A stretch of 64,000 bases of DNA, taken from contig CAVUWD010000020.1 in the NCBI GenBank assembly GCA_963745025.1, forward strand, positions 32,001 to 96,000, given 5' to 3'. The position numbers and the translations under genes are program-made. This DNA comes from an uncultured delta proteobacterium (GTDB taxonomy: Bacteria; Desulfobacterota; Binatia; JACPRU01). Positions 1 through 64,000 of this stretch are shown in pieces. The notes beneath the pieces are model-generated. The model did no database searches. It saw nothing but the letters and a program-made list of their open reading frames with translations, and was not told the DNA's origin. How positions within the stretch are numbered: the stretch's first letter is position 1; every line of letters starts with the position of its first letter.

Positions 1-380
1 CCTCGCACGAGGTCGTCGCCAACGCTTTGGGGCGGGTGGGAGCGAAGGGCTGGGAGGCCCGCGTTCTGAGCGAGCTGTCCGGTGGCGAGCGTCAGAGGGT
101 GCTCATCGCGCGCGCGCTGGTCTCCCGCCCGAGCGTGTTGCTTCTCGACGAGCCGACGACCGGGGTGGACCTGGCGACGGAGGTCGCCGTGATCGAGCTC
201 GTCAAGGAGCTGCTGGCAACCGGCTTGGCGGTCGTGATGGTCAGCCACAACCTCCGCACGGTGGAGCAGGTCGCCGGCCGCGTAATCTGGGTGCACCACG
301 GGTCCGTCGAGAGCGGCTCGGCGGCCGACATGCTCACGCCCGAGCGGATTCGCGAGATGCTCACTCCAGAGGCGGGCTGA
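1..380 (+). CDS. Metal (Zn/Mn) ABC transporter ATP-binding subunit, 5'-truncated by window edge
   Basis: LSGGERQRV signature, LLLDEPT Walker B and VSH H-loop; adjacent to a ZnuB-like permease. Confidence 0.85.
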   Translation, partial: SHEVVANALGRVGAKGWEARVLSELSGGERQRVLIARALVSRPSVLLLDEPTTGVDLATEVAVIELVKELLATGLAVVMVSHNLRTVEQVAGRVIWVHHGSVESGSAADMLTPERIREMLTPEAG

Positions 381-385
381 ACCCG

Positions 386-1612
386 ATGGCCACCTTGCTC
401 GAAATTCTCCACCGCGACTTCCTGCTGCGCGACGCCCTCATGGCCGGCCTCCTCGTCGGCGTCGTCTGCCCGTGGGTCGGCGTCTACTTCGTCATGCGCC
501 GCATCATCTTTCTCGGCGTCGCGCTGCCCCAGGTGTCGTCCGCGGGGATCGCGCTGGCGTTTCTCCTTCACAACCTCGGCTGGCATTTCCTGCCGCACGA
601 CGTGGACGAGCGCTGGATGGCACTCGTCGGCTCGCTATCCCTCACGCTGCTCACCATCCTCGGGATGGCGCTCCTCGAGCGAGCCCCGGGGTCGTCCGAG
701 GGGCGGATCGCCGTGGCCTTCATCGTCGCGGGCGCGGCGAGCATTCTCTTCGTTGCCGCCGACCCGTACGGCGAAGCCCACCTGCTCTCGCTCTTGAAGG
801 GCGACATCGTGACCACCGGGCATGATGCCCTGCGGTTGATGGCGGTGGTCTACGGCGCGCTGTTCCTGGCGTTGTTGGCGTTTCACCGCGAGCTCCTGCT
901 CGTCTCGTACGATCCGGAAACGGCGATTACCCTCGGCCGCTCGGTCACCGTCTGGCAGGTGGTGCTCTTCGCCATCGTCGGGATCACGATCTCGCTCGGC
1001 GTCATGACCGTCGGACCGATGGTCGTCTTCGGTCTGCTTCTGCTGCCGCCGCTGGCCGCCTATCGCGTCGTGCACGGCGTATTGCCGCTCTGTGCTGCAT
1101 CGTCCGCGCTCGGTGCCGCCAGCGCGTTCGTCGGCTTCTACCTTTCCTATCGGTACGATCTGCCACTCGGCCCGACCGACGTCATGGTCGCCGCGAGCTG
1201 GCTGGTGCTCGCCACTGCGTACCGCGTCGGGCGGCGCGCCGTGGTCAGCGCCGGGGCTCGGCGGTCAGCTCGAGCCGCCCTCGGCGTCGCCGGCGGCAGT
1301 CATGCACCTCGTCTCGCGCGAGATCGTCGCCTTTGGTCGACTACGAGTTCAGAACCCGACCGCCGCGAGCGCGCGCTCGAGCTGCACCTCGGTCGAACCG
1401 TAGTGGCCCTCGAGCGTCTTGGCGCGCTTGAAGAAGAAGTGCAGATCGAGCTCCCAAGTGAAGCCGATGCCGCCGTGCATCTGGATCGACTCGCCACACA
1501 CCAGCCGCGAAGCGTCTCCGGCGTACGCCTTGGCGCTCGCCGCGGCGAGCGCCGCGTCGGCCTCGGCGTTGTCGATCGACCACGCGGCGCGGTAGACCGC
1601 GGAGCGCGTTGA
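386..1612 (+). CDS. Metal ABC transporter permease (ZnuB/MntB family); 3' end beyond ~1270 doubtful
   Basis: Multiple TM helices with 'GVYFVMRRIIFLGVALPQVS', 'LLLVSYDPETA' and 'YRYDLPLGP' ABC-3 motifs; the last ~110 codons overlap the convergent ACAD gene. Confidence 0.8.
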   Translation: MATLLEILHRDFLLRDALMAGLLVGVVCPWVGVYFVMRRIIFLGVALPQVSSAGIALAFLLHNLGWHFLPHDVDERWMALVGSLSLTLLTILGMALLERAPGSSEGRIAVAFIVAGAASILFVAADPYGEAHLLSLLKGDIVTTGHDALRLMAVVYGALFLALLAFHRELLLVSYDPETAITLGRSVTVWQVVLFAIVGITISLGVMTVGPMVVFGLLLLPPLAAYRVVHGVLPLCAASSALGAASAFVGFYLSYRYDLPLGPTDVMVAASWLVLATAYRVGRRAVVSAGARRSARAALGVAGGSHAPRLARDRRLWSTTSSEPDRRERALELHLGRTVVALERLGALEEEVQIELPSEADAAVHLDRLATHQPRSVSGVRLGARRGERRVGLGVVDRPRGAVDRGAR

Positions 1613-2401
1613 CTCGACCCGCAGGAGCATCTCGGCGAGCCGATGCTGAAGCGCCTGAAAGGAGCCGATCGGCCGCCCGAACGCCTGTCGCGTTTTCACG
1701 TAGTCGAGCGTGATCTCGAAGGCCCGGCTCATCACCCCGAGCAGCATCGCCGCGGCGGCGGTTGCCATGAGCGGATCGAGCCGCGCGAGGATGCTCGGTT
1801 CTGCCACGAGCTCCGCTGCGTGATCGAATTCCACGCGCGAAAAGCGTTGCGCCGGGTCGAGCGTCTGGAGCGGCGTCGTCGCGAACGGACCCTCGGCGAG
1901 CGCGACGCCCTGCGGGGTGGCGACGAGCAAAGCGTCGGCGTCGGCTGCGAACGGCACGAAATATTTGGTGCCGCGCACGCGCCCATCGGCGTGGCGCGAC
2001 GCCGGCCTGGCGTCACCCGCATACGGCGAGTCGTCGCGAGCGATGGCGACGATCTTTCGTCCCGCGGCGACGTCGGACACGAGCTTCTGCCGGCCGCCGG
2101 CTTCGTCGAGCAGCGTGGCCGCGAGCACGACGTCCAGGTAAGGCCCGGGAGCGCAGGCGTGTCCCATCTCCTCGAGAACGATCGCCAGCTCGATCATGCC
2201 GAGCCCTTGGCCGCCGACTGCTTCGGGAAGGCGAAGGCCGAGGTAGCCCATATCGGCGAAGCGTGCCCAGATGGCGGCATCGAAGCCGCGCGAATCGTGC
2301 TCGATCGTCCGGCGCGTCTTCTCGAGAGGGCATTCCGCCGCGAGGAAATCGCGCGTCGAATCGCGTAGCAGACGCTGGTCCTCGGAAAGCTCGAACTTCA
2401 T
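1349..2401 (-). CDS. Acyl-CoA dehydrogenase (short partner subunit of a heteromeric FadE-type pair)
   Basis: 'R.AFGRPIGSFQALQHRLA' and 'IQMHGGIGFTWELDLH' motifs. Confidence 0.9.
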   Translation of the reverse strand: MKFELSEDQRLLRDSTRDFLAAECPLEKTRRTIEHDSRGFDAAIWARFADMGYLGLRLPEAVGGQGLGMIELAIVLEEMGHACAPGPYLDVVLAATLLDEAGGRQKLVSDVAAGRKIVAIARDDSPYAGDARPASRHADGRVRGTKYFVPFAADADALLVATPQGVALAEGPFATTPLQTLDPAQRFSRVEFDHAAELVAEPSILARLDPLMATAAAAMLLGVMSRAFEITLDYVKTRQAFGRPIGSFQALQHRLAEMLLRVESTRSAVYRAAWSIDNAEADAALAAASAKAYAGDASRLVCGESIQMHGGIGFTWELDLHFFFKRAKTLEGHYGSTEVQLERALAAVGF

Positions 2402-2489
2402 GCGTCTCGCATCCGTGGGACGCCCGGCGCGGGTCCGGATGGAGCGCGATCGACGGTCGTCCCGTCTCTCCCTCTAACGACACAATCCA

Positions 2490-3668
2490 CTATCGGGGAC
2501 CCTCCGGCAGCCCGAGCGCTCGCTTGGCGAGGATGTTCCGCTGCACCTCCGAAGAGCCCGAGAAGATCGTCTCGGCGCGAGACCAGAGGAACTCGCGTGG
2601 CCAATCCACTTCCGAGCGTGCGTCCGGGCTCGTGCGCAAGAGCTGGCCGCCCGGGCCGAGGAGATCGAGCGCGGTCTCGCGGAAGCGCTTGTCGAACTCG
2701 CTCCAGAAGAGCTTCTCGAGCGACGCCTCGTGGCCGGGAATCTTGCCGTCGGCGAGGCTGGCGAGCATGCGCATGCCGTTGGCGCGCAGCACCTCATTCT
2801 CGACGAGGAGCCGCGCGAGCTTCTCGCGCACCGCCGCGCTCGTGCGGCCGAGCCCGCGGAGGGCTTCGGCGAGCAGAGCGAGGTCGCGCGCGTAGCGCGT
2901 GGAATGGGCGAGCGCGGCGCCGCCGCGCTCGTACGAGAGGACCGTCATGGCGATCTTCCAGCCCTCGCCGATCTTGCCGACCAAGTTCGCGCGCGGCACA
3001 CGCGCATCCTCGAAGAAGACCTCGCCGAATTCGCTCTCGCCGGTGATCTGGCGAAGCGGCCGGACGGTCACGCCGGGCGTGTCGAGCTTCACGAGGAGGA
3101 ACGAGATGCCGCCGTAGCGGTCCTTCGCGTCGGTGCGCGCGAGCACGAAGATCCAGTCGGCCCACGGCCCGAACGTCGTCCAAACCTTCTGGCCGTTGAT
3201 GACGAGTTCGTCGCCCTCGACGCGGGCGCTCGTCTTGAGAGAGGCGAGGTCGCTGCCGGACCCGGGCTCACTGAAGCCCTGGCACCAGATCTCCTCCGCC
3301 GACAGCATCGGCGGCAGGAAGCGCCGGCGCTGCGCCTCCGAGCCGTGATGGATGAGCGCTGGGCCGCAGAGCCCGATGCCGAGGAAGTTGACGATCGGCG
3401 GGGCGTCGGCGCGCGCCATTTCTTCCTCGAAGATCGATTTCTCGACCGCGGTGGCTCCCCGCCCCCCCCACTCCTTCGGCCAATCGAGGCCGAGGTAGCC
3501 TGCGTCGTTCAGCTTTCGCTGGAAGGCGCGACGCACCTCGATCAGCCGATCCGCGCTCGCCTGCGGATCACGGATTTCCTCGCGCCACGGCCGGGGGAGG
3601 TTGGCGGCGAGCCATGCGCGGAGCTCGTCTCGGAAACGGAGGTGCTCGGTGGACAGGGCGAGATCCAT
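2490..3668 (-). CDS. Acyl-CoA dehydrogenase (FadE26/FadE29-like subunit)
   Basis: 'WCQGFSEPGSGSDLASL', 'NGQKVWT' and 'TIFSGSSEVQRNI' motifs. Confidence 0.9.
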   Translation of the reverse strand: MDLALSTEHLRFRDELRAWLAANLPRPWREEIRDPQASADRLIEVRRAFQRKLNDAGYLGLDWPKEWGGRGATAVEKSIFEEEMARADAPPIVNFLGIGLCGPALIHHGSEAQRRRFLPPMLSAEEIWCQGFSEPGSGSDLASLKTSARVEGDELVINGQKVWTTFGPWADWIFVLARTDAKDRYGGISFLLVKLDTPGVTVRPLRQITGESEFGEVFFEDARVPRANLVGKIGEGWKIAMTVLSYERGGAALAHSTRYARDLALLAEALRGLGRTSAAVREKLARLLVENEVLRANGMRMLASLADGKIPGHEASLEKLFWSEFDKRFRETALDLLGPGGQLLRTSPDARSEVDWPREFLWSRAETIFSGSSEVQRNILAKRALGLPEGPR

Positions 3669-3815
3669 ACCCGACCCGCTTATTGCGGGAACGTCGCCGA
3701 GTCAACGTGGCCCACGCGGCAAGCGGAGGGGATCTGTCGCTTGGTCCATGCGTTCATCGTCCCGAGAGCGCACCCGAGTTCCGGGCGGGACCGCTGCGTG
3801 CTAGGAAGCCGTCGC

Positions 3816-4085
3816 ATGGACGTTACGCGGGTGCTTCGCATCGGGGGAACGTTGGCGGCCGCCTGGGCATTCCTCTATCTGCGCTTTTCCGCCGGCTTGT
3901 TTCCGACGACCGAGGCGGACCCGATCGTCCATTGGGCGCTCCTGCCGATCGCCCTGCTTCTCGGCCTCGCCAACAGCGCGATGGAAGCGAGCGGCGCCGG
4001 ATCGGTGCCTCGCCGCGATGCGATTTGGGGTTTGGCGACCGCGCTCGCGAGCTTTGCGATCCTGCACTGGATCAAGATCGTCTAA
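3816..4085 (+). CDS. Small hypothetical membrane protein (about 3 TM)
   Basis: C-terminal 89 aa of ORF 2730..4085 from ATG 3816, with three hydrophobic segments; fills an intergenic gap. Confidence 0.6.
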   Translation: MDVTRVLRIGGTLAAAWAFLYLRFSAGLFPTTEADPIVHWALLPIALLLGLANSAMEASGAGSVPRRDAIWGLATALASFAILHWIKIV

Positions 4086-4089
4086 GGTT

Positions 4090-4644
4090 TCACGTCCAGA
4101 ACTCCGGCTTCGCCAGCGCCTCGGGCCCCATGTATTCGTCGATCAGCACGCGCGCGGCGCGGTAGATCTCGCCGAGGTCGCGGAAGACGATCTCCTCTTT
4201 CCACTCGCCCCGCACCCACACGTCGAAGGTCGGCTCGTCGCGGTTGAAGTTGAACTCGAGGATCCGTTCCCCCACGGGGGTGCCCGTCACGATGGCGCGC
4301 ACGGATCGGCCGGAGTCGACGATCGCCGCGCGTGCCCCTTTCGGAAGCGGCAGCGCCCGCTTCACACGCTCGATGACGTTGGCCGGAACGCGCTCGTCGA
4401 TGAGGCTGAGGTAGCCGAAGCCGTCGTCCGGCGGATTGGCGGCCTCGAGGAGCTTGACGTTGAGATCGACGAGACCGGCGCGCGCGCGCTCCTGTTCGAA
4501 GCCCTTCGCGGTGATGTAGAAGCGCGCCGCCGCCGGCGCTGGCGTACTGTCTTGTCGTCCTTCACGCCCCGGCCGCTGCTGATCCACCCACCACTTGATC
4601 GAATCCTGCTCGCTCTTGGTGCTTGGCATCGCTTCCGGCACCAT
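4090..4644 (-). CDS. Hypothetical protein
   Basis: 184-aa ORF with protein-like composition, co-oriented with 4676..5062. Confidence 0.7.
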   Translation of the reverse strand: MVPEAMPSTKSEQDSIKWWVDQQRPGREGRQDSTPAPAAARFYITAKGFEQERARAGLVDLNVKLLEAANPPDDGFGYLSLIDERVPANVIERVKRALPLPKGARAAIVDSGRSVRAIVTGTPVGERILEFNFNRDEPTFDVWVRGEWKEEIVFRDLGEIYRAARVLIDEYMGPEALAKPEFWT

Positions 4645-4675
4645 ACCCGTCCGCCCGAAGCGGCGGCAATACCCT

Positions 4676-5062
4676 CTATCGGTGGCCGTTGTGGCCGTTC
4701 ACGCCGCGCACCATGCGATAGGCGAAGGTGTCCGCCTTGCGCTCCGCGTCCGCCCAGAAGATGTAATGCCCCATCTCGTGATAAACGGTGTTGATCCAGC
4801 GCCGCTCCGAGTTGTACTTGCGGCCCCGCTTCCAGTTCTCGGGATGGACGAGGTGGACCTTGCCGTCCTCGTAAGTGCGGCCGCCGCTCTTCCCCCAATC
4901 GAGATACTCAAACCAGGCGACCCTCGGCGTCGGCAAGCGGTAGAAGCGGCTGACCGCGATCACCGCGCGGCGAAAGTCCGCGGGGCGGTAGTCGGCGAAG
5001 AAGCGGCTGAGTAGTTTGTCGATCTGACGCCGATCGCGCAGCGCCGGAAGCATCATTTTCAT
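4676..5062 (-). CDS. Small zincin-like protein (HExxH)
   Basis: 'TVYHEMGHY...AERKADTFA' resembles the HExxH plus downstream E zinc-metallopeptidase pattern. Confidence 0.6.
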   Translation of the reverse strand: MKMMLPALRDRRQIDKLLSRFFADYRPADFRRAVIAVSRFYRLPTPRVAWFEYLDWGKSGGRTYEDGKVHLVHPENWKRGRKYNSERRWINTVYHEMGHYIFWADAERKADTFAYRMVRGVNGHNGHR

Positions 5063-5210
5063 CAGAACCGGCTCCCGTCCGAGGACCCCTGAGCCGCAAA
5101 GGCTAAGCGGCGACTCGGAGGCTTGTCAAATCGGGTTGAAAGTCGCCCGCCACGGCGAGGCAAAAATCCTTGACTGCACATATGATTATCCATATTCGGC
5201 TCGGCCATCG

Positions 5211-6710
5211 ATGCCACGGTTGCCTTCCCGATTGGCGGCGATCGCATGCGCGATCGCGGCAACTGTGGCGGAGGTCGGAGCCTTTCCGGTTCGCATCCCC
5301 GATTTGCCCGCCTCCGTGCAAGCCGACCTCGAGGGCAGGCTCGAGTTCCTCGACGTGGAGCGGGTCGAGTCTTCGAGCCCGTACCAGAATCCGCAGGTGA
5401 AGCTGCGGCTCAACCTGACCACCGACTTCTCCCCGCAGTTTCGCTTCGTAACCGGCCTGACGGGTACCGCTGGGGGGACTCCACACAACGCCAACGGTGC
5501 GGGCGTCTACGACTTCGGTCACGTCCTTCAGGAGATCTCGCCGAGCCTGGAATTCGGTGAGGCGTATCTCGACTTTCACTCCTCGGCCGTCGACCTGCGC
5601 GCGGGCCTCCAGAAGTTCGCGTGGGGGAAGCTCGACACGCTGCAGCCGAACGATCTGCTGAATCCGCAGACGTTCTACGACCCGCTGCTCGAAGAGGAGA
5701 CCGACCGCAAGATCGGCATACCGGCACTCGCCCCGACGCTCTACCTCCCGTCCGTGGAGTCGCCGTTTTCGCTCGAAGAGCCTCGTCTGACGTTCGTGTG
5801 GGAGCCGATCTACGTCCCCTATTATTTTCCGGATCAGAACGAGCGCTGGTATCCGCCGCTCGCGCGCGCGCCGAGCGAGAGCCAGGTGATGGGCGTTACC
5901 GTCCAGAACCAATCGAGCTTCCGCAACGCCCCGGTGCCGGCGCGCACGTTCGACAACGGTACCTACGCCGTCCGCGCGGCGGGTCGGTTCGGGCGCGCCG
6001 ATCTCGCGCTCTACTACTTCGACGGCTTCGACACATCGCCGGCCCTCGACGCGTCGGCGCTCGGCTTCGCGCAGCTCGATCCGCTGAGCCCGCAGCTCGT
6101 CGACGTGCGGTCGGAAGTCCAGGTGTTTCCCGAGTTCAAACGCATTCAGGCGGCAGGGGCGGACCTCGCGTGGAGGCTCTACGAGGCCACGCTGCGGCTC
6201 GAGGGAGCGTACGTCTTCGACCGACTCTACACGCGGAACATCAGTGACATCATCGCCACCGAGCAATTCGGCCCGATCGATCAGGCCGCGCTGTCCACCG
6301 GACGCCAGATCGAAGTGCCGGTGACCTTGAGCCCGGCGAACGTGCGCCGCAACGGCGTGGCGTGGGGGGCCGGCGGCGATACGTTCATCGGCGATACCTT
6401 CGTGCTCTTACAGGCGAACCAGACCATCGTGCTGAACAACGACGTCGACCTGCTGATCAGTGACTACGAGACGCGATTCTCGATAACGATTCGGCGCGGC
6501 TTCCTCGACGATCGGCTGACGGCCGAGCTGAAGGGGCTCTACGGCATGCAGGGCGTGTACGGGATCGCGCACCCGCGACTCACTTACTCGGTGAACGATC
6601 ACCTCGATGTGCGCATCGGCTACCTCGCGATCGAGGGGCACGAGAATTCGCTCATCGGCCAGTACAAACACAACGACGAAGCCTACGTTCGCGCCAGGCT
6701 CCTGTTCTGA
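5211..6710 (+). CDS. Outer-membrane beta-barrel protein (DUF1302-like)
   Basis: Signal peptide, 'EAYLDF..DLRAGLQKFAWGKLD..PNDLLNP' motif and C-terminal F; followed by a LolA-like gene. Confidence 0.7.
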   Translation: MPRLPSRLAAIACAIAATVAEVGAFPVRIPDLPASVQADLEGRLEFLDVERVESSSPYQNPQVKLRLNLTTDFSPQFRFVTGLTGTAGGTPHNANGAGVYDFGHVLQEISPSLEFGEAYLDFHSSAVDLRAGLQKFAWGKLDTLQPNDLLNPQTFYDPLLEEETDRKIGIPALAPTLYLPSVESPFSLEEPRLTFVWEPIYVPYYFPDQNERWYPPLARAPSESQVMGVTVQNQSSFRNAPVPARTFDNGTYAVRAAGRFGRADLALYYFDGFDTSPALDASALGFAQLDPLSPQLVDVRSEVQVFPEFKRIQAAGADLAWRLYEATLRLEGAYVFDRLYTRNISDIIATEQFGPIDQAALSTGRQIEVPVTLSPANVRRNGVAWGAGGDTFIGDTFVLLQANQTIVLNNDVDLLISDYETRFSITIRRGFLDDRLTAELKGLYGMQGVYGIAHPRLTYSVNDHLDVRIGYLAIEGHENSLIGQYKHNDEAYVRARLLF

Positions 6711-6789
6711 TGGGGGTCTCGTCCGATGTCGGTGAAGTACGCTTGGGGGTGTTCGTGCTCCGCGCGGTTGCCCTCGAGGGAGGTACGGG

Positions 6790-7599
6790 ATGATGGGGAA
6801 GAATTGCCTGGTCTGGCTGCTCTGCGCGGCACTGGCGCCGGCGCTTGCCCGTGCCGAGCCCGCTCGCGAGATGCTCGACCAGGCCAAGGCGGTCAACGAC
6901 GCTCGCGAACCGAAAGACACGTCGCAGCGAACCAAGATGGTCCTCATCGATTCGCGCGGCGGCCAGCGGGTTCGGGACCTCGAGGTGTACGGCAAGAACT
7001 ACGGCCACCGCACGCGCAAGGGCATCACCTTCTTCCTCTCGCCGCCCGAGGTGAAGGGGGTCGGCTTTCTCTCCTGGTCGTATCCCGACAAGGATGACGA
7101 TCAGTGGCTGTATCTCCCCGAGCTGAAGCGGGTGCGGCAGATCAGCGGCGCGACCCGCAAGCAGAGCTTCCAGGGCTCTGATTTCACCTACGCCGACCTC
7201 GATCTCTTCGACGACATCCGCGATTGGACGGAGGAGGAGGCGGCCTCGAAGCTCATTCGCGAAGGCGAAATCGTCGACCGCGTGCCGTGCGCGGTCATCG
7301 AGCTCGTGCCGCAAGAAAAAGAGTACGAGTATGCGCGCTTCCTGCTCTGGCTCGACCGCAAGGACTCGACGTTTCGGAAGATCGAGCTCTACGACAAGAA
7401 GGACGGCGCGCTCGCGAAGACGCTCACGCTCGCCGGCTTCGAAGCGATCGGCAACGTTCCGACGCCGCGCCGGATCGAGATGACGAACGCCAAGAAGGGG
7501 ACGAAGACGATCCTGGAGGTCTCGGACGTGCGCTACGACCGAGGCCTCGGCGACGACGTGTTCACAGAGCGGACGCTCGAGCGGGGGAAGGTGGATTGA
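6790..7599 (+). CDS. Outer-membrane lipoprotein-sorting (LolA-like) protein
   Basis: 'DDDQWLYLPELKRVRQIS...SFQGSDFTYAD' family motif; signal peptide. Confidence 0.85.
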   Translation: MMGKNCLVWLLCAALAPALARAEPAREMLDQAKAVNDAREPKDTSQRTKMVLIDSRGGQRVRDLEVYGKNYGHRTRKGITFFLSPPEVKGVGFLSWSYPDKDDDQWLYLPELKRVRQISGATRKQSFQGSDFTYADLDLFDDIRDWTEEEAASKLIREGEIVDRVPCAVIELVPQEKEYEYARFLLWLDRKDSTFRKIELYDKKDGALAKTLTLAGFEAIGNVPTPRRIEMTNAKKGTKTILEVSDVRYDRGLGDDVFTERTLERGKVD

Positions 7600-7613
7600 A
7601 GAGGCCTGTAGCC

Positions 7614-8117
7614 CTATTTCCCCATCTCCCGGTAGTAGTCGATCACGTCGGTAACCCCGGGATCGATGCCGAGCTGCGAGAGCAGCGTGGTGATTTGGCC
7701 ACGGTGATGGGCCTCGTGATTGAAGAGGTGCACGAGGGCAGGCGCCAGCGGATGCCTGTAGCCCTTCCCGGCCGTCGTCGCGTAGACGATGTCGGCGTTC
7801 AGCCGCTCATCGGTCAAATCGCGGCAGAATTCTTCGATCGCGGCGTCGGTCGACACGCGCCCGCGCTCGAGCTCGTCGAAATCGGCGTAGAGCTCCTGGT
7901 CTAGCGATCGAAAGGAGAGCGGCCGGCCTGTGAAGCGCCCGAGCCACGCGCGGTCGGTGAGCAGCAGATGGTTGAGCGTGCCGTGGATCGACCGGAAGAA
8001 CGCCCTGCGATCGCGCTTGCGCTCCTCATCGGACAACGTCGCGCAGAGCGCGTAGAGCTTCTCGTTCATCCAGCGATTGTAGCCGGCCATCAGGCGGAAG
8101 CTGTCCGACGAATTCAC
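7614..8117 (-). CDS. DinB family protein
   Basis: 'YNRWMNEKL', 'FFRSIHGTLNH' and 'HLFNHEAHHRGQ' His motifs; GGAGG RBS. Confidence 0.9.
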   Translation of the reverse strand: MNSSDSFRLMAGYNRWMNEKLYALCATLSDEERKRDRRAFFRSIHGTLNHLLLTDRAWLGRFTGRPLSFRSLDQELYADFDELERGRVSTDAAIEEFCRDLTDERLNADIVYATTAGKGYRHPLAPALVHLFNHEAHHRGQITTLLSQLGIDPGVTDVIDYYREMGK

Positions 8118-8119
8118 GG

Positions 8120-9637
8120 TTGTTTCCTCCCGCGGCGACCGCTATCAGCCGAAATGGCTTGAATCCAGAAGAGCGCCTTCCTTCGATCGTCTTCATCACG
8201 GCCGAGCTGACGCCGCTCGCCACGAGCGGCGGCCTCGGTGACGTCAGTCGTTCCTTACCCCGTGCGCTCGCCGCGCTCGGCCATCGTGTGTCGGTTTTCT
8301 TGCCGCTCTATCAGTCGGTGCGCCGCCGCGAGGTTGCGCTCGGAGCGGCCTGCGAGATTGCCATGGCGGGCGGCGGCCGCTTTCGGGTGTTTCACGCTCC
8401 CGGTGCCCTTACCCCCGCCTCGCTCTACCTCGTCGAGCACGACGGTTATTTCGATCGCCCGGGCCTCTACGGCGAACGCGGCGGAGAATACGGCGACAAC
8501 CTCGAACGCTTCGGATTCTTCTCTCGGGCCGCCCTCGAGACCGTGGCGGCCTTCGGTCTCCCGGCCGACGTCGTGCACGCCAACGACTGGCACACGGGCA
8601 GCGTCCCCGCGCTCTTGAAGACCGTGTATGCCGGCCACCCCTTGCTCGGTCGGGCGGCTTCCGTGTTCACGATCCACAACCTCGCCTACCAGGGCCGGTT
8701 TGCGGCCGAGCGGCTGCCCGCCACGGGGTTGCCGTGGAGCGTCTTCCACCTCGACGGTGTGGAGTACTACGGAGGGATCAATCTCATGAAGGCGGGAATC
8801 GCCTATGCGAAGGCGATTACCACGGTCAGCCCGCGGTATGCCGAGGAGATCCGCACCCCGGAGCTCGGCGAACGGCTCGATGGGCTGCTGCGCGCGCGAG
8901 CACGAGACCTCCACGGGATCCTCAACGGGATCGACGACGAGACCTGGAACCCGGCGACCGACCGTCACCTGCCGGCGGGCTACGATGCGGCCGCGCTCGA
9001 CGGCAAGCGCGTCTGCAAGCAAGGCCTTCTCGCCGAGGTCGGCCTGCCGCTCGCGCTCGACGCGCCCTGCGTCGGCATGGTCACGCGCCTGAACTCGCAG
9101 AAGGGCGGCGACATCGTGCTCGGAGTCGCCGATGATCTGCTGGATCTCCACGTCGGCCTCGTCGTCCTCGGCGCCGGCGAGGCCGGCCAGGAGCAGGGCT
9201 TTCGCGAGCTCGGCGCCCGGCGCCCGGATCGGGTCGCGGTGCGGATCGGCTTCGACGAGTCGCTCTCGCACCGCATCGAGGCGGGCGCCGACATGTTTCT
9301 CATGCCGTCGCGCCGCGAGCCCTGCGGACTCAACCAGATGTACAGTCTCCACTACGGGACGATCCCAGTCGTACGCGCCACGGGCGGTCTTGCCGACACG
9401 GTGCGCGATCCCGACGAGGATCCCGAGCATGCGAACGGCTTCAAGTTCGAGCGCCCGTGGGGAGCGGAGCTCGTCGCCGCCGTTCGCCGCGCCGTCGAGG
9501 CGTTTCGCGATCGGCCGCGCTGGCAGGGGATGATGCGCACAGCGATGGCGGAAGACTTTTCCTGGCGAGCCTCGGCGCGCCGCTACGGCGAGCTCTATCG
9601 GAGTCTGAAAGGAGACGCCGGTGGCGCCAAAGGATGA
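8120..9637 (+). CDS. glgA: Glycogen synthase (true start probably slightly downstream)
   Basis: 'SGGLGDV', 'HANDWHT', 'FTIHNLAYQG', 'EPCGLNQMY' and 'TGGLADTV' motifs. Confidence 0.95.
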   Translation: MFPPAATAISRNGLNPEERLPSIVFITAELTPLATSGGLGDVSRSLPRALAALGHRVSVFLPLYQSVRRREVALGAACEIAMAGGGRFRVFHAPGALTPASLYLVEHDGYFDRPGLYGERGGEYGDNLERFGFFSRAALETVAAFGLPADVVHANDWHTGSVPALLKTVYAGHPLLGRAASVFTIHNLAYQGRFAAERLPATGLPWSVFHLDGVEYYGGINLMKAGIAYAKAITTVSPRYAEEIRTPELGERLDGLLRARARDLHGILNGIDDETWNPATDRHLPAGYDAAALDGKRVCKQGLLAEVGLPLALDAPCVGMVTRLNSQKGGDIVLGVADDLLDLHVGLVVLGAGEAGQEQGFRELGARRPDRVAVRIGFDESLSHRIEAGADMFLMPSRREPCGLNQMYSLHYGTIPVVRATGGLADTVRDPDEDPEHANGFKFERPWGAELVAAVRRAVEAFRDRPRWQGMMRTAMAEDFSWRASARRYGELYRSLKGDAGGAKG

Positions 9638-9865
9638 GATCTGGAAATCGGCGTTTGTGGTCCGCACGTTTCTCGAAGGTGTGCGCGGCGGGATTCCATT
9701 TGGCCGGCGCACTGAGCCCCTCTTGCGACGCGCTTGCCGGGCCACGACTCGGTCTATCGGCTCCGGGCGAAACCGGGGTCAATCTCTTGTTGCAGCCGGG
9801 CGAACCAGCGGCTACGCTGTCTTTCGTCACTCTCCGCCCCCGCTGCGCAGAAGGAGTGCGCGGCG

Positions 9866-10957
9866 GTGCGAGCCAGACATTGGATCGCTCTTCAGTCGAT
9901 CGCTGGGGTGGGAGCCGCGACATGCCGTCGATTGTTCGAGGCGTTCGGCAACGGCGAGGCCGTCTTCCGTTCCCTGCCAGAGCGCCTCGCCCGCGCCGGT
10001 GCCGGCGCGGATGTGATCCGCGCGATCGGCAGCTTCCGGCGCTGGGCGGAAGTTGACGAAGAGCTGCGGCGCGCAAGCGACCTCGGGGTCGCTCTCGTCT
10101 CGATCGAGGAGGAGCGCTATCCGGTCGGCCTGCGATTCATCCACGATCCGCCTCCCGTTCTCTACGTGCGGGGCCGGATCGACCGTGCCGACCTCGAGGC
10201 GATCGCCATCGTCGGTTCGCGCTCCGCGAGTCCCTATGGAATCGCATCGGCGGATCGGCTGGCACGCGAGCTCGCCGCCTGCGGCGTCACGGTCGTCAGC
10301 GGTCTCGCGATCGGCATCGATGCCGCGGCTCACCGTGGCGCGCTCGCGGCCGGTGGCAGGACGATCGCCGTGCTCGGCTGCGGCATCGATCAGGTCTACC
10401 CGTCACGGCATGGCAAGCTCGCAGTCGCGGTGGCCGAGGCGGGAGCGGTGGTCTCCGAGCTGCCGATCGGTACGCCTCCCGAGGCGCATCAGTTTCCTCG
10501 CCGCAATCGCATCGTCGCTGGCCTGTCGCTCGGCGTGGTCGTCGTCGAGGCGGGCGCGCGGAGCGGATCGCTGATCACCGCACGGCTGGCATTGGAGCAG
10601 GGGAGGGACGTGCTCGCCGTCCCGGGTGAAATCGGCCTCGAGCGCACCCGTGGCTCGCACCGGCTGATCCGACAAGGGGCGACGCTCGTCGAGAGCGCGG
10701 CGGACGTGCTCGAGAGCGCGCTCCCGTGGCGGGTGCCGGCCCCGGCACCGCGCTCCGCCAACCACGCGAGCGAGGATCTCTCCGTCGACGCCGCGCGCCT
10801 TCTCGGTGCCTTCGAGAGCGTCGCCGAGCCGGTCGATCGGCTGATCGAGCGAAGCGGGCTCGGCGCCGCCCGCGCACTCGAGATTCTCCTCGAGCTAGAG
10901 CTTGCAGGCAAAGTCCGTCCGCATCCCGGGATGGTGTTCTCCAAACGGGTTGGCTAG
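9866..10957 (+). CDS. dprA: DNA-processing protein DprA
   Basis: 'AIVGSR', 'VVSGLAIGIDAAAH', 'FPRRNRIVAGLS' and 'SGSLITA'; GTG start after AAGGAG; precedes topA. Confidence 0.95.
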   Translation: MRARHWIALQSIAGVGAATCRRLFEAFGNGEAVFRSLPERLARAGAGADVIRAIGSFRRWAEVDEELRRASDLGVALVSIEEERYPVGLRFIHDPPPVLYVRGRIDRADLEAIAIVGSRSASPYGIASADRLARELAACGVTVVSGLAIGIDAAAHRGALAAGGRTIAVLGCGIDQVYPSRHGKLAVAVAEAGAVVSELPIGTPPEAHQFPRRNRIVAGLSLGVVVVEAGARSGSLITARLALEQGRDVLAVPGEIGLERTRGSHRLIRQGATLVESAADVLESALPWRVPAPAPRSANHASEDLSVDAARLLGAFESVAEPVDRLIERSGLGAARALEILLELELAGKVRPHPGMVFSKRVG

Positions 10958-10958
10958 G

Positions 10959-11015
10959 AGGCTGCGTCACGGATCGCTCCCGGTGGTCGCGAACCGTCTC
11001 CGGCCGACGCAGCCT
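10959..11015. other. Inverted repeat/hairpin between dprA and topA
   Basis: AGGCTGCGTC (10959-10968) and GACGCAGCCT (11006-11015). Confidence 0.4.
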
Positions 11016-11060
11016 GCCGAGCTAGCGGCCCCCGCCAACGTCCGCTACGATCGCACGCGC

Positions 11061-13361
<2,301 letters not shown>

Positions 13362-13396
13362 GGGCGCAGGTCGGAAGACTTCCGCCCGTCCTGCCT

Positions 13397-13468
13397 CGAG
13401 CATTTCACGCCGAAGCCGTCGCGGGTCCCCGCTACAACGAGCGCTACATGAAGTGGGTCGACCGGTGA
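13397..13468 (+). pseudogene. 3' remnant of a probable aldo/keto reductase gene
   Basis: Translates as RAFHAEAVAGPRYNERYMKWVDR*, resembling AKR C-termini (..AVAGxRY....M..VxR); no start codon or upstream body. Confidence 0.4.
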
Positions 13469-13490
13469 GCCTCTCCTGTATCCTCTCGCT

Positions 13491-13721
13491 CTTCGCCTCG
13501 AGTGCTGGAGATTCCGAAACGCTGGATTTTCCGGTCGGCCCGTACACGGGGCGACCGGAAAATCCAGCCACCGCGCGAAGCGCGGAAGCGATAGACCAAG
13601 TCGCGGGTTGATTACCTTCCGCGCTTCGCGCGGTGGCGGTCGGTTGTGATCGACCCGAGTACGGGCCGATCACAACCGACCGCGCTCTCCGTCCTTCGAA
13701 GCACTAGGCCTAGAGGCGAAG
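13491..13721. repeat. Symmetric multi-hairpin element, copy 1
   Basis: Perfect stems 13521-37/13552-68 (17 bp), 13567-88/13616-37 (22 bp) and 13636-52/13667-83 (17 bp); closing CTTCGCCTC/GAGGCGAAG and AGTGCT/AGCACT; homologous to 49146-49400. Confidence 0.85.
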
Positions 13722-13782
13722 GCTGAGCCCCTACGCCGTCTCCTCTCTTTAACTCTCGCGCCGCTGACGTTAGTCTCAGACC

Positions 13783-15144
13783 GTGGGCGAGATCGTGAAC
13801 GTGGTTGGAGGGGGCCTCGCCGGCTCGGAGGCCGCCTGGCAGCTCGCCCGCCGCGGCGTGCGCGTGCGCCTGTACGAGATGCGCCCGCTGCGCGGCACAG
13901 AAGCACACCGCGGCGACCGGCTTGGCGAGCTCGTCTGCTCGAACTCGTTTCGTAGCGCCTCGCTCGACGCGGCCGTCGGGCTCCTCAAGGAGGAGATGTG
14001 CCGCCTCGGCTCGCTAGTCATGGAGGTCGCCCACCTGGCGCGCGTACCCGCTGGCGCCGCGCTCGCCGTCGATCGAGAGCTGTTCGCGGCCGAGATCACG
14101 CGGCGAATCGAAGCCGATCCCGCGATCGAGATCGTCCGCGAAGAGGTCGCCGGCCTCGACCGCTTCGACCCCGAGCTCGTGATCGTCGCCAGCGGACCGC
14201 TCACCTCGCCCGCGCTCTACGCGGAGCTCCGCCGCCTCTTCGGTCGTGATCATCTCTACTTCTACGATGCGATCTCGCCAATCGTCTCCGCCGAGTCGAT
14301 CGACCGCTCGGTCGCATTCTCCGCCTCCCGTTACCAGAAGGGCGGCGACGACTATCTGAACTGCCCGCTCAGCCGCGAGGAGTACCAGCGCTTCGTCGAC
14401 GAGGTGCTCCGCGCGGAGAAGGTGCCGACGCGCGAGTTCGAACGGTGCATCTATTTCGAGGGCTGCATGCCGATCGAGGAATCGGCTCGGCGCGGGCGCG
14501 ACACACTCGCCTTCGGGCCGATGCGTCCGGTTGGCCTCGTCGACCCGCGTACCGGAAGGCGGCCGCACGCCGTCGTGCAGCTCCGTCAGGACAACCGGGA
14601 AGCGACGCTCTATTCGCTGGTCGGCTTCCAGACCAAGATGACCTATCCCGAGCAGCGGCGCGTGCTGCGCATGATCCCAGGCCTCGAGCGCGCGGAGTTC
14701 ATCCGGCTCGGCAGCCTCCACCGCAACACGTTCATTCACTCGCCGTCGCTCCTCGAACCGACGATGGAGTTTCGCCGCCGCCGCTCGCTCTTCTTCGCCG
14801 GGCAGCTGATCGGCGTCGAGGGCTACGTCGAATCGGCGGCGAGCGGACTCCTCGCCGGTGTGAACGCCGCCCGCCGGGTCGAGCGCCGTCCGTGTGTCGT
14901 GCCGCCGCTGACCACGGCGCTCGGCTCGCTCGTGGCTTACGTCACGGCCAGCGAGCGCGACGAATTTCAGCCGATGAACGCCAACTACGGCCTCTTCCCG
15001 CCGATCGGCGGCAGTCTTCGCGGACGGGACAAGCGAGCGGAGCTCGGCCGCCGCGCGAGCGTGGATCTCGAGCGGTGGATCGACGGCGAGGAGATCCGCC
15101 CGCCGCTCGCCGCCGGCGCGGAGCGCCGGCGGGCGATGCCGTGA
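13783..15144 (+). CDS. trmFO: Methylenetetrahydrofolate-tRNA-(uracil-5)-methyltransferase TrmFO (Gid)
   Basis: '[13 protein letters not shown]', 'ELVCSNSF', 'YFYDAISPI', 'GVEGYVES' and 'FQPMNANYG'. Confidence 0.97.
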
Positions 15145-18100
15145 ATCCCGCGCCGGTCGACGCCGCGCTGCCCAACTCGCAGGCGCTCGCCGGGTCTCTG
15201 GCGCGACTCGCGCCGTGGGCACGCGAGCGCGGAGTTCTCGACGAGCTGCCGCGATGGCTGTCGCGCGCTGCGGATCCCGCGGCGGGGGCGGCGAACCTCG
15301 AGGCGTTGCTCGCCGCCGGCTGGGATCCGGCTCCCACGCTCGTCGAGCCGCTGGTACGCATCTGCGGGGCGAGCCAGGCGCTGGCTTCGGTCCTGCTTTC
15401 GGTGAGCGGTGTCGACCCCGCGTGGCTCGAGGGAGCGCTGGCAACCGAGGCGGTGTCGTGCTCGGAGCACGTCGCCGAGCTCTCCGCGGCGGCGGGGTCG
15501 TTCGACGTGCCCGAGGTTGCGGCGCTGCTCCGGCGCCACAAGCGCCGCCACGTCTTGCGCATCGGCGGTCGCGACCTTCTCGGGCTCGCCTCCGTCCACG
15601 ACACCGTGCGCGAGCTCTCGGCGCTGGCCGAAGGAGCGAGCGAAGTCGCCGTCCGTCACGCGCGCGCACACGTGGAGAGAGACTACGGAGACTTCCTGGC
15701 GGACGACCGTCTGCGATTCGTCGTCCTCGGAATGGGCAAGCTCGGCGGCCGTGAGCTCAACTTCAGCTCCGACATCGACCTCGTGTACCTGTTCGACGGC
15801 GGGCAGAGCCAGAGCTCCGGCGGTCCGCGCGGCGCGCTCGGCGGGGCGGTGTTCGCCACGCGCATGGCCGAGCTCGCGACGCGGGTGCTCAGTGAGGTGA
15901 GCGGCGAGGGATTCGTCTTCCGCGTCGACCTTCGGCTGCGACCCGAGGGTCAGAACGGCCCCATCGTCAACTCGCTCGCCGCGGCGATCGTCTACTACGA
16001 GTCGCTCGGCCAGACGTGGGAACGCGCCGCCATGCTGAAGGCGCGCCCGGTCGCCGGCGATCTCGACCTCGGCTGGACGTTCCTCGAAGAGATCCGCCCC
16101 TTCGTCTACCGCCGCTTCCTCGACTTCACGACCGTCGAGGAGATCGAGGAGATGAAGGCGAAGGTCGACAGCCGCCACTCCCGCGCGCGTCTCGATCGCG
16201 ACGTCAAGCTCGGTCCCGGCGGCATTCGCGAGGTCGAGTTCATCGCCCAGGCGCTGCAGCTCGTGCATGGCGGACGCGATCGACGCTTGCGCCATCGCTC
16301 GACGCTCGAAACCCTGCATGCGCTCGCCGATCTGGGTCTGCTGGAGCGCGGTGAGGCGGGCACGCTCTCCGCCGCGTACCTCTTTTTACGCGACGTCGAG
16401 CACAAGCTGCAGATCGTCCACGAGCGCCAGACGCAGCGCATTCCCGCGGACCCCGACGAGGAGCGACTGCTCGCCCGCCGGCTTGGCTACCACCTACGCG
16501 CGATTCCCGACCCCGGCCTGCCCGAGGATGGCGTGACGCCGGAGGTCCGGCGCTTTCGGGCCGATCTCCGGCGTCATCGCGACGCGGTCCGGCGCTCCTT
16601 CGAGCACCTCTTCTTCGGCGCCCGCTCCGAGATCCGCCGCGAAGCCGACGACGACGCGGTCTCGCTCCTGCAGACGCTGGAGGATCGGCCCGCGGCCGAG
16701 TCTCGGCTCGCCGAGATGGGCTTTGTCGACGCGCCTGCGGCGGTTGCCAACTTGCTGCGCCTGCGGGACGGCCCGCGCTTCGCGCCGGCTTCGCCGAGGC
16801 GTAAGAAGGCGCTATTTGCGCTCGCGCCGGCGCTCCTGGCCGCGATCCGCAAGGCCTCGGACCCCGATCAGGCGCTTCTGCACATGGCGGAGTTCATCTC
16901 CGCGATCGGCGCTCGGACGAGCTTTCTCGCGCTTCTCGAGCAGAACCCGGAGACGCTTCGGCTGCTCGTGGGGCTCTTCGGATCGAGTCGGTATCTGTCG
17001 AACTTCTTCCTGCGCCATCCCGAGCTGCTCGACAACCTGGTCCGGGCGGACCTTGCGGTCGTGCGCAAAGACCGGGCCTCGCTCGAGGGCGGTCTCGAGA
17101 GCGTGCTCGCCTCGGCCAACGATTACGAGACCGAGCTCGATGCGCTTCGTCGCTTCCACAACGAGGAGTTGTTGCGGATCGGCGTCAACGACATCCACGG
17201 TCTGCTGGAGGCTGCGGAGGTCGAAGAGGAGCTTTCTGCGCTCGCCGAGGTCTGCCTGGGCGGCGCGCTCGACATCGCCCTCCGTGCGCTCGGCGAGCGT
17301 TACGGAGAGCCGCCGGGCCGCTTTGCGGTGATCGGCATGGGCACGCTCGGACGACGGGCGCTCGGCTACAATTCCGACCTCGATCTGATCTTCGTCTACG
17401 ACGGCGCGCGCGAGCCCGCTTCGGGGCTCACTGTGCGCGAGTACTATACCAAGCTCGCACAGCGGCTGATGGTCGTCCTGCAGCTCAACACCCGCGAGGG
17501 TTACGTCTACAAGATCGACACTCGTCTTCGTCCGTCGGGGTCGCATGGGCCGCTGGTCTCGTCGCTCGATGCGTTTCGCGAGTATCACCGTGCGAGCTCC
17601 GCGCTCTGGGAGCGCCAGGCGCTGATCTCGGCGCGTGGTGCGGCGGGCGATCGCTCGCTGATCGACGAGGTGGAGGGGGTCATCGAGGGCTTCGTCTACG
17701 GCAAGGGCCTGTCCGTCGAAGACGTCGCCGAGATCGCCCGACTGCGGTCGCGCATGGAGCATGAGCTCGCCCGCGAGAGCACCGGCCGCTGGGATCTGAA
17801 GACCGGGCGCGGTGGGATGGTGGACGTGGAGTTCGTGACCGAGGCATTGCAGCTTCGCTACGGCTACGACGATCCGCACGCTCGCTGCCGAAAGACCGAA
17901 GACGCGCTCGACGCGCTGCGCGCGCAAGGTCTTCTCGAAGAGGCTCATTACCATGGCTTGGTCGACGGCTATCGCTTTCTTCGACGGGTGGAGAGCCGGC
18001 TGCGCATCGAGCGCGACCAGGCCGTTCACTTGCTCGAGCACGATGATTCCAAGCTCGCGCCGCTCGCCCGCCGAATCGGCTACGACGGGCCAGATGCCGG

Positions 18101-18188
18101 CGCGCGGCTTCTCCGCGACGTGCAGGTCGCCCGCGAGCGGATTCGCCGCATCTACGAGCACTATTTCGGCCCGTCCGGCCCGCAGTAG
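15141..18188 (+). CDS. glnE: Bifunctional glutamine synthetase adenylyltransferase/adenylyl-removing enzyme
   Basis: Two nucleotidyltransferase domains ('[18 protein letters not shown]', '[10 protein letters not shown]', 'WERAA'; 'YNSDLDL', 'IDTRLRPSG'); GTG overlaps the trmFO stop. Confidence 0.95.
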
Positions 18189-18292
18189 TGGGGAAGAGGG
18201 ACCGACAACTTTTCGAACCGCAACGGAAGCTTGATTGTTGACGATTCGAAAAGCTGTCGAACCCTAATGACCCGCTACACCGGACCTTCTCA

Positions 18293-18321
18293 TTGACACG
18301 GAATTGCGATCCGGTTAGCTC
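18293..18321 (+). promoter_or_regulatory. Putative sigma70 promoter of ilvE
   Basis: TTGACA (18293-98), 17 nt, TAGCTC; GGAGGA RBS follows; an imperfect hairpin at 18203-18259 lies upstream. Confidence 0.4.
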
Positions 18322-18343
18322 TCGGGGCCCTCCGGAGGAAGAC

Positions 18344-19261
18344 GTGCAAAAATCCGCAAAGATCTGGATGGACGGGCGCCTGGTTGACTGGGACGACGCC
18401 AAGGTCCACGTGCTCACCCACACGCTTCATTACGGATTCGGCGTCTTCGAGGGCATTCGCTGCTACCAGACGAGTGCCGGCCGTTCGGCGATCTTCCGCC
18501 TCCCCGAGCACAACCGCCGACTCTTCGATTCGGCGAAGATCCTGGGTCTGAAGATTCCGTTCTCGGCGGAGGAGATCGAGAACGCGTGCATCGAAACGGT
18601 GCGGGCGAACAAGCTTCGGGAGTGTTACATCCGGCCGATCGTGTTCGTCGGCGACGGCGAGATGGGCGTGCCCTCCGCGCTCTCCAACCCGGTTCGGGTG
18701 TCGATCATCACCTGGCCCTGGGGCGCCTATCTCGGCGACGAGGGGCTGAAGAACGGCATCCGCGTCGTCACCTCGTCGTTCGCACGCTTCCACGTGAACA
18801 CCCTGATGACGAAGGCCAAGGCGATCGGCCACTACGTGAACTCGGTGCTCGCCGCCTGCGAGGCGCGGGTCGCCGGCTTCGACGAGGCGCTGATGCTCGA
18901 CACGGATGGCTTCGTCTCAGAGGCGAGCGGCGAGAACGTATTCCTCGTGCGGCGCGGGGCGGTGAAGACCACCCCGCTCACGTCGATCCTCGAGGGGATC
19001 ACTCGCGACTCCGTGGTCGCGCTGCTCGCCGAGAGCGGCATCCGCGTGGTCGAGGATCGCTTCACCCGCGACGAGCTCTACATTGCCGACGAGGCGTTCC
19101 TCACGGGGACCGCGGCCGAGGTCACGCCGATTCGCGAGCTCGATCGCCGCCCGATCGGCCCTGGCAAGCCGGGCGAAGTCACCCAGCTCGTGCAGCAGAA
19201 ATTCTTCGCCATCCTCAAGGGCGAAGACAAGCGGCACGAGGAGTGGCTGACGTATCTGTAA
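18344..19261 (+). CDS. ilvE: Branched-chain amino acid aminotransferase
   Basis: 'HTLHYGFGVFEGIR', 'KAKAIGHYVNS', 'SEASGENVF' and 'FLTGTAAEVTPI'. Confidence 0.97.
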   Translation: MQKSAKIWMDGRLVDWDDAKVHVLTHTLHYGFGVFEGIRCYQTSAGRSAIFRLPEHNRRLFDSAKILGLKIPFSAEEIENACIETVRANKLRECYIRPIVFVGDGEMGVPSALSNPVRVSIITWPWGAYLGDEGLKNGIRVVTSSFARFHVNTLMTKAKAIGHYVNSVLAACEARVAGFDEALMLDTDGFVSEASGENVFLVRRGAVKTTPLTSILEGITRDSVVALLAESGIRVVEDRFTRDELYIADEAFLTGTAAEVTPIRELDRRPIGPGKPGEVTQLVQQKFFAILKGEDKRHEEWLTYL

Positions 19262-19264
19262 GAC

Positions 19265-19330
19265 GCTACAGGCTACCGGCTACAGGAACGAATCCGCGGC
19301 GTCTTTGCCAGGAGCCCGAAGCCTGTAGCC
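19265..19330. repeat. Heptamer palindromic element (GGCTACC)n-core-(GGTAGCC)n, copy A
   Basis: gctacaggctaccggctacagg...gaagcctgtagcc between convergent stops. Confidence 0.75.
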
Positions 19331-19332
19331 TC

Positions 19333-19989
19333 TCAAGAATTGCGCGCAATCTCGTCGAGCCGCTCCTGCTTCAGATATTGCTGTCGGAAACGCAGCACCC
19401 GGGCGACGTAGTTGTGCGTCTCGGCGTACGGCGGAATGCCGCGGTATCGCTCGACCGGCTCACTGCCGGCGTTGTAGGCGGCCAGGACGCGCGGCAGATT
19501 GTTGCCGTGGCGGTCGATGAGCAAGCGCAGGTGGCGTACGCCGCCTGCGATGTTCTGCGCGGGATCGTAGACGTTGCGAACCCCGTGGCGCCGGGCGGTC
19601 TGTGGCATCAACTGCATCAAGCCGCGGGCTCCAGCGGAGGAGACTGCGAGCCGGTTGAAGCCGGACTCGGCACGGATCACGGCCTTGACCAGCGCGCTCT
19701 CGACGCGGAAGCGCTTGGCGAACTTGCCGATGATATCGTCGTACTGGTCGGTATCGGGGATCTGATGGTCGACTTCTTCCGCCGGGAGCTGCGCCACCGG
19801 GCGATCCACCATGAACGGCGCGGCATCGGGGCGCGGCACGTTGGTGAAATGGAAGACTCCGTCGGCATCCTTATAGTAATAGACGTCGGCTGAGGCGGGA
19901 GTTGCGAGCCAAGAAACGAGGCACAGCCCGGTACACGCCAGCACCGCCAACCACCCGTTGCTGATCTGGCTTGCAGGTCTCACGAGCAC
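19333..19989 (-). CDS. Lytic transglycosylase (SLT domain with N-terminal DUF4124-like segment)
   Basis: 'AVIRAESGFN', 'GARGLMQLMP', 'LAAYNAG' and 'PPYAETHNYV'; signal peptide. Confidence 0.92.
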   Translation of the reverse strand: MLVRPASQISNGWLAVLACTGLCLVSWLATPASADVYYYKDADGVFHFTNVPRPDAAPFMVDRPVAQLPAEEVDHQIPDTDQYDDIIGKFAKRFRVESALVKAVIRAESGFNRLAVSSAGARGLMQLMPQTARRHGVRNVYDPAQNIAGGVRHLRLLIDRHGNNLPRVLAAYNAGSEPVERYRGIPPYAETHNYVARVLRFRQQYLKQERLDEIARNS

Positions 19990-20265
19990 CTCCCTCCGCC
20001 AAGCGGCGTAAACCGCTCAAATCCCATCAGTGCGGCCATTCATGAAGAGGCTTGCCTTCCCGCTCAAACGGAACTCTTTGCGATTCGAAGCCACCGGCAC
20101 TCGCCCAATGGGATTTGGCGACTGCCACTGACTGGGTATTACGTCGCCCTCTATACCCCATGACCGAACAACCGTTCAAGCTTGTAGCGGGACTTACGGC
20201 ATCCGATCGGGGGAGGAACTTCGTGCCGCATTGCGTTGTTGTGGGCGACGAAGCGGTGAGCCTGC

Positions 20266-21066
20266 GTGGCCATCGAGCGAAAACGATGGATCTACGCGAC
20301 TCGGCGCGTTGGTGTTCCTGCAATCCCCCGTTCCTGGCCCCGGTTCGCGGCGGCCCTCGCAGTCGTGTTGCTCGCGGTCGCCGCGCTCGCGCGGGGAGCG
20401 GAGCAGACCCTGGACGTGGGCAAGTTCTCTGCCGCTCGCGAAGACGGTCCCCTGCCTGCAGGATGGCGTGCGCTCGAGTTCAAGAAGATTCCGCACCATA
20501 CGGTCTATCGGCTCGTTCGAGATGGCGAGGCGGTGGTCGTCGAGGCAAAGAGTGAGTCGTCCGCGTCGGGGTTGGTGCGGCCGATCCGCATCGATGCGAA
20601 GGAGTATCCGATCGTCGAGTGGCGCTGGAAGGTGATGAACCTGATCGCCAAGGCGGACGTTCGTCGGAAGAGCGGCGATGATTATCCGGCGCGGATCTAC
20701 ATCACGTTCGAGTGCGACCCCGCACGGCTCGGCTTTCTCGAGCGCTTGAAGTTCGAGGCGGCGAAAATTGTGTACGGGGAGTACCCGCCGATCGCGGCTC
20801 TCGACTACATCTGGGAGGCGCGGCTGGCCCCTGGCTCGATCGTGCCGAATCCCTATTCCTCGCGTGTTCAGATGATCGTGGTGGAGAGCGGACCAGAGCG
20901 GCTCGGGCGCTGGATCGACGAGCGCCGCGACGTGGTCGCCGACTATCATCAGGCGTTCGGCGAGGACCCGCCCCCGATCTCGGGCCTCGCTATCATGACC
21001 GACAGCGACAACACCGGGGAATCCGCAACCGCGTATTACGGGGACATCGTGTTCCAGAGGAAATGA
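20266..21066 (+). CDS. DUF3047 domain secreted protein
   Basis: 'YPIVEWRWKV', 'GDDYPARIY' and 'LAIMTDSDNTG' motifs. Confidence 0.85.
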   Translation: MAIERKRWIYATRRVGVPAIPRSWPRFAAALAVVLLAVAALARGAEQTLDVGKFSAAREDGPLPAGWRALEFKKIPHHTVYRLVRDGEAVVVEAKSESSASGLVRPIRIDAKEYPIVEWRWKVMNLIAKADVRRKSGDDYPARIYITFECDPARLGFLERLKFEAAKIVYGEYPPIAALDYIWEARLAPGSIVPNPYSSRVQMIVVESGPERLGRWIDERRDVVADYHQAFGEDPPPISGLAIMTDSDNTGESATAYYGDIVFQRK

Positions 21067-21116
21067 CGGCTACCGACTACCGCAAAGGGAGTCGTGAAAT
21101 CTCTTCCGGTGGCCGT
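21066..21116. repeat. Heptamer palindromic element, copy B
   Basis: acggctaccgactaccgcaaagg...cttccggtggccgt fills the whole gap between convergent stops. Confidence 0.75.
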
Positions 21117-22151
21117 TCAACTCCTGCGCCCCTGCACGAACTCCTGATACTCGCGCACGTCCTCGGGGCTGCCGAGCGCCACCGCCACGCGCTGGTGAAT
21201 GTCGGTCGGCTGAAGATCGAGGATGCGCTGGCGGCCGGTGGTCGCCGCACCGCCGGCCTGTTCGGCGATCATCGACATCGGCGCCACCTCGTAAAGCAGG
21301 CGGAGCTTCGGCTTGGGCTTTGCCGGGTCGCTGCTATCCGCGGGATAGAGAAACACCCCGCCCTTCAAGAGAATGCGGTGGAAGTCGGCAACCAGGGTGC
21401 CGATGTAGCGGAGTCCATACGGCCGGTTCGTCGCTTTGTCCTTCTCTTTCAGGTAGCGGGTGTAGCGCCGCGTGCCTTCGTCCCAGCTCCGCTCGTTGCC
21501 CTCGTTGACGCTGTAGCTCTTGCCGCGCTTGGGGATGCGGATGTTCTCGTGCGAGAGCAGGAACTCGCCGAGCGAGGGATCGAGGGTGAAGCCGTGTACG
21601 CCGCGGCCAGCCGTGTAGACCAGCATCGTGCTCGAGCCGTAAACCACGTAACCCGCGGCGACCTGCGCGCTGCCCTTCTGCAGGCAGTCCTCGACGGTAC
21701 CGTCGACGCCGGGCGTACGCTTGCGGTGGATCGAGAAGATCGTGCCGAGGCTCGCGTTGACGTCGACGTTGGATGAGCCATCGAGCGGGTCGAAGAGCAG
21801 CACGTACTTCCCTTTCGGAAAGTGCTCCGGGATGGGGATCAGACCGTCCGCCTCCTCCGAGGCCATGCAGCAAAGGTGCCCCCCGTGGTCCATCTGTTCG
21901 TAGATCCGGGCCTGCGCATAATCATCGAGCTTCGTCACTTGCTCGCCCTGCACGTTTTCCTTTCCCGCCAGGCCGAGGATCGCCGCGAGGCCGGCGCGGT
22001 TGACCTCGCGCGAGATCATCTTGAAGGCGAGAACCAGATCCCAGAGAAGCCGCGTGAATTCGCCCGTGGCCGCCGGATGCAGCGCCTGCTGCTCCATGAT
22101 GTGGCGCTGGAGGGTGACGATCTTCGTTTGACTCTCCATGAGTCCGTTCAT
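21117..22151 (-). CDS. fbp: Fructose-1,6-bisphosphatase class 1
   Basis: 'FDPLDGSSN', 'RYIGTLVADFHR' and 'KLRLLYE'. Confidence 0.97.
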   Translation of the reverse strand: MNGLMESQTKIVTLQRHIMEQQALHPAATGEFTRLLWDLVLAFKMISREVNRAGLAAILGLAGKENVQGEQVTKLDDYAQARIYEQMDHGGHLCCMASEEADGLIPIPEHFPKGKYVLLFDPLDGSSNVDVNASLGTIFSIHRKRTPGVDGTVEDCLQKGSAQVAAGYVVYGSSTMLVYTAGRGVHGFTLDPSLGEFLLSHENIRIPKRGKSYSVNEGNERSWDEGTRRYTRYLKEKDKATNRPYGLRYIGTLVADFHRILLKGGVFLYPADSSDPAKPKPKLRLLYEVAPMSMIAEQAGGAATTGRQRILDLQPTDIHQRVAVALGSPEDVREYQEFVQGRRS

Positions 22152-22315
22152 CGCAAATTCACGTCGGTGCCGGCAAGCGGCGGAAGGGCTTTCGGCGGGC
22201 GGCCTTCGGCCTCGCGCAAAGACTCCTCGGAGCACTTGGCGGGACGCCGCCAGGCGATGTCTCGAGGTTGCGTGTTTGCCGCCCGTATGGTAGCTGAGCG
22301 GTTGGAGTTGGCCGC

Positions 22316-22349
22316 AAAAAAAGTGGGCCCCAAGCCCACTTTTTTATTT
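22316..22349 (+). promoter_or_regulatory. rimP leader hairpin
   Basis: AAAAAAGTGGGC-CCCAA-GCCCACTTTTTT immediately before rimP, matching the widely conserved rimP-leader stem-loop. Confidence 0.8.
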
Positions 22350-22354
22350 CAGGA

Positions 22355-22918
22355 ATGGAGATTCGAAACAAGGTGATCGCGCTGGTGGAGCCGGTACTCG
22401 CAGAGCAGGGACTCGAACTGGTCGACGTCGAGCACCGCCGCGAGGGACGGGGCCAGGTCGTCCGGCTGCTCGTCGACCGCGAGGGCGGAGTCGACCTCGA
22501 CACGCTCTCTCGTCTGAGCCGTGAGCTGTCGGTTCTGCTCGACGTCGAGGAGCCGGTGCCGGGGCCGTACACGCTCGAGGTCTCCTCGCCGGGCATCCAC
22601 CGCCCGCTGCGCAAGCCCGAGCACTTCGTCCCGTATCTCGGCAAGAGCGTGAGGATTCGCAGCCGCGTCGCTCTCGACGGACAACGAAACTTCCGCGGCA
22701 CGCTCGCCACGATCACGGGCGGCGGCGTGACGCTTCGCTTGGACGGAGGATCGGAACGCACGTTGTGCGTTCCGATGCCGACCGACGGGAGGCCGGGTCC
22801 CAGCCGCCCGGAGGGCGGCAAGACCGAGATCTACATCGAGTTCTCGAACATCGAGAAGGCCAACTACGAGCATGAGTTCTCGGCCGCCGACTTCGGCAAG
22901 CGCGCCGTCCCGCGGTGA
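22355..22918 (+). CDS. rimP: Ribosome maturation factor RimP (with internal insert)
   Basis: 'YTLEVSSPGIHRPL'; first gene of the nusA-infB operon. Confidence 0.95.
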   Translation: MEIRNKVIALVEPVLAEQGLELVDVEHRREGRGQVVRLLVDREGGVDLDTLSRLSRELSVLLDVEEPVPGPYTLEVSSPGIHRPLRKPEHFVPYLGKSVRIRSRVALDGQRNFRGTLATITGGGVTLRLDGGSERTLCVPMPTDGRPGPSRPEGGKTEIYIEFSNIEKANYEHEFSAADFGKRAVPR

Positions 22919-22927
22919 GGAGGTCTT

Positions 22928-24499
22928 ATGATCCATCCCGAGGTGGAACGCGTCATCGAGCAAGTGAGCAAGGAGAAAGGGATCAGCAAAGAGCTGGTCA
23001 TGGAAGCCGTCGAGGACTCGATGCGTTCGGCCGCGCGCAAACAGGTCGGGATGCAGTTCAACATCGAGGTGAAGTTCAACCCCGAGGTGAGGGAGCTCGA
23101 GGTCTTCAAGGTCTGGAAGGTCGTTCCGATCGTCAACGATCCCTACATCGAGGTCACGCTCGAAGAAGCGCGCAACCGCTTCGATCCCGAGGCCGAGGTC
23201 GACGACGAGCTGCTCGAGAAGCTCGATCCGAGCTACGGGCGCATCGCCGCGCAAGCGGCCAAGCAGAACTTGATGCAGAGACTTCGTGATGCGGAGCGCG
23301 AGATCATCTTCAACGAGTTCAAGAACCGCAAGGAAGAGATCGTCTCCGGTATCGTCACGCGCTTCGAGCGCAAGAATCTCATCGTCCAGCTGCGCCCGAA
23401 CGTCGACGCGATCCTGCCCGAGAAGGAGCAGATCCCGCGCGAGCGCTACCGGCCGCAGGACCGCATCCGCGCCTACGTGCTCGACGTCGACATGACGAGC
23501 AAGGGACCGCAGATCGTGCTCTCGCGCACGCACCCGGGCTTTTTGAAGAAGGCCTTCGAACAGGAAGTGCCCGAGATCTACGAAGGGATCGTCGAGATCA
23601 AGGCGGTGGCGCGCGAGCCCGGAGGCCGCGCCAAGATCGCCGTCGCCTCCAACGACACCGACGTCGATCCAGTCGGCGCTTGCGTGGGCATGAAAGGCAC
23701 CCGCGTGCAGGCGGTCGTGCAGGAGCTTCGCGGCGAGAAGATCGACATCGTCCCTTGGACGCCCGATCCCGCCGAGTTCGTCTGCCGCGCGCTCGCCCCC
23801 GCCAAGGTCGCGAAAATTATCATGGACGAAGACGACCGGGGCATGGAAGTCATCGTTCCCGACGACCAGCTCTCGCTCGCCATCGGCAAGAAGGGCCAGA
23901 ACGTGCGACTCGCGTCGCGCTTGACGGGCTGGAAGCTCGACATCCGCAGCGAAGCCGAGGCCGAGGAAGAGCAGCGGCGCGTGCGCGCTTCGCTGATCGC
24001 GATCCCGGGCGTCGGCGACGTTACTGCCGAATATCTGCTGCAGGAGGGATTCAAGTCCGCCGAGGAAGTCGCCGAGTCGGATCTCGAGACCCTCGTCGAG
24101 ATCGAAGGGATCGGGCCAGAGCGGGCTGAGGCAGTGTTGCAGGCGGCCCAGGAGCATGTCGAAGCGCTGCGCAAGGCCGAAGCCGAAGCGGCCGCAGCAG
24201 CGGCAGCGGAGGAAGCCGAGCGCGTTCGCAGCGTGTTGAAGACGCTCGAGGGGGTCGATGATTCGGCTGCAGACAAGCTGGTGGCAGCGGGTCTCAATTC
24301 GATCGAGGCGGTGAGTCAGGCGGGGGCGGGCAAGATCGCTGCCGTTCTCGAGCTCGCTGCCGAAGACGCGCAGCGAATCGCCACCGCGGCGACAGCGGTC
24401 GCCGAAGCCGCGCGACAGGCGGCCGCGGCGGCGGCGGCCGACGCGGCCGCGGCCGCCGAAGGAGAGGTGGTCGCCAATTCGACGGGAGGGAATGAGTGA
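22928..24499 (+). CDS. nusA: Transcription termination factor NusA with C-terminal HhH and Ala-rich extension
   Basis: 'AREPGGRAKIAV', 'DPVGACVGMKG' and 'LAIGKKGQNVRLAS'. Confidence 0.97.
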   Translation: MIHPEVERVIEQVSKEKGISKELVMEAVEDSMRSAARKQVGMQFNIEVKFNPEVRELEVFKVWKVVPIVNDPYIEVTLEEARNRFDPEAEVDDELLEKLDPSYGRIAAQAAKQNLMQRLRDAEREIIFNEFKNRKEEIVSGIVTRFERKNLIVQLRPNVDAILPEKEQIPRERYRPQDRIRAYVLDVDMTSKGPQIVLSRTHPGFLKKAFEQEVPEIYEGIVEIKAVAREPGGRAKIAVASNDTDVDPVGACVGMKGTRVQAVVQELRGEKIDIVPWTPDPAEFVCRALAPAKVAKIIMDEDDRGMEVIVPDDQLSLAIGKKGQNVRLASRLTGWKLDIRSEAEAEEEQRRVRASLIAIPGVGDVTAEYLLQEGFKSAEEVAESDLETLVEIEGIGPERAEAVLQAAQEHVEALRKAEAEAAAAAAAEEAERVRSVLKTLEGVDDSAADKLVAAGLNSIEAVSQAGAGKIAAVLELAAEDAQRIATAATAVAEAARQAAAAAAADAAAAAEGEVVANSTGGNE

Positions 24500-24765
24500 G
24501 CCAGCGAACCGCGCGCGTGCCGACTCGGTCTTGTGCGGGTTGCAACGGGCGAGACTCGCAGCCATGCCTCGCACGCTTCACGCTCGTCGAGGGGCGGCTC
24601 GCTTGGGATCCCACCCGGCGGCGGCCTGGCCGCGGCGCGTACCTCCATCTGCAACGCGAATGCCTCGATGCGTTTTTGTCGCGCAAGCCGTTCCTGCGAT
24701 CGCTACGCGCGTCGGTGTCACCTGCCGAGCGAGCACGGCTCGTCTCCGAACGTTCGGTGAGCTAG
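24496..24765 (+). CDS. ylxR: YlxR (DUF448) RNA-binding protein
   Basis: 'PTRSCAGC' and 'GRGAYL'; position between nusA and infB. Confidence 0.8.
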   Translation: MSQRTARVPTRSCAGCNGRDSQPCLARFTLVEGRLAWDPTRRRPGRGAYLHLQRECLDAFLSRKPFLRSLRASVSPAERARLVSERSVS

Positions 24766-24775
24766 GGTAATCGAG

Positions 24776-27467
24776 ATGGCGAAGAAAACCGTTTCTGAGG
24801 TTGCCAAAGAGCTGGGGATCGAGCGCAAGGACCTCATCGGCTACCTCGAGAAGCAGGGCAAGACCAAAGTCACCGCGAAGACGACGCTTGCCGAGGACGA
24901 AGTCGAGCGGGCGAAGGAAAATCTGGGCCTCGGGCCGAAGCCGCAAGTGCGCATCGGCGAGGAGCGCGTGGTCGCCGACAACGTCGTCAGTGAATCCGGA
25001 GGGACGACTCGTGAGCGCGTCACCGAGCTGCGCACGACAGGCACGCTGATTCGCCGGCGCAAGGTCCGAGAAGAAATCGCGAGGGAGCCAACGCACGAGT
25101 TGCCCTCGGAGGGCGATGCGCTGTCGCTTCCCGCGGAGATGATCGGTGAGATGAGCGAGGATCTTCCCCCGCTTCCTCCCGAGGCGCCGATCGCTCCGCC
25201 GCCACCCGAAGTCATTGCTCCGCTCGAGCCGCCGACCGCCGAGGCGAGGCCGGAACTCCCTCCCGAGCCGGCACCGGTCGTCACTGCCAAACCTCCTGGC
25301 CCGGCGGCGCCGCCGCAGCCGAGCACGGCTGCGCCCGCTCCGACGGAGACCACGATGCGTTCGGCGCGTGTGCTCGGCCGCATCGATCTTCGCAAAGTCG
25401 AGCCGCCGCCGCGGCCTACGGCCCGGCCCGGCGGCTGCGCCGACGGACGCCGAGCGTCGCGGCCGGCCGGACATCGCGCCGAAGCCTGCGGCTCCCGCCG
25501 AAGAGGAGTCGAAGGACCGCAAGGGTCGGAAGAAGCTCAAGGTCATCAAAAAGGACCCCCTCGAAACCGAGCGCGACTACCGCGGCGGTCGCATGCCGAA
25601 GAAGAAGCGGGCGCTTCCCGGCAAGGAACAGAAGAGGACGGAAATCACCGTCCCGAAGGCGAGCAAGCGTGTGATCCGCATCTCGAACATGGTGCCGGTC
25701 GGCGAGCTCGCCAAGCAGATGGGGGTCAAGGGTGGCGAAGTCCTGAGGAAGCTCATGGACCTCGGCATGATGGCCACGATTACCCAACAGCTCGATTTCG
25801 AGACCGCGACGCTCGTCGCGCAGGACTTCGAGTACCTCGTCGAAAACGTCGCCTTCGACGCCGAGTCGGCGATCGAGATGGAGCACGAGAGCGACGAGGG
25901 GGCGGAACCCAAGTCGTCGCGCCCACCGGTCGTTACGATCATGGGGCACGTCGACCACGGCAAGACCTCGCTGCTCGATGCGATCCGCAAGACCAACGTC
26001 ACCGAGGGCGAGGCGGGGGGCATCACGCAACACATCGGCGCCTACAGCGTGACCTGGAATGATCGCCGAATCACGTTCGTCGACACGCCGGGCCACGAAG
26101 CGTTCACCGCGATGCGCGCTCGCGGCGCGAAGGTGACGGACATCGTCGTGCTGGTGGTTGCCGCCGATGATGGCGTCATGCCGCAGACGATCGAGGCGAT
26201 CTCCCACGCGCGCGCAGCGAAGGTGCCGATCATCGTTGCGGTCAACAAGATCGACAAGCCCGGCGCCGATCTCGAACGCGTCAAGCGCGAGCTCGCCAAT
26301 CATGGCCTCGCAGCCGAGGACTGGGGCGGCGACACCTCGATCGTAGCGGTCTCTGCCAAGACGCAGCAGGGCATTCCCGACCTGCTCGAGATGATCCTGC
26401 TCCAAGCCGACGTCCTCGAGCTCAGCGCCAACCCCACGAAGCTCACCCGCGGCGTGATCATCGAGGCCAAGCTCGAGCGCGGGCGCGGGCCGGTCGCGAC
26501 CGTGCTGATCCAGGAAGGAACGCTGCACGCGGGCGATCCGTTCGTCTGCGGCACGCAATACGGACGCGTACGCGCGATGATGGACGAGAACGGTCAGAAG
26601 CTCGAAGAAGCGGGACCCTCCACTCCGGTGGAGATCCTCGGTCTCGGCGGCGTGCCGGAGGCCGGGGACGTCTTCAGCGCGGTCGGCGACGAGGCCACGG
26701 CGCGCCAGGTGGCGAGCGCTCGGCTCGACAAAAAGCGCCAAGCGCAGCTTTCGACCACCAGCAGGGTCTCGCTCGAGGAGCTCTACGACAAGATCAAGGC
26801 GGGCGAGGCCAAGGAGCTGCGCGTGATTCTGAAGGCCGACGTGCAGGGCTCCGTCGAGGCGGTGCAGAAGGCACTCGGCCTGTTGTCGACCGACGAGGTG
26901 AAGCTCAACGTGCTGCACGCCTCGGTGGGCGGCGTCTCGGAGAGCGACGTGCTGCTGGCGTCTGCATCGAAGGCGATCATCATCGGATTCAACATCCGCC
27001 CCGAGTCGAAGGCGTCGGAACTCGCCGATCGCGAGGGTGTGGACATTCGGCTCTACACGATCATCTACGAGGCACTGAACGACATGCGCTCCGCGCTCGA
27101 GGGGATGCTCGCCCCGACGCTTCGCGAGAAGGTTCTCGGCCGCGCCGAGGTCCGTCAGCCCTTCCCGATTCCCGGCGTCGGCACCATCGCCGGCTCCCTC
27201 GTGAGCGAAGGCAAGATCGCACGATCCTCCCGCGTACGGTTGGTGCGCGACAGCGTTCCCGTCTACGAAGGCAAGATCGCGAGCCTGCGTCGGTTCAAGG
27301 ATGACGTCCGCGAGGTTACCTCGGGCCTGGAGTGTGGCATCGGGCTCGAGAATTTCAACGACGTAAAGGCGGGCGACGTCATCGAGGCGTTCGAGGTCGA
27401 AGAGATCGCGCGCCGCCTCGCGCCGCCGTCGCAACGCGCGGGCGCGCAAGCGGAACGCACGGCGTGA
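24776..27467 (+). CDS. infB: Translation initiation factor IF-2 (one apparent frameshift near 25427)
   Basis: N-terminus in ORF 24776.., G-domain 'MGHVDHGKT', 'DTPGHEAF' and 'NKID' in ORF ..27467; the frames join in the Pro-rich linker. Confidence 0.95.
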
Positions 27468-27470
27468 TGA

Positions 27471-27546
27471 ACGGCTGCCGACTACCGGCTACCGGCTACC
27501 GGAAAGGCACCGCGGAGTCTTTGCCGGAAGCCGGAAGCCGGTAGCC
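27471..27546. repeat. Heptamer palindromic element, copy C
   Basis: acggctgccgactaccggctaccggctaccggaaagg...ctttgccggaagccggaagccggtagcc. Confidence 0.85.
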
Positions 27547-27558
27547 CAGGGGCGTGTC

Positions 27559-27846
27559 GTGGTGGTGGGCGTCTTGCGCCTCATCGTCTACATCCCCGAG
27601 AACCACTCGCTGAAGGGCAAGCGCGGGATGCTACGCAAGATCAAGGCGCAGGTCTCCAATAACTTCAACGTGTCGATTTCGGAGTGCGACGATCAGGATC
27701 TCTGGCAGCGTGCCACGCTCGGCGTGAGCCACGTGGGCACCGACGAGGGACAAGTCGACGGCAGTCTCCGGGCGGTCGTGAAGTTCATCGAAGGTCTCGG
27801 GCTGGTCGAAGTGGGGGAGGAGAAGTTGGAGTTCTTACACTACTGA
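27559..27846 (+). CDS. DUF503 (YlxP) family protein
   Basis: 'HSLKGKR', 'FNVSISE..QDLWQ'; position between infB and rbfA. Confidence 0.9.
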   Translation: MVVGVLRLIVYIPENHSLKGKRGMLRKIKAQVSNNFNVSISECDDQDLWQRATLGVSHVGTDEGQVDGSLRAVVKFIEGLGLVEVGEEKLEFLHY

Positions 27847-27848
27847 CG

Positions 27849-27928
27849 AACGGCTACCGGCTTCCGACTACCGGCTACCGCGAGAGACTTCACGAATCCT
27901 TTCCGGTAGCCTGTAGCCGGTAGCCGTT
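27849..27928. repeat. Heptamer palindromic element, copy D
   Basis: aacggctaccggcttccgactaccggctaccg...ccggtagcctgtagccggtagccgtt. Confidence 0.85.
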
Positions 27929-27934
27929 TCCCCC

Positions 27935-28288
27935 ATGTCCCGTCGTGCCGAACGCTTCTCCGACTTGCTGCTCGAGACGCTGTCGGAGCTACTCTTGCGC
28001 GAGGTCAAAGATCCACGCATCGGCACCGTCACGCTGACGCGGGTGAGCGTCGCGGACGACCTTCGTCAGGCCCGGGTCGGCTACTGCACGCTCGGCGACG
28101 CCTCCGCACGAGCGCGAGCCCAGAAGGGGCTCGAGAGCGCCGCGCGATTCATGCAGGGCAAGGTCGCGCGGTTGCTGCGCATGCGCTACGCCCCGGAGAT
28201 TCACTTCGAGTACGACGACGCCTTCGAGAAGGCCGACGAGGTCGACCGCCTTTTGAAGGGCGTGCGTCCCGAAAATGAGCCGGAATAG
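27935..28288 (+). CDS. rbfA: Ribosome-binding factor A
   Basis: 'VKDPRI', 'DDLRQA' and 'MRYAPEIHFEYD'. Confidence 0.95.
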   Translation: MSRRAERFSDLLLETLSELLLREVKDPRIGTVTLTRVSVADDLRQARVGYCTLGDASARARAQKGLESAARFMQGKVARLLRMRYAPEIHFEYDDAFEKADEVDRLLKGVRPENEPE

Positions 28289-29195
28289 GGCATCGCTCGA
28301 CGGGATCTTGCTGATCGATAAGCCCGCCGGCCTGACCTCGGCCGGGGTGGTCCGCGAGGTCAAACGGCGACTCGGCGTGTCGAAGGTCGGGCACTTGGGA
28401 ACGCTCGATCCCTTTGCCACCGGCCTCTTGCCGTTGGCGGTCGGCGAAGGCGCCAAGGCCGTACCCTTCCTGAACCGAGAACAGAAGGCTTACACCGGCA
28501 CGATCACGCTCGGCCGCGCGACCGACACGCTGGATTCGACGGGCGAGACGACTGAGACGGCGGCGGTGTTGCCGTTGACGACGGAGCGACTGGAGGAAGC
28601 GGCGAAGCGCTTTCGCGGCGAGATCGAGCAGATTCCGCCGATGTTCTCCGCGCTGAAGCGCTCCGGCGTGCCACTCTACAAGCTTGCGCGGAAAGGGGTC
28701 GAGCTCGAGCTCGACCCCCGCAAGGTACGCATCGACTCACTCTCGCTCGCCTTCGCTACCGACGGCGCACTTGCGTTATCGGTCCGTTGCTCGAAGGGGA
28801 CCTATGTTCGCTCGCTTGCGCGCGACATCGCGCGAGCTCTCGGCACTGTCGGTCACCTCTCTTCGCTCCGGCGTACCCAATTTGGTCCCTTCGAGTTGTC
28901 AAACGCCGTACCGCTCGACGGGGTTTCGGCCGCGGCGACGGTGCCGATCGTCACGCCGCGTGAGGCACTGTCAGGCATGCGCGAGCTCGAGGCCGGTGAA
29001 CGGCTCGTCGGCGAGATTCGCCTCGGTCAGCAATGGGGCTTGGCTGGGCTTGCGGATGCCCGGGCTCAGGGTGAGACAGCCAAGGTCGTGAGTCCGCGGG
29101 GGGAGCTGGTGGCAATCGTCACCGCCGGAGCAGGCGGATGGAGGATTCTCCGCGTGTTTCCCGAGCCCGCCGGGGCTTGTGACCCCCGCTTGTGA
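28275..29195 (+). CDS. truB: tRNA pseudouridine(55) synthase
   Basis: 'KVGHLGTLDPFATG', 'PPMFSALK' and 'CSKGTYVRSL'. Confidence 0.97.
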   Translation: MSRNRASLDGILLIDKPAGLTSAGVVREVKRRLGVSKVGHLGTLDPFATGLLPLAVGEGAKAVPFLNREQKAYTGTITLGRATDTLDSTGETTETAAVLPLTTERLEEAAKRFRGEIEQIPPMFSALKRSGVPLYKLARKGVELELDPRKVRIDSLSLAFATDGALALSVRCSKGTYVRSLARDIARALGTVGHLSSLRRTQFGPFELSNAVPLDGVSAAATVPIVTPREALSGMRELEAGERLVGEIRLGQQWGLAGLADARAQGETAKVVSPRGELVAIVTAGAGGWRILRVFPEPAGACDPRL

Positions 29196-29202
29196 CCCGC
29201 TC

Positions 29203-29232
29203 TTGACAGTTTGCGAAGCCCGTCGTTAGGGT
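29203..29232 (+). promoter_or_regulatory. Putative sigma70 promoter about 430 nt upstream of rny
   Basis: TTGACA (29203-08), 18 nt, TAGGGT (29227-32). Confidence 0.5.
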
Positions 29233-29239
29233 GCTTAAC

Positions 29240-29655
29240 TGTAGATCGTTCGAAGCACCCTTCGAGCGCATACAGCCTCGAGGCTCGAGACGAGGACAGG
29301 GAGATACACCGAAGACCCACGATACGACATCCATAATCGGGAGCACGGCGGACACAGTTTTCTATTTTTGGCGTCGGTAAAACGGTCGATATCAGCTTGA
29401 AGATACCGGAAATCAGCAAAGAATTAGCGGAAATGGGGACTCCAGTCATACGCGAAGCGATGGTCGTACGACTCGACGAGAACGTGCTGCTGGCAGCGAA
29501 CCATGCCGATCCACGGCGATCGGGCCGCCCCTTGCAATCGAACCGGACCGGTTGAGGCCTTCCGACCCTAAGCACCTCGCTCGCGTTCATCTCGCCGTCT
29601 CTCCCCCAAAATAGGGCCTGACCCCAAGGCCCTGAAGCTGTGTTTTTCTCCGAAG
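29240..29655 (+). ncRNA. Candidate structured RNA or long 5' leader of rny
   Basis: Nested long-range complementarity, e.g. 29352-61/29634-43, 29362-68/29608-14 and 29373-77/29562-66; lower GC than flanks; no long sense ORF. Confidence 0.45.
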
Positions 29656-29664
29656 GGAGGAGAG

Positions 29665-31227
29665 TTGAGTCTTCTAGAAATCGTCGTCGCATCATTGATT
29701 CTCGCAGGCGCGCTCGCCTTCGCGATCGACTGGCTCCGGCAGAAGAGCCGCTCCTCGGAGGCGGAGCAGGCGAGCTCCACCGCTCTGCGCATTCTCGATG
29801 AGGCCCGTAAGGAATCGGAAGTCGTCCGCAAGGAGGCACAGGTCCAGGCGAAGGACATCGTTCTGAACGCGCAGCAAGTGGCTGAGCGAGAGATCAAGGA
29901 GCGCCGTAGCGAGATCCAGCAGATCGAGAAGCGCATTCAGGGCAAGGAAGAAGCGATCGAGAAGCGTCTCCAGTCGCTCGAAGCTCGCGATCTCGAGAAT
30001 ACGCGTCGCGAGACGGCGGCCCGCGAGCGCGAGGCGAAGATTGCCGAGCGAGAGCGCGAGCAGGCGGAACTCGTCCGACAGACTCGGGAACGTCTCGAGC
30101 AGGTCGCCGCGATGACCCGCGAGGAGGCCAAGCGGACGCTTCTCGACGATATGCTGGGGGAGGCCCGCCACGAGGCGGCAAAGAAGATCCGCCAGGTCGA
30201 GGAGGAGGCGAAGCAGGAGGCCGAACGCAAGGCCAAGAAGATCATTTCGATCGCCATCGAGCGGCTGGCCGGTGACTTCGTCGCCGAGCGCACCGTGACG
30301 GTCGTGCCGATCCCTTCCGACGACATGAAGGGGCGCATCATCGGCCGCGAAGGCAGAAACATCCGCGCAATCGAGGCGGCGACCGGCGTCGATCTGATCA
30401 TCGACGACACGCCGGAGGCGGTGGTGGTGTCCTGTCACAACCCCATCCGCCGGGAGATCGCGCGTCTGGCGCTGCAGCGGCTGATCTCCGACGGGCGCAT
30501 TCATCCGGGCCGCATCGAGGACGTGGTTCGCAAGGCCGAGCAGGAGCTCGACGGCAACATCCGCGAGATCGGCCAGAAGGCGGTCTTCGAAGTCGGCATC
30601 CACGGTGTCCATCCCGAGCTCGTCAGGCTTCTCGGTATGCTCAAGTATCGCTACAGCTACGCCCAGAACGTCCTCCAGCATTCGCTCGAGGCGGCGTTCA
30701 TCTGCGGGGCGATGGCGGCCGAGCTCGGCCTCAACGAGAAGCAAGCGCGGCGCGCGGCGCTGCTACACGACATCGGCAAGGCGCTCACACACGAGGTCGA
30801 GGGCTCGCACGCGATCATCGGCGCCGAGATCGCGCGCAAGTACGGCGAGTCTGCCAAGATCGTCAACGCAATCGCCGCCCACCACGAGGAGGTTCGCGCC
30901 GAGACCATCTTGGCGCCGCTGGTCGACGCCGCTGATGCGCTCTCCGGAGCGCGCCCGGGTGCCCGGCGCGAGGTGCTGGAGAGCTACGTGAAGCGGCTGG
31001 ACGATCTCGAGCGAATCTCCACGTCGTTCAAGGGCGTCGAGAAGGCATTCGCCGTGCAGGCCGGGCGGGAGATCCGCATCATCGTTGAGCCGGCCGCGGT
31101 CGACGACGATCAGGCGCTGCTCCTCGCCCGCGACGTTGCACGCAAGATCGAGAGCGAGATGACCTATCCCGGCCAGATCAAGGTCACGGTGATTCGCGAG
31201 ATGCGGGCCTCGGAGATGGCGCGGTGA
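29665..31227 (+). CDS. rny: Ribonuclease Y
   Basis: N-terminal TM and coiled coil, KH 'KGRIIGREGRNIR', HD 'LLHDIGK'; GGAGGAG RBS before TTG. Confidence 0.98.
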   Translation: MSLLEIVVASLILAGALAFAIDWLRQKSRSSEAEQASSTALRILDEARKESEVVRKEAQVQAKDIVLNAQQVAEREIKERRSEIQQIEKRIQGKEEAIEKRLQSLEARDLENTRRETAAREREAKIAEREREQAELVRQTRERLEQVAAMTREEAKRTLLDDMLGEARHEAAKKIRQVEEEAKQEAERKAKKIISIAIERLAGDFVAERTVTVVPIPSDDMKGRIIGREGRNIRAIEAATGVDLIIDDTPEAVVVSCHNPIRREIARLALQRLISDGRIHPGRIEDVVRKAEQELDGNIREIGQKAVFEVGIHGVHPELVRLLGMLKYRYSYAQNVLQHSLEAAFICGAMAAELGLNEKQARRAALLHDIGKALTHEVEGSHAIIGAEIARKYGESAKIVNAIAAHHEEVRAETILAPLVDAADALSGARPGARREVLESYVKRLDDLERISTSFKGVEKAFAVQAGREIRIIVEPAAVDDDQALLLARDVARKIESEMTYPGQIKVTVIREMRASEMAR

Positions 31228-31232
31228 GAGCG

Positions 31233-31298
31233 TACCGGCTACCGACTACCGGCTACCGCAAAAGAAGGCAGGAGGTTTTTACCGGTAGCCGGTAGCCG
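31233..31298. repeat. Heptamer palindromic element, copy E
   Basis: taccggctaccgactaccggctaccgcaaaag...accggtagccggtagccg. Confidence 0.85.
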
Positions 31299-31306
31299 AT
31301 TTTTCT

Positions 31307-32086
31307 ATGAAGATCCTCTTCTTCGGAGACGTCGTCGGAAAGCCCGGCCGGCTGGCCTTGAAGTTGCGCGCCCAGGCGCTTGCCGAGAGCGAGGGTGCCG
31401 ACCTGCTCGTCGCCAACAGCGAGAACTCGAGCGGCGGCATCGGCGTCGACCCCGGAAGTGCCCGGGAGCTCTTTTCGACCGGCATCCACGTGCTCACCTC
31501 GGGCAACCACGTCTGGCACCGTAAAGAGATCTACGATTACCTCGATGCCTCGGATCGGCTGCTCCGCCCCGCCAATTTTGCCCCGGGAGTGCCCGGGCGG
31601 GGATGGTCGGTGTACGAGACGGCAAAGGGCCCGGTCGCGGTGCTGAACCTGATCGGCCGGGTCTTCATGGCCCCCGCCGACTGCCCGTTCCGCGCCGCAG
31701 ACGCGATCCTCGAGCGGATCGGCACGCGCGCGCGCGTGATCCTCGTCGACATGCATGCCGAGGCGACTTCCGAGAAGATGGGGATGGGACGCTACCTCGA
31801 CGGGCGGGTATCGGCGGTGGTCGGCAGCCACACGCACGTCCAGACCGCGGACGAGATGGTGTTGCCCGGCGGCACGGCATACATCACCGATACCGGAATG
31901 TGCGGGCCGCTCGATTCGGTGATCGGCATGCGTACCGAGCAGGTCCTCAAGCGCTTCGTCGATCAGCTGCCCGTGCGCTATGACGTGGGCGAGGGCGCCC
32001 CGCTTCTGCAGGCGGTGGCGATCGACGTCGACGAGACGACCGGCAAAGCACGGGGAATCAAGCGGATTCGCGAGGTGCTCAAATGA
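31307..32086 (+). CDS. ymdB: YmdB/TIGR00282 metallophosphoesterase
   Basis: 'GDVVGKPG', 'TSGNHVW', '[10 protein letters not shown]' and '[10 protein letters not shown]'; follows rny. Confidence 0.92.
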
Positions 32087-32089
32087 AGA

Positions 32090-32161
32090 ACGGCTACCGG
32101 CTACCGACTGCCGGCTACCGCAAAGGAAATCGCGGAGTCTTTGCCGGAAGCCGGTCGCCGT
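32090..32161. repeat. Heptamer palindromic element, copy F
   Basis: acggctaccggctaccgactgccggctaccgcaaagg...ctttgccggaagccggtcgccgt. Confidence 0.85.
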
Positions 32162-32168
32162 GTTGCCC

Positions 32169-33380
32169 ATGAAGCCCCTCTCAGAACAACTGGCGATTCT
32201 GCGTCGCGGCACCGTAGAGGTGATTCCCGAAGAAGACCTCGTCCGTAAGCTCGGGCGCGCGGCGAAGACGGGGCAGCCGCTGCGGGTCAAGCTCGGCGCC
32301 GACCCTTCCGCACCCGACCTCCACCTCGGTCACACCGTGGTGCTGCAGAAGCTTCGCGACTTCCAGGACTGCGGCCACACCGCGATCTTTCTGATCGGCG
32401 ATTTCACCGGCATGATCGGCGATCCGACGGGGCGCTCGGAGACTCGCAAGGCGCTCGACCGCGAGCAAGTGGCGGCGAACGCCGAAACCTACAAGAAACA
32501 GGTCTTCAAGATCCTGGATCCCGAGCGGACCGAGATCCGGTTCAACTCCGAGTGGATGGATCGTATGGGCGCCGCCGACATCGTCAAGCTCGCCGCGCAA
32601 TACACGGTGGCACGTCTGCTCGAGCGCGACGACTTCGCCAGGCGTTTCCGAGAGAACCGTCCGATCAGCATCCACGAGTTCCTCTACCCGCTCGTCCAAG
32701 GCTACGACTCGGTGGCGCTCGCCGCCGACATCGAGCTCGGCGGTACCGACCAGAAGTTCAATCTGCTGGTCGGCCGGGAGTTGCAAAAGGGGGCGGGACA
32801 GGAGCCACAGGTCGTGCTCACCACGCCGCTTCTCGAGGGTACCGACGCGAGGCTCGTCGACGGCAGGCTCGTCGGTCAGAAGATGTCGAAGTCGCTCGGC
32901 AACGCGATCGGCATCCACGAGCCGCCCGCAGAGATGTACGGCAAGATCATGGCGATCTCCGACGGCCTGATGCTCCGCTACATCGAGCTGCTGTCGCGGA
33001 GTGGCCCGCGGCCCGAACCGCGGCAGCAGCCGATGGCGGCGAAGCAGGCGCTTGCGGCCGAGATCGTCGCGCGCTTCCACGGCGCCGAGGCCAGCACAAA
33101 GGCGGCGGAGGAATTCGCGCAGCGCTTCCAGCGGCACGAGCTTCCTTCCGAGATTCGCGAATTCCGATGGAGAGGGCACGAGGAAGCCGTATGGATCACC
33201 CGGCTGATCGCCGAAGCTGGGTTGGCCAAATCGAACAGCGAGGCACGTCGCCTCGTGGCCCAGGGTGGCGTGCGGCTTGACGGCGGGCCCGTGAAGGACC
33301 CGCAGCTCGAGGTCCCGTGCCGCGGTAGCGTTCTCCTCGAAGTCGGCAAACGGCGAATCGCGCGCGTGGTCTTTGAATAG
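32169..33380 (+). CDS. tyrS: Tyrosine-tRNA ligase
   Basis: HLGH and KMSKS motifs, 'GGTDQKFN', C-terminal S4 domain. Confidence 0.98.
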
Positions 33381-33386
33381 GTGGAT

Positions 33387-33456
33387 GGCTCTCGGCTACG
33401 GACTTCGGGCTAACGCAAGAAGAGGCCGCGAAGGCTTTGCCGGTAGCCGGTAGCCG
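33387..33456. repeat. Heptamer palindromic element, copy G (degenerate)
   Basis: ggctctcggctacggacttcgggctaacgcaag...ctttgccggtagccggtagccg between convergent stops. Confidence 0.75.
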
Positions 33457-33459
33457 CCG

Positions 33460-34218
33460 TCAGTCGTCGGGCTTGTCTGCGGCGAAGCGAAGCCGCACGT
33501 AATCCGCGGTCCAGTGTCCGTCGACATCGCAGAGGTCGGGCCGCAAGAGCTCTTTTACCTCGTCCAGGAAAGCGGGCTTCTCCGAGGCGGCGAGCGTGTT
33601 GATGAAGCTCTCCGCGAAGGTTTCGAGCCATCCGGTGACGTCGCCGGGAAGCGGCGTCGGACGAGGGATCAACGCGATGGAACGGACGACGAAGCCGCGC
33701 GCGCGTAAGCGTCCCGCATAGTCTTCCGTCGTCGGGAAGTACCACGGGTTCACGGAGCGTGCGTCGATGCCGCGGCCTGTGAGCGTCCGTTCGAGCGCGT
33801 GAACGATCGTCGCGACGCAGCCATGCCCGCCGCATTCGGCGACGAAGCGGCCGCCGGGCCGCAGCGCTCGCCAGACGCCGGCGATCACGTCGTCGGCGCG
33901 CTTGATCCAGTGAAGCACCGCGTTGCTGAATACCGCGTCGAACGCGGCATCGAAGGTGAGGTGCTCCCCGTCCATTACGCGCGCATCGAGCCCGCGCGCA
34001 CGCGCCGCGGCGACCTGCGCGGCGCTGCCGTCGACTCCGACGACGTCGCAGCCCATTTCGACGAGCTTCGCGGTGAGCGCGCCGTCGCCGCAGCCGAGAT
34101 CGAGGATGCGCTCTCCCGACCGTGGTGCGAGCAGCTCGACGACGGGTGCGCCGAGGTCGGAGACGAAGCGGGCGTTTCGTGCGTAACGCTCGGGATCCCA
34201 GGTTTGCGACGAATTCAT
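33460..34218 (-). CDS. Class I SAM-dependent methyltransferase (Tam-like)
   Basis: 'ILDLGCGDG' and 'FDAVFSNAVLHW'. Confidence 0.9.
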   Translation of the reverse strand: MNSSQTWDPERYARNARFVSDLGAPVVELLAPRSGERILDLGCGDGALTAKLVEMGCDVVGVDGSAAQVAAARARGLDARVMDGEHLTFDAAFDAVFSNAVLHWIKRADDVIAGVWRALRPGGRFVAECGGHGCVATIVHALERTLTGRGIDARSVNPWYFPTTEDYAGRLRARGFVVRSIALIPRPTPLPGDVTGWLETFAESFINTLAASEKPAFLDEVKELLRPDLCDVDGHWTADYVRLRFAADKPDD

Positions 34219-34329
34219 GGCGACGCCCCTGTTACCGGCGGCCGAGCGATGACCGCGAACACGCGGTCCGCCAATCCCGCCGGCAAGCCGGTGTATTCGG
34301 CGGTGTTGGTGAAGTCGACGGGCATCGGG

Positions 34330-34418
34330 GGCTACAGGCTACAGTCTACCGGCTACAGGCTACCGCAAAGTGCCGGCGAAGTCCTTGCCGGTAGCCGGTA
34401 ACCGGAAGCCGGTAGCCG
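34330..34418. repeat. Heptamer palindromic element, copy H
   Basis: ggctacaggctacagtctaccggctacaggctaccgcaaag...cttgccggtagccggtaaccggaagccggtagccg. Confidence 0.85.
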
Positions 34419-34422
34419 TTCT

Positions 34423-34908
34423 TCATGCGAGCCGCGCCAGCTCGGGGGCGAGCGCGTGGATCTTCTCGAGCGCGAGTGGATCGTCGGCGAGAAGGCGGAA
34501 ATCTTCATACTCGAATCCGGGGCCGACGGTACATCCGGCGAGAGCATATTCGCCGATCGGTCGCGCCGCCTGCCACCAGCCGGCGGGCACGGTTTGGACG
34601 GGGCGGTGGTCGTTGCCGACGGCCGCGAGGCGGGCGCGCTCGATCGTGTCGAGGTCGGGTGGAGCGACCAACAGCTCGAGAGGACCCCCTTCGTAAAGGT
34701 GCCAGACTTCGTCGGACGATACCGCGTGCCAGCGGCTCACCTGCCCCTCGGGAAGCAAGAAGAAGATCGTGGTGATCGCGGCACGCTCGCGGCGGTCGTC
34801 GGCGGGGTGGACGCGCGAGCGCGAACGGAACACCTCGCGAAAGAATCCGCCCTCCGGGTGGGGGACGAGATCCAGCGTGCGGATCAGCTCGGCGGCTCGC
34901 GCATGCAT
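34423..34908 (-). CDS. Cupin_5 (DUF985) family protein
   Basis: '[12 protein letters not shown]', '[10 protein letters not shown]' and '[13 protein letters not shown]'. Confidence 0.9.
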
Positions 34909-35087
34909 TCCGGATCCGGGAGTACACGACACAGTCGCGGGGTACGTCGGAGATGTTGGGATGGAGGCTCCGGCGGCGAAGGACGTCCTCTCGTTGCATG
35001 CCGGCCTTCTCCGTCGCTCGGCGCGATGCGACGTTTTCGACGTCGCAGACGGCGTTCGGTGCGAAGCCACGAAGTCAACGATCCGCC

Positions 35088-35909
35088 TCAGTGAAGCTCG
35101 ATCCCGCCGTCGACGTTGATCGCTTGGCCCGTCACGTTCTCGGCGCTGGCGAGATAGACGGCCAGCTCGCCGATGTCGTCCGGCGTCTGTGCGCGCCCGA
35201 GAGGGATGAACTCCTTCACGTATCGCTCCCAAGACGCGTCCTTCGATTCGCCGGGTTGCTTCAGGGCGTCCGACAGGTACTCCCACATCTGGGTCCGTAG
35301 GATGCCCGGGCAGATCGCGTTGACGCGAACTCCACTGGCAGCGACCTCCTTGGCGAGTGAGTTGGTGAAGCCGACCACGGCGAACTTGGAGGCGCAATAG
35401 TGCGCCAGCCCGCCGAAGCCATTCTTGCCGGCGACCGAAGCGATGTTGATGATGGAAGCGCCGGGGCGCTTCCTCAGCTCGGGGAGCGCCGCCTGGCAGG
35501 ACAAAAAGACCCCCTTGACGTTGACGGCGAGCGTCAGGTCCCAGGTCTCCTCGGGCATCTCCTCTACCGGCGAGACACTCACCACCCCGGCATTGCAAAC
35601 CAGGATGTCCAGCCCGTCGAGTCGCTGCACGGTCTCCTGAACCATCCGCACGACATCTTGCTTGCGGGTGACGTCGGCGTGAATCGCCGTAGACTTTCGC
35701 CCGAGACCGGCGATCTCCGCGGCCGTGCCCTGCGAGGCCGTGAAGCCGCCGACGGACTCGCTCGCGTATTGCTGGCTCGTCGTCGGCAACCGCTCGACGT
35801 CGGCGACCGCCACATCGGCGCCCGCCCGCGCGAGCGCCAGCGCGATCCCTCGCCCGATGCCGCGAGCGCCTCCGGTGACGAGAGCGACTTTTCCTTCGAG
35901 ACTCCGCAT
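35088..35909 (-). CDS. SDR family oxidoreductase (acetoin reductase-like)
   Basis: 'TGGARGIG', 'CNAGV' and 'YCASK'; AAGGAGG RBS. Confidence 0.92.
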   Translation of the reverse strand: MRSLEGKVALVTGGARGIGRGIALALARAGADVAVADVERLPTTSQQYASESVGGFTASQGTAAEIAGLGRKSTAIHADVTRKQDVVRMVQETVQRLDGLDILVCNAGVVSVSPVEEMPEETWDLTLAVNVKGVFLSCQAALPELRKRPGASIINIASVAGKNGFGGLAHYCASKFAVVGFTNSLAKEVAASGVRVNAICPGILRTQMWEYLSDALKQPGESKDASWERYVKEFIPLGRAQTPDDIGELAVYLASAENVTGQAINVDGGIELH

Positions 35910-36026
35910 GCTGCCTCCTTTTGCTTTCGTTTCTCGACCGGTCACGCTTGGCGTCGAACGATCGCGTGACGATCAAGATCCCTGTCGACGCGAAGGGCGC
36001 CTGACGTCTGGTTCGTGGAAGGGGGC

Positions 36027-36569
36027 CTAGTGTCGCACCGCGCCGACGATGATGAAGGCCATGACGCATTCGCGATCGCCAAGATTCCGCCACGCGTGAC
36101 GCGTGCCGTTCTGAATCACGCAGTCGCCGACTTTCAGGTGCGCTTTCGCGCCATCGTCGAGCTCGAGCCAGATCTCCCCGGACAGCACCACCCCGTAGTC
36201 GACCGTGCGCGTGGTATGCATGCCTGGCGCCCCGTTCTCCATGCTGTCGGCCATGCGGGGAAACTGCGCGTAGAACTCATGCTCGCCCGCTTCGAGGTCG
36301 ACGCCGGATTCCGCGGCCCGCGTCAGGTCGCTCGCGGCTGGAAACGTCACGACACAGAATTCGGTACCACCGGGATCCGGAAAGAACGGATGCGGAGCTA
36401 CAGTGGGATCCTCGTGGCTCGCCGGAAGCTCAGGGATGCCGGCGACCGTCCAGACCTCGTCGATGCGAAATCGTGGCACGCCCCTCATCGCCACGCTGCG
36501 CGAGACGGGGCCCTCGCTCACGAAGATGGATTTTCCCGCTCGATCATGGCCCGTCACTACTCGTCGCAT
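36027..36569 (-). CDS. Cupin domain protein
   Basis: 'RRVVTGHD', 'MHTTRTVDY' and 'QNGTRHAWRN'. Confidence 0.88.
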   Translation of the reverse strand: MRRVVTGHDRAGKSIFVSEGPVSRSVAMRGVPRFRIDEVWTVAGIPELPASHEDPTVAPHPFFPDPGGTEFCVVTFPAASDLTRAAESGVDLEAGEHEFYAQFPRMADSMENGAPGMHTTRTVDYGVVLSGEIWLELDDGAKAHLKVGDCVIQNGTRHAWRNLGDRECVMAFIIVGAVRH

Positions 36570-36614
36570 TGCAACCTCCTCGAGCAAAAGAGAATCACGG
36601 CGAAATGCGGAGGG

Positions 36615-36986
36615 TCAACCCCGAGCCCGCCGGCGCCGCATGACGATCCAGCCGTAGACGATTGCGTTGACCCCGAGCGCCAGCGTACCGAGAGCGATCT
36701 GCGTGTCTCGCGTCAGGCCCTCGGGGTAGAGCAACGCCGTCAGGTAATGATCCACGAAGTCTCCCGTATAGCCCGGCTCGCCACCCCGGCGGCGCAAGAA
36801 GATCTCGAGCGGAGTGAGCGGACAGACGAGCCCCGCGTACTCCACGAGTACGCCCCAGAGCGCTGCCGACGCGTGAATCCACACCCACCTCGGCCAGCGC
36901 AGCACAACGAGACCGCCGAACACGACGAACGCGACGAACGCCGCGTGTGCGAGCAAGACGAGATCGGCGAGCAAGCGGTACGACAC
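36615..36986 (-). CDS. DUF2784 membrane protein
   Basis: 'LADLVLLAH', 'CPLTPLE' and 'HYLTALLYP'. Confidence 0.85.
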   Translation of the reverse strand: MSYRLLADLVLLAHAAFVAFVVFGGLVVLRWPRWVWIHASAALWGVLVEYAGLVCPLTPLEIFLRRRGGEPGYTGDFVDHYLTALLYPEGLTRDTQIALGTLALGVNAIVYGWIVMRRRRARG

Positions 36987-36992
36987 CAGGCG

Positions 36993-37379
36993 CTACGGTT
37001 TCCCGAAGAAGGAGGTGATGTCGAAGCAGATCGTCCTCGACGAGCCCTCGGCAGTGAGAATGTGGATCGTCTCGAGCTGTCGGCCAGCCTCCTGCGACAA
37101 ATCCTGCGAAGCGATGCGGGAGCCAGCGTGCTTCGTGAAGACCCACCACCGCTCCGCTCGAACTCCCTCCGTCTCGTGGCGCGCACCGATGATGACGATC
37201 GCCCGACGGCAGCTCGATCCATCGCCTCCCGCAAATTGAACGTGCCCCTCGGGCGTCGGCAGCAAGATCGGAGCAGGCAGGGGATCGGCCAGTCCCGAGC
37301 TCGCCAGCAGCGTGGCGATGAGAACGGATCGGGTCGGAGCTCGTCTCCGGCGGCCGGCCGTGCTCGCGGGCGCGTTCAT
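36993..37379 (-). CDS. Hypothetical secreted protein
   Basis: 128-aa ORF with 'GGDGSS..AIVI' and a 'FDITSFFGK' C-terminus. Confidence 0.6.
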   Translation of the reverse strand: MNAPASTAGRRRRAPTRSVLIATLLASSGLADPLPAPILLPTPEGHVQFAGGDGSSCRRAIVIIGARHETEGVRAERWWVFTKHAGSRIASQDLSQEAGRQLETIHILTAEGSSRTICFDITSFFGKP

Positions 37380-37667
37380 TTCGGGAACTCACGAATCGTA
37401 GCGAAACAGGGCTCCGCGTCGTCCTCGTACACGGGGTGCCCGCATCCGGCGAAGCGTTCGAAGCGAGTCATCCCCGCAGGCGATGCCCGAGCGAGATCGT
37501 GGCCGTCCTCTACCACGACCGGATCGCTGACGTGCAAGCAATCGACCCAAACCGCCTGAAAGAGCGCGTCGATGGGCTTTAGGCGCTCGGCGAGCCCCGG
37601 CAGCTGCGTCCACGCCCAGGTAGGCATTCGGCGAAATGTAATCGAAGTAGAAGCGCACGGTCGGCAC
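37376..37667 (-). pseudogene. Chimeric remnants: DsbA/HCCA-isomerase fragment joined to an alpha/beta-hydrolase C-terminus
   Basis: 'VRFYFDYISPNAYL' and 'AWTQLPGLAER' in different frames, then 'FERFAGCGHPVYEDD...TIREF'. Confidence 0.55.
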
Positions 37668-37687
37668 GGCAGAGCGCTTTTCGATCG

Positions 37688-39061
37688 TCAGCCGTTGCCC
37701 AGTTGCTGCTGCACGATGTCGAGGTAGGTGGTTCCGAAGCCCTCGTACTCGTAGCCCTGCGTGTACAGCTGCCGGCCGCTCGCATCGTCGCGTGTCGCTG
37801 GTGCAGGGGCAACCGGCTCGATCGCCGTGTCCTCGTTCCACTCGTTCCACGAGGTGATGAGGATCATGCCAAGCGTTCCGTCTGCCAGCGGCTTGCCGAT
37901 TCGCTCGATCGATTCGGTGAAGAAGGATCCTTCCGGGGCATCGGCCGACCAGCGGCGCGGGATCGCGAAGTGGTCCGCGGCGAGCCGCGTGCCACGGTCG
38001 TTGTAGCCCGGGATCAAGCCGGGAACGATCGGCACGCCGCCAGCGCTGCGGTACCGTTGATACAGCGCCACGCTATCGGGGACGAACGCGCTCGCGGAGC
38101 CGTAGCCTCGATCCTGCGGCCGTTCGCTCGCGTAGAGGTTGTACGCGGTGATCGCATCGAAGAGGCGGATTCGCGAGACCTGGGGATCGCCCGTGCCCCG
38201 GCCCGGGGCGCTCGGATCTTCGTTTGCTTCGATCACCGTCCAGAAGATCTCGTCGCCGATCACGAAGGGGTCGTAGCCCTCGGCGGAGAGCGATTGCCGC
38301 ATCTCGCTCATCGCCTGCGGGAAGAGCCCGTGAATTTCCCGGCTGAGGTAGACGATGACCACCGGCCGTCCATCGATCCGGAGGTAGCTCGGGTGGCCGA
38401 AGTAGCGCCGGGCGATCGTGACCATGTCCGACACGAAGCGGCTCTTCGTCGCCGCGTCGAAGAGGATACCCTGCCCGGATTGGCGGTCGCCGAGCCCAAA
38501 AGAGTTGTAGAAGATGCAGAAGCGAATCTGATTGATGTTCGAGGCGCGAAGGAAGCCAGCGTCGATCGCATCGTTCTGCGACGGCCGGTTCGGCCACCAG
38601 TCGAGCGAGAAGAAGTCGATGCCGTGCGACGCGGCGAGCGAGATTTGCTCCGCGGCGATCGCCGCGCTCCGCGAGCTGTATTCCCCGAGCGCGGGTGCTT
38701 CGGGTGGTTCGAGCACGGCGCGAAGATAGCCCTGCTCGAAATTGGAGGGGTACCAGACGTAGTAGTGAGCACCGACCAGGTAGGGACCACTGCCGCCTCC
38801 GCCACCGCCTCCGCACGACAAGAGCATGGCTACGGCGCAGACGAGAACGGCGCCCGGCAACCTCAGTTTGCCGGGCGTCGAAAAGAAACCTTTGTGCCGT
38901 CGATTGCCTCGCCGCCACGACGTTCCGCAGAAGCGGTAAACGCCGGCGAACGCGGTCGACGCAATCACGATTCTCAACAACGTCGTGCGTCTCGGGAAAT
39001 GCTCGACGAGGGGCCACGCCGGGAGCTCGGTGAGCCACCGTACCTCGAGCTCTCGAAGCAT
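37688..39061 (-). CDS. GH99/GH71-like glycoside hydrolase lipoprotein (true start probably ~38830-38880)
   Basis: Lipobox LLSC plus Gly linker, 'GAHYYVWY', 'GIDFFSLDWW', 'PGYNDR' and 'ITSWNEWNEDTAIEP'. Confidence 0.75.
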   Translation of the reverse strand: MLRELEVRWLTELPAWPLVEHFPRRTTLLRIVIASTAFAGVYRFCGTSWRRGNRRHKGFFSTPGKLRLPGAVLVCAVAMLLSCGGGGGGGSGPYLVGAHYYVWYPSNFEQGYLRAVLEPPEAPALGEYSSRSAAIAAEQISLAASHGIDFFSLDWWPNRPSQNDAIDAGFLRASNINQIRFCIFYNSFGLGDRQSGQGILFDAATKSRFVSDMVTIARRYFGHPSYLRIDGRPVVIVYLSREIHGLFPQAMSEMRQSLSAEGYDPFVIGDEIFWTVIEANEDPSAPGRGTGDPQVSRIRLFDAITAYNLYASERPQDRGYGSASAFVPDSVALYQRYRSAGGVPIVPGLIPGYNDRGTRLAADHFAIPRRWSADAPEGSFFTESIERIGKPLADGTLGMILITSWNEWNEDTAIEPVAPAPATRDDASGRQLYTQGYEYEGFGTTYLDIVQQQLGNG

Positions 39062-39068
39062 CTGAAGA

Positions 39069-39821
39069 TCAAGAAGGCGGACAGAGCAACTCCTCCGCGC
39101 GCTTCAGATCTTCCGGCGTGCCGACATCGCTCCAGAATCCCTGAAGGGGAAAGGCGTAGATCGCCAACCCGTCGGCGAGCATCGCGCTGATCGCATCGGG
39201 GATCTCGTATTCCCCCCGCGGCGAGGGCTTCACCGCGGCAGCGTAGTCGAAGACCGCGGGGCGAAAGACTGCGATCCCCGCGTTGTTCCAATGCGTCTGC
39301 GCGGTGCCGGGAGGAGGCTTCTCGAGGATCCGCTCGATGCGGTTGTCGGCATCCACGTATACCGCAGCGCCGCGACAGGGATCCGCGACCCAGTTGACGC
39401 CCAGTAAGCCGTCCGGCTGCCTCTCGCGGAACGTGGCGAGCAAAGCGGGGTAGTTTCCCGGCTCGGCAAGAATGTCCCCCCAGGCGAGCAGGAACGGGCG
39501 GTCGCCGATCGAGTCGCGGCCGAGCAGCAGCGCCCGGGCGGTACCGTCCTGCACCTCCTGCCGTCGGTAGACGAGCTCGACTCCGAGCCGAGCCCCATCG
39601 CCGAAGTGGTTCTCGATTCGGTCGGCGTGATACCCCGTGACGACGACGAATCGCTCGATGCCCGCGTTTCGCAGCGTGAGCAATATGTGCTCGAGAAGCG
39701 GGCGCCCGGCGATCGGAAGCATCGCCTTCGGCAGATCTTCCGTCAGTCCCTTCATCCGGGTGCCGCGCCCTGCGGCGAGGATCACCGCATCGCGAAGCGA
39801 GGCCGAATCGCGTCCGGTCAT
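39069..39821 (-). CDS. Sugar-phosphate nucleotidyltransferase (NTP_transferase, no LbH domain)
   Basis: 'AVILAAGRGTRM...PKAML', 'SPRGEYEI' and 'WSDVGTPED'. Confidence 0.9.
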   Translation of the reverse strand: MTGRDSASLRDAVILAAGRGTRMKGLTEDLPKAMLPIAGRPLLEHILLTLRNAGIERFVVVTGYHADRIENHFGDGARLGVELVYRRQEVQDGTARALLLGRDSIGDRPFLLAWGDILAEPGNYPALLATFRERQPDGLLGVNWVADPCRGAAVYVDADNRIERILEKPPPGTAQTHWNNAGIAVFRPAVFDYAAAVKPSPRGEYEIPDAISAMLADGLAIYAFPLQGFWSDVGTPEDLKRAEELLCPPS

Positions 39822-39878
39822 GGCCGGCGATCCTGCTCGACGACTCTCTGCTGTTCAAGAGGCGAAATCGCCCTTGTC

Positions 39879-40442
39879 ATGAAAATCGACTGGGACTATT
39901 CTGGCCCGGTACACATGAACGAGGGGAATACCGGCAAAATCTACTTCCTCAGTGGCCGGGGACGTCGGTCGACGACTCGTATACTGCGCAGGAAGAGTGA
40001 GCCTAGCGGGGGCTCGTCCGGCGACCGCCGCAAGCCGTCGCCTCAGGAGACTACGTGGCTCGCACGGGCGTTGTTCATCGAGGGGATGTACTTCGCCCTT
40101 CTCTGGCTCGCGGAGGGCACCGATCTCTTCTCGTTTCAACCCGATTCCGGGCTTCGCCAGTGGCTCTACTCGTTTTTTCCTGCGGAGATCTTCGTCGCCG
40201 TGATCGCCGTCGTCGGCGCCTACGAGCTACAGCAACACGCCGGCAAGCGCGATGCGTTTGCATTGGTGGCTGCCGGAGGCCTGGTGTTCCTCGCGCTCGA
40301 ACGGCTGACCCTGCTCGTCTCCGGAGGATTTCGGCACGATCTGAGCCCCGGTGAGCGCCTCGAAATGACGGCCATGGGCATCTGCATGGGGGTGGGAATC
40401 TGGACGATCTCTCACTCTCTCCGCTTCCGAGCGGAAGAATGA
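39879..40442 (+). CDS. Hypothetical membrane protein
   Basis: About 4 hydrophobic segments in ORF 39606..40442; start uncertain. Confidence 0.6.
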   Translation: MKIDWDYSGPVHMNEGNTGKIYFLSGRGRRSTTRILRRKSEPSGGSSGDRRKPSPQETTWLARALFIEGMYFALLWLAEGTDLFSFQPDSGLRQWLYSFFPAEIFVAVIAVVGAYELQQHAGKRDAFALVAAGGLVFLALERLTLLVSGGFRHDLSPGERLEMTAMGICMGVGIWTISHSLRFRAEE

Positions 40443-40458
40443 CGCTCCGCCGCTCGGC

Positions 40459-41421
40459 ATGCCGGCCGCTGCCCGCCTGAGAGACCGGTTGTTCGCCAGG
40501 CGTTCCGCCGGCGAGGAAGAGCCGTTCGATCCGCGCCTGTTTTCGCAGCTCGATCGCATTCGGTTTCGTTTCGGCCGGGTGCGCGGTGCACGCGGTGGAG
40601 AGACGCCGGTTCGAGGGCTGACCCAGGAATCCGGGATCGAGGTCGAAAGCTTCAAGAGCTACTCCGCTGGCGACGACATTCGTTACGTGGATTGGAACGC
40701 CGTCGGCAGACTCGACCAGCTCCTCACGCGTCGGTTCGTCGCCGAGCGCGAGATTCCAGTGCACGTGCTGCTGGACGCCAGCGCGTCGATGGCCGTGCCG
40801 GCGGAGGATCGCAAGTTCGGTTTCAGCGTCCAGCTGGCTGGCGCGCTCGCATACATCGCGCTCAACGGCAACGATCCCGTGCGCATCGCCGCGCTGCGCG
40901 AGGGGCCTCGAGGAGCGGAGGTGGAGGAATCGCCGCTGCTTCGCCATCGCGGCCGCTATCTGCGTCTGAAGCCCTTCCTGTCCGCTCTGGTGCCGTCGCG
41001 AAGTACGGCACTGCTGGACGGTGTCTCCCGATACCTCGGAAATCACCGAGAGTGCGGCATGGCGGTCGTCATCTCCGACTTTCTCGTCTCCCCTGACCTC
41101 TACGAGCGGGCGCTCGAGCGTCTGCAGGCGAGGCGATTCCAGGTGCAGGCCATCCAGGTCGTCGGACGCGAGGAACGCACACTCGAGGCGGTCGGCGGCC
41201 GCTTGCGCTTGAGAGACTCGGAGACCGGCGGCATCCGTGAAGTCGTGCTCTCGGCCGCGGACCGGCGCCGCTACGCCGCCGCGTTCGTCGCGCGGGTCGA
41301 GGCGATTTGCGCCTTTTGCCACCGGAACTCGATCGGGTACACGACCGTTTCGGCCGACTTGGGCATCGAGCACTGTCTGACACGCGTTCTTCCGGCTAGC
41401 GGAATGCTGCGTTTGCGATGA
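40459..41421 (+). CDS. DUF58 protein
   Basis: 'YSAGDDIRYVDWN', 'LLDASASM' and 'VISDFL'. Confidence 0.9.
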   Translation: MPAAARLRDRLFARRSAGEEEPFDPRLFSQLDRIRFRFGRVRGARGGETPVRGLTQESGIEVESFKSYSAGDDIRYVDWNAVGRLDQLLTRRFVAEREIPVHVLLDASASMAVPAEDRKFGFSVQLAGALAYIALNGNDPVRIAALREGPRGAEVEESPLLRHRGRYLRLKPFLSALVPSRSTALLDGVSRYLGNHRECGMAVVISDFLVSPDLYERALERLQARRFQVQAIQVVGREERTLEAVGGRLRLRDSETGGIREVVLSAADRRRYAAAFVARVEAICAFCHRNSIGYTTVSADLGIEHCLTRVLPASGMLRLR

Positions 41422-43313
41422 TGGGCTTTTCCTCGCCAATTGGGCTTGCCGCGCTGGTCTTCGTGGGCCTACTCGTCCTGCTGCATCTGCGCAGGCGCCG
41501 CCAGCGGGAAGTCGAGGTGTCGAGCTTGCTGCTGTGGGAAGCGGTGCGGGACGAGCCGCGGCGTGGCCGGTTCCGCCCGAACCTGCTGTTCGCGCTGCAG
41601 GCCGTCCTGCTCGGTGCGCTCGGCGTGGCGGTCGCTCGCCCCTACTGGTCCGAGCAGGCGGCCGCAGTTGCCGGCGGGCGCACGATCCTCGTCTTCGACG
41701 TCTCGGCCAGTATGCGGACGGTCGAGGGCGGAGAGCGGCGATTCGATCAGGCGCGGCGCAAGGCCGGAGAGCTGCTCGCCGGCCTTGCGCGCGACGTCGA
41801 GGTGATGATGATCGCGGTGGCGGCACATCCGCGCGTGATGGTCGCCTTCACGCGCGACCGCAGCGTGCTCGCGCGTGCTCTCGAAGCGCTCGAGCCGAGT
41901 GACGCACCGACCCGGCTCTCACTCGGCATCCAGCTCGCACATTCCGCAGCGGCTGGACACGTTCCGCTCGAAATCGACGTGCTCACCGACCTTTCGGGAG
42001 AAACCGTCGGATTCTCCCCGTCGGCGGGCGAGCGGCTGCGCTTCTTTCGTTTCGGGCGCACGGACGACAACGTCGCGCTGGCGGCGCTGCGCGTCTATCA
42101 GAACCCGTTTCAAGACGCCGGCGAGGCGCGCGGCTACGCGCTGGTCAAGAACTACGCGCACCACCCGAAGGAGCTCGCGCTCCACGTGACCCTCGCATCG
42201 AAGCCCGTGCTCGATGAAACCCTTCACCTCGCGGCTCGGGAATCCCGCGTCGTGCCCATCCGCACGCTTGCCGAGGCGGGCCGCCTCGAGGCATGGCTCG
42301 ACGTCGCCGATGCGCTCGGCGTCGACAATCGCGCGCTCGCCTTCGTTCAGCCGGCGAGGCGGATTCGCGTGCTCGCGGTGAGCGACAGCGCGGTAGTCCT
42401 CTCCGACCTGAACGCGTTGGCACACGCGGTGCCCGCCATCGACCTGCGCCGCGTCGCGCCGAACGAATTTCGCGCCGAAGACTCGCGGCTCGCCGAAGTG
42501 GCGATCTTTCACGGCTTCGAGCCTGCCGAGCCGATGACCGCGAACAGCCTCTATTTGTATCCTCCGGCGACCAACAGCTTGTTTCGATCGGATCGAGACG
42601 TCGTCGGGGCACAGATCCTCGATTGGAACGAGACCGATCCGATCTTGCACGACCTGCGTTACGTCGAGGCTTTGCCGCTCGATCGAGCGCGGCTTCTCGC
42701 GTTGCCGCCCTGGGCACACACGCTGATCGCGTCGCGCGCCGAAGGCCGGGACTTCCCCTTGGCATTTGCGGGAGAAACGGGCGGCCGCCGCATCGTCTGC
42801 TTCGCGTTCGATCTCGCCGGGCGGTCGCTGGTGAAGAGCGAGAATCTGAGCCTGCTCCTGTTGATGCTGAACGCGCTGCGCTGGCTAACGCCGCCCGATC
42901 CGAACGCGCCGGTGCAGGTAGACGTCGGCGACAGCTATCGGGAAGCTCTATCCGCGCCGCTTCCCTTGACCGTGGTGACGCCCGACGGCCGAACCGAGAA
43001 TCGCCCCGCGAAGCAGCAGGTCTCGTTGGAAATCTCCCGGGCGGGAGAGTATCGTCTCGCCGCGGGAAGCGAGCAGCGCACCGTCTACGCGAATCTGTTC
43101 GACGCGGACGAATCCGACGTCGGTCGCGAGAAGGGCCCTGGAGAGGAAACTCTCCAAGGCACCGCGGCGGAATCCGGCGCAATCGTCGCCGCGACTCTTC
43201 TTCACGAGCTCGGGCGGGCGCTGCTGGTTGCCGGACTCCTGCTCGGCCTTGTCGAGTGGGGATACTGGTCGTGGCTCGAACGCCGCGACAGGGGATCGGC
43301 CGATGCTCTCTGA
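41418..43313 (+). CDS. BatA-domain/vWA membrane protein
   Basis: N-terminal BatA 'LLHL...VSSLLLW', 'ARP' and MIDAS 'DVSASM'. Confidence 0.85.
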   Translation: MMGFSSPIGLAALVFVGLLVLLHLRRRRQREVEVSSLLLWEAVRDEPRRGRFRPNLLFALQAVLLGALGVAVARPYWSEQAAAVAGGRTILVFDVSASMRTVEGGERRFDQARRKAGELLAGLARDVEVMMIAVAAHPRVMVAFTRDRSVLARALEALEPSDAPTRLSLGIQLAHSAAAGHVPLEIDVLTDLSGETVGFSPSAGERLRFFRFGRTDDNVALAALRVYQNPFQDAGEARGYALVKNYAHHPKELALHVTLASKPVLDETLHLAARESRVVPIRTLAEAGRLEAWLDVADALGVDNRALAFVQPARRIRVLAVSDSAVVLSDLNALAHAVPAIDLRRVAPNEFRAEDSRLAEVAIFHGFEPAEPMTANSLYLYPPATNSLFRSDRDVVGAQILDWNETDPILHDLRYVEALPLDRARLLALPPWAHTLIASRAEGRDFPLAFAGETGGRRIVCFAFDLAGRSLVKSENLSLLLLMLNALRWLTPPDPNAPVQVDVGDSYREALSAPLPLTVVTPDGRTENRPAKQQVSLEISRAGEYRLAAGSEQRTVYANLFDADESDVGREKGPGEETLQGTAAESGAIVAATLLHELGRALLVAGLLLGLVEWGYWSWLERRDRGSADAL

Positions 43314-45951
43314 TCTCCTCTCGGGGAGAGCCGCGCTCGCCTTCGTCACGCCCCCGCGGCCGTGGATGATCGCGCTCGCGGCACTGATTTCGCTGCTGCT
43401 GATCTTCGCGGCGCGCCGACGTGCGCCGCTCGCGGCCCTGCTGCGGCTCGCGGCTCTGGGACTCATCTTGCTCTCGATTTGCGGGCTCTCAGCCGAGACG
43501 CGCGAAGGCGCGCAGGACCTCTGCATCGTGTTGTCCGAGGACGTGTCGGCGAGCGTCGGGGCAGCCGGGGAGCGGCTCGTGGCCGAGCTCGCCCGTGACC
43601 TGGTGCCGAGGCTCCGGCCGAGCGACGAGCTCGGCGCGGTGGCGTTCGCCCGCCAGGCTGAAGTGGTCGCCTGGCCGTCGGCCCCGCCCCGGCCGCCCAG
43701 CTTCGCACGGGTGAAGCTCGATCCATCCGCGACCCGGCTGGCCTCGGGCATCGAGCTGGCCGCGCCCCTCTGCCCCGAGGGCAGCGAGAAGAAGATCGTG
43801 CTCGTCACCGACGGCAACGAGACGATCGGCGAAGCGCGTCGCGCCACCGCTCTGGCGCGCGAAGCCGATGCCCGGGTCTACGTCGCAGTGCCCGGCGCCG
43901 GCCGCGCCGGCGGGCTTTACTTCGAGAAGCTGACCGCACCCCCACTGGTTCGCGAGGGATCCGTCTTTCCCCTGCGCGCGACGGTTCGCAGCGGCTTCGC
44001 CCAACCGAAGACCGGGTCGCTCGACATTTTCGTCCACGGCGAGCTCGTCGCCCACGAGACCCTGAGTCTTGATCCCGGCATCAATGTCTTCGAGGTCCCG
44101 TACCAGCTTCATGAGCGAGGGTCGGTGGAGATCGCGGCGCGGCTCTTCGGCGAAGGCCTGACCACCGAAGAGCGCCGGCAGACCTCGCTCGCCGTCGCCG
44201 GCCGGATCCGCGCGCTCGTCATCAGTCACAGCCGCGACAGCGCGCTCGCCAAGGCGCTTCGCCTCCGTGAGGTCGATGTCGAGTTCCGTGATCCCGCGGG
44301 CTTTCCTAAGCTCGAGGAGCTGCTTCAGTATCACTGCGTGATCCTCGACGACGTGCCGCGCAAGGAGCTTCCGGATGCGGCGCCCGAGGCGCTCGAGTCG
44401 TACGTCAAGAATTTCGGCGGCGGCTTCTTGATGACCGGCGGACCACGTAGCTTCGGGGACAAGGCCTACCAGAAGTCAGCGGTCGAACGGATCCTGCCGG
44501 TGAGCCTCGTCGAGCAACAGCCGAAGGCGAAGGGCCGGGCTCCGATGGGCGTCTTCCTGCTCATCGATCGATCGAACAGCATGGGTTACAACAGCCGGCG
44601 CCACGATATCCGCGACGGTGAGAAGATGCGCTACGCACGGGAAGCCGCGCTGGCGCTCGTCGAACAGCTGCGGCCGGAAGACCGCGTCGGCGTGATTGCC
44701 TTCGATTCCGATCCTTACGTGCTCGGACCGCTCCGGACGCTGTCGGAGCAGCGGGCGGCGCTCGAGGACCGGATTGCGCGCCTCCTACCGGGAGGTGGCA
44801 CCGACTTCAAGGCCGCGCTCGAGATCGCCACCGCGCAGCTCGTGCAGAGCGGCCTGCGCACTATGCACGTGATCCTGCTGACCGATGGCGACACGAACCG
44901 TGGACCCGCGGATCACACCGCGGTCATCCAGGCGATGAGCCGGCTCGGCATCAGCGTGACGACGATCCGCATCGGCGACGACGACGTGAATCTCGAATTC
45001 CTGCAGCAAATCTCCCGCGACACGGGCGGGCGCTTCTACCACGTCGAGGACATCGAGCGCTTGCCGCAGCTCATCGTCAGCGATAGCCGCCAGGCGCGCG
45101 GCGAGAAGGGCGAGACGGGGGATACGGCCGGGGACAAGCCCGCCCCGGGAGGCTCGTCGCGGCCGGCGATCGGCGAGGCGACCGAGGTCGTTCGTGGGCT
45201 CGTGGATCAGGAGTTCCCAGTCGTGCGCGACGTGCCGCAGACCAAGCTCAAGGGTGGTGCCGACCTCGTTCTTTACGTCAACGACGAGGGACAAAAGCAG
45301 CCGTTGCTCGTCACCTGGCTCTACGGTCTCGGCCGCTCGGCAGCGTTCCCCTTCGACCCGGCGCAGCCCGAGGCCGCCGGCTGGGCCGCCTGGCCCGGAT
45401 TTGCCAAACTCTGGTCTCAACTCGTCCGTTGGGCGATCCGCGAGGAGGCGCCGTGGGAGACCAGGCAGGCGGTGCGCTTCCGCGATGGCAATCCCTTCCT
45501 CGAAGTGCAGACCTTCGATGACATCGGCGAAGGCAACATCGAAGCGCAGGTATTCACCGCTCCGGAGCGGTCCGTGAGCCTCGCCTTGACGCCAGTTGCG
45601 CCACGCATCTACCGCGCCCCGCTGCCTCTGCTCCCGGCAGGCAAGTATGCTCTGCTGCTCACGCGTCGTGCGGGCGTGCAGATCTTGGGGCAGAAGCGGG
45701 ACGTGTTGGCGGTCGAGGCCTCGGCCGACGAGGCGGCGAGCGCCGAGCTGGCGCGCAAGCTTCCCGACTTCGAGCTGCTTCGCGAGATCGCCGCCGAGAC
45801 GGGGGGCTCGCTGAACCCGTCGATCGACGAGCTCGTCGCCCGCCACGGCACCAAGCGCCTGGTTCGACGTCAGCTCGATTGGCTTCTCGTACCCTTGGCG
45901 CTCACGTTGCTGCTCGCCGACATCGCGCTCCGCATGCGTCTCGAATCCTGA
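43303..45951 (+). CDS. Double-vWA protein with glutamine-amidotransferase-like domain
   Basis: 'DVSAS...TDGNET', 'GGGFLMTGGPRSFG', 'DRSNSM...LLTDG' and 'YGLGRS'. Confidence 0.85.
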   Translation: MLSDLLSGRAALAFVTPPRPWMIALAALISLLLIFAARRRAPLAALLRLAALGLILLSICGLSAETREGAQDLCIVLSEDVSASVGAAGERLVAELARDLVPRLRPSDELGAVAFARQAEVVAWPSAPPRPPSFARVKLDPSATRLASGIELAAPLCPEGSEKKIVLVTDGNETIGEARRATALAREADARVYVAVPGAGRAGGLYFEKLTAPPLVREGSVFPLRATVRSGFAQPKTGSLDIFVHGELVAHETLSLDPGINVFEVPYQLHERGSVEIAARLFGEGLTTEERRQTSLAVAGRIRALVISHSRDSALAKALRLREVDVEFRDPAGFPKLEELLQYHCVILDDVPRKELPDAAPEALESYVKNFGGGFLMTGGPRSFGDKAYQKSAVERILPVSLVEQQPKAKGRAPMGVFLLIDRSNSMGYNSRRHDIRDGEKMRYAREAALALVEQLRPEDRVGVIAFDSDPYVLGPLRTLSEQRAALEDRIARLLPGGGTDFKAALEIATAQLVQSGLRTMHVILLTDGDTNRGPADHTAVIQAMSRLGISVTTIRIGDDDVNLEFLQQISRDTGGRFYHVEDIERLPQLIVSDSRQARGEKGETGDTAGDKPAPGGSSRPAIGEATEVVRGLVDQEFPVVRDVPQTKLKGGADLVLYVNDEGQKQPLLVTWLYGLGRSAAFPFDPAQPEAAGWAAWPGFAKLWSQLVRWAIREEAPWETRQAVRFRDGNPFLEVQTFDDIGEGNIEAQVFTAPERSVSLALTPVAPRIYRAPLPLLPAGKYALLLTRRAGVQILGQKRDVLAVEASADEAASAELARKLPDFELLREIAAETGGSLNPSIDELVARHGTKRLVRRQLDWLLVPLALTLLLADIALRMRLES

Positions 45952-46009
45952 CGGGTGGTCGACAGAACCGGCGAGCCGAGATAAACGAAGAGACCATTCC
46001 GAGGTCGCC

Positions 46010-46783
46010 ATGCGCGTCGTACCGATCCCCGTCCTACTCGACAACTATGCCTACTTGGTCATCTCCGATTCCGGGGCCGCGGCCGTCGTCGATCCGTCCG
46101 AGGCGCCGCCGGTGATGGCCGCTGCCGAGCGCGAGGGGGTAGAGCTGCGAGCGATTTGGAACACCCATCATCACTGGGACCACGTCGGGGGCAATCGTGA
46201 CCTGCTGCTCGGCAATCCGAGCCTGGAGGTCTACGGGTATGCGGGCGACCGCGCGCGCATTCCGGGAATCACAAATCCGGTCGACAACGGCGAGGAGTTC
46301 GACTTCGGGGGGATCCGAGTGCGCATCATCTTCATTCCCGCGCACACCAGCGGCCACATCGCCTTTCACCTCCCCACCCACGAGGTGGTGTTCACGGGTG
46401 ACACGCTCTTTGCGGGCGGCTGCGGTAGGCTGTTCGAAGGCGATGCCAGCACCATGGTCGCTTCGCTCAACCGGCTGACGGCGTTGCCCGGCGATACCAA
46501 GATCTTCTGCGGCCACGAGTACACCGAAAAGAATCTCCTCTTCGCGTTGACGCTCGAACCGGGCAATGCCGCTCTCGCGGCCAAGCATGCGAAGGTCAAA
46601 GCGCAAAGCGAACGTCGGGAGCCTACCGTTCCGACCACGGTTGCCGAAGAGCTGGCGACGAACCCGTTCCTGCGCTGCGACAGTTCGGAACTCCGAGCGT
46701 CGATCGGCAAGCAGTTCCCCGAAGCGGTCGATGATCCGGTTGCGATATTCGCGCGCATACGCCAGCTGAAGGACGCGTTCTAA
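46010..46783 (+). CDS. gloB: Hydroxyacylglutathione hydrolase (glyoxalase II)
   Basis: 'THHHWDHVGG', 'FTGDTLFAGGCGRLFEG', 'CGHEYT' and 'TNPFLR'. Confidence 0.95.
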   Translation: MRVVPIPVLLDNYAYLVISDSGAAAVVDPSEAPPVMAAAEREGVELRAIWNTHHHWDHVGGNRDLLLGNPSLEVYGYAGDRARIPGITNPVDNGEEFDFGGIRVRIIFIPAHTSGHIAFHLPTHEVVFTGDTLFAGGCGRLFEGDASTMVASLNRLTALPGDTKIFCGHEYTEKNLLFALTLEPGNAALAAKHAKVKAQSERREPTVPTTVAEELATNPFLRCDSSELRASIGKQFPEAVDDPVAIFARIRQLKDAF

Positions 46784-46975
46784 GGTCGGTCGCGACAAGA
46801 ACCGCAACCGGCTGTAAACGTAGGTGAAAGTCGGTCTTCCGCCCGGAGCGCCCGGGCGGTGGTGGCGAGATCGCGGTTCGGCATTAAATTATGTTGCGTG
46901 CGGCGTCGTCCAACGCAATGAATGGTGGATTATCGAGGTTGATTGTTTTATTATTGCAAAAGAGAGGAGTGTTGA

Positions 46976-47266
46976 TTGAAACGTATCCCGGGCATAAGAC
47001 CCCGCTTCACGCGCTGTAGGATCGTGCGTCCGGATGGAAGCGTTCTTGAAGGATGGGAGATGTTCGTCGGTGAGCGCTCTTACGGCCGATCAAACAGCCG
47101 AACGGCGCTGCTGAAATCGTGGGAGGCCCGCTTGGAGGAAGCCGAGAACGGTAGGCCGTTCGCCTTCCGGCCGATGTACCGGCGCTCACAGCATCCCGAG
47201 CGTACCGCGACCAAGCGTACCGACGAAAAGACCAATCGCGGCAAGGCCACACGCCGCAGCGCCTAG
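46976..47266 (+). CDS. Small basic hypothetical protein
   Basis: GAGGAG RBS 6 nt before TTG, AT-rich upstream region and a terminator immediately downstream. Confidence 0.55.
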   Translation: MKRIPGIRPRFTRCRIVRPDGSVLEGWEMFVGERSYGRSNSRTALLKSWEARLEEAENGRPFAFRPMYRRSQHPERTATKRTDEKTNRGKATRRSA

Positions 47267-47280
47267 CGAGTCTAGTATCG

Positions 47281-47326
47281 AGAAAGGGTTCGGGGCTCGA
47301 GTCGAGCCTCGGACCCTTTCTTTTTT
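47281..47326 (+). terminator. Rho-independent terminator between convergent genes
   Basis: AGAAAGGGTTCGGGGCTCGA/TCGAGCCTCGGACCCTTTCT stem followed by a T-run. Confidence 0.8.
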
Positions 47327-47329
47327 CCC

Positions 47330-49129
47330 TCACCCATCGACCGGCGTCCGCGAACCCCGCCCCGCGTCGGCGTGTGCAGCGCGCGTCTCGTCGAGCAGCC
47401 GCACGAAATCGTCGATCGCGATGTAGCCGACCGTTCGATGCTGCTCTTTGCCGTCCGCGGCGAAGAAGATCGTCGTGGGAACGCCGAGCACTCCGTACTT
47501 GGACAGCAAGCTCTCCGTGTCCTTCGACATCTCCGTGACGTCGGCACGGAGCATCGCGAATTCTCCAACCTTCGCGGTGACCTCCGGTGCAGCGAATGTC
47601 GTCCGCTCCATCTCGAGACAGGGCAGGCACCAATCGGCCCGGAAATCCACGACGGCCGGACGGTCCTGAGCGCGAGCCTCGTCGAGGGCCTGCGTCGAGA
47701 ATTCCCGCCACGAGATGGCGCTCGCTTGCGGCGCGCGCAGCGCGGGCAGCGCAACCCAGAGAGCCGCCAGGAGCGCGCTCGCGCCTGCGGTCCGCTTGAC
47801 GAGAGCGAAGTATCGAAGACGCCGTCCGTGACCGTCGAGAAAGCCGAGGGTGATTCCCGCGCAACCGATCAAGCCCGCCATCGCCCATGGCAGCACGCGA
47901 GTGGGAAGCAAGGGCCGCACGAAGTAGAGCGCGAGGCCCAGGAGCAGGAAACCGAATACCCGCTCCACCCAAACCAACCATTCACCCGAGCGAGGCAACC
48001 GCGTGATCGATCCGGCGGCTGAGCCGAGCACCACGTACGGAGCGCCGAGACCGAGCGCGAGCGTAAAGAAGAGAAGGAACCCGAAGCCCGCTTCGCCTCT
48101 GGCACCGACCGCCAGCAGCAGGCCGACGACGATCGGTCCCACGCAGGGAGCGGCCACGACGCCCATCGTCAGGCCCATGAAGAGCGCGCCCGCGAGCCCG
48201 CCCGCCGTGCCGCCGAATCTCCGGAGCATCCAGGTAGGGGGTTGAAGGGTGTAGACGCCGAAGCTCGAGAGCGCGAGCGCGACCATGAGCGCCGCGATCA
48301 ACACCAAGGTGACCGGCTGCTGCAGCGCAGAGCCGAACAGACCTCCGGAAAGCGCGGCCGCCACGCCGAGGGCGGAGAACGTCAATGCGATGCCAAGGGC
48401 GTAGGCGCTCGCTAGCACGGTCGCCCGCGCGCGCCGCTGTCGTGCCTGGCCACCGAAATACGCGACCGTCACCGAGATGAGCGGGTACACGCACGGCGTG
48501 AGGTTCAGGCCGAGGCCCATGAGGAAGACGAGGGCGAGGGTCGGCGCTAGGCCGTAGCGGGTGAGCCAACTCTCGATCGGAGCCTCGTTGCCCGACGCAC
48601 GAGCGCTTGGGGCCTCGAGGTTCGTCGGCCGCCTGACGAGAAAGGTCCGCGCGACGTCCGCCGGCCGCAGGCAACGCGTGTCGTCGCAGGCCTGGTAATG
48701 GAGCTTCGCCTGGAAGGTCGCCCCCTCCTGGGTGAAGGCCGTTTTGACTGCGAGCGGAATACGGAAGCGAACCTGCCCGCTGTAGAGGAGCAGCGACTCG
48801 TCGCCGGCGAAACCGAGCGTGCGCCTTTCCGGAGCCGGATACTCGATCTCGCCCACCTCGAATCCCGGCGGAGGCGTAACCGAGAGCGTCGTGGGGATCA
48901 GCGCATCCGACAGCGGACGATGTGCGTTGACGTGCCAACCTTCGGTGATCTCGGCGAGCAAGAGGACGTCCAGCGCATCTTGCGAAGGCGAATAGTTCGC
49001 GCTCTCGACTTTCAGTCGGACGATCTCCGCCGGGATCGGTGGAGGATCCGCGGCCATGACCGGGGAGACGACCCGGACGAGCGTGCAGCCGATCGTGAAC
49101 AGTGCAGCCGCGACAAACGAGCGACGCAT
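47330..49129 (-). CDS. dsbD: Thiol:disulfide interchange protein DsbD
   Basis: 'YQACDD..C', 'LTPCVYP', 'APCVGP' and thioredoxin 'DFRADWCLPC'. Confidence 0.92.
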   Translation of the reverse strand: MRRSFVAAALFTIGCTLVRVVSPVMAADPPPIPAEIVRLKVESANYSPSQDALDVLLLAEITEGWHVNAHRPLSDALIPTTLSVTPPPGFEVGEIEYPAPERRTLGFAGDESLLLYSGQVRFRIPLAVKTAFTQEGATFQAKLHYQACDDTRCLRPADVARTFLVRRPTNLEAPSARASGNEAPIESWLTRYGLAPTLALVFLMGLGLNLTPCVYPLISVTVAYFGGQARQRRARATVLASAYALGIALTFSALGVAAALSGGLFGSALQQPVTLVLIAALMVALALSSFGVYTLQPPTWMLRRFGGTAGGLAGALFMGLTMGVVAAPCVGPIVVGLLLAVGARGEAGFGFLLFFTLALGLGAPYVVLGSAAGSITRLPRSGEWLVWVERVFGFLLLGLALYFVRPLLPTRVLPWAMAGLIGCAGITLGFLDGHGRRLRYFALVKRTAGASALLAALWVALPALRAPQASAISWREFSTQALDEARAQDRPAVVDFRADWCLPCLEMERTTFAAPEVTAKVGEFAMLRADVTEMSKDTESLLSKYGVLGVPTTIFFAADGKEQHRTVGYIAIDDFVRLLDETRAAHADAGRGSRTPVDG

Positions 49130-49145
49130 CAAGCGAGACGGTAGT

Positions 49146-49400
49146 GTCTCAGTCTTCGTAGGATGCTCGCCGATACGAAACGCGCGCTTGGTTTTTGTCG
49201 ATCCGTACTCGGATCGACAAAAACCAAGCGCAATAGCGCGAAGCGCTGAACTCAATAGACCAATTCGGTGGCGTATTTGTCTTCCGCGCTTACGCGCGGT
49301 TGCGCTCGGTTTCGATCGACCCGAGCGCGGGCCGATCGAAACCGAGCGCGCTATCCGGTGATCGAAGCGTTCGTACTGAAATTGACGCATCGACCGAGAC
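49146..49400. repeat. Symmetric multi-hairpin element, copy 2
   Basis: Perfect stems 49184-200/49215-31 and 49302-18/49333-49 (17 bp each, 14-nt inserts); GCGCGAAGCGC, ATAGACCAA and CTTCCGCGCTT shared with copy 1. Confidence 0.85.
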
Positions 49401-49409
49401 GACGGATTC

Positions 49410-50591
<1,182 letters not shown>

Positions 50592-50829
50592 ACGACGCTT
50601 CGAGGGTATCGGGGGCCGTCGATGGAGTAAAGGAGGGTCCACCGTCGCCGTCCGTTCCGTGGTTGCCGAAACGGCATTCGTGAAGCATGCGTTGGTTAGA
50701 CCCGAAGCGAAATTATCCGGGCGCGTTCAGGTCACGCAAGAAATTTCGGAACGCGGTTGGACAAGGGCGACGACAGTCTGATAGCGGGTGCGGTCGCCCG
50801 CGATGGGCGGGCCGAAAGGAGACGGAGCC

Positions 50830-51330
50830 ATGGCGATCATCACCTTGCGAGGAAACTCGATTCACACGGCGGGCAATCCGCCCGCGGTCGGCAAGCAGGC
50901 CCCAGATTTCATCCTGGTCGACGGCAAGCTCGCGAACAAGAGCCTCGCCGACTTTGCCGGCAAGAAGAAGCTCCTCAGCATCGTGCCGAGCCTCGACACG
51001 CCGGTCTGCGCGCTCTCGACGAAGAAGTTCGACGAGCACGCGAAGACCCACTCGGACACGGTCATGCTGTTGATCTCCGCCGACTTGCCCTTCGCGCAGG
51101 GCCGCTTCTGCGCCGCCGAGGGGACAACGAACGTCGTTCCGCTGTCGATGATGCGCTCGCGGCAGTTCGCCAAAGACTACGGCGTGCTGATCGAGGATGG
51201 CCCGCTCGCGGGCATCACGGCGCGCGCCGTCGTCGTGCTCGACGAGAACAACAAAGTGCTCCACAGCGAGCTCGTCCCGGAGATCGCGGAGGAGCCGAAC
51301 TACGCAGCGGCGCTGAAGGCCCTCGGATAG
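50830..51330 (+). CDS. tpx: Thiol peroxidase
   Basis: 'VPSLDTPVC', '[13 protein letters not shown]' and 'EPNY'. Confidence 0.95.
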
Positions 51331-51337
51331 CCGGTCG

Positions 51338-52635
51338 ATGCGCCGGGCTCGCAGTCCCCGGTTCGTCGCGCGGCACGGCGACGTCCGAGAGGCGCCTCGA
51401 AGCCTCGCCGAGCGCTATCGTGAGGTGCGGCGGACGACCGACCGGCTCGCCGAGCCCCTCTCTCCGGAAGACTGCACGGTGCAGTCCATGCCGGACGCAA
51501 GCCCGGTCAAATGGCATCTCGCGCACACGACTTGGTTTTTCGAGACGTTCGTCCTCGAGCGCGGCCTCTCGGACTATCGGCCGTACCATCCGCAGTTCCG
51601 CGTTCTCTTCAACTCCTACTACAATGGGGTGGGCGCGCAGCACCCGCGCCCCGAGCGCGGCTTGCTCTCGCGCCCTTCGCTCGACGAGGTCCGGGCGTAT
51701 CGTGCCGCGATCGATCGCCGGGTTCTCGAGCTTTTCGAGCGCTCGGCAGTCGAGCCGCTCGCCGATACGATCGAGCTCGGCCTCCATCACGAGCAGCAGC
51801 ATCAGGAGCTGATCCTGACCGACGTGAAGCACATGCTCTCGTTGAATCTGCTCCGTCCGGCGTATCGCGATTGCGCGCCTGCGCCCGCGCGGGACGTCCC
51901 GCCGCTTCGCTGGTTTCATCACCCCGGCGGCATCGCCTGGATCGGTCACGGCGGAGGGTCGTTCTCCTTCGACAACGAGCGACCGAGGCACCGTGTGCTC
52001 GTGGATGCCTTCGCCTTGGCGTCGCGGCTCGTCACCAACGGCGAGTACTTGGAATTCGTCGAGGACGGCGCATACGCTCGACCCGAACTCTGGCTCTCCG
52101 ACGGATGGGATGCCGTGCGGTCGCAAGGCTGGCAGGCCCCGCTCTACTGGCATGGCGATCGAGACGCGTGGAGGGTGACGACGCTCTCGGGTCTTCACGA
52201 CCTCCGACGGGACGAGCCCGTCTGCCACGTGAGCTTCTACGAGGCCGACGCGTTCGCGCGCTGGTCCGGCGCGCGGCTGCCGAGCGAATTCGAGTGGGAG
52301 ATCTTCGCGGCCAAGACGACGCCGGACGGCAACTTCGTGGAAAGTGGATGGCTCCATCCCACCGGTCTCGAAGCTGCAGCGTCGGATGCGCCGGCGCAGC
52401 TCTTCGGCGACGTCTGGGAATGGATGCAGAGCCCCTACGCCCCGTATCCGGGTTACCGCCCGCCTGCGGGGGCTCTCGGCGAGTACAACGCCAAGTTCAT
52501 GTGCAATCAACTCGTGCTTCGCGGCGGCTCGTGCGCGACGCCGAGGTCTCACGTCCGTGCGACCTATCGGAACTTTTTCCCGCCGCAGGCGCGCTGGCAA
52601 TTCAGCGGCATTCGCCTCGCGCGCGACGGCGCGGC

Positions 52636-52639
<4 letters not shown>
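51338..52639 (+). CDS. egtB: Ergothioneine biosynthesis sulfoxide synthase EgtB
   Basis: 'QSMPDASPVKWHLAHTTWFFE', 'HEQQHQEL' and 'YRNFFPP..RWQFSG'. Confidence 0.93.
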
Positions 52640-54734
<2,095 letters not shown>

Positions 54735-54735
<1 letters not shown>

Positions 54736-55427
54736 CAGCGTTTCCCGCGCTTCATCTGCTTGCGCTTGCTGCTCCGTCCAGCCCTCGACGCACCCGCTCG
54801 CGCCGTTCAGTTGTACGACCAGCGCGCCGGCCGGGACGTCGTGCCGTGACGGTGGTGCCGGCGCCGACGTAGACGTCGTCGCCGAGCGTGACCGGGCGCC
54901 ACGAGCTGCGTGTCGCTGCCGATCTGCACGCGCTCGCCGATGACGGTCGGATGCTTCTCGAAGCCGTCGTAGTTGCAGGTGATGGTGCCGGCGCCGACGT
55001 TGGTGTCGGGGCCGATCTCGCAGTCGCCGAGGTAGGTCAGGTGATTCGCCTTGGTGCCTTCGCCGATCACCGCCTTCTTGGTCTCGACGAAGTTGCCGAT
55101 GTGCACGCGCTCGGCGAGCGACGTCCCTGGCCGGAGGTGCGCGAACGGGCCGATCACCGCGTCGTTGCCGACCTTCGACTCCGAAATCACCACCGAGAAC
55201 TTCAGGTGCACGCGGTCGCCGAGCTCGGCATCACTCAGGTATGCGCTGCCGTCGATGCGGCAGTCCTTGCCGATCCGAGTCCGGCCGCGCAGCTGGGTAT
55301 TCGGCCCGATCGTCGTTCCCGTGCCGATCGCCACCCCCTCGTCAATGTACGTCGAGGCGGGATCCTCGAGGATGACCCGCGAATTCTGCCAACGGCGGGC
55401 TGCTCCCACACGCTTCTCTCTGCCCAT
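54735..55427 (-). CDS. glmU: GlmU C-terminal acetyltransferase (LbH) domain only; frameshifted near 3' end
   Basis: 'GPFAHLRPG', 'GNFVETK', 'HLTYLGD' and '[11 protein letters not shown]'; TGATG coupling to glmS; no N-terminal pyrophosphorylase domain. Confidence 0.8.
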
Positions 55428-55584
55428 GCTCCGGGCATTTCCGCTCCGGGAACCGAGATGTCAAGCAAGAGCATCACGGGAATTTCGCATCGGGGCTAAC
55501 GCGGCGGGGCGAGAAGCTGGCCGAGCAACAGCCGGCCAGTCGTGCTTCCAGTCGAACGACTGACCCGTGTCGCCGTAGTACGGA

Positions 55585-55986
55585 TCAGTAGGACGCGCCC
55601 GGCTGGTAGTAGGGATCGTAGGCGGTCGCGACATCCCCACCGTACCGGCACTTCGCCAGTTCGCGCTCGGCATTGCCTATGTCGTCCTTGTACCACTGCA
55701 TCGCCTTGCGATGGCGTCCGGTCGGCGCGATCTCGTTGATGTTCGAGCGGTCGAAGTTGATGCGGTCGATGATCTGCCTGCATTGACCGTAATTGCCGCC
55801 GTATCTCGCGCGCCCGTAGTAGCCGCCGTTGTCGTAGGGCGGGCGATCATAGTGGTCGCCATCGTATTGATTCCTGTGGCGCCAAACGCCGGCCCACGGG
55901 GGCGGGTCCGCGACGGCCCGCGGTACGAGCGACAGCGTAAGCCCGGCCGCAAAGACTCCCGACAGAAGCAATGGACGCCAGTTCAT
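55585..55986 (-). CDS. Hypothetical secreted Tyr/Gly-rich protein
   Basis: Signal peptide, two Cys, GGAG RBS. Confidence 0.7.
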   Translation of the reverse strand: MNWRPLLLSGVFAAGLTLSLVPRAVADPPPWAGVWRHRNQYDGDHYDRPPYDNGGYYGRARYGGNYGQCRQIIDRINFDRSNINEIAPTGRHRKAMQWYKDDIGNAERELAKCRYGGDVATAYDPYYQPGASY

Positions 55987-56069
55987 GGTTTTCCTCCGTT
56001 CTGGAGGCTTTAACCCGTCACTGGGTGCCCACGTTGCGGCCCGGCAAAAGCCCGCCCGGATGGCGAGAT

Positions 56070-56548
56070 TTACACGGCGAGCTTGCGGTACCCGCCGCGG
56101 AAAAACAGCAGCGGAGAAATGTCCTCCGCCTCGGCGGATTCGACCTCGCCGACATAGATGGTATGGTCGCCGGCGTCGTACGACTGAACGATCCTACAGT
56201 CGATATGACCCACCGCGTCGTCGAGGATCGCGCAGCCGATGTCGTTCTTGCGGTATCCGATGCCTTCGAACTTCTCGATGCCGCTGGTCGCGAAGCGGCG
56301 TGAGATCGTCTCCTGCTCTGTCGGACAGAATGTTGATCGCGAATACCTTGCTGCGGTCGAAATAGGGATAGGTATCGGCCTGTCTTGTCGACGCAGATCA
56401 GAATCAGCGGCGGAACCAGCGATACGGAGGTGACGGCGTTGGCGGTCAGGCCGAACGGCTGTCCCTGCTCGTCGCAGGTCGTGATCACGGTGACGCCGGT
56501 CGCGAAGTGACCCAGCACCCGGCGGAGCTCGTTCTTCTCGATTGGCAC
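56070..56548 (-). CDS. Flavin reductase family protein (frameshifted)
   Basis: 'LGHFATGVTVIT', 'SVSLVPPL' then 'AGDHTIYVGEV...PLLFFRGGY' in another frame. Confidence 0.85.
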
Positions 56549-56583
56549 GATCTCGCGCTCCTACCCCGGGGCGGATCCTTCGG

Positions 56584-57816
56584 TCAATCGCGGCTCGAAG
56601 CGGCGCTGCGCGGCAGCACCTCGCTTCGCTGCCTGGCGACCCCCGGTTGCGAACCGAGCGTCTCCGGGATGCCAACGCCGAGCGCGAGGGTCGCCAGGGC
56701 AAAGAGCCCGGCTGTCACGAACGCCGTTTCGAACCCAAATCGGGTGGCCAGAGCACCGAGCGTCACGGGCCCCAGCAGGAGACCGAGATCGCCAGCCATA
56801 CGATAGACTCCGATCACGGCGCCGAGCATCTCCCGGGAGGTCAGATCCGCGACCATGGCCGCGGGCGCCGGTGCGAGATAGCCGAGCGCGATGCCGAGAC
56901 CGGTGCTGACGACGAGCAGGTTGGCGAAGCCCGGCGACCAGGCAAACCCGAAGCAACAGAGGGCCGTGGCCGCGAGCGTCGGCAGTACGATCCGCTGCCG
57001 GCCACGCCGGTCGAGGAGCGCCCCTGCATGCCAGAGCACCGCGAAGTTGGCGAACGCGGAGGCCGAGAGGATGATGCCGATGGCCGATTCGCCGAGCCCG
57101 CCGCGCTCGCCACCGAACAGCGGAATCAAGTTGCTACGGGCGCCGGCTCGAACCGAGAAGACGTAGAACGTGAGGAGCAGGATGTAGAGAAACGTCCGGC
57201 TGCTGACGTGACGCGCGACCTCCGCGAGCGGCGGCCGAGCGATCGACGCTTCGTGCTGGGCACGAACCTCGTTCGTCACCAAGGCCCAGGTGAGCCCGGC
57301 GACGATCAGGCCGAAGGCCGCCATCACGTAGAAGGGCGCCCGCAGGCCCCAGATCTCGGCGACGATTCCGCCGATCGTCGGGCCGAAGGAGACCCCGAGC
57401 AGGATCATACTCTGGTAGAAGCCCATCGCCTTGCCCATCTCCTCGGCGCCGACCGTGCGCGCGAAGAGCGCCATGATCGTGATCACGTAAAACGCCGAGC
57501 CGACGCCTTCGATCACGCGGTAGCCGACGAGCCAAGAAAAGCTCGTCGCTCGAGCGCACAGGAACGCGGAGACGGCGGTGATCACGGCCCCGGCGGTAGT
57601 GAGGAGGCGCGGGCTCACGCGATCGGCGAGCGCTCCGCCGACGTAGTCGAAGGCGAGCCGCCCGGCGGCGAAGGACGAGACGAGAAGACCCGCGCCGGCA
57701 TAGTCGACGCCGAACTCGCGCGCGTAGAGCGGCAGGACGGGCGAGATGATGCTGGAGCCGAGCATGATGACGAGGGAGGTCGCCGAGAGCAGTATCACCT
57801 GTCGGTCGAGCCCCAT
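56584..57816 (-). CDS. MFS transporter
   Basis: About 12 TM helices with 'GALADR' and 'GALLDRRGR' motifs. Confidence 0.9.
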   Translation of the reverse strand: MGLDRQVILLSATSLVIMLGSSIISPVLPLYAREFGVDYAGAGLLVSSFAAGRLAFDYVGGALADRVSPRLLTTAGAVITAVSAFLCARATSFSWLVGYRVIEGVGSAFYVITIMALFARTVGAEEMGKAMGFYQSMILLGVSFGPTIGGIVAEIWGLRAPFYVMAAFGLIVAGLTWALVTNEVRAQHEASIARPPLAEVARHVSSRTFLYILLLTFYVFSVRAGARSNLIPLFGGERGGLGESAIGIILSASAFANFAVLWHAGALLDRRGRQRIVLPTLAATALCCFGFAWSPGFANLLVVSTGLGIALGYLAPAPAAMVADLTSREMLGAVIGVYRMAGDLGLLLGPVTLGALATRFGFETAFVTAGLFALATLALGVGIPETLGSQPGVARQRSEVLPRSAASSRD

Positions 57817-57979
57817 CGTCGATGCGCGTAGCCACCGGCGTACGACCATGCGGAGCAGCTTAGCGGAAAAGCGCGGCCGACCGGAGCGATTCGCTGCGGC
57901 GGTTGCAGCGGGACACACGCGGGATCCGACCGATCGGCTTGCTTTGACCTGCCCCTTCATTGGAAGATGTCGCAGACCG

Positions 57980-58624
57980 ATGAGGCGGACTGCGAGGAGA
58001 GCGCCCCCAGCGGCATTGTGGCTCGTGGCTTCGCTCTGGCTCTCCGCCTGCGGCTCGGCACCCGTGTCACGATACGAGCCCCCGTTCTCCCGCGTGCGCG
58101 CCGACGAGATCTCGCCGCGGCGCGACGCGAGCATCGACGAGTTCCTGCCGTGGGCCGAGGAGCAGAGTGAGATGATCGTCGTCGACAAGACCGCCCGCAA
58201 GCTCGTTCTCTATCGGTACGGCAAGCCGGTGAAGAGCTACGCGGTCGTGCTCGGGCGTAACGCCGGGCGAAAGGTCGTCGAGGGCGACCGCCGCACTCCC
58301 TCCGGCCTCTACCGGATCACCGCCAAGCGCGTGCATGCCAAGTACCATCGATTCCTGGCGATCGATTACCCGAACGGTAGCGTCGTCAAGCCGGACCGCA
58401 CGGCGATCGGCAGTGCGCCGATTCGCGCCGTGCTGGGGCAAGGCTCGCGCCGCGGGCCCGGCGGCCAGATCGGCATTCACGGCTCGGACGAGGAAGAGCT
58501 CAACCGCCTCGGCATCGACTGGACATTCGGCTGTGTGTCGCTCGCCAACCGCGACATCGAGGATCTTTACCAGGAGGTCGACGAAGGGACCTTGGTGGCG
58601 ATCATCGACGATCAGCAGCCCTGA
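57980..58624 (+). CDS. L,D-transpeptidase (YkuD) family lipoprotein
   Basis: Lipobox LSAC, 'EGDRRTPSG' and 'IGIHG...WTFGCVSL'. Confidence 0.9.
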   Translation: MRRTARRAPPAALWLVASLWLSACGSAPVSRYEPPFSRVRADEISPRRDASIDEFLPWAEEQSEMIVVDKTARKLVLYRYGKPVKSYAVVLGRNAGRKVVEGDRRTPSGLYRITAKRVHAKYHRFLAIDYPNGSVVKPDRTAIGSAPIRAVLGQGSRRGPGGQIGIHGSDEEELNRLGIDWTFGCVSLANRDIEDLYQEVDEGTLVAIIDDQQP

Positions 58625-59738
58625 GTGTGATTCCGCGCGAGCCTGGCGAATCGCGCGAGCGCGCGCTCGCGGCCGAGCTGGGCGAGGTGCCCGCCGGCAA
58701 ACCACTCGATCGGTGCCTGCCAGTGAGCGGCGAGCGCGGCGGGGTGCTCCGGCGGCACGATGCGGTCGGCCTCGCCCGCGATGACGAGTCGCCGCCCCGC
58801 GGGCACCCGCGGGCGATGGCCGAGCGGGCAGTGTGGGGAGAACAAGCGACGCAATAGCGCGAGATCGATGCCGGCCGCGCGCGCGTCGGCGTGCTCGCCT
58901 CTTCTTCCTGCGCGTTCCCAAAGGATATCGGCGAAGGAGGCGACCGGAATGATGGGCGCCGCGAAGTCGAGATCCGGCTCGAGCGAAGCGAACAGAGCCG
59001 TCACGTAGCCGCCGAGGCTCATCCCGGTCACGCCGACCGACGGTGCCCCTTCGGCCCGCAGCCAGGCGGCCAAACGGCGAAGATCGGACACTGCCTGAAC
59101 GAACGCCTCGATCGTGCGTACTGGATCGTTGAGGAGGAGTTGGCCGGACGAGGTTCCCTGCGGCGCCCGCGCGCCGTGGTAGGGGAGAGTCGCGAGCACG
59201 ACATCGAATCCGAGGGAGTGGAAGAGGCGTCGCACCCCGAAGGCGCGCCCGTCGAGAACCGGAAAGCCGCCGCGGTACCCGTGGATACAGATGATCACTG
59301 GCCGACGCCGACCGACCCGTCGCCAGAGATAGGCGCGAGCCAACCGGTTTCGTCCGCTGGGGTCGCGAGCCGCAGTGCCGAACTCCTCTGGAAAGATTCG
59401 TTGCGGCCGGCTCTCGAAGCGGAGCGACTCGCAAACGGGCAGGCCGAGAAATCGTCGTGCCTTGCGCTCCACCGCGGGAACATCGACGGGCTGCGCGAAC
59501 AGGACCGCGGGATTCTCGAGAGCGCCGCGGCTTTCGAGGAAGTCGATTGCGCGCCGATAGCGCTCGGCGCGCTCGCGGATGCGCTGCGGTGGAGATCGTC
59601 CGATCCGCCAGGCCTCGTAGCGGAGCGAAGCTCTCGTCGACCGCAGCGCCCGACCTCGAATTGCAGACGCCCGACGAGGCTTTGCGGCGCCGACCGCGCG
59701 GGCGGCACGTCGAGCAACCGATACGGATTCACATTCAC
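58612..59738 (-). CDS. Alpha/beta hydrolase (probable frameshift near 59640)
   Basis: 'TLPYHGAR', nucleophile 'GMSLGG', 'DRIVP' and 'GGHL'. Confidence 0.8.
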
Positions 59739-59963
59739 GACGGCCGCAGCCTAGCACTTCTCCGGGGTTGATCCACTGCGTCAAAACGCGGTGACCAGAT
59801 CTACTCCGAGGGCACAGTTTGGCTGGAGCCTCGTTCTCACAGGCGAGCCGGGTGCCTGCCGGGTGGTTGCGCCACGAGCACGGAACGGCGTACGAGCTTC
59901 TCGTCGCGCTCAAACGAACGATTGAGCGCATGGCATCATGAATCCGGAGGTACTGCCCGAAGC

Positions 59964-61433
59964 ATGACAAGATCGAAGTTCGTGCTGGCGATCGACGAGG
60001 GCACGACCGGAGTGCGCGCCCTTCTGTTCGACGAGAACGGGCGGGTGGCCGGCCGCGACTATCGCGAGGTGGGCGCGAGCTATCCTCGCGCCGGCTGGGT
60101 CGAGCAAGATGCGCAGTCGATCTGGGAGCGCACGGTCGAGGTGGCGAGGTCCGCGCTCGCGGGAGCGGGCGCCGCCGGCCGAGACCTCGCTGCGATCGGC
60201 GTCACCGGCCAGCGCTCGACGGCGGTCGCCTGGAGCCGCACGACCGGCCACCCGCTGCATGCGGCGCTCAGCTGGCAGGACCTGCGCACCACCGAGCGCT
60301 GCGCCGAGCTGGCTGCGCAGGGTCACATCGCCGAGCCGCTCACGGCGGCCACCAAGCTCGAATGGATGATGCGCAACGTGGAGGCGGTGCGCGCCGGCGT
60401 CGAATGCGGGGATGCGCTGCTCGGAACGCTCGAGTCGTGGCTCCTGTGGAAGCTGTCGCACGGGGCGGTTCACGTCACCGACGCGTCCTTCGCCTCGGCG
60501 ACCTGCCTCTTCGATTTCTTCGGAACGGGTTGGAGCGAAGCGTTGCTCGGAGTTCTCGGCCTACCCGAACGAGCGCTACCGGAGATCCGCCGGTCGAGCG
60601 AGCGCTACGGCGAGACGGAGGCGGGGCTCTTCGGCGCCGCCGTGCCGATCGCCGGACTTGCCGGCGATCAGCAGGCGGCGATGTTCGGGCAGCTCTGCGT
60701 CGATCCGGGAACGGTCAAGATCAGCTACGGCACCTCGGCGATGGCCGACTTGAATGCCGGAACCTCGCTGCAGTTCTCCTCGAACGGCGCCTTTCCGATG
60801 GTGCTCTGGAAGCTCGGCGAAGAGCTTCACTATTGCCTCGAAGGCGTCGCGATCACGGCCGGAGCGGCGATTCAATGGCTGCGAGACGGGCTCGGGATCG
60901 TTGACTCGGTCGGCGACACCGACGCGGTCGCCCGCCAGGTACCCGACAGCGGCGGCGTCTGGGCCGTGCCGGCGTTCCAGGGCCTCGGCACGCCGCACCT
61001 CGATCGCGCCGCGCGCGCCACGGTCGGCGGCCTCTCGCGCGGATCGACCCGGGCACACGTCGTGCGCGCCGTGCTCGAAGGCGTCGCGCTGCGCTGCGCG
61101 GAGGTCTTCGACGCGCTCGCGGCCGACTCGCCGTCGGGTCGACCGACCGTTCTCCGCGTCGATGGCGGTGCGGCGCAAAACGACTTCCTGCTGCAGTTCC
61201 AGAGCGACATTCTAGGCATTCCCGTCGAGCGTCCAGCGACGCTCGAAGCCGCGGCCAGCGGCGCGGCTTATCTCGCGGGCCTCGCCGTCGGCTTCTGGCC
61301 GGACGTCGAGTCGCTCCAGAAGATCTGGCGGCTCGGCGCCCGTTTCGAGCCGAGGATGTCGGCAGCGGAGCGCGAGGATCGTCGCCAGAGCTTCCACAAG
61401 CGGGTCGCCGCCGTGCGCGAGATCGCGAGCTGA
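59964..61433 (+). CDS. glpK: Glycerol kinase / FGGY carbohydrate kinase
   Basis: 'AIDEGTT', 'GWVEQD', 'GDQQAA', 'SYGT' and 'LRVDGG'. Confidence 0.8.
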   Translation: MTRSKFVLAIDEGTTGVRALLFDENGRVAGRDYREVGASYPRAGWVEQDAQSIWERTVEVARSALAGAGAAGRDLAAIGVTGQRSTAVAWSRTTGHPLHAALSWQDLRTTERCAELAAQGHIAEPLTAATKLEWMMRNVEAVRAGVECGDALLGTLESWLLWKLSHGAVHVTDASFASATCLFDFFGTGWSEALLGVLGLPERALPEIRRSSERYGETEAGLFGAAVPIAGLAGDQQAAMFGQLCVDPGTVKISYGTSAMADLNAGTSLQFSSNGAFPMVLWKLGEELHYCLEGVAITAGAAIQWLRDGLGIVDSVGDTDAVARQVPDSGGVWAVPAFQGLGTPHLDRAARATVGGLSRGSTRAHVVRAVLEGVALRCAEVFDALAADSPSGRPTVLRVDGGAAQNDFLLQFQSDILGIPVERPATLEAAASGAAYLAGLAVGFWPDVESLQKIWRLGARFEPRMSAAEREDRRQSFHKRVAAVREIAS

Positions 61434-61479
61434 ACGCCTAGCAGCGAGGGGATGGCGTGCCATACGCGCGCCTTCTCGG

Positions 61480-61598
61480 GCTGGCCGTCCACCGGGAAGA
61501 TCCAAGGTGCCGCTCCGCTCGCGGAGAAGCAGCACGGCGCCCCGTTCGTCGAACACGAGCCCTTTGATGGTCACGTGGAAGCCTTGGGGATCGTCCAT
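61480..61598 (-). pseudogene. Truncated NUDIX hydrolase N-terminus
   Basis: 'VTIKGLVFDERGAVLLLRE...DLPGGR' stops resembling NUDIX exactly at the start of the Nudix box. Confidence 0.5.
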
Positions 61599-61624
61599 GT
61601 CGGCGTTTCACTAGCGAGCCCGTA

Positions 61625-63010
61625 TCAGTTCCACAATCGCTCCCACCAGTTCTCCGCTCCCGCCTCGCCGAGGTCCATCTTCTTGCGGATCTCCTCGAGC
61701 GGCCAGCCGGTGAGCGAGGCGAGCGTCGACGCCTCCTGCTCGCGGCGTCTTGCGAGCTCGTCGAAGTAGCTCTTCGCGGCCGAGCACTCGTCGCGACTGC
61801 CGTTCCAGGCGTGACGCAGCACGTAGCGGCCCTGGAAGTTCTCGCTGTCCGAGGTCTCCTGGAGGACGAGGTCTTCCGGGAAGGTATCGGGCGAATAGCG
61901 CACGTGGAGGCGCGTCACCATCACTGGCAGCGGGCCGCCGGGGAACGGAGCCGGTCGCGGTGGTGCGAATCCTGGCCGCAGTGGACCGGAATCTCGGTCG
62001 AGCCAGAACACGCCGAGCTTGCGCAGCTCCTCGTGCGACAGCGGCTCCGCCGCGCAGGGATCACACCAGCCCATGTTCCAGAAATATTCCGTGTAGACCG
62101 CGCGCATTTTCTCCGCCTTCACCTGGGTGTCGAACATCGACTGGTAGAAGCGCGCGAAGTCGTCCTTCACGTACTCGGGCACGTCCATGCCCGTCGGCAG
62201 CTTTACCGTACGGTAGTTCGTCGTCTCGACGCGACCGCCGCGCGTGAGCACGTAGACGAGGAGGTCCTGCGAGCCCTGCGCGTTCACCATGCCGAGACGA
62301 ATCGGCAGCATGAACTTCGGCGACTCGAACGCGATCTGGAGCGGGTCGCAGATAGCGGAGGCCGGTCGCCGTCTGCTCCTTCAGGTTCACCTTGGCGACG
62401 AAGAACTTCATGCCCTGCTGGAGGTAGGGGTGGAGGGCTCGGCTGGCGCCCTTCGGGATCCGGTAGCCGTTCTCGGTGAGCCACGTCTCGAGCCCGTCGC
62501 GACTGCTTCGCCGAGAGGATCAGGATGTCGTACTCGCCGACCGTGTACTCGGCCTCGATCGTGCACGCCGAGCGACTTGGCACGCTCTGCGGCCTCCTTT
62601 CGCATCATTTGCGGCGCAGCCGCCAGCGGCGCCATCCGGTCGTACGCGATTCGCTGGCAGGGATCTTCGTCGTGAGTATTCGACGAGGCGCGGCGCGCTG
62701 TACGCGTCGAGGTGCTCGAAGAGCTCGCGGTCACCGATGTGGACCTGGCTCTTCTCGAGGACGACCGGCACCGGAACGACCAGCGCGAACTCCGTCGAGC
62801 TCGCCCTGGTAGTCGTTCATCATGCTGATCACGCGTGCGGTCGCCGTCTCGCACCAGCACGACCTGCGAGGCCTGGTTGTACAGGGTCGCATCCGCCTTG
62901 CCGACGTAGAAGCCGCAGAACGCTCCGGCGTCACGCGGCGCGGCCAGCCAGCCGAGCACCGCGAGCGCCAGGGCCGGCAGCGGGGCAAAGTGAAATCTCC
63001 GTCGTTTCAT
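61625..63010 (-). CDS. DUF2330 domain secreted protein (multiple frameshifts at 62300-62900)
   Basis: 'AFCGFYV', 'YSAPRLVEY', 'VGEYDILILSA', 'MKFFVAKVN', 'MLPIRLG' and 'TRLHVRY' across frames. Confidence 0.85.
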
Positions 63011-63842
63011 TTGAGCCTCCTTGGCTGGTCCATTGGTATTTCGTGGCGGGCCAGAGGGTGTCCCAGAGCGGCACCGCGGGCGCGGCGAAAAAGAGCGCCC
63101 AGAGAAGCGAATTCGGCCGATAGAGCGCGAACTGCCAGACGTACGCGAGTGCGGCGACCAGCGCGGCGTGCGCGATGCGGCCCCGCGGGTGATTGGGGAT
63201 CGTCATAGGATCCGAGATCATGAAAAACGCGAACAGCAGCAGCGCGCCGCTCTCGAGCTGGTGAACCCATACGGCTCCGCGCTGACCGAGCCAGAGGACA
63301 CGCAGCGCCGCCGCGCCGAGGTGGAATCCGAGAAACGCGAGGCTCACGTCTGCACGCCGCGCGCGGTGGACGACCAGGCCGCCGAGCGCGACGAGCCAAG
63401 CGGCGAACACGAAATCATCTCCCCACTGTGCGGGTGAGACCCAGGCCCCGGGCAGCACGACGAGCGCAAAGAGGACGCCGAGATTTCCCGGGTTGAAGAG
63501 GTGCTTGCCGCGCGCTCGCACGACGAACTTCGCACCGATTGCGACGCTTGCGGCGATCGGATGGGCCCAGAGGTTGTCGGCCCGAAGCAGCAGAGACAGA
63601 CTGAGCGCCGTGATCACCGCGCTGCGCAGGCTCGACCGTGTCGCGCCGTGCAGCCGCTCGCCGAGGCGCTGCGTGAGGATCGCCGCGGCGAACGCAAGGG
63701 CGCCCTGCTCGGGACGGATCGCAAAGTCGCGGAGCCACGCGCCGGCGGCGAGCAGGATGCCGAGGAACGAAATCTGAAATAGTCGCGGATCACTCGGAAG
63801 AGCGAGGGATCGGGTCGGCGGCACTGTGTTCGCTTCGGTCAC
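62931..63842 (-). CDS. RnfD/NqrB-like membrane protein
   Basis: 'DPRLFQI', 'KHLFNP', 'WVSPAQWG' and 'FFMISDPMT'; stands alone next to DUF2330. Confidence 0.8.
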   Translation of the reverse strand: MTEANTVPPTRSLALPSDPRLFQISFLGILLAAGAWLRDFAIRPEQGALAFAAAILTQRLGERLHGATRSSLRSAVITALSLSLLLRADNLWAHPIAASVAIGAKFVVRARGKHLFNPGNLGVLFALVVLPGAWVSPAQWGDDFVFAAWLVALGGLVVHRARRADVSLAFLGFHLGAAALRVLWLGQRGAVWVHQLESGALLLFAFFMISDPMTIPNHPRGRIAHAALVAALAYVWQFALYRPNSLLWALFFAAPAVPLWDTLWPATKYQWTSQGGSNETTEISLCPAAGPGARGARLAGRAA

Positions 63843-64000
63843 GTCTCGGTCCTCGCAGGGGAGAACGCGTGGCCGGGCGCCGCTTGCGATCTTTTTCGGG
63901 AAGCGCCGGAAGAGGCGCGCGAATCAGAGCTTGGACCAGCTCTGGCCGCCGTCTTTGGTGGAGAATCGTTCGCCGCTGGCGGTCCGTACGGTCGCGTTCG

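Follow-up and report, generated by a model that had tools for sequence, protein, structure and literature searches.

A multi-hairpin sequence between topA and trmFO of an uncultured Binatia bacterium is one copy of a small mobile element, probably an IS66-type MITE

The IS66 family of insertion sequences (IS) is defined by ends that start with GTAA and by an 8-bp direct repeat, and its mechanism is, to our knowledge, poorly characterized. Transposons that are moved as single strands by HUH enzymes make neither TIRs nor TSDs as far as we know, and REP and REPIN sequences are likewise devoid of them. An RNA-level effect on transcripts has been proposed for REP, ERIC, Correia, and bcr1 repeats. 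The d(GCGAAGC)/GNA and GNRA loops are known mini-hairpin motifs. ISDge4 is an active IS66-family member with the TIRs GTGACTACTCAGCA and GTAACTGCTCAGCA and an 8-bp repeat (PMC12898284). The bcr1 element of the Bacillus cereus group is a non-autonomous MITE (miniature inverted-repeat transposable element) for which transcription is reported (PMC3184786).

The window analysed here is a stretch of 64,000 nucleotides from the genome of an uncultured Binatia bacterium (contig CAVUWD010000020.1, positions 32,001 to 96,000). The multi-hairpin sequence located between topA and trmFO in this window is one copy of a small non-coding mobile element that is present in approximately 100 copies in the genome. 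The element represents an ordinary class of selfish DNA, and a new RNA gene should therefore not be annotated here. It stands out for two long hairpins that are paired despite many matched changes. The position between topA and trmFO, given in an earlier note on this DNA, was confirmed by NCBIfam matches to both the upstream topA (positions 10902–13361, plus strand; TIGR01051, 853.6 bits against a cut-off of 456.4) and the downstream trmFO (13783–15144, plus strand; NF003739, 646.2 bits against a cut-off of 262). The element, here called copy 1, is separated from the 3′ end of topA by 116 bp and has a full extent of 257 bp (13478–13734, no strand assigned), as determined from family alignments and an nhmmer match at C20:45481-45729, which corresponds to window positions 13481–13729. 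The previously given extent of 13491–13721 is too narrow. Homology to the sister genome G001 upstream of trmFO starts again at position 13737.

Copy 1 is old and partly degenerate, and its ends are worn. The left TIR (GTATCCTCTCGCTCTTCGCCTC, 13478–13499, plus strand) was recognized by its alignment to the family consensus GTAATGCCTCAGTCTTCGCC, and the right TIR (GAGGCGAAGGCTGAGCCCCTAC, 13713–13734, minus strand) was located from the family alignments. An outer inverted repeat of 24 nt (13491–13514 and 13698–13721) retains 75% complementarity. No clean 8-bp TSD was found around copy 1, which is flanked by cctctcct on the left and gccgtctc on the right.

The multi-hairpin layout described in the earlier note is present in the sequence. 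The left end module (13518–13589, plus strand; match to CM R1 with 88.8 bits, E 2e-14) is composed of a long hairpin and a mini-hairpin, and the right end module (13615–13686, minus strand; 97.3 bits, E 6.5e-16) is the same module on the opposite strand. Long hairpin 1 (13521–13568, plus strand), identified by an inverted-repeat search and folding, has 23-nt arms (13521–13543 and 13546–13568) that are 96% complementary, with one G.G mismatch and a TACA loop; its covariation lies in alignment columns 91–111 and 123–144. The 22-nt arms of long hairpin 2 (13636–13683, minus strand; arms 13636–13657 and 13662–13683) are 95% complementary, and an A.C mismatch on the plus strand is a G.T pair on the minus strand. 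The mini-hairpins, read from the sequence and compared in a loop census of the family, are CCGCGC-GAA-GCGCGG (13571–13585, plus strand) and CCGCGC-TTC-GCGCGG (13619–13633, minus strand, on which the loop is GAA). The core (13586–13618, no strand assigned) contains ATAGACCAAGTCG and a weak inverted repeat that shows no covariation when its pairing is compared with shuffles. The long hairpins had been described as a 17-bp stem with a 14-nt insert. The insert forms a further stem of 4 bp, closed by a 4-nt loop and set above one mismatch, and each long hairpin is therefore 22–23 bp long. Folded as ssDNA, positions 13478–13734 reach −105.3 kcal/mol, compared to −50.8 ± 3.9 for 200 shuffles (z = −14.2), none of which folds as well.

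The element had been regarded as copy 1 of 2. However, nhmmer with the MITE model (length about 253 bp) identified 96 non-overlapping places in the 5.65-Mb genome, two of them in the window and 32 near full length; blastn counted 87 places. The MITE is small, multi-copy, and non-coding, and its 257 bp are too short for a transposase. Both TIRs and TSDs are evident in an alignment of 27 copies. The TIR consensus of the family is GTAATGCCTCAGTCT, with the left end reading GTAATGCCTCAGTCTTCGCC... and the right end ...GGCGAAGACTGAGGCGTTAC, and the TIRs begin with GTAA or GTGA followed by GCCTCAGTCT. Duplexes between the left and right terminal segments have a median energy of −32.4 kcal/mol, compared to −24.8 kcal/mol when the right arm is shuffled. 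A column-wise search for covarying long-range pairs between these segments, where the alignment is poor, found no runs. Insertion of the MITE duplicates 8 bp of the target. When the ends are not anchored, 12 of the 32 near-full copies have exact 8-mer direct repeats on their two sides, and the rate in shuffled pairings is 1.1%. With the ends anchored on the TIR motif, 12 of 28 copies have repeats identical at all eight positions and three more at seven of eight, against null rates of 0.1% and 1%.

The second copy in the window belongs to a divergent subfamily (49141–49393, no strand assigned; left end GTAGTGTCTCAGTCTTCGTAGGAT) and has the same geometry as copy 1, as the earlier note had stated for this site (fold z = −10.2). 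Its left and right end modules match CM R1 at 49181–49252 (plus strand, 81.5 bits) and 49280–49352 (minus strand, 87.8 bits), respectively. The target-site copies gcgagacg (49133–49140) and ccgagacg (49394–49401), to which no strand is assigned, agree at seven of eight positions.

The genome contains four places that match PF03050. An IS66-family IS of 1,885 bp is present in three copies, 99.9–100% identical to one another, and one of the copies is flanked by the 8-bp TSD aacgatcg. The IS encodes a DDE transposase of 468–490 aa with a zf-IS66 domain: its ORF matches NF033517, 'IS66 family transposase', with 218.5 bits against a cut-off of 180, as well as PF03050 and zf-IS66. The IS end GTAAGGCCTCAGTCTCCGTAGGGG agrees with the MITE ends at 17 of 24 positions for the major consensus and at up to 20 of 24 for the L008-type subfamily; the corresponding values are 18 of 24 for the left end of copy 2 and 12 of 24 for the left TIR of copy 1. 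Within the first 16 terminal bases, 14–15 are identical between the MITE and the IS. The 10-mer GCCTCAGTCT occurs 41 times in the genome: in 31 MITE places, six times at the six IS ends, and four times elsewhere. The ends of the MITE are also similar to those of single-transposase (ISBst12-like) members of the IS66 family such as ISDge4, which has GTAA/GTGA ends with CTCAG and an 8-bp TSD. The element is thus probably a MITE of the IS66 type, an assignment that does not extend to the role of its hairpins. The MITE would be moved in trans by an IS66-family DDE transposase, and the best candidate source of this enzyme is the 1,885-bp IS, with its three near-identical copies and the same terminal motif.

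The MITE and the IS differ apart from their ends. The MITE has no transposase and shares only about 20 terminal bases with the IS, beyond which the two have nothing in common. The IS, on which no match to the MITE HMM was found, lacks hairpin modules and has a small upstream ORF with a borderline match to DUF6788 (27.0 bits against a cut-off of 27.2). Because the candidate IS has no module, the module cannot be a requirement of that transposase for moving the IS itself. The assemblies of G001 and G005 (82% and 84% complete) both carry MITEs, but a search of them found no IS with matching ends, and no parent IS with terminal modules was found among the IS66 loci in the genomes with the family. 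G001 contains a second IS66-family IS, with GTAACCGTTCAC ends and the 8-bp repeat gaatgaaa. The literature searched yielded no published description of an IS66-derived MITE, although one may exist in print. Because the IS66 mechanism is poorly characterized, a pair of MITE and transposase whose end structures can be tested could help in its study.

The earlier note had linked the hairpins to HUH-family enzymes. That the element is REP/REPIN-like and moved by an HUH enzyme (RAYT or IS200/IS605-type) recognizing folded ssDNA is highly improbable. The stable hairpins with their d(GCGAAGC)-like mini-hairpins would suit such an enzyme, and the genome contains two Y1_Tnp (PF01797) genes, but the TIRs and 8-bp TSDs are hallmarks of DDE transposition and the ends match the IS66-family IS. 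Contrary to the expectation that copies might flank an HUH/Y1 transposase, neither the hairpin motif nor a match to the MITE HMM was found in the loci of the two Y1_Tnp genes. The MITE resembles REP and REPIN sequences with RAYT in its dispersed, intergenic, GC-rich hairpins, their inverted pairs, and conserved hairpin shape, but differs from them in its TIRs and TSDs, the absence of an association with a Y1 transposase, and the restriction of the inner hairpin motif, of which 78 of 80 genomic occurrences lie inside MITE places.

The topA-trmFO spacers of three other genera (G002, G005, and G006) are 14–43 bp long and devoid of the element. Empty sites, for which the earlier note had proposed to look, thus exist in these genera. 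In the sister species, the spacer is rearranged and contains 1,100 bp of other sequence without the element, so that copy 1 has no clean empty counterpart there. Fifteen MITE loci of the sister genome G001 were examined. Two are filled at the orthologous site in the source genome, whereas at least seven of the 15 have both flanks adjoining in the source genome without the MITE. At one of the G001 loci (L073), deletion of the MITE together with one copy of aggtcatg produces the flank sequence of the source genome. Furthermore, a related MITE with TIRs, an 8-bp TSD, and the module is present in G005, which belongs to another genus. The TIRs, the 8-bp TSDs, the approximately 96 dispersed places, and the presence or absence between sister species bear out the previous suggestion of a non-autonomous mobile element.

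The MITE is similar to bcr1, which is also non-autonomous, has short direct repeats, is unevenly distributed between related strains, and preserves a cruciform-like structure through compensatory changes (PMC3184786). The two differ in sequence and host, which are unrelated, in the length of the direct repeats (5 bp in bcr1 and 8 bp here), and in the fold, which is single in bcr1 and divided into two mirror-image end modules here.

It is very unlikely that the family consists of small structured RNA genes that are immobile and repeated in looks only. Covariation and the very low folding energy would be expected of such genes, but TSDs, TIRs, and presence or absence at orthologous sites would not, and the element is strand-symmetric. 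No promoter-like site and no terminator-like site (a GC-rich stem with a T-run) was found in positions 13300–13900. In line with the earlier note, which did not recognize a named family, there were no Rfam matches in the window at the gathering score, and the 11 sub-threshold matches at E up to 1 were to generic hairpins, the best being MIR1151 with 37.3 bits against a gathering score of 90. In the RNA runs screened, the share of the sampled words was at most 0.10.

Each end of the MITE contains the same 72-nt module, in mirror orientation and approximately 44–45 nt from the tip. The module can be divided into a 22-bp hairpin, whose lower stem is variable and whose top is conserved, and a GC mini-hairpin whose loop has the form G-N-A or G-N-N-A. 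Modules of the left and right ends, 104 in total, can be aligned as a single family. Covariation, which the earlier note had proposed to check, is strong in the long hairpins: 96.5% of 2,954 cells are paired, compared to 86.1 ± 0.3% in shuffles (none of 500 as high), and 32 of 53 pairs are changed on both sides, compared to 17.2 ± 1.9 in shuffles. Slid controls pair at 28–42%. In two young subfamilies, differences from the subfamily consensus amount to 0.012 per stem column per copy, against 0.043 in non-stem columns. The strong covariation and this lower density of substitutions in young stems are consistent with the earlier proposal that the element is selected for shape. In the central stem of the core, 74.4% of cells are paired, which was equalled by 290 of 500 shuffles, and there is no covariation; the core stem was dropped as a candidate conserved helix.

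Read on the inward strand, the loops of the mini-hairpins begin with G and end with A in 52 of 56 and 51 of 56 copies, and the bases in between are variable. With their C-G closing pair and G-N-A or G-N-N-A sequence, they resemble the d(GCGAAGC)/GNA and GNRA mini-hairpins, which are a structural motif, not a family, and are mute on whether folding occurs in DNA or RNA. A G.T wobble is conserved in 28 of 56 and 31 of 56 of the long hairpins. On the inward strand, G.T mismatches outnumber A.C mismatches by 63 to 27 cells, but by 25 to 17 distinct events, which is a trend only.

We tentatively prefer the reading that the module acts in cis, as a part of the transposon end with importance for the propagation of the element itself, and that it may do so by folding in single-stranded or cruciform DNA or by binding a protein. 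We consider it unlikely that the module is selected on one strand only, the strand read 5′ to 3′ inward from the terminus, as the G.T wobble and the G-N-A or G-N-N-A loops on that strand might suggest. If it were, there would be an IS66-type branch with a step in which the ends are folded as ssDNA, or a two-way RNA insulator that works in either landing direction. No description of a step with ssDNA-folded ends was found for the IS66 family in the literature searched.

The modules might instead act at the RNA level, with stem-loops that end, insulate, or stabilize read-through transcripts from either side, and the MITE might be kept for that effect. The strong covariation, a wobble compatible with G.U on the inward strand in both halves, and the G-N-R-A-type loops fit this possibility, as does the mirror symmetry, owing to which either orientation would work. 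Additionally, bcr1 provides a precedent, since compensatory changes keep a cruciform-like RNA structure in that MITE (PMC3184786). The intergenic position of 77 of the 96 MITE places fits as well. The other 19 of 96 overlap an ORF in the calls of a crude codon-bias ORF picker (4,134 ORFs, 77% coding), and the overlaps may be over-extended ORFs. However, the intergenic sites, with 47 in tandem, 18 convergent, and 12 divergent spacers, approximately follow intergenic length; there is no enrichment beside gene 3′ ends and no clear bias that would be a clue to function. The lack of a T-run and of terminator-like or promoter-like sites around copy 1 also argues against an effect on transcripts, which we consider somewhat unlikely.

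Alternatively, the pairing could be unselected and the arms regenerated by intra-strand template switching, or by mismatch correction in extruded hairpins, during replication, which the earlier note had called fold-back copying. Hairpin stems with seemingly compensatory changes can reportedly arise and persist through template switching (PMC8794818). The left and right stems of one copy are wholly diverged and each is still paired, and the apical loop is inverted in three of 112 hairpins (hairpin 1 of L017 and hairpin 2 of L006 and L059), as such events produce. Nevertheless, this origin of the pairing is unlikely, since the stems of the young subfamilies differ less than their non-stem columns, and the differences that they contain are mostly single mismatches (seven) or restorations (six), with three double changes. 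Furthermore, the G.T wobbles are left uncorrected, and pairing in the central inverted repeat of this element has dropped to 74%. The family offers a natural data set on the question of why internal hairpins are kept in some MITEs: more than 100 mirror-image modules whose stems vary but stay paired, and the decaying central stem as an internal contrast. Possible answers are a cis requirement for transposition, an RNA-level effect, and template-switch repair.

The end module was found in only three of 151 genomes sampled from the class. In a pattern scan of genome contigs, six of 14 stretches were rejected as chance occurrences without a hairpin or HMM match; these came from Nocardioidaceae, Gemmatimonadaceae, Rhodanobacteraceae, Streptomyces, Caulobacterales, and Synergistales records. 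Contigs of independent sediment metagenomes carry the filled topA-trmFO site, and in the contigs of four DNA runs no joint bypasses the MITE and no empty allele was seen. Some metagenome contigs end within copy 1, at positions 13589 and 13666, which has no bearing on its absence. The MITE family marks assembly breakpoints in metagenome bins of the lineage, in which contigs break inside the element.

Copy 1 of the hairpin-rich miniature transposon (MITE) begins 116 bp after the end of topA (10902-13361) and is followed by trmFO (13783-15144). The sharp start and end of similarity in the flanked family alignment set the copy at approximately 13478-13734, and the boundaries 13491-13721 proposed in the earlier note are too narrow. 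Homology to the sister genome upstream of trmFO restarts at 13737. The layout described in that note is present in the sequence: an outer inverted repeat encloses long hairpin 1 (arms 13521-13543 and 13546-13568, 96% complementary), two GC mini-hairpins (13571-13585 and 13619-13633) separated by a core, and long hairpin 2 (arms 13636-13657 and 13662-13683, 95% complementary). The 14-nt insert assigned to each long hairpin exists, but is really a short hairpin, a 4-bp stem closed by a 4-nt loop, that sits above one mismatch. Folding of copy 1 as single-stranded DNA yields -105.3 kcal/mol, compared to -50.8 ± 3.9 in shuffles (z = -14.2), and copy 2 (49141-49393) reaches z = -10.2. The right spacer of copy 1 contains six extra bases (CTAGGC) relative to the family alignment. 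Six bases at 13705-13710 are missing in sediment metagenome contigs from two runs, a difference that is a small indel polymorphism within the MITE.

The element is far more numerous than the two copies counted earlier. A profile HMM built from 27 near-full copies matches 96 non-overlapping places in the host genome (5.65 Mb, 20 contigs, 92.65% complete, 7.6% contamination), of which 32 are near full length and two lie inside the window; blastn detects 87 places. The consensus terminal inverted repeats are GTAATGCCTCAGTCTTCGCC... on the left and ...GGCGAAGACTGAGGCGTTAC on the right. An exact 8-mer is repeated across the ends of 12 of the 32 near-full copies, compared to 1.1% of shuffled left-right pairings in this unanchored test. 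When anchored on the terminal repeats, eight of eight positions agree in 12 of 28 copies and seven of eight in three more (null 0.1% and 1%), and some of the low scorers are copies with a mis-anchored right end. Copy 1 was left out of the anchored test because its terminal repeats are too worn, and inspection by eye revealed no clean duplication at its flanks. The 8 bp bordering copy 2 are gcgagacg to the left and ccgagacg to the right. Such ends and 8-bp repeats are hallmarks of a DDE-type MITE.

The topA-trmFO arrangement is conserved across the family. Empty sites exist in three other genera (G002, G005, and G006), where the spacer is 14-43 bp long and lacks the element. In the sister species (G001), 1,100 bp of other sequence occupy the spacer, also without the MITE. 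Among 15 MITE loci of the sister species that were checked, two are occupied at the orthologous place in the host genome, and in at least seven the flanks are directly adjacent there and the MITE is absent. At one of these loci (L073), deleting the MITE together with one aggtcatg copy yields the flank sequence of the host genome. The counterpart spacer of L073 in the host genome (contig C20, 198622-198782, outside the window) carries an unrelated insertion of approximately 150 bp a few bases from the MITE site. Contigs from independent sediment metagenomes (approximately 98% identical) enter the element from both flanks and stop inside it, and none of them skips it. Over the hairpins, the metagenome depth reaches 5-18 times the flank value, which fits a collapsed repeat. 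The terminal repeats, 8-bp duplications, 96 genomic places, and presence or absence relative to the sister species show that the element is a MITE inserting with 8-bp duplications, and bear out the earlier suggestion of a non-autonomous mobile element.

The Pfam family DDE_Tnp_IS66 matches four places in the host genome, three of which are copies of one 1,885-bp IS with 99.9-100% mutual identity. One copy is flanked by the 8-bp duplication aacgatcg. The large ORF of this IS encodes an IS66-family transposase, with 218.5 bits to NF033517 (cut-off 180) and matches to PF03050 and zf-IS66. The ends of the IS are GTAAGGCCTCAGTCTCCGTAGGGG, to which the MITE ends correspond in 17 of 24 positions (major consensus) or 20 of 24 (one subfamily), including 14-15 of the first 16. 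Of 41 genomic occurrences of the 10-mer GCCTCAGTCT, 31 are at MITE places, six at the six IS ends, and four elsewhere. These matches show that the MITE termini correspond to those of an IS66-family IS in the host genome itself, and an IS66-family transposase would move the MITE in trans. The likeness of the MITE to IS66-family ISs lies in the ends and the duplication; past the terminal ~20 bases the MITE and the 1,885-bp IS have nothing in common. The active IS66-family element ISDge4 is likewise reported to have GTAA-type ends that contain CTCAG, together with an 8-bp repeat (PMC12898284), and these features recur in a second, unrelated IS66-family IS from the sister species. The latter is 2,435 bp long, carries GTAACCGTTCAC at its ends, is flanked by the 8-bp duplication gaatgaaa, occurs at G001:C27:14634-18437 and in two further copies (L090-L092), and encodes a transposase with 32% identity to that of the host IS. 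The identical copies L001 and L002 of the 1,885-bp IS (G000:C6:484414-488185, outside the window) form a head-to-tail pair; exactly 8 bp (cttctgga) separate them, and cttctgga recurs after the second. The tandem may have arisen as a dimer of the IS or by insertion directly beside an existing copy. The 105-aa ORF upstream of the transposase (L003:684-1001, plus strand) is not the TnpB_IS66 accessory gene; it matches DUF6788 at a borderline score (27.0 bits, cut-off 27.2).

An HUH single-strand transposon, as the hairpins had suggested in the earlier note, is countered by the terminal repeats and duplications. Furthermore, 78 of 80 occurrences of the inner hairpin motif are inside the MITE, and the two Y1_Tnp (IS200/RAYT-like) genes of the host genome (C13:188500-188823 and C11:419866-420189) have neither the hairpin motif nor a MITE match at their loci. 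No Rfam family matches at the gathering score, and E-values up to 1 yield generic sub-threshold hairpin matches alone.

Alignment A1 of the family comprises the 56 copies that cover 170 or more model positions; the other 40 of the 96 were left out. RNAalifold predicts 51 pairs from it, 31 of which have both sides changed. In a hand-completed 53-pair structure, 96.5% of 2,954 cells are paired, compared to 86.1 ± 0.3% in shuffles (0 of 500 as high), although the shuffles overstate the significance because the copies are related. Both sides are changed in 32 pairs (17.2 ± 1.9 in shuffles) and in 240 cells (47 in shuffles), and sliding the partner columns by 1-3 positions reduces pairing to 28-42%. 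The effect is nevertheless large and extends across seven or more stem sequences that differ visibly. Each long stem varies in its lower 11-12 bp and has a conserved top sequence, CGGTCG-R-YCCG-TACT-CGGR-Y-CGACCG. Copies of two young subfamilies (8 and 7 members) depart from their subfamily consensus at 0.012 differences per stem column per copy, compared to 0.043 in non-stem columns, and the stem differences comprise three compensated doubles, six restorations, and seven new mismatches. The alignment shows that the two long hairpins stay paired through many changes. By contrast, the central inverted repeat of the MITE is 74.4% paired without covariation (290 of 500 shuffles as high).

Both halves of the MITE are one unit when read 5' to 3' inward from each terminus. 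On the inward strand, the long hairpins have a G.T wobble at one fixed place in 28 of 56 left and 31 of 56 right ends, and the apical loop TACT in 28 and 47 of 56, respectively. The mini-hairpin loop is G...A in 52 and 51 of the 56 copies, with variable middles (GGA, GAA, GTA, GCA, GCAA, GCGA, GGAA, GTAA, and others). The two loops of one copy are often unlike (GCAA with GGA), and the mini-hairpins are therefore not simply each other's complement. G.T mismatches on the inward strand outnumber A.C mismatches by 63 to 27 cells, an excess that is only weak by distinct events (25 and 17). In 40 of 56 left ends, 44-45 nt separate the tip from the hairpin (range 42 to 59). As one family, 104 of 112 modules could be aligned; eight were excluded for long indels.

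With 72 positions and 26 pairs, the covariance model of the module scores the four inward-facing modules of the window at 82-97 bits, compared to ~42 bits on the opposite strand. The search of the genome and its relatives with such a model, proposed earlier, gave at least 150 matches in the host genome, 36 in the sister species, and five in G005, and none in the five other family genomes (65-82% complete). In an even sample of the class, the same three of 151 genomes have matches. Exact-pattern scanning across 185,579 species genomes confined true matches to one uncultured delta proteobacterium MAG; the six other stretches were chance matches. The G005 elements retain the terminal repeats, an 8-bp duplication (tgcgatct), and the left module, and differ in the right half. 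The element represents an IS66-type MITE family restricted to its uncultured lineage. A literature search, in sources accessible in part, found no described IS66-derived MITE.

The module belongs to each end, is mirror-symmetric, shows no dependence on genomic context, and is conserved across subfamilies and two genera. We therefore tentatively suggest, with rather less than even confidence, that the hairpins act in cis in the propagation of the MITE itself; the absence of the module from the candidate 1,885-bp IS counts against this role. Among known elements, the MITE comes closest to IS66-family ISs, in its ends and duplication, and to structured MITEs such as bcr1, in which compensatory changes are reported to keep a cruciform-like RNA fold (PMC3184786). 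An RNA-level effect of the hairpins on neighbouring transcripts is rather unlikely here: the element has no T-run, its 47 tandem, 18 convergent, and 12 divergent sites approximate the shares of intergenic length with no 3'-end bias, and neither promoter-like nor terminator-like sites were found at it. Non-selective regeneration of pairing by template switching (PMC8794818) appears quite improbable as the sole process, given that the wobble persists, single changes exceed double changes, and the central stem has decayed. The mirror-image, strongly covarying end modules make the MITE a good test case.

The apical part of the hairpin is inverted relative to the family in three of 112 cases (L006 and L059 in hairpin 2, L017 in hairpin 1). 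A template-switch flip could explain this, as could an exchange between hairpins 1 and 2. Locus L027 (G000:C16:85403-85715) has an extra palindrome of ~31 nt, GGTGCTGTCC-TAA-GGACAGCACC, in the core. The loop of mini-hairpin 1 in L043 carries a 17-nt insertion, and the apical loops of hairpin 1 in L048 and L053 are 7 nt longer.

Follow-up and report, generated by a model that had tools for sequence, protein, structure and literature searches.

Within the window, that is, the whole 64,000-nucleotide (nt) stretch of DNA that was analysed, the spacer that separates ribBA from dsbD holds a multi-hairpin element. In our assessment (probability about 0.85) this is a copy of a MITE with IS66-family-type ends, and what mobilises it in trans is most likely the transposase of an insertion sequence (IS) of that family. 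The element belongs to a family of copies with inverted ends (TIRs) and target duplications; insertion sites are polymorphic between species, a matching IS is present, the stems covary, and neither a strand nor an orientation is favoured. As an element it is of an ordinary kind, and the compensated changes in its stems are the unusual part. A sequence-only reading had described two copies in the window, here copy 1 and copy 2, and both are present as described, with 81% mean column identity over 273 alignment columns; BLAST of copy 2 on the genome recovers copy 1 at E 2.2e-24.

Copy 2 at the ribBA–dsbD junction

Copy 2 is an insert of 243 bp (49141-49383) between 18-nt direct duplications (49123-49140 and 49384-49401). 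The element had been placed at 49146-49400; it is real, but its extent is wider, comprising the insert and the 18-nt duplication that flanks it. Its parts and neighbours, and copy 1, are listed below in window coordinates.

49123-49140, no strand: left 18-nt target duplicate, single in the sister genome G001 (L031, about 1472-1489) and double here
49141-49166, + strand: left TIR, beginning GTAGTGTCTCAG (family alignment)
49184-49231, + strand: long hairpin 1, a perfectly paired 22-bp stem closed by the 4-nt loop TACT (fold prediction)
49235-49247, + strand: mini-hairpin 1, A-GCGC-GAA-GCGC-T (sequence, copy alignment and family pairing)
49250-49281, + strand: centre, weakly palindromic, the least conserved module of the family
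49284-49299, + strand: mini-hairpin 2, CCGCGC-TTAC-GCGCGG (sequence and family pairing)
49302-49349, + strand: long hairpin 2, in which an A.C mismatch separates 17 bp from 4 bp, with a 4-nt loop (fold prediction)
49361-49383, + strand: inner part of the right TIR, the outer ~10 nt being absent (sister copies for comparison: C11:92715, C8:223525)
49384-49401, no strand: right 18-nt target duplicate (sequence and comparison with G001)
49410-50642, - strand: ribBA (DHBP synthase plus GTP cyclohydrolase II), upstream of the insertion (PF00926 3.7e-81, PF00925 2e-46)
47330-49132, - strand: dsbD, immediately downstream of the insertion (PF02683 2.2e-45, PF11412, thioredoxin domains)
13478-13734, + strand: copy 1, full length, main stem type (nhmmer E 3.1e-68, model positions 3-247)

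The two 18-nt duplicates are identical to each other at 16 of 18 positions. The left one holds the start region of dsbD (TTG at 49132..49130 and ATG at 49129..49127, - strand), which was duplicated by the insertion, and a second ATG (49390..49388, - strand) lies within the right one. An ORF of 686 aa (47330..49390, - strand) stays open across the entire copy, the single such case in the family. The corresponding site is empty in G001, a sister species of the same genus with a gap of about 17 nt between the two genes; here the insertion has put 261 nt of strong hairpins between them. Copy 2 probably arrived after the split from the sister species, landing between the stop of ribBA and the start of dsbD. 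Its 18-nt duplication and truncated right end are atypical for the family. At this locus, contigs from four public runs are short and of low depth, none spanning the whole element; three public DNA runs cover the right junction in its occupied state, and one contig hints at an allele from which hairpin 1 is deleted. Coverage in the one public RNA run is of ribBA only, from a different sequence context.

Both long hairpins had been read as 17+14+17 nt. That arrangement is present, but the 14-nt ‘loops’ are themselves paired, and the stems really measure 22 bp and 17+4 bp with 4-nt loops. The stem sequence of hairpin 1 is subfamily-specific, and all 22 of its 22 pairs are Watson–Crick despite 48% of stem sites being off the family consensus; hairpin 2 is 95% Watson–Crick. 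The flanks of the two copies are homologous, as had been noted, and the family alignment identifies them as the TIRs.

Copy 1 lies on the + strand, as does copy 2, between + strand topA and a + strand GIDA/TrmFO-like gene, and the gene context agrees with the earlier description of copy 1 as sense to its neighbours and copy 2 as lying between minus-strand genes. The target duplication of copy 1 is approximate (CCTCTCCT / CGTCTCCT, a 7/8 match). Its locus in G001 contains 1045 bp of other DNA and no family copy, and an empty site is not definable there.

A dispersed and polymorphic MITE family

With a 252-position profile, nhmmer located 97 non-overlapping family places on 16 of the 20 contigs of the 5.65-Mb genome, 49 of them spanning model positions from at most 25 to at least 225. 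The element is about 252 bp long (copies 233-269 bp), has no conserved ORF and occurs in both orientations. Its layout is a two-fold symmetric series of palindromes: left TIR, hairpin 1, mini-hairpin, centre, mini-hairpin, hairpin 2 and right TIR. An alignment of 30 copies, with 34 end listings, gives TIRs of 20-35 nt that start GTAA or GTAG and end TTAC, and pairing of positions 5-20 with 249-234 is Watson–Crick in 329 of 441 cells. Of 34 full copies, 14 have a perfect 8-bp target duplication and 20 have one that matches at 7 or more positions, against 0.09% and 1.5%, respectively, of 1122 mismatched left/right control pairs; 14 of the 34 have no recognisable 8-bp duplication. Gene context was scored for 66 of the 97 places, with gene calls from a crude GC3-based script that cover ~70% of the genome. 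All scorable copies are intergenic and sit tightly between genes, with 20 between divergent and 7 between convergent genes; relative to co-directional neighbours, 19 are sense and 20 antisense. Several copies have cleanly lost hairpins, with short direct repeats bounding the lost segment, a pattern that slippage across a palindrome would produce.

Twelve copies in G001 have both flanks colinear with the present genome, where eight of the loci are without a copy, three share one and one is rearranged. For four G001-specific copies, alignments of the empty sites show intergenic DNA too diverged for clean single-copy targets. G005, a genome of another genus, has related MITEs with the same end type, the same hairpin 1 and an 8-bp duplication (TGCGATCT). 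On comparison with the related genome G001, the ribBA–dsbD spacer is not orthologously conserved. The earlier proposal of an independently inserted element, and not a cis-regulator, is therefore supported by this empty site, by the TIRs and 8-bp duplications among the 97 copies, by their intergenic placement and random orientation, and by the IS in the same genome.

The definition of bacterial MITEs in PMC3189936 includes ends that resemble those of a co-resident IS, and presumed mobilisation in trans. The present family is short, below the limit of about 300-500 bp for such elements, and carries no transposase gene, has TIRs and a target duplication of fixed length, is dispersed in polymorphic copies, and has ends in common with an IS. 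Like Correia/NEMIS, RUP, MITEPsy1 and MITEAba12, it is small and non-coding, with TIRs, a fixed duplication, many intergenic copies and IS-like ends; it differs from these bacterial MITEs in that its presumed partner is an IS66-family (ISBst12-like) element and in that its interior consists of five palindromes arranged symmetrically, with 22-bp stems that covary strongly, and is not an IS deletion remnant. The assignment explains ~97 copies, or 18 kb, of intergenic structures, for which riboswitch, terminator or small RNA is not an appropriate annotation. Rhizobium-specific intergenic mosaic elements (RIME) are ~100-bp intergenic mosaics with two large palindromes; their host differs from that of the MITE family, and the likeness is one of general description. 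A scan of contigs with a 21-nt GC-rich pattern returned 18 stretches, of which the 6 from five other taxa were rejected as chance, with no profile match, and a search of 72,556 plasmid records with copy 1 (BLAST, distant mode) gave no match.

The candidate partner IS

The same genome contains three full 1882-bp IS66-family elements with GTAAGGCCTCAGTCTCCGT at both ends, two of which are flanked by 8-bp duplications (AACGATCG and CTTCTGGA). The IS encodes a 468-aa ORF that matches PF03050 (6.2e-38), PF13005 (1.1e-6) and the NCBIfam model transpos_IS66 NF033517 (218.5 bits, cut-off 180); the only other fitting ORF, an upstream one of 105 aa, matches DUF6788 alone, at 27.0 bits versus a cut-off of 27.2. 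A single large DDE_Tnp_IS66 ORF without IS66 tnpA/tnpB, together with GTAA ends and the 8-bp duplication, places the IS in the ISBst12 group. GTAA ends and an 8-bp target duplication are features of the IS66 family, with which both ISDge4 and the classical element of G001 agree. The ISBst12-group IS66 element ISDge4 has GTGA/GTAA...CTCAG ends and an 8-bp duplication (PMC12898284), and the group is like the partner IS in its end type, its duplication and its one large DDE_Tnp_IS66 transposase; the MITE differs from the group in encoding nothing, with its likeness to the IS confined to the outer ~20 nt.

Over their first 18 positions, the consensus end of the MITE and the end of the IS agree at 16, and identity to the IS reaches 21/25 in the subfamily of copy 2 and 17/25 in the main subfamily. 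The left TIR of copy 2 itself is identical to the left end of the IS at 19 of 25 positions (21/25 for the nearest subfamily members), and its right end matches at just 5 of 25. MITE and IS share nothing beyond ~20-25 nt from the ends, so the MITE did not arise from the IS by simple deletion, and because the IS lacks the hairpins, these are cargo of the MITE. The transposase of this IS is the only complete one of IS66 type in the genome (three full copies plus one fragment). The shared ends, the equal duplication length and the co-residence of the two elements suggest that this particular enzyme, a DDE transposase encoded by a single large ISBst12-like ORF, is most likely what moves the MITE in trans.

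It is improbable, though it deserves weighing, that a different or now-lost transposase moved the MITE and that the likeness to the IS reflects a shared end type with no working partnership. G001 has lineage-specific copies, yet a transposase protein query of its assembly (82% complete) did not find the cognate IS or a close homologue, only a classical IS66 element that is 31-32% identical and has different ends (GTAACCGTTCAC); G005 likewise has related MITEs and no match to the 468-aa transposase at E<=1e-20; and the main subfamily agrees with the IS end at only 17/25. The absence of the IS from G001 and G005 is, however, weak evidence, because metagenome assemblies often lack ISs that are present in several copies, and the 16/18 match of the outer ends, the 21/25 match of the copy-2 subfamily, the common 8-bp duplication and the sole complete transposase all speak for the resident element.

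With this IS as the probable mover, the family may represent a new pairing of a MITE with an IS66-family (ISBst12-like) element. A literature search found no published tie between MITEs and IS66, and the term ‘IS66’ occurs 0 times in the accessible parts of two MITE reviews (PMC10969869 and PMC3184786). The transposition chemistry of the IS66 family is poorly known.

Stem pairing, strand and upkeep

The sequence-only reading had assigned the element a preferred folding strand, which the folds do not bear out: both strands of copy 2 fold equally well, at -136.2 kcal/mol (z -9.1) for the + strand and -135.5 kcal/mol (z -10.7) for the - strand, and for each strand 0 of 200 shuffles fold as well. 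Of the 34 full copies, 14 are more stable as the + strand, with a mean difference of 2.4 kcal/mol (sd 8.6; Wilcoxon p 0.13). Single-step stem changes across the family comprise 57 G.U and 50 A.C intermediates, a balance that favours no single RNA strand. Hairpin 1 has an excess of G.T (74 vs 25), which is mirrored in hairpin 2 by an excess of A.C (81 vs 18); such mirrored asymmetry marks an element with two-fold symmetry and does not point to a single folding strand.

Stem complementarity is actively kept while the stem sequence drifts. Across the family, Watson–Crick cells make up 91% of hairpin 1, 92% of hairpin 2, 75% of the TIRs and 55% of the centre (470 of 860 cells). Stem pairing holds steady at 0.91-0.95 as divergence of the unpaired regions climbs from 0.08 to 0.44, and remains at 91-95% even where the ends of a copy have decayed. 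There are 77 compensated double stem changes, versus 0-4 per hairpin in controls with slid partners, and orthologous copies of the two species differ by compensated pairs. The target duplication is unsuitable as an age clock for stem decay, as several young copies have no scorable duplication because of end truncation or an extended right end.

Pairing that persists in copies with decayed ends, compensated changes between orthologues and tight placement between genes could also be read as a host-functional structured RNA or DNA signal (a cis-regulator, terminator, mRNA stabiliser or small RNA) under selection at each locus, which we regard as very unlikely. The site of copy 2 is empty in the sister species and most copies are unshared by the two species; orientation is random, the balanced intermediates favour no RNA strand, hairpins are often deleted from family copies, and the predominance of divergent over convergent gaps is the opposite of that expected of terminators. 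Searched at gathering scores, Rfam gave 0 matches in the whole window, and a permissive search of 49080-49460 gave three chance-level matches (E 0.45-0.73) far under the gathering score; a scan of 48900-49600 detected no promoter-like or terminator-like site, including any U-tract terminator. We accordingly rejected membership in a curated RNA family (riboswitch, terminator or sRNA), given also the 19:20 orientation and the empty G001 site. Compensatory changes in mobile palindromes are, as a caution, not proof of a functional RNA.

A reading of the long hairpins as REP/REPIN-like units that a Y1 (RAYT-type) transposase moves in single-stranded form, with the inverted ends incidental, is hardly credible: the genome has two Y1_Tnp genes, several copies show clean hairpin excision, and REPIN/REP-BIME elements with RAYT are (PMC3116915) similarly intergenic, palindromic, hairpin-forming and of high copy number, with common compensatory changes that uphold the hairpins, but the mobile units here have inverted ends and 8-bp duplications, which are not products of Y1 transposition, both Y1 genes are at least 5 kb from the nearest family copy and are not flanked by copies, hairpin loss falls between short direct repeats, as for slippage, and the hairpins are not self-dispersing. 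This last point follows from the hairpin-tip motif, for which 101 of 105 occurrences lie inside family copies, the other 4 being unrelated or adjacent, and 0 lie in the IS; the motif count was used because a generic scan for long perfect hairpins with one mismatch allowed was too strict, recovering 9 family hairpins.

The strand-neutral pairing of the palindromes agrees with a process acting on DNA, of which templated correction of quasi-palindromes (described in PMC7202029) is an example, and not with selection at the RNA level. As to what keeps the stems paired, we infer that arm-to-arm templated palindrome correction together with exchange between copies is the likeliest cause; selection on active lineages for foldable or cruciform DNA is possible. 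Arm templating and hairpin exchange would make stems turn over faster than the flanking DNA while their complementarity does not decay. More tentatively, and with some doubt on our part, either the palindromes are perfected in place, copy by copy, with one arm as template and whole hairpins exchanged, or short substrates must carry subterminal DNA in a folded or cruciform state for the ISBst12-type IS66 transposase to act on them. If either is true, the family would be a natural system for studying palindrome self-correction or how DNA structure guides the recognition of ends in the IS66 family, itself poorly understood.

The mini-hairpins are also paired across the family, in 466 of 480 cells for mini-hairpin 1 (columns 94-99/104-109) and 440 of 450 for mini-hairpin 2. 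The compensated C-G to A-T change reported in the left mini-hairpin between copy 1 and copy 2 is present in the alignment. Its A-T state (columns 95/108) is common to 6 of 80 family copies, so the change is one event, and as a single event shared by a subfamily it is a weak argument for the mini-hairpin fold as the conserved one. The 22-bp alternative stem between the mini-hairpins, said to be broken in copy 2, is weakened there but not abolished: it comprises 19 contiguous pairs (-44.9 kcal/mol) in copy 1; in copy 2 it is down to 5+6+3 pairs (-27.5 kcal/mol) yet is still the predicted minimum-energy fold.

A two-fold symmetric repeat family

Both multi-hairpin copies recognized in the sequence-only reading were found as claimed, copy 1 at 13478-13734 (+) and copy 2 at 49141-49383 (+), and align with a mean column identity of 81% over 273 columns. 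Their neighbours also agree with that reading: copy 1 is flanked by topA and a GIDA/TrmFO-like gene on the plus strand, copy 2 by ribBA (PF00926, PF00925) and dsbD (PF02683, PF11412) on the minus strand. Our script ends the topA frame at 13361, but an open frame extends beyond it, reaching a TGA near 13466, immediately ahead of copy 1; this extension (13361-13468) could result from a frameshift or a miscall, or represent a small gene.

The source genome (G000; 5.65 Mb, 20 contigs) contains many more copies. BLAST with copy 2 gave 80 matches, blastn with both copies as queries gave 87 merged places, and an nhmmer profile of 252 positions, for which 30 near-full copies were used, detected 97 places that do not overlap and together cover 18,009 bp. 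Model positions from 25 or lower to 225 or higher are covered by 49 of the 97, and those from 9 or lower to 242 or higher by 34. The family alignment shows that the element reaches outward into terminal inverted repeats that are not visible from copies 1 and 2 alone, with the left-end consensus GTAATGCCTCAGTCTTCGCC and a right end that is its reverse complement, ending in TTAC. The whole element is two-fold symmetric, a ‘palindrome of palindromes’ in which a weakly palindromic centre is flanked on either side by a mini-hairpin, then a long hairpin, then the end; the tips of hairpins 1 and 2 are reverse complements of each other. The long hairpins had been described as 17+14+17 nt; they are present, but the 14-nt loops are not unpaired. 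Because these ‘loops’ are self-complementary, we prefer to describe 22-bp stems with 4-nt loops:

49184-49231, +, hairpin 1 of copy 2, 22-bp stem with a 4-nt loop
49302-49349, +, hairpin 2 of copy 2, 4-nt loop, one A.C mismatch in the stem

Of the 34 full copies, 14 are flanked by perfect 8-bp direct repeats, and in 20 at least 7 of the 8 positions agree (control of 1122 mismatched left/right pairs: 0.09% and 1.5%, respectively); 14 of the 34 have no recognizable target duplication. For one young subfamily of 7 copies, the right boundary for this scoring was set 8-10 nt further out. Some copies are mosaics, with C11:92715 and C8:223525 (contig:position) combining a copy-2-type left half with a main-type right half, and several keep both ends with one or both long palindromes gone, the deletions being bounded by short direct repeats. 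At the copy 2 locus, one public run yielded a contig of 157 nt in which 49181 is connected to 49236, with 5 nt of microhomology; this single contig, at a depth of 3.3, is a weak hint of hairpin loss.

Mobility and a matching IS66-family element

The earlier reading of copy 2 as an independently inserted element is borne out by the family, its ends, its duplications and an empty site in the sister genome of the same genus (G001). There, the ribBA–dsbD junction (ribBA protein identity 96%) has no insert, and the likely dsbD start follows the ribBA stop after only about 17 nt. Comparing this spacer, as had been suggested, gave the insert ends and the duplication: an 18-nt stretch that is single in G001 is double in the window (49123-49140 and 49384-49401, 16 of 18 identical) around a 243-bp insert. 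Conversely, 17 fetched G001 loci hold 18 profile matches, 12 of which have both flanks colinear in G000; at 8 of these G000 has a shorter gap and no copy, 3 are shared and 1 locus is rearranged. Family members have therefore moved in both lineages since the split. At the copy 1 locus (window 13367-13736 against L063 2064-3110), the same two flanking genes in G001 enclose 1045 bp of unrelated DNA without a family copy.

The duplication around copy 2 is 18 nt, rather than the usual 8 bp, and takes in the dsbD start region, so that a second ATG adjoins the ribBA stop. The minus-strand ORF 47330..49390 stays in frame across all 261 nt from the duplicated ATG to the original dsbD start; we give this no weight, because an open frame of 87 codons is not rare at 66% G+C.

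Among 40 relatives searched, matches occur only in G001 (30) and in G005, a genome from another genus of the family (5); the 33 genomes of other families gave none. A pattern scan of the genomes of 185,579 species revealed no real copies other than those at 12 loci of a single uncultured delta proteobacterium MAG record, which we did not treat as independent of G001; six further stretches from five other taxa lack a profile match and are not family copies. The related MITE of G005 (L059-L062) shares the end type, hairpin 1 and mini-hairpin 1, has a different right half, and is flanked in L060 by the 8-bp duplication TGCGATCT. Its copy in L061 has a different second hairpin.

Looking in G000 for occurrences of the end motif that lie elsewhere than in the family's own copies, we identified three copies of an IS66-family element:

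C19:80230-82111 (L039 301-2182), 1882-bp IS66-family element, single copy
C6:484414-488185 (L040), two 1882-bp IS66-family elements, head-to-tail tandem with 8 bp between

Each has GTAAGGCCTCAGTCTCCGT at either end, and two of the three are flanked by 8-bp duplications, AACGATCG and CTTCTGGA. Each encodes a 468-aa protein with DDE_Tnp_IS66 (PF03050, 6.2e-38) and zf-IS66 (PF13005, 1.1e-6) domains, scoring 218.5 bits against the NCBIfam transpos_IS66 cut-off of 180, and, upstream of this transposase, a 105-aa ORF whose DUF6788 score (27.0 bits) is just below the cut-off of 27.2. A PF03050 search of all of G000 returned these three copies and one fragment. ISDge4, an IS66 element of the ISBst12 group, has ends of the type GTGA/GTAA...CTCAG, makes an 8-bp duplication and encodes a single transposase, of 449 aa (PMC12898284). 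An IS66-family element of the classical kind, 2.43 kb long, occurs in three copies in G001 (L084 449-2887, L085 452-2890 and L083). It has GTAACCGTTCAC ends, duplications GAATGAAA and ACACGAAC, and a transposase 31-32% identical to the 468-aa protein; it resembles the 1882-bp element in its GTAA ends and 8-bp duplications, but its remaining end sequence differs.

Over the first 18 positions, the MITE consensus end agrees with the IS end at 16; identity is 21/25 for the copy 2 subfamily and 19/25 for copy 2 itself, whose right end lacks the outer 10 nt or so and is only 5/25 identical. Past about 20-25 nt, MITE and IS share no sequence, and the hairpin-tip motif, present 105 times in G000, falls inside a family copy in 101 cases and is absent from the IS. 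This makes the hairpins cargo of the MITE rather than part of the transposase's own ends. The family is thus a recently mobile MITE with IS66-type ends and 8-bp duplications, beside a matching ISBst12-like IS66-family element whose transposase would move it in trans. In a search confined to openly accessible full texts, we found no publication tying a MITE to the IS66 family.

Strand neutrality

A preferred folding strand, as proposed from copies 1 and 2, is unsupported by folding energies, mismatches or stem changes. Copy 2 folds at -136.2 kcal/mol on the plus strand (z -9.1) and -135.5 kcal/mol on the minus strand (z -10.7), with none of 200 shuffles equal in either case. Among the 34 full copies, the plus strand is more stable in 14 (mean difference 2.4 kcal/mol, sd 8.6; Wilcoxon p 0.13, on non-independent copies). 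Plus-strand mismatches number 74 G.T and 25 A.C in hairpin 1, and 18 G.T and 81 A.C in hairpin 2, the mirror expected if each half reads alike from its own end inward. Single-step stem changes on the minimum-spanning tree of distinct stems are balanced between G.U (57) and A.C (50).

The family is not a cis-regulator. Using our own crude GC3-based gene calls (4289 genes, 70% of the genome), we scored the 66 of 97 places that have a neighbour within 350 bp on each side: the flanking genes are co-directional at 39, with the element sense in 19 and antisense in 20, divergent at 20 and convergent at 7. No Rfam family matched at gathering score in the window, and a scan of 48900-49600 found no promoter-like or terminator-like sites.

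Stems that change but stay paired

The mobile-element identity of the family is ordinary: MITEs are already known, and what is added here is a new family from an uncultured lineage. What deserves follow-up is the strand-neutral, structure-preserving turnover of its 22-bp palindromes. Across all copies, Watson–Crick pairs fill 1543/1690 cells (91%) in hairpin 1, 1430/1552 (92%) in hairpin 2, 466/480 and 440/450 in mini-hairpins 1 and 2, 329/441 (75%) in the inverted ends and 470/860 (55%) in the centre, and many stem columns contain three or four pair types. Pairing stays at 0.91-0.95 while divergence from the consensus grows from 0.08 to 0.44 in unpaired regions and from 0.02 to 0.30 in stems; were each site to decay independently, a divergence of 0.30 would leave about half of the pairs intact. 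Minimum-spanning trees of 53 distinct hairpin-1 and 51 distinct hairpin-2 stems contain 77 compensated double changes, against 0-4 per hairpin when the 3′ partner is slid by 1-3 columns.

The compensated C-G to A-T change reported in the left mini-hairpin is present in the copy 1/copy 2 alignment. That state is common to 6 of 80 family copies and is therefore one event. It was thought to break an alternative stem between the mini-hairpins, which is indeed weaker in copy 2 (5+6+3 pairs, -27.5 kcal/mol, against 19 contiguous pairs and -44.9 kcal/mol in copy 1), yet not abolished: the predicted minimum-energy fold of copy 2 still includes it.

Of the three loci that G000 and G001 have in common, two show structure-preserving change in place. 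At C13:239727, three compensated pairs separate the orthologues, and the arm in G000 departs from the common stem type by a compensated G-C to T-A change of its own. At C11:119161, the hairpin-1 stems are entirely different between the two species, each self-complementary, with flanks 87% identical and mini-hairpin and centre identical; no donor within 2 mismatches was found in G000 or the fetched G001 loci. At the third locus, C7:20188, a single site in a stem and a single site in a loop differ.

Three processes fit the balanced G.U/A.C steps and the in-place compensated changes. Quasi-palindromes may undergo templated correction during replication, which makes imperfect inverted repeats more perfect (PMC7202029) and homogenizes repeat arms (PMC8604942); stems may be exchanged between copies; or selection may act on active lineages for DNA that can fold or form cruciforms. 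Selection at the RNA level on a single strand is not consistent with these patterns. REPINs are a precedent for compensatory hairpin change in miniature mobile DNA (PMC3116915). We reject a REPIN/RAYT identity for this family: its hairpins never occur solo, its copies carry inverted ends and target duplications, and the two Y1_Tnp genes lie at least 5 kb from any copy:

C13:188500-188823, Y1_Tnp (IS200/RAYT-type) gene, not flanked by family copies
C11:419866-420189, Y1_Tnp (IS200/RAYT-type) gene, not flanked by family copies

Two further rearrangements involve the inner part of the element. In C13:239727-239967, the mini-hairpin–centre–mini-hairpin block is tandemly duplicated, and the G001 orthologue (L077) is without hairpin 2. 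The copies at C16:85416-85688 and C5:173242-173512 carry the same palindromic insert of about 19 nt in the centre, with a duplication of about 11 nt around it, which may be a smaller nested element or a templated duplication.
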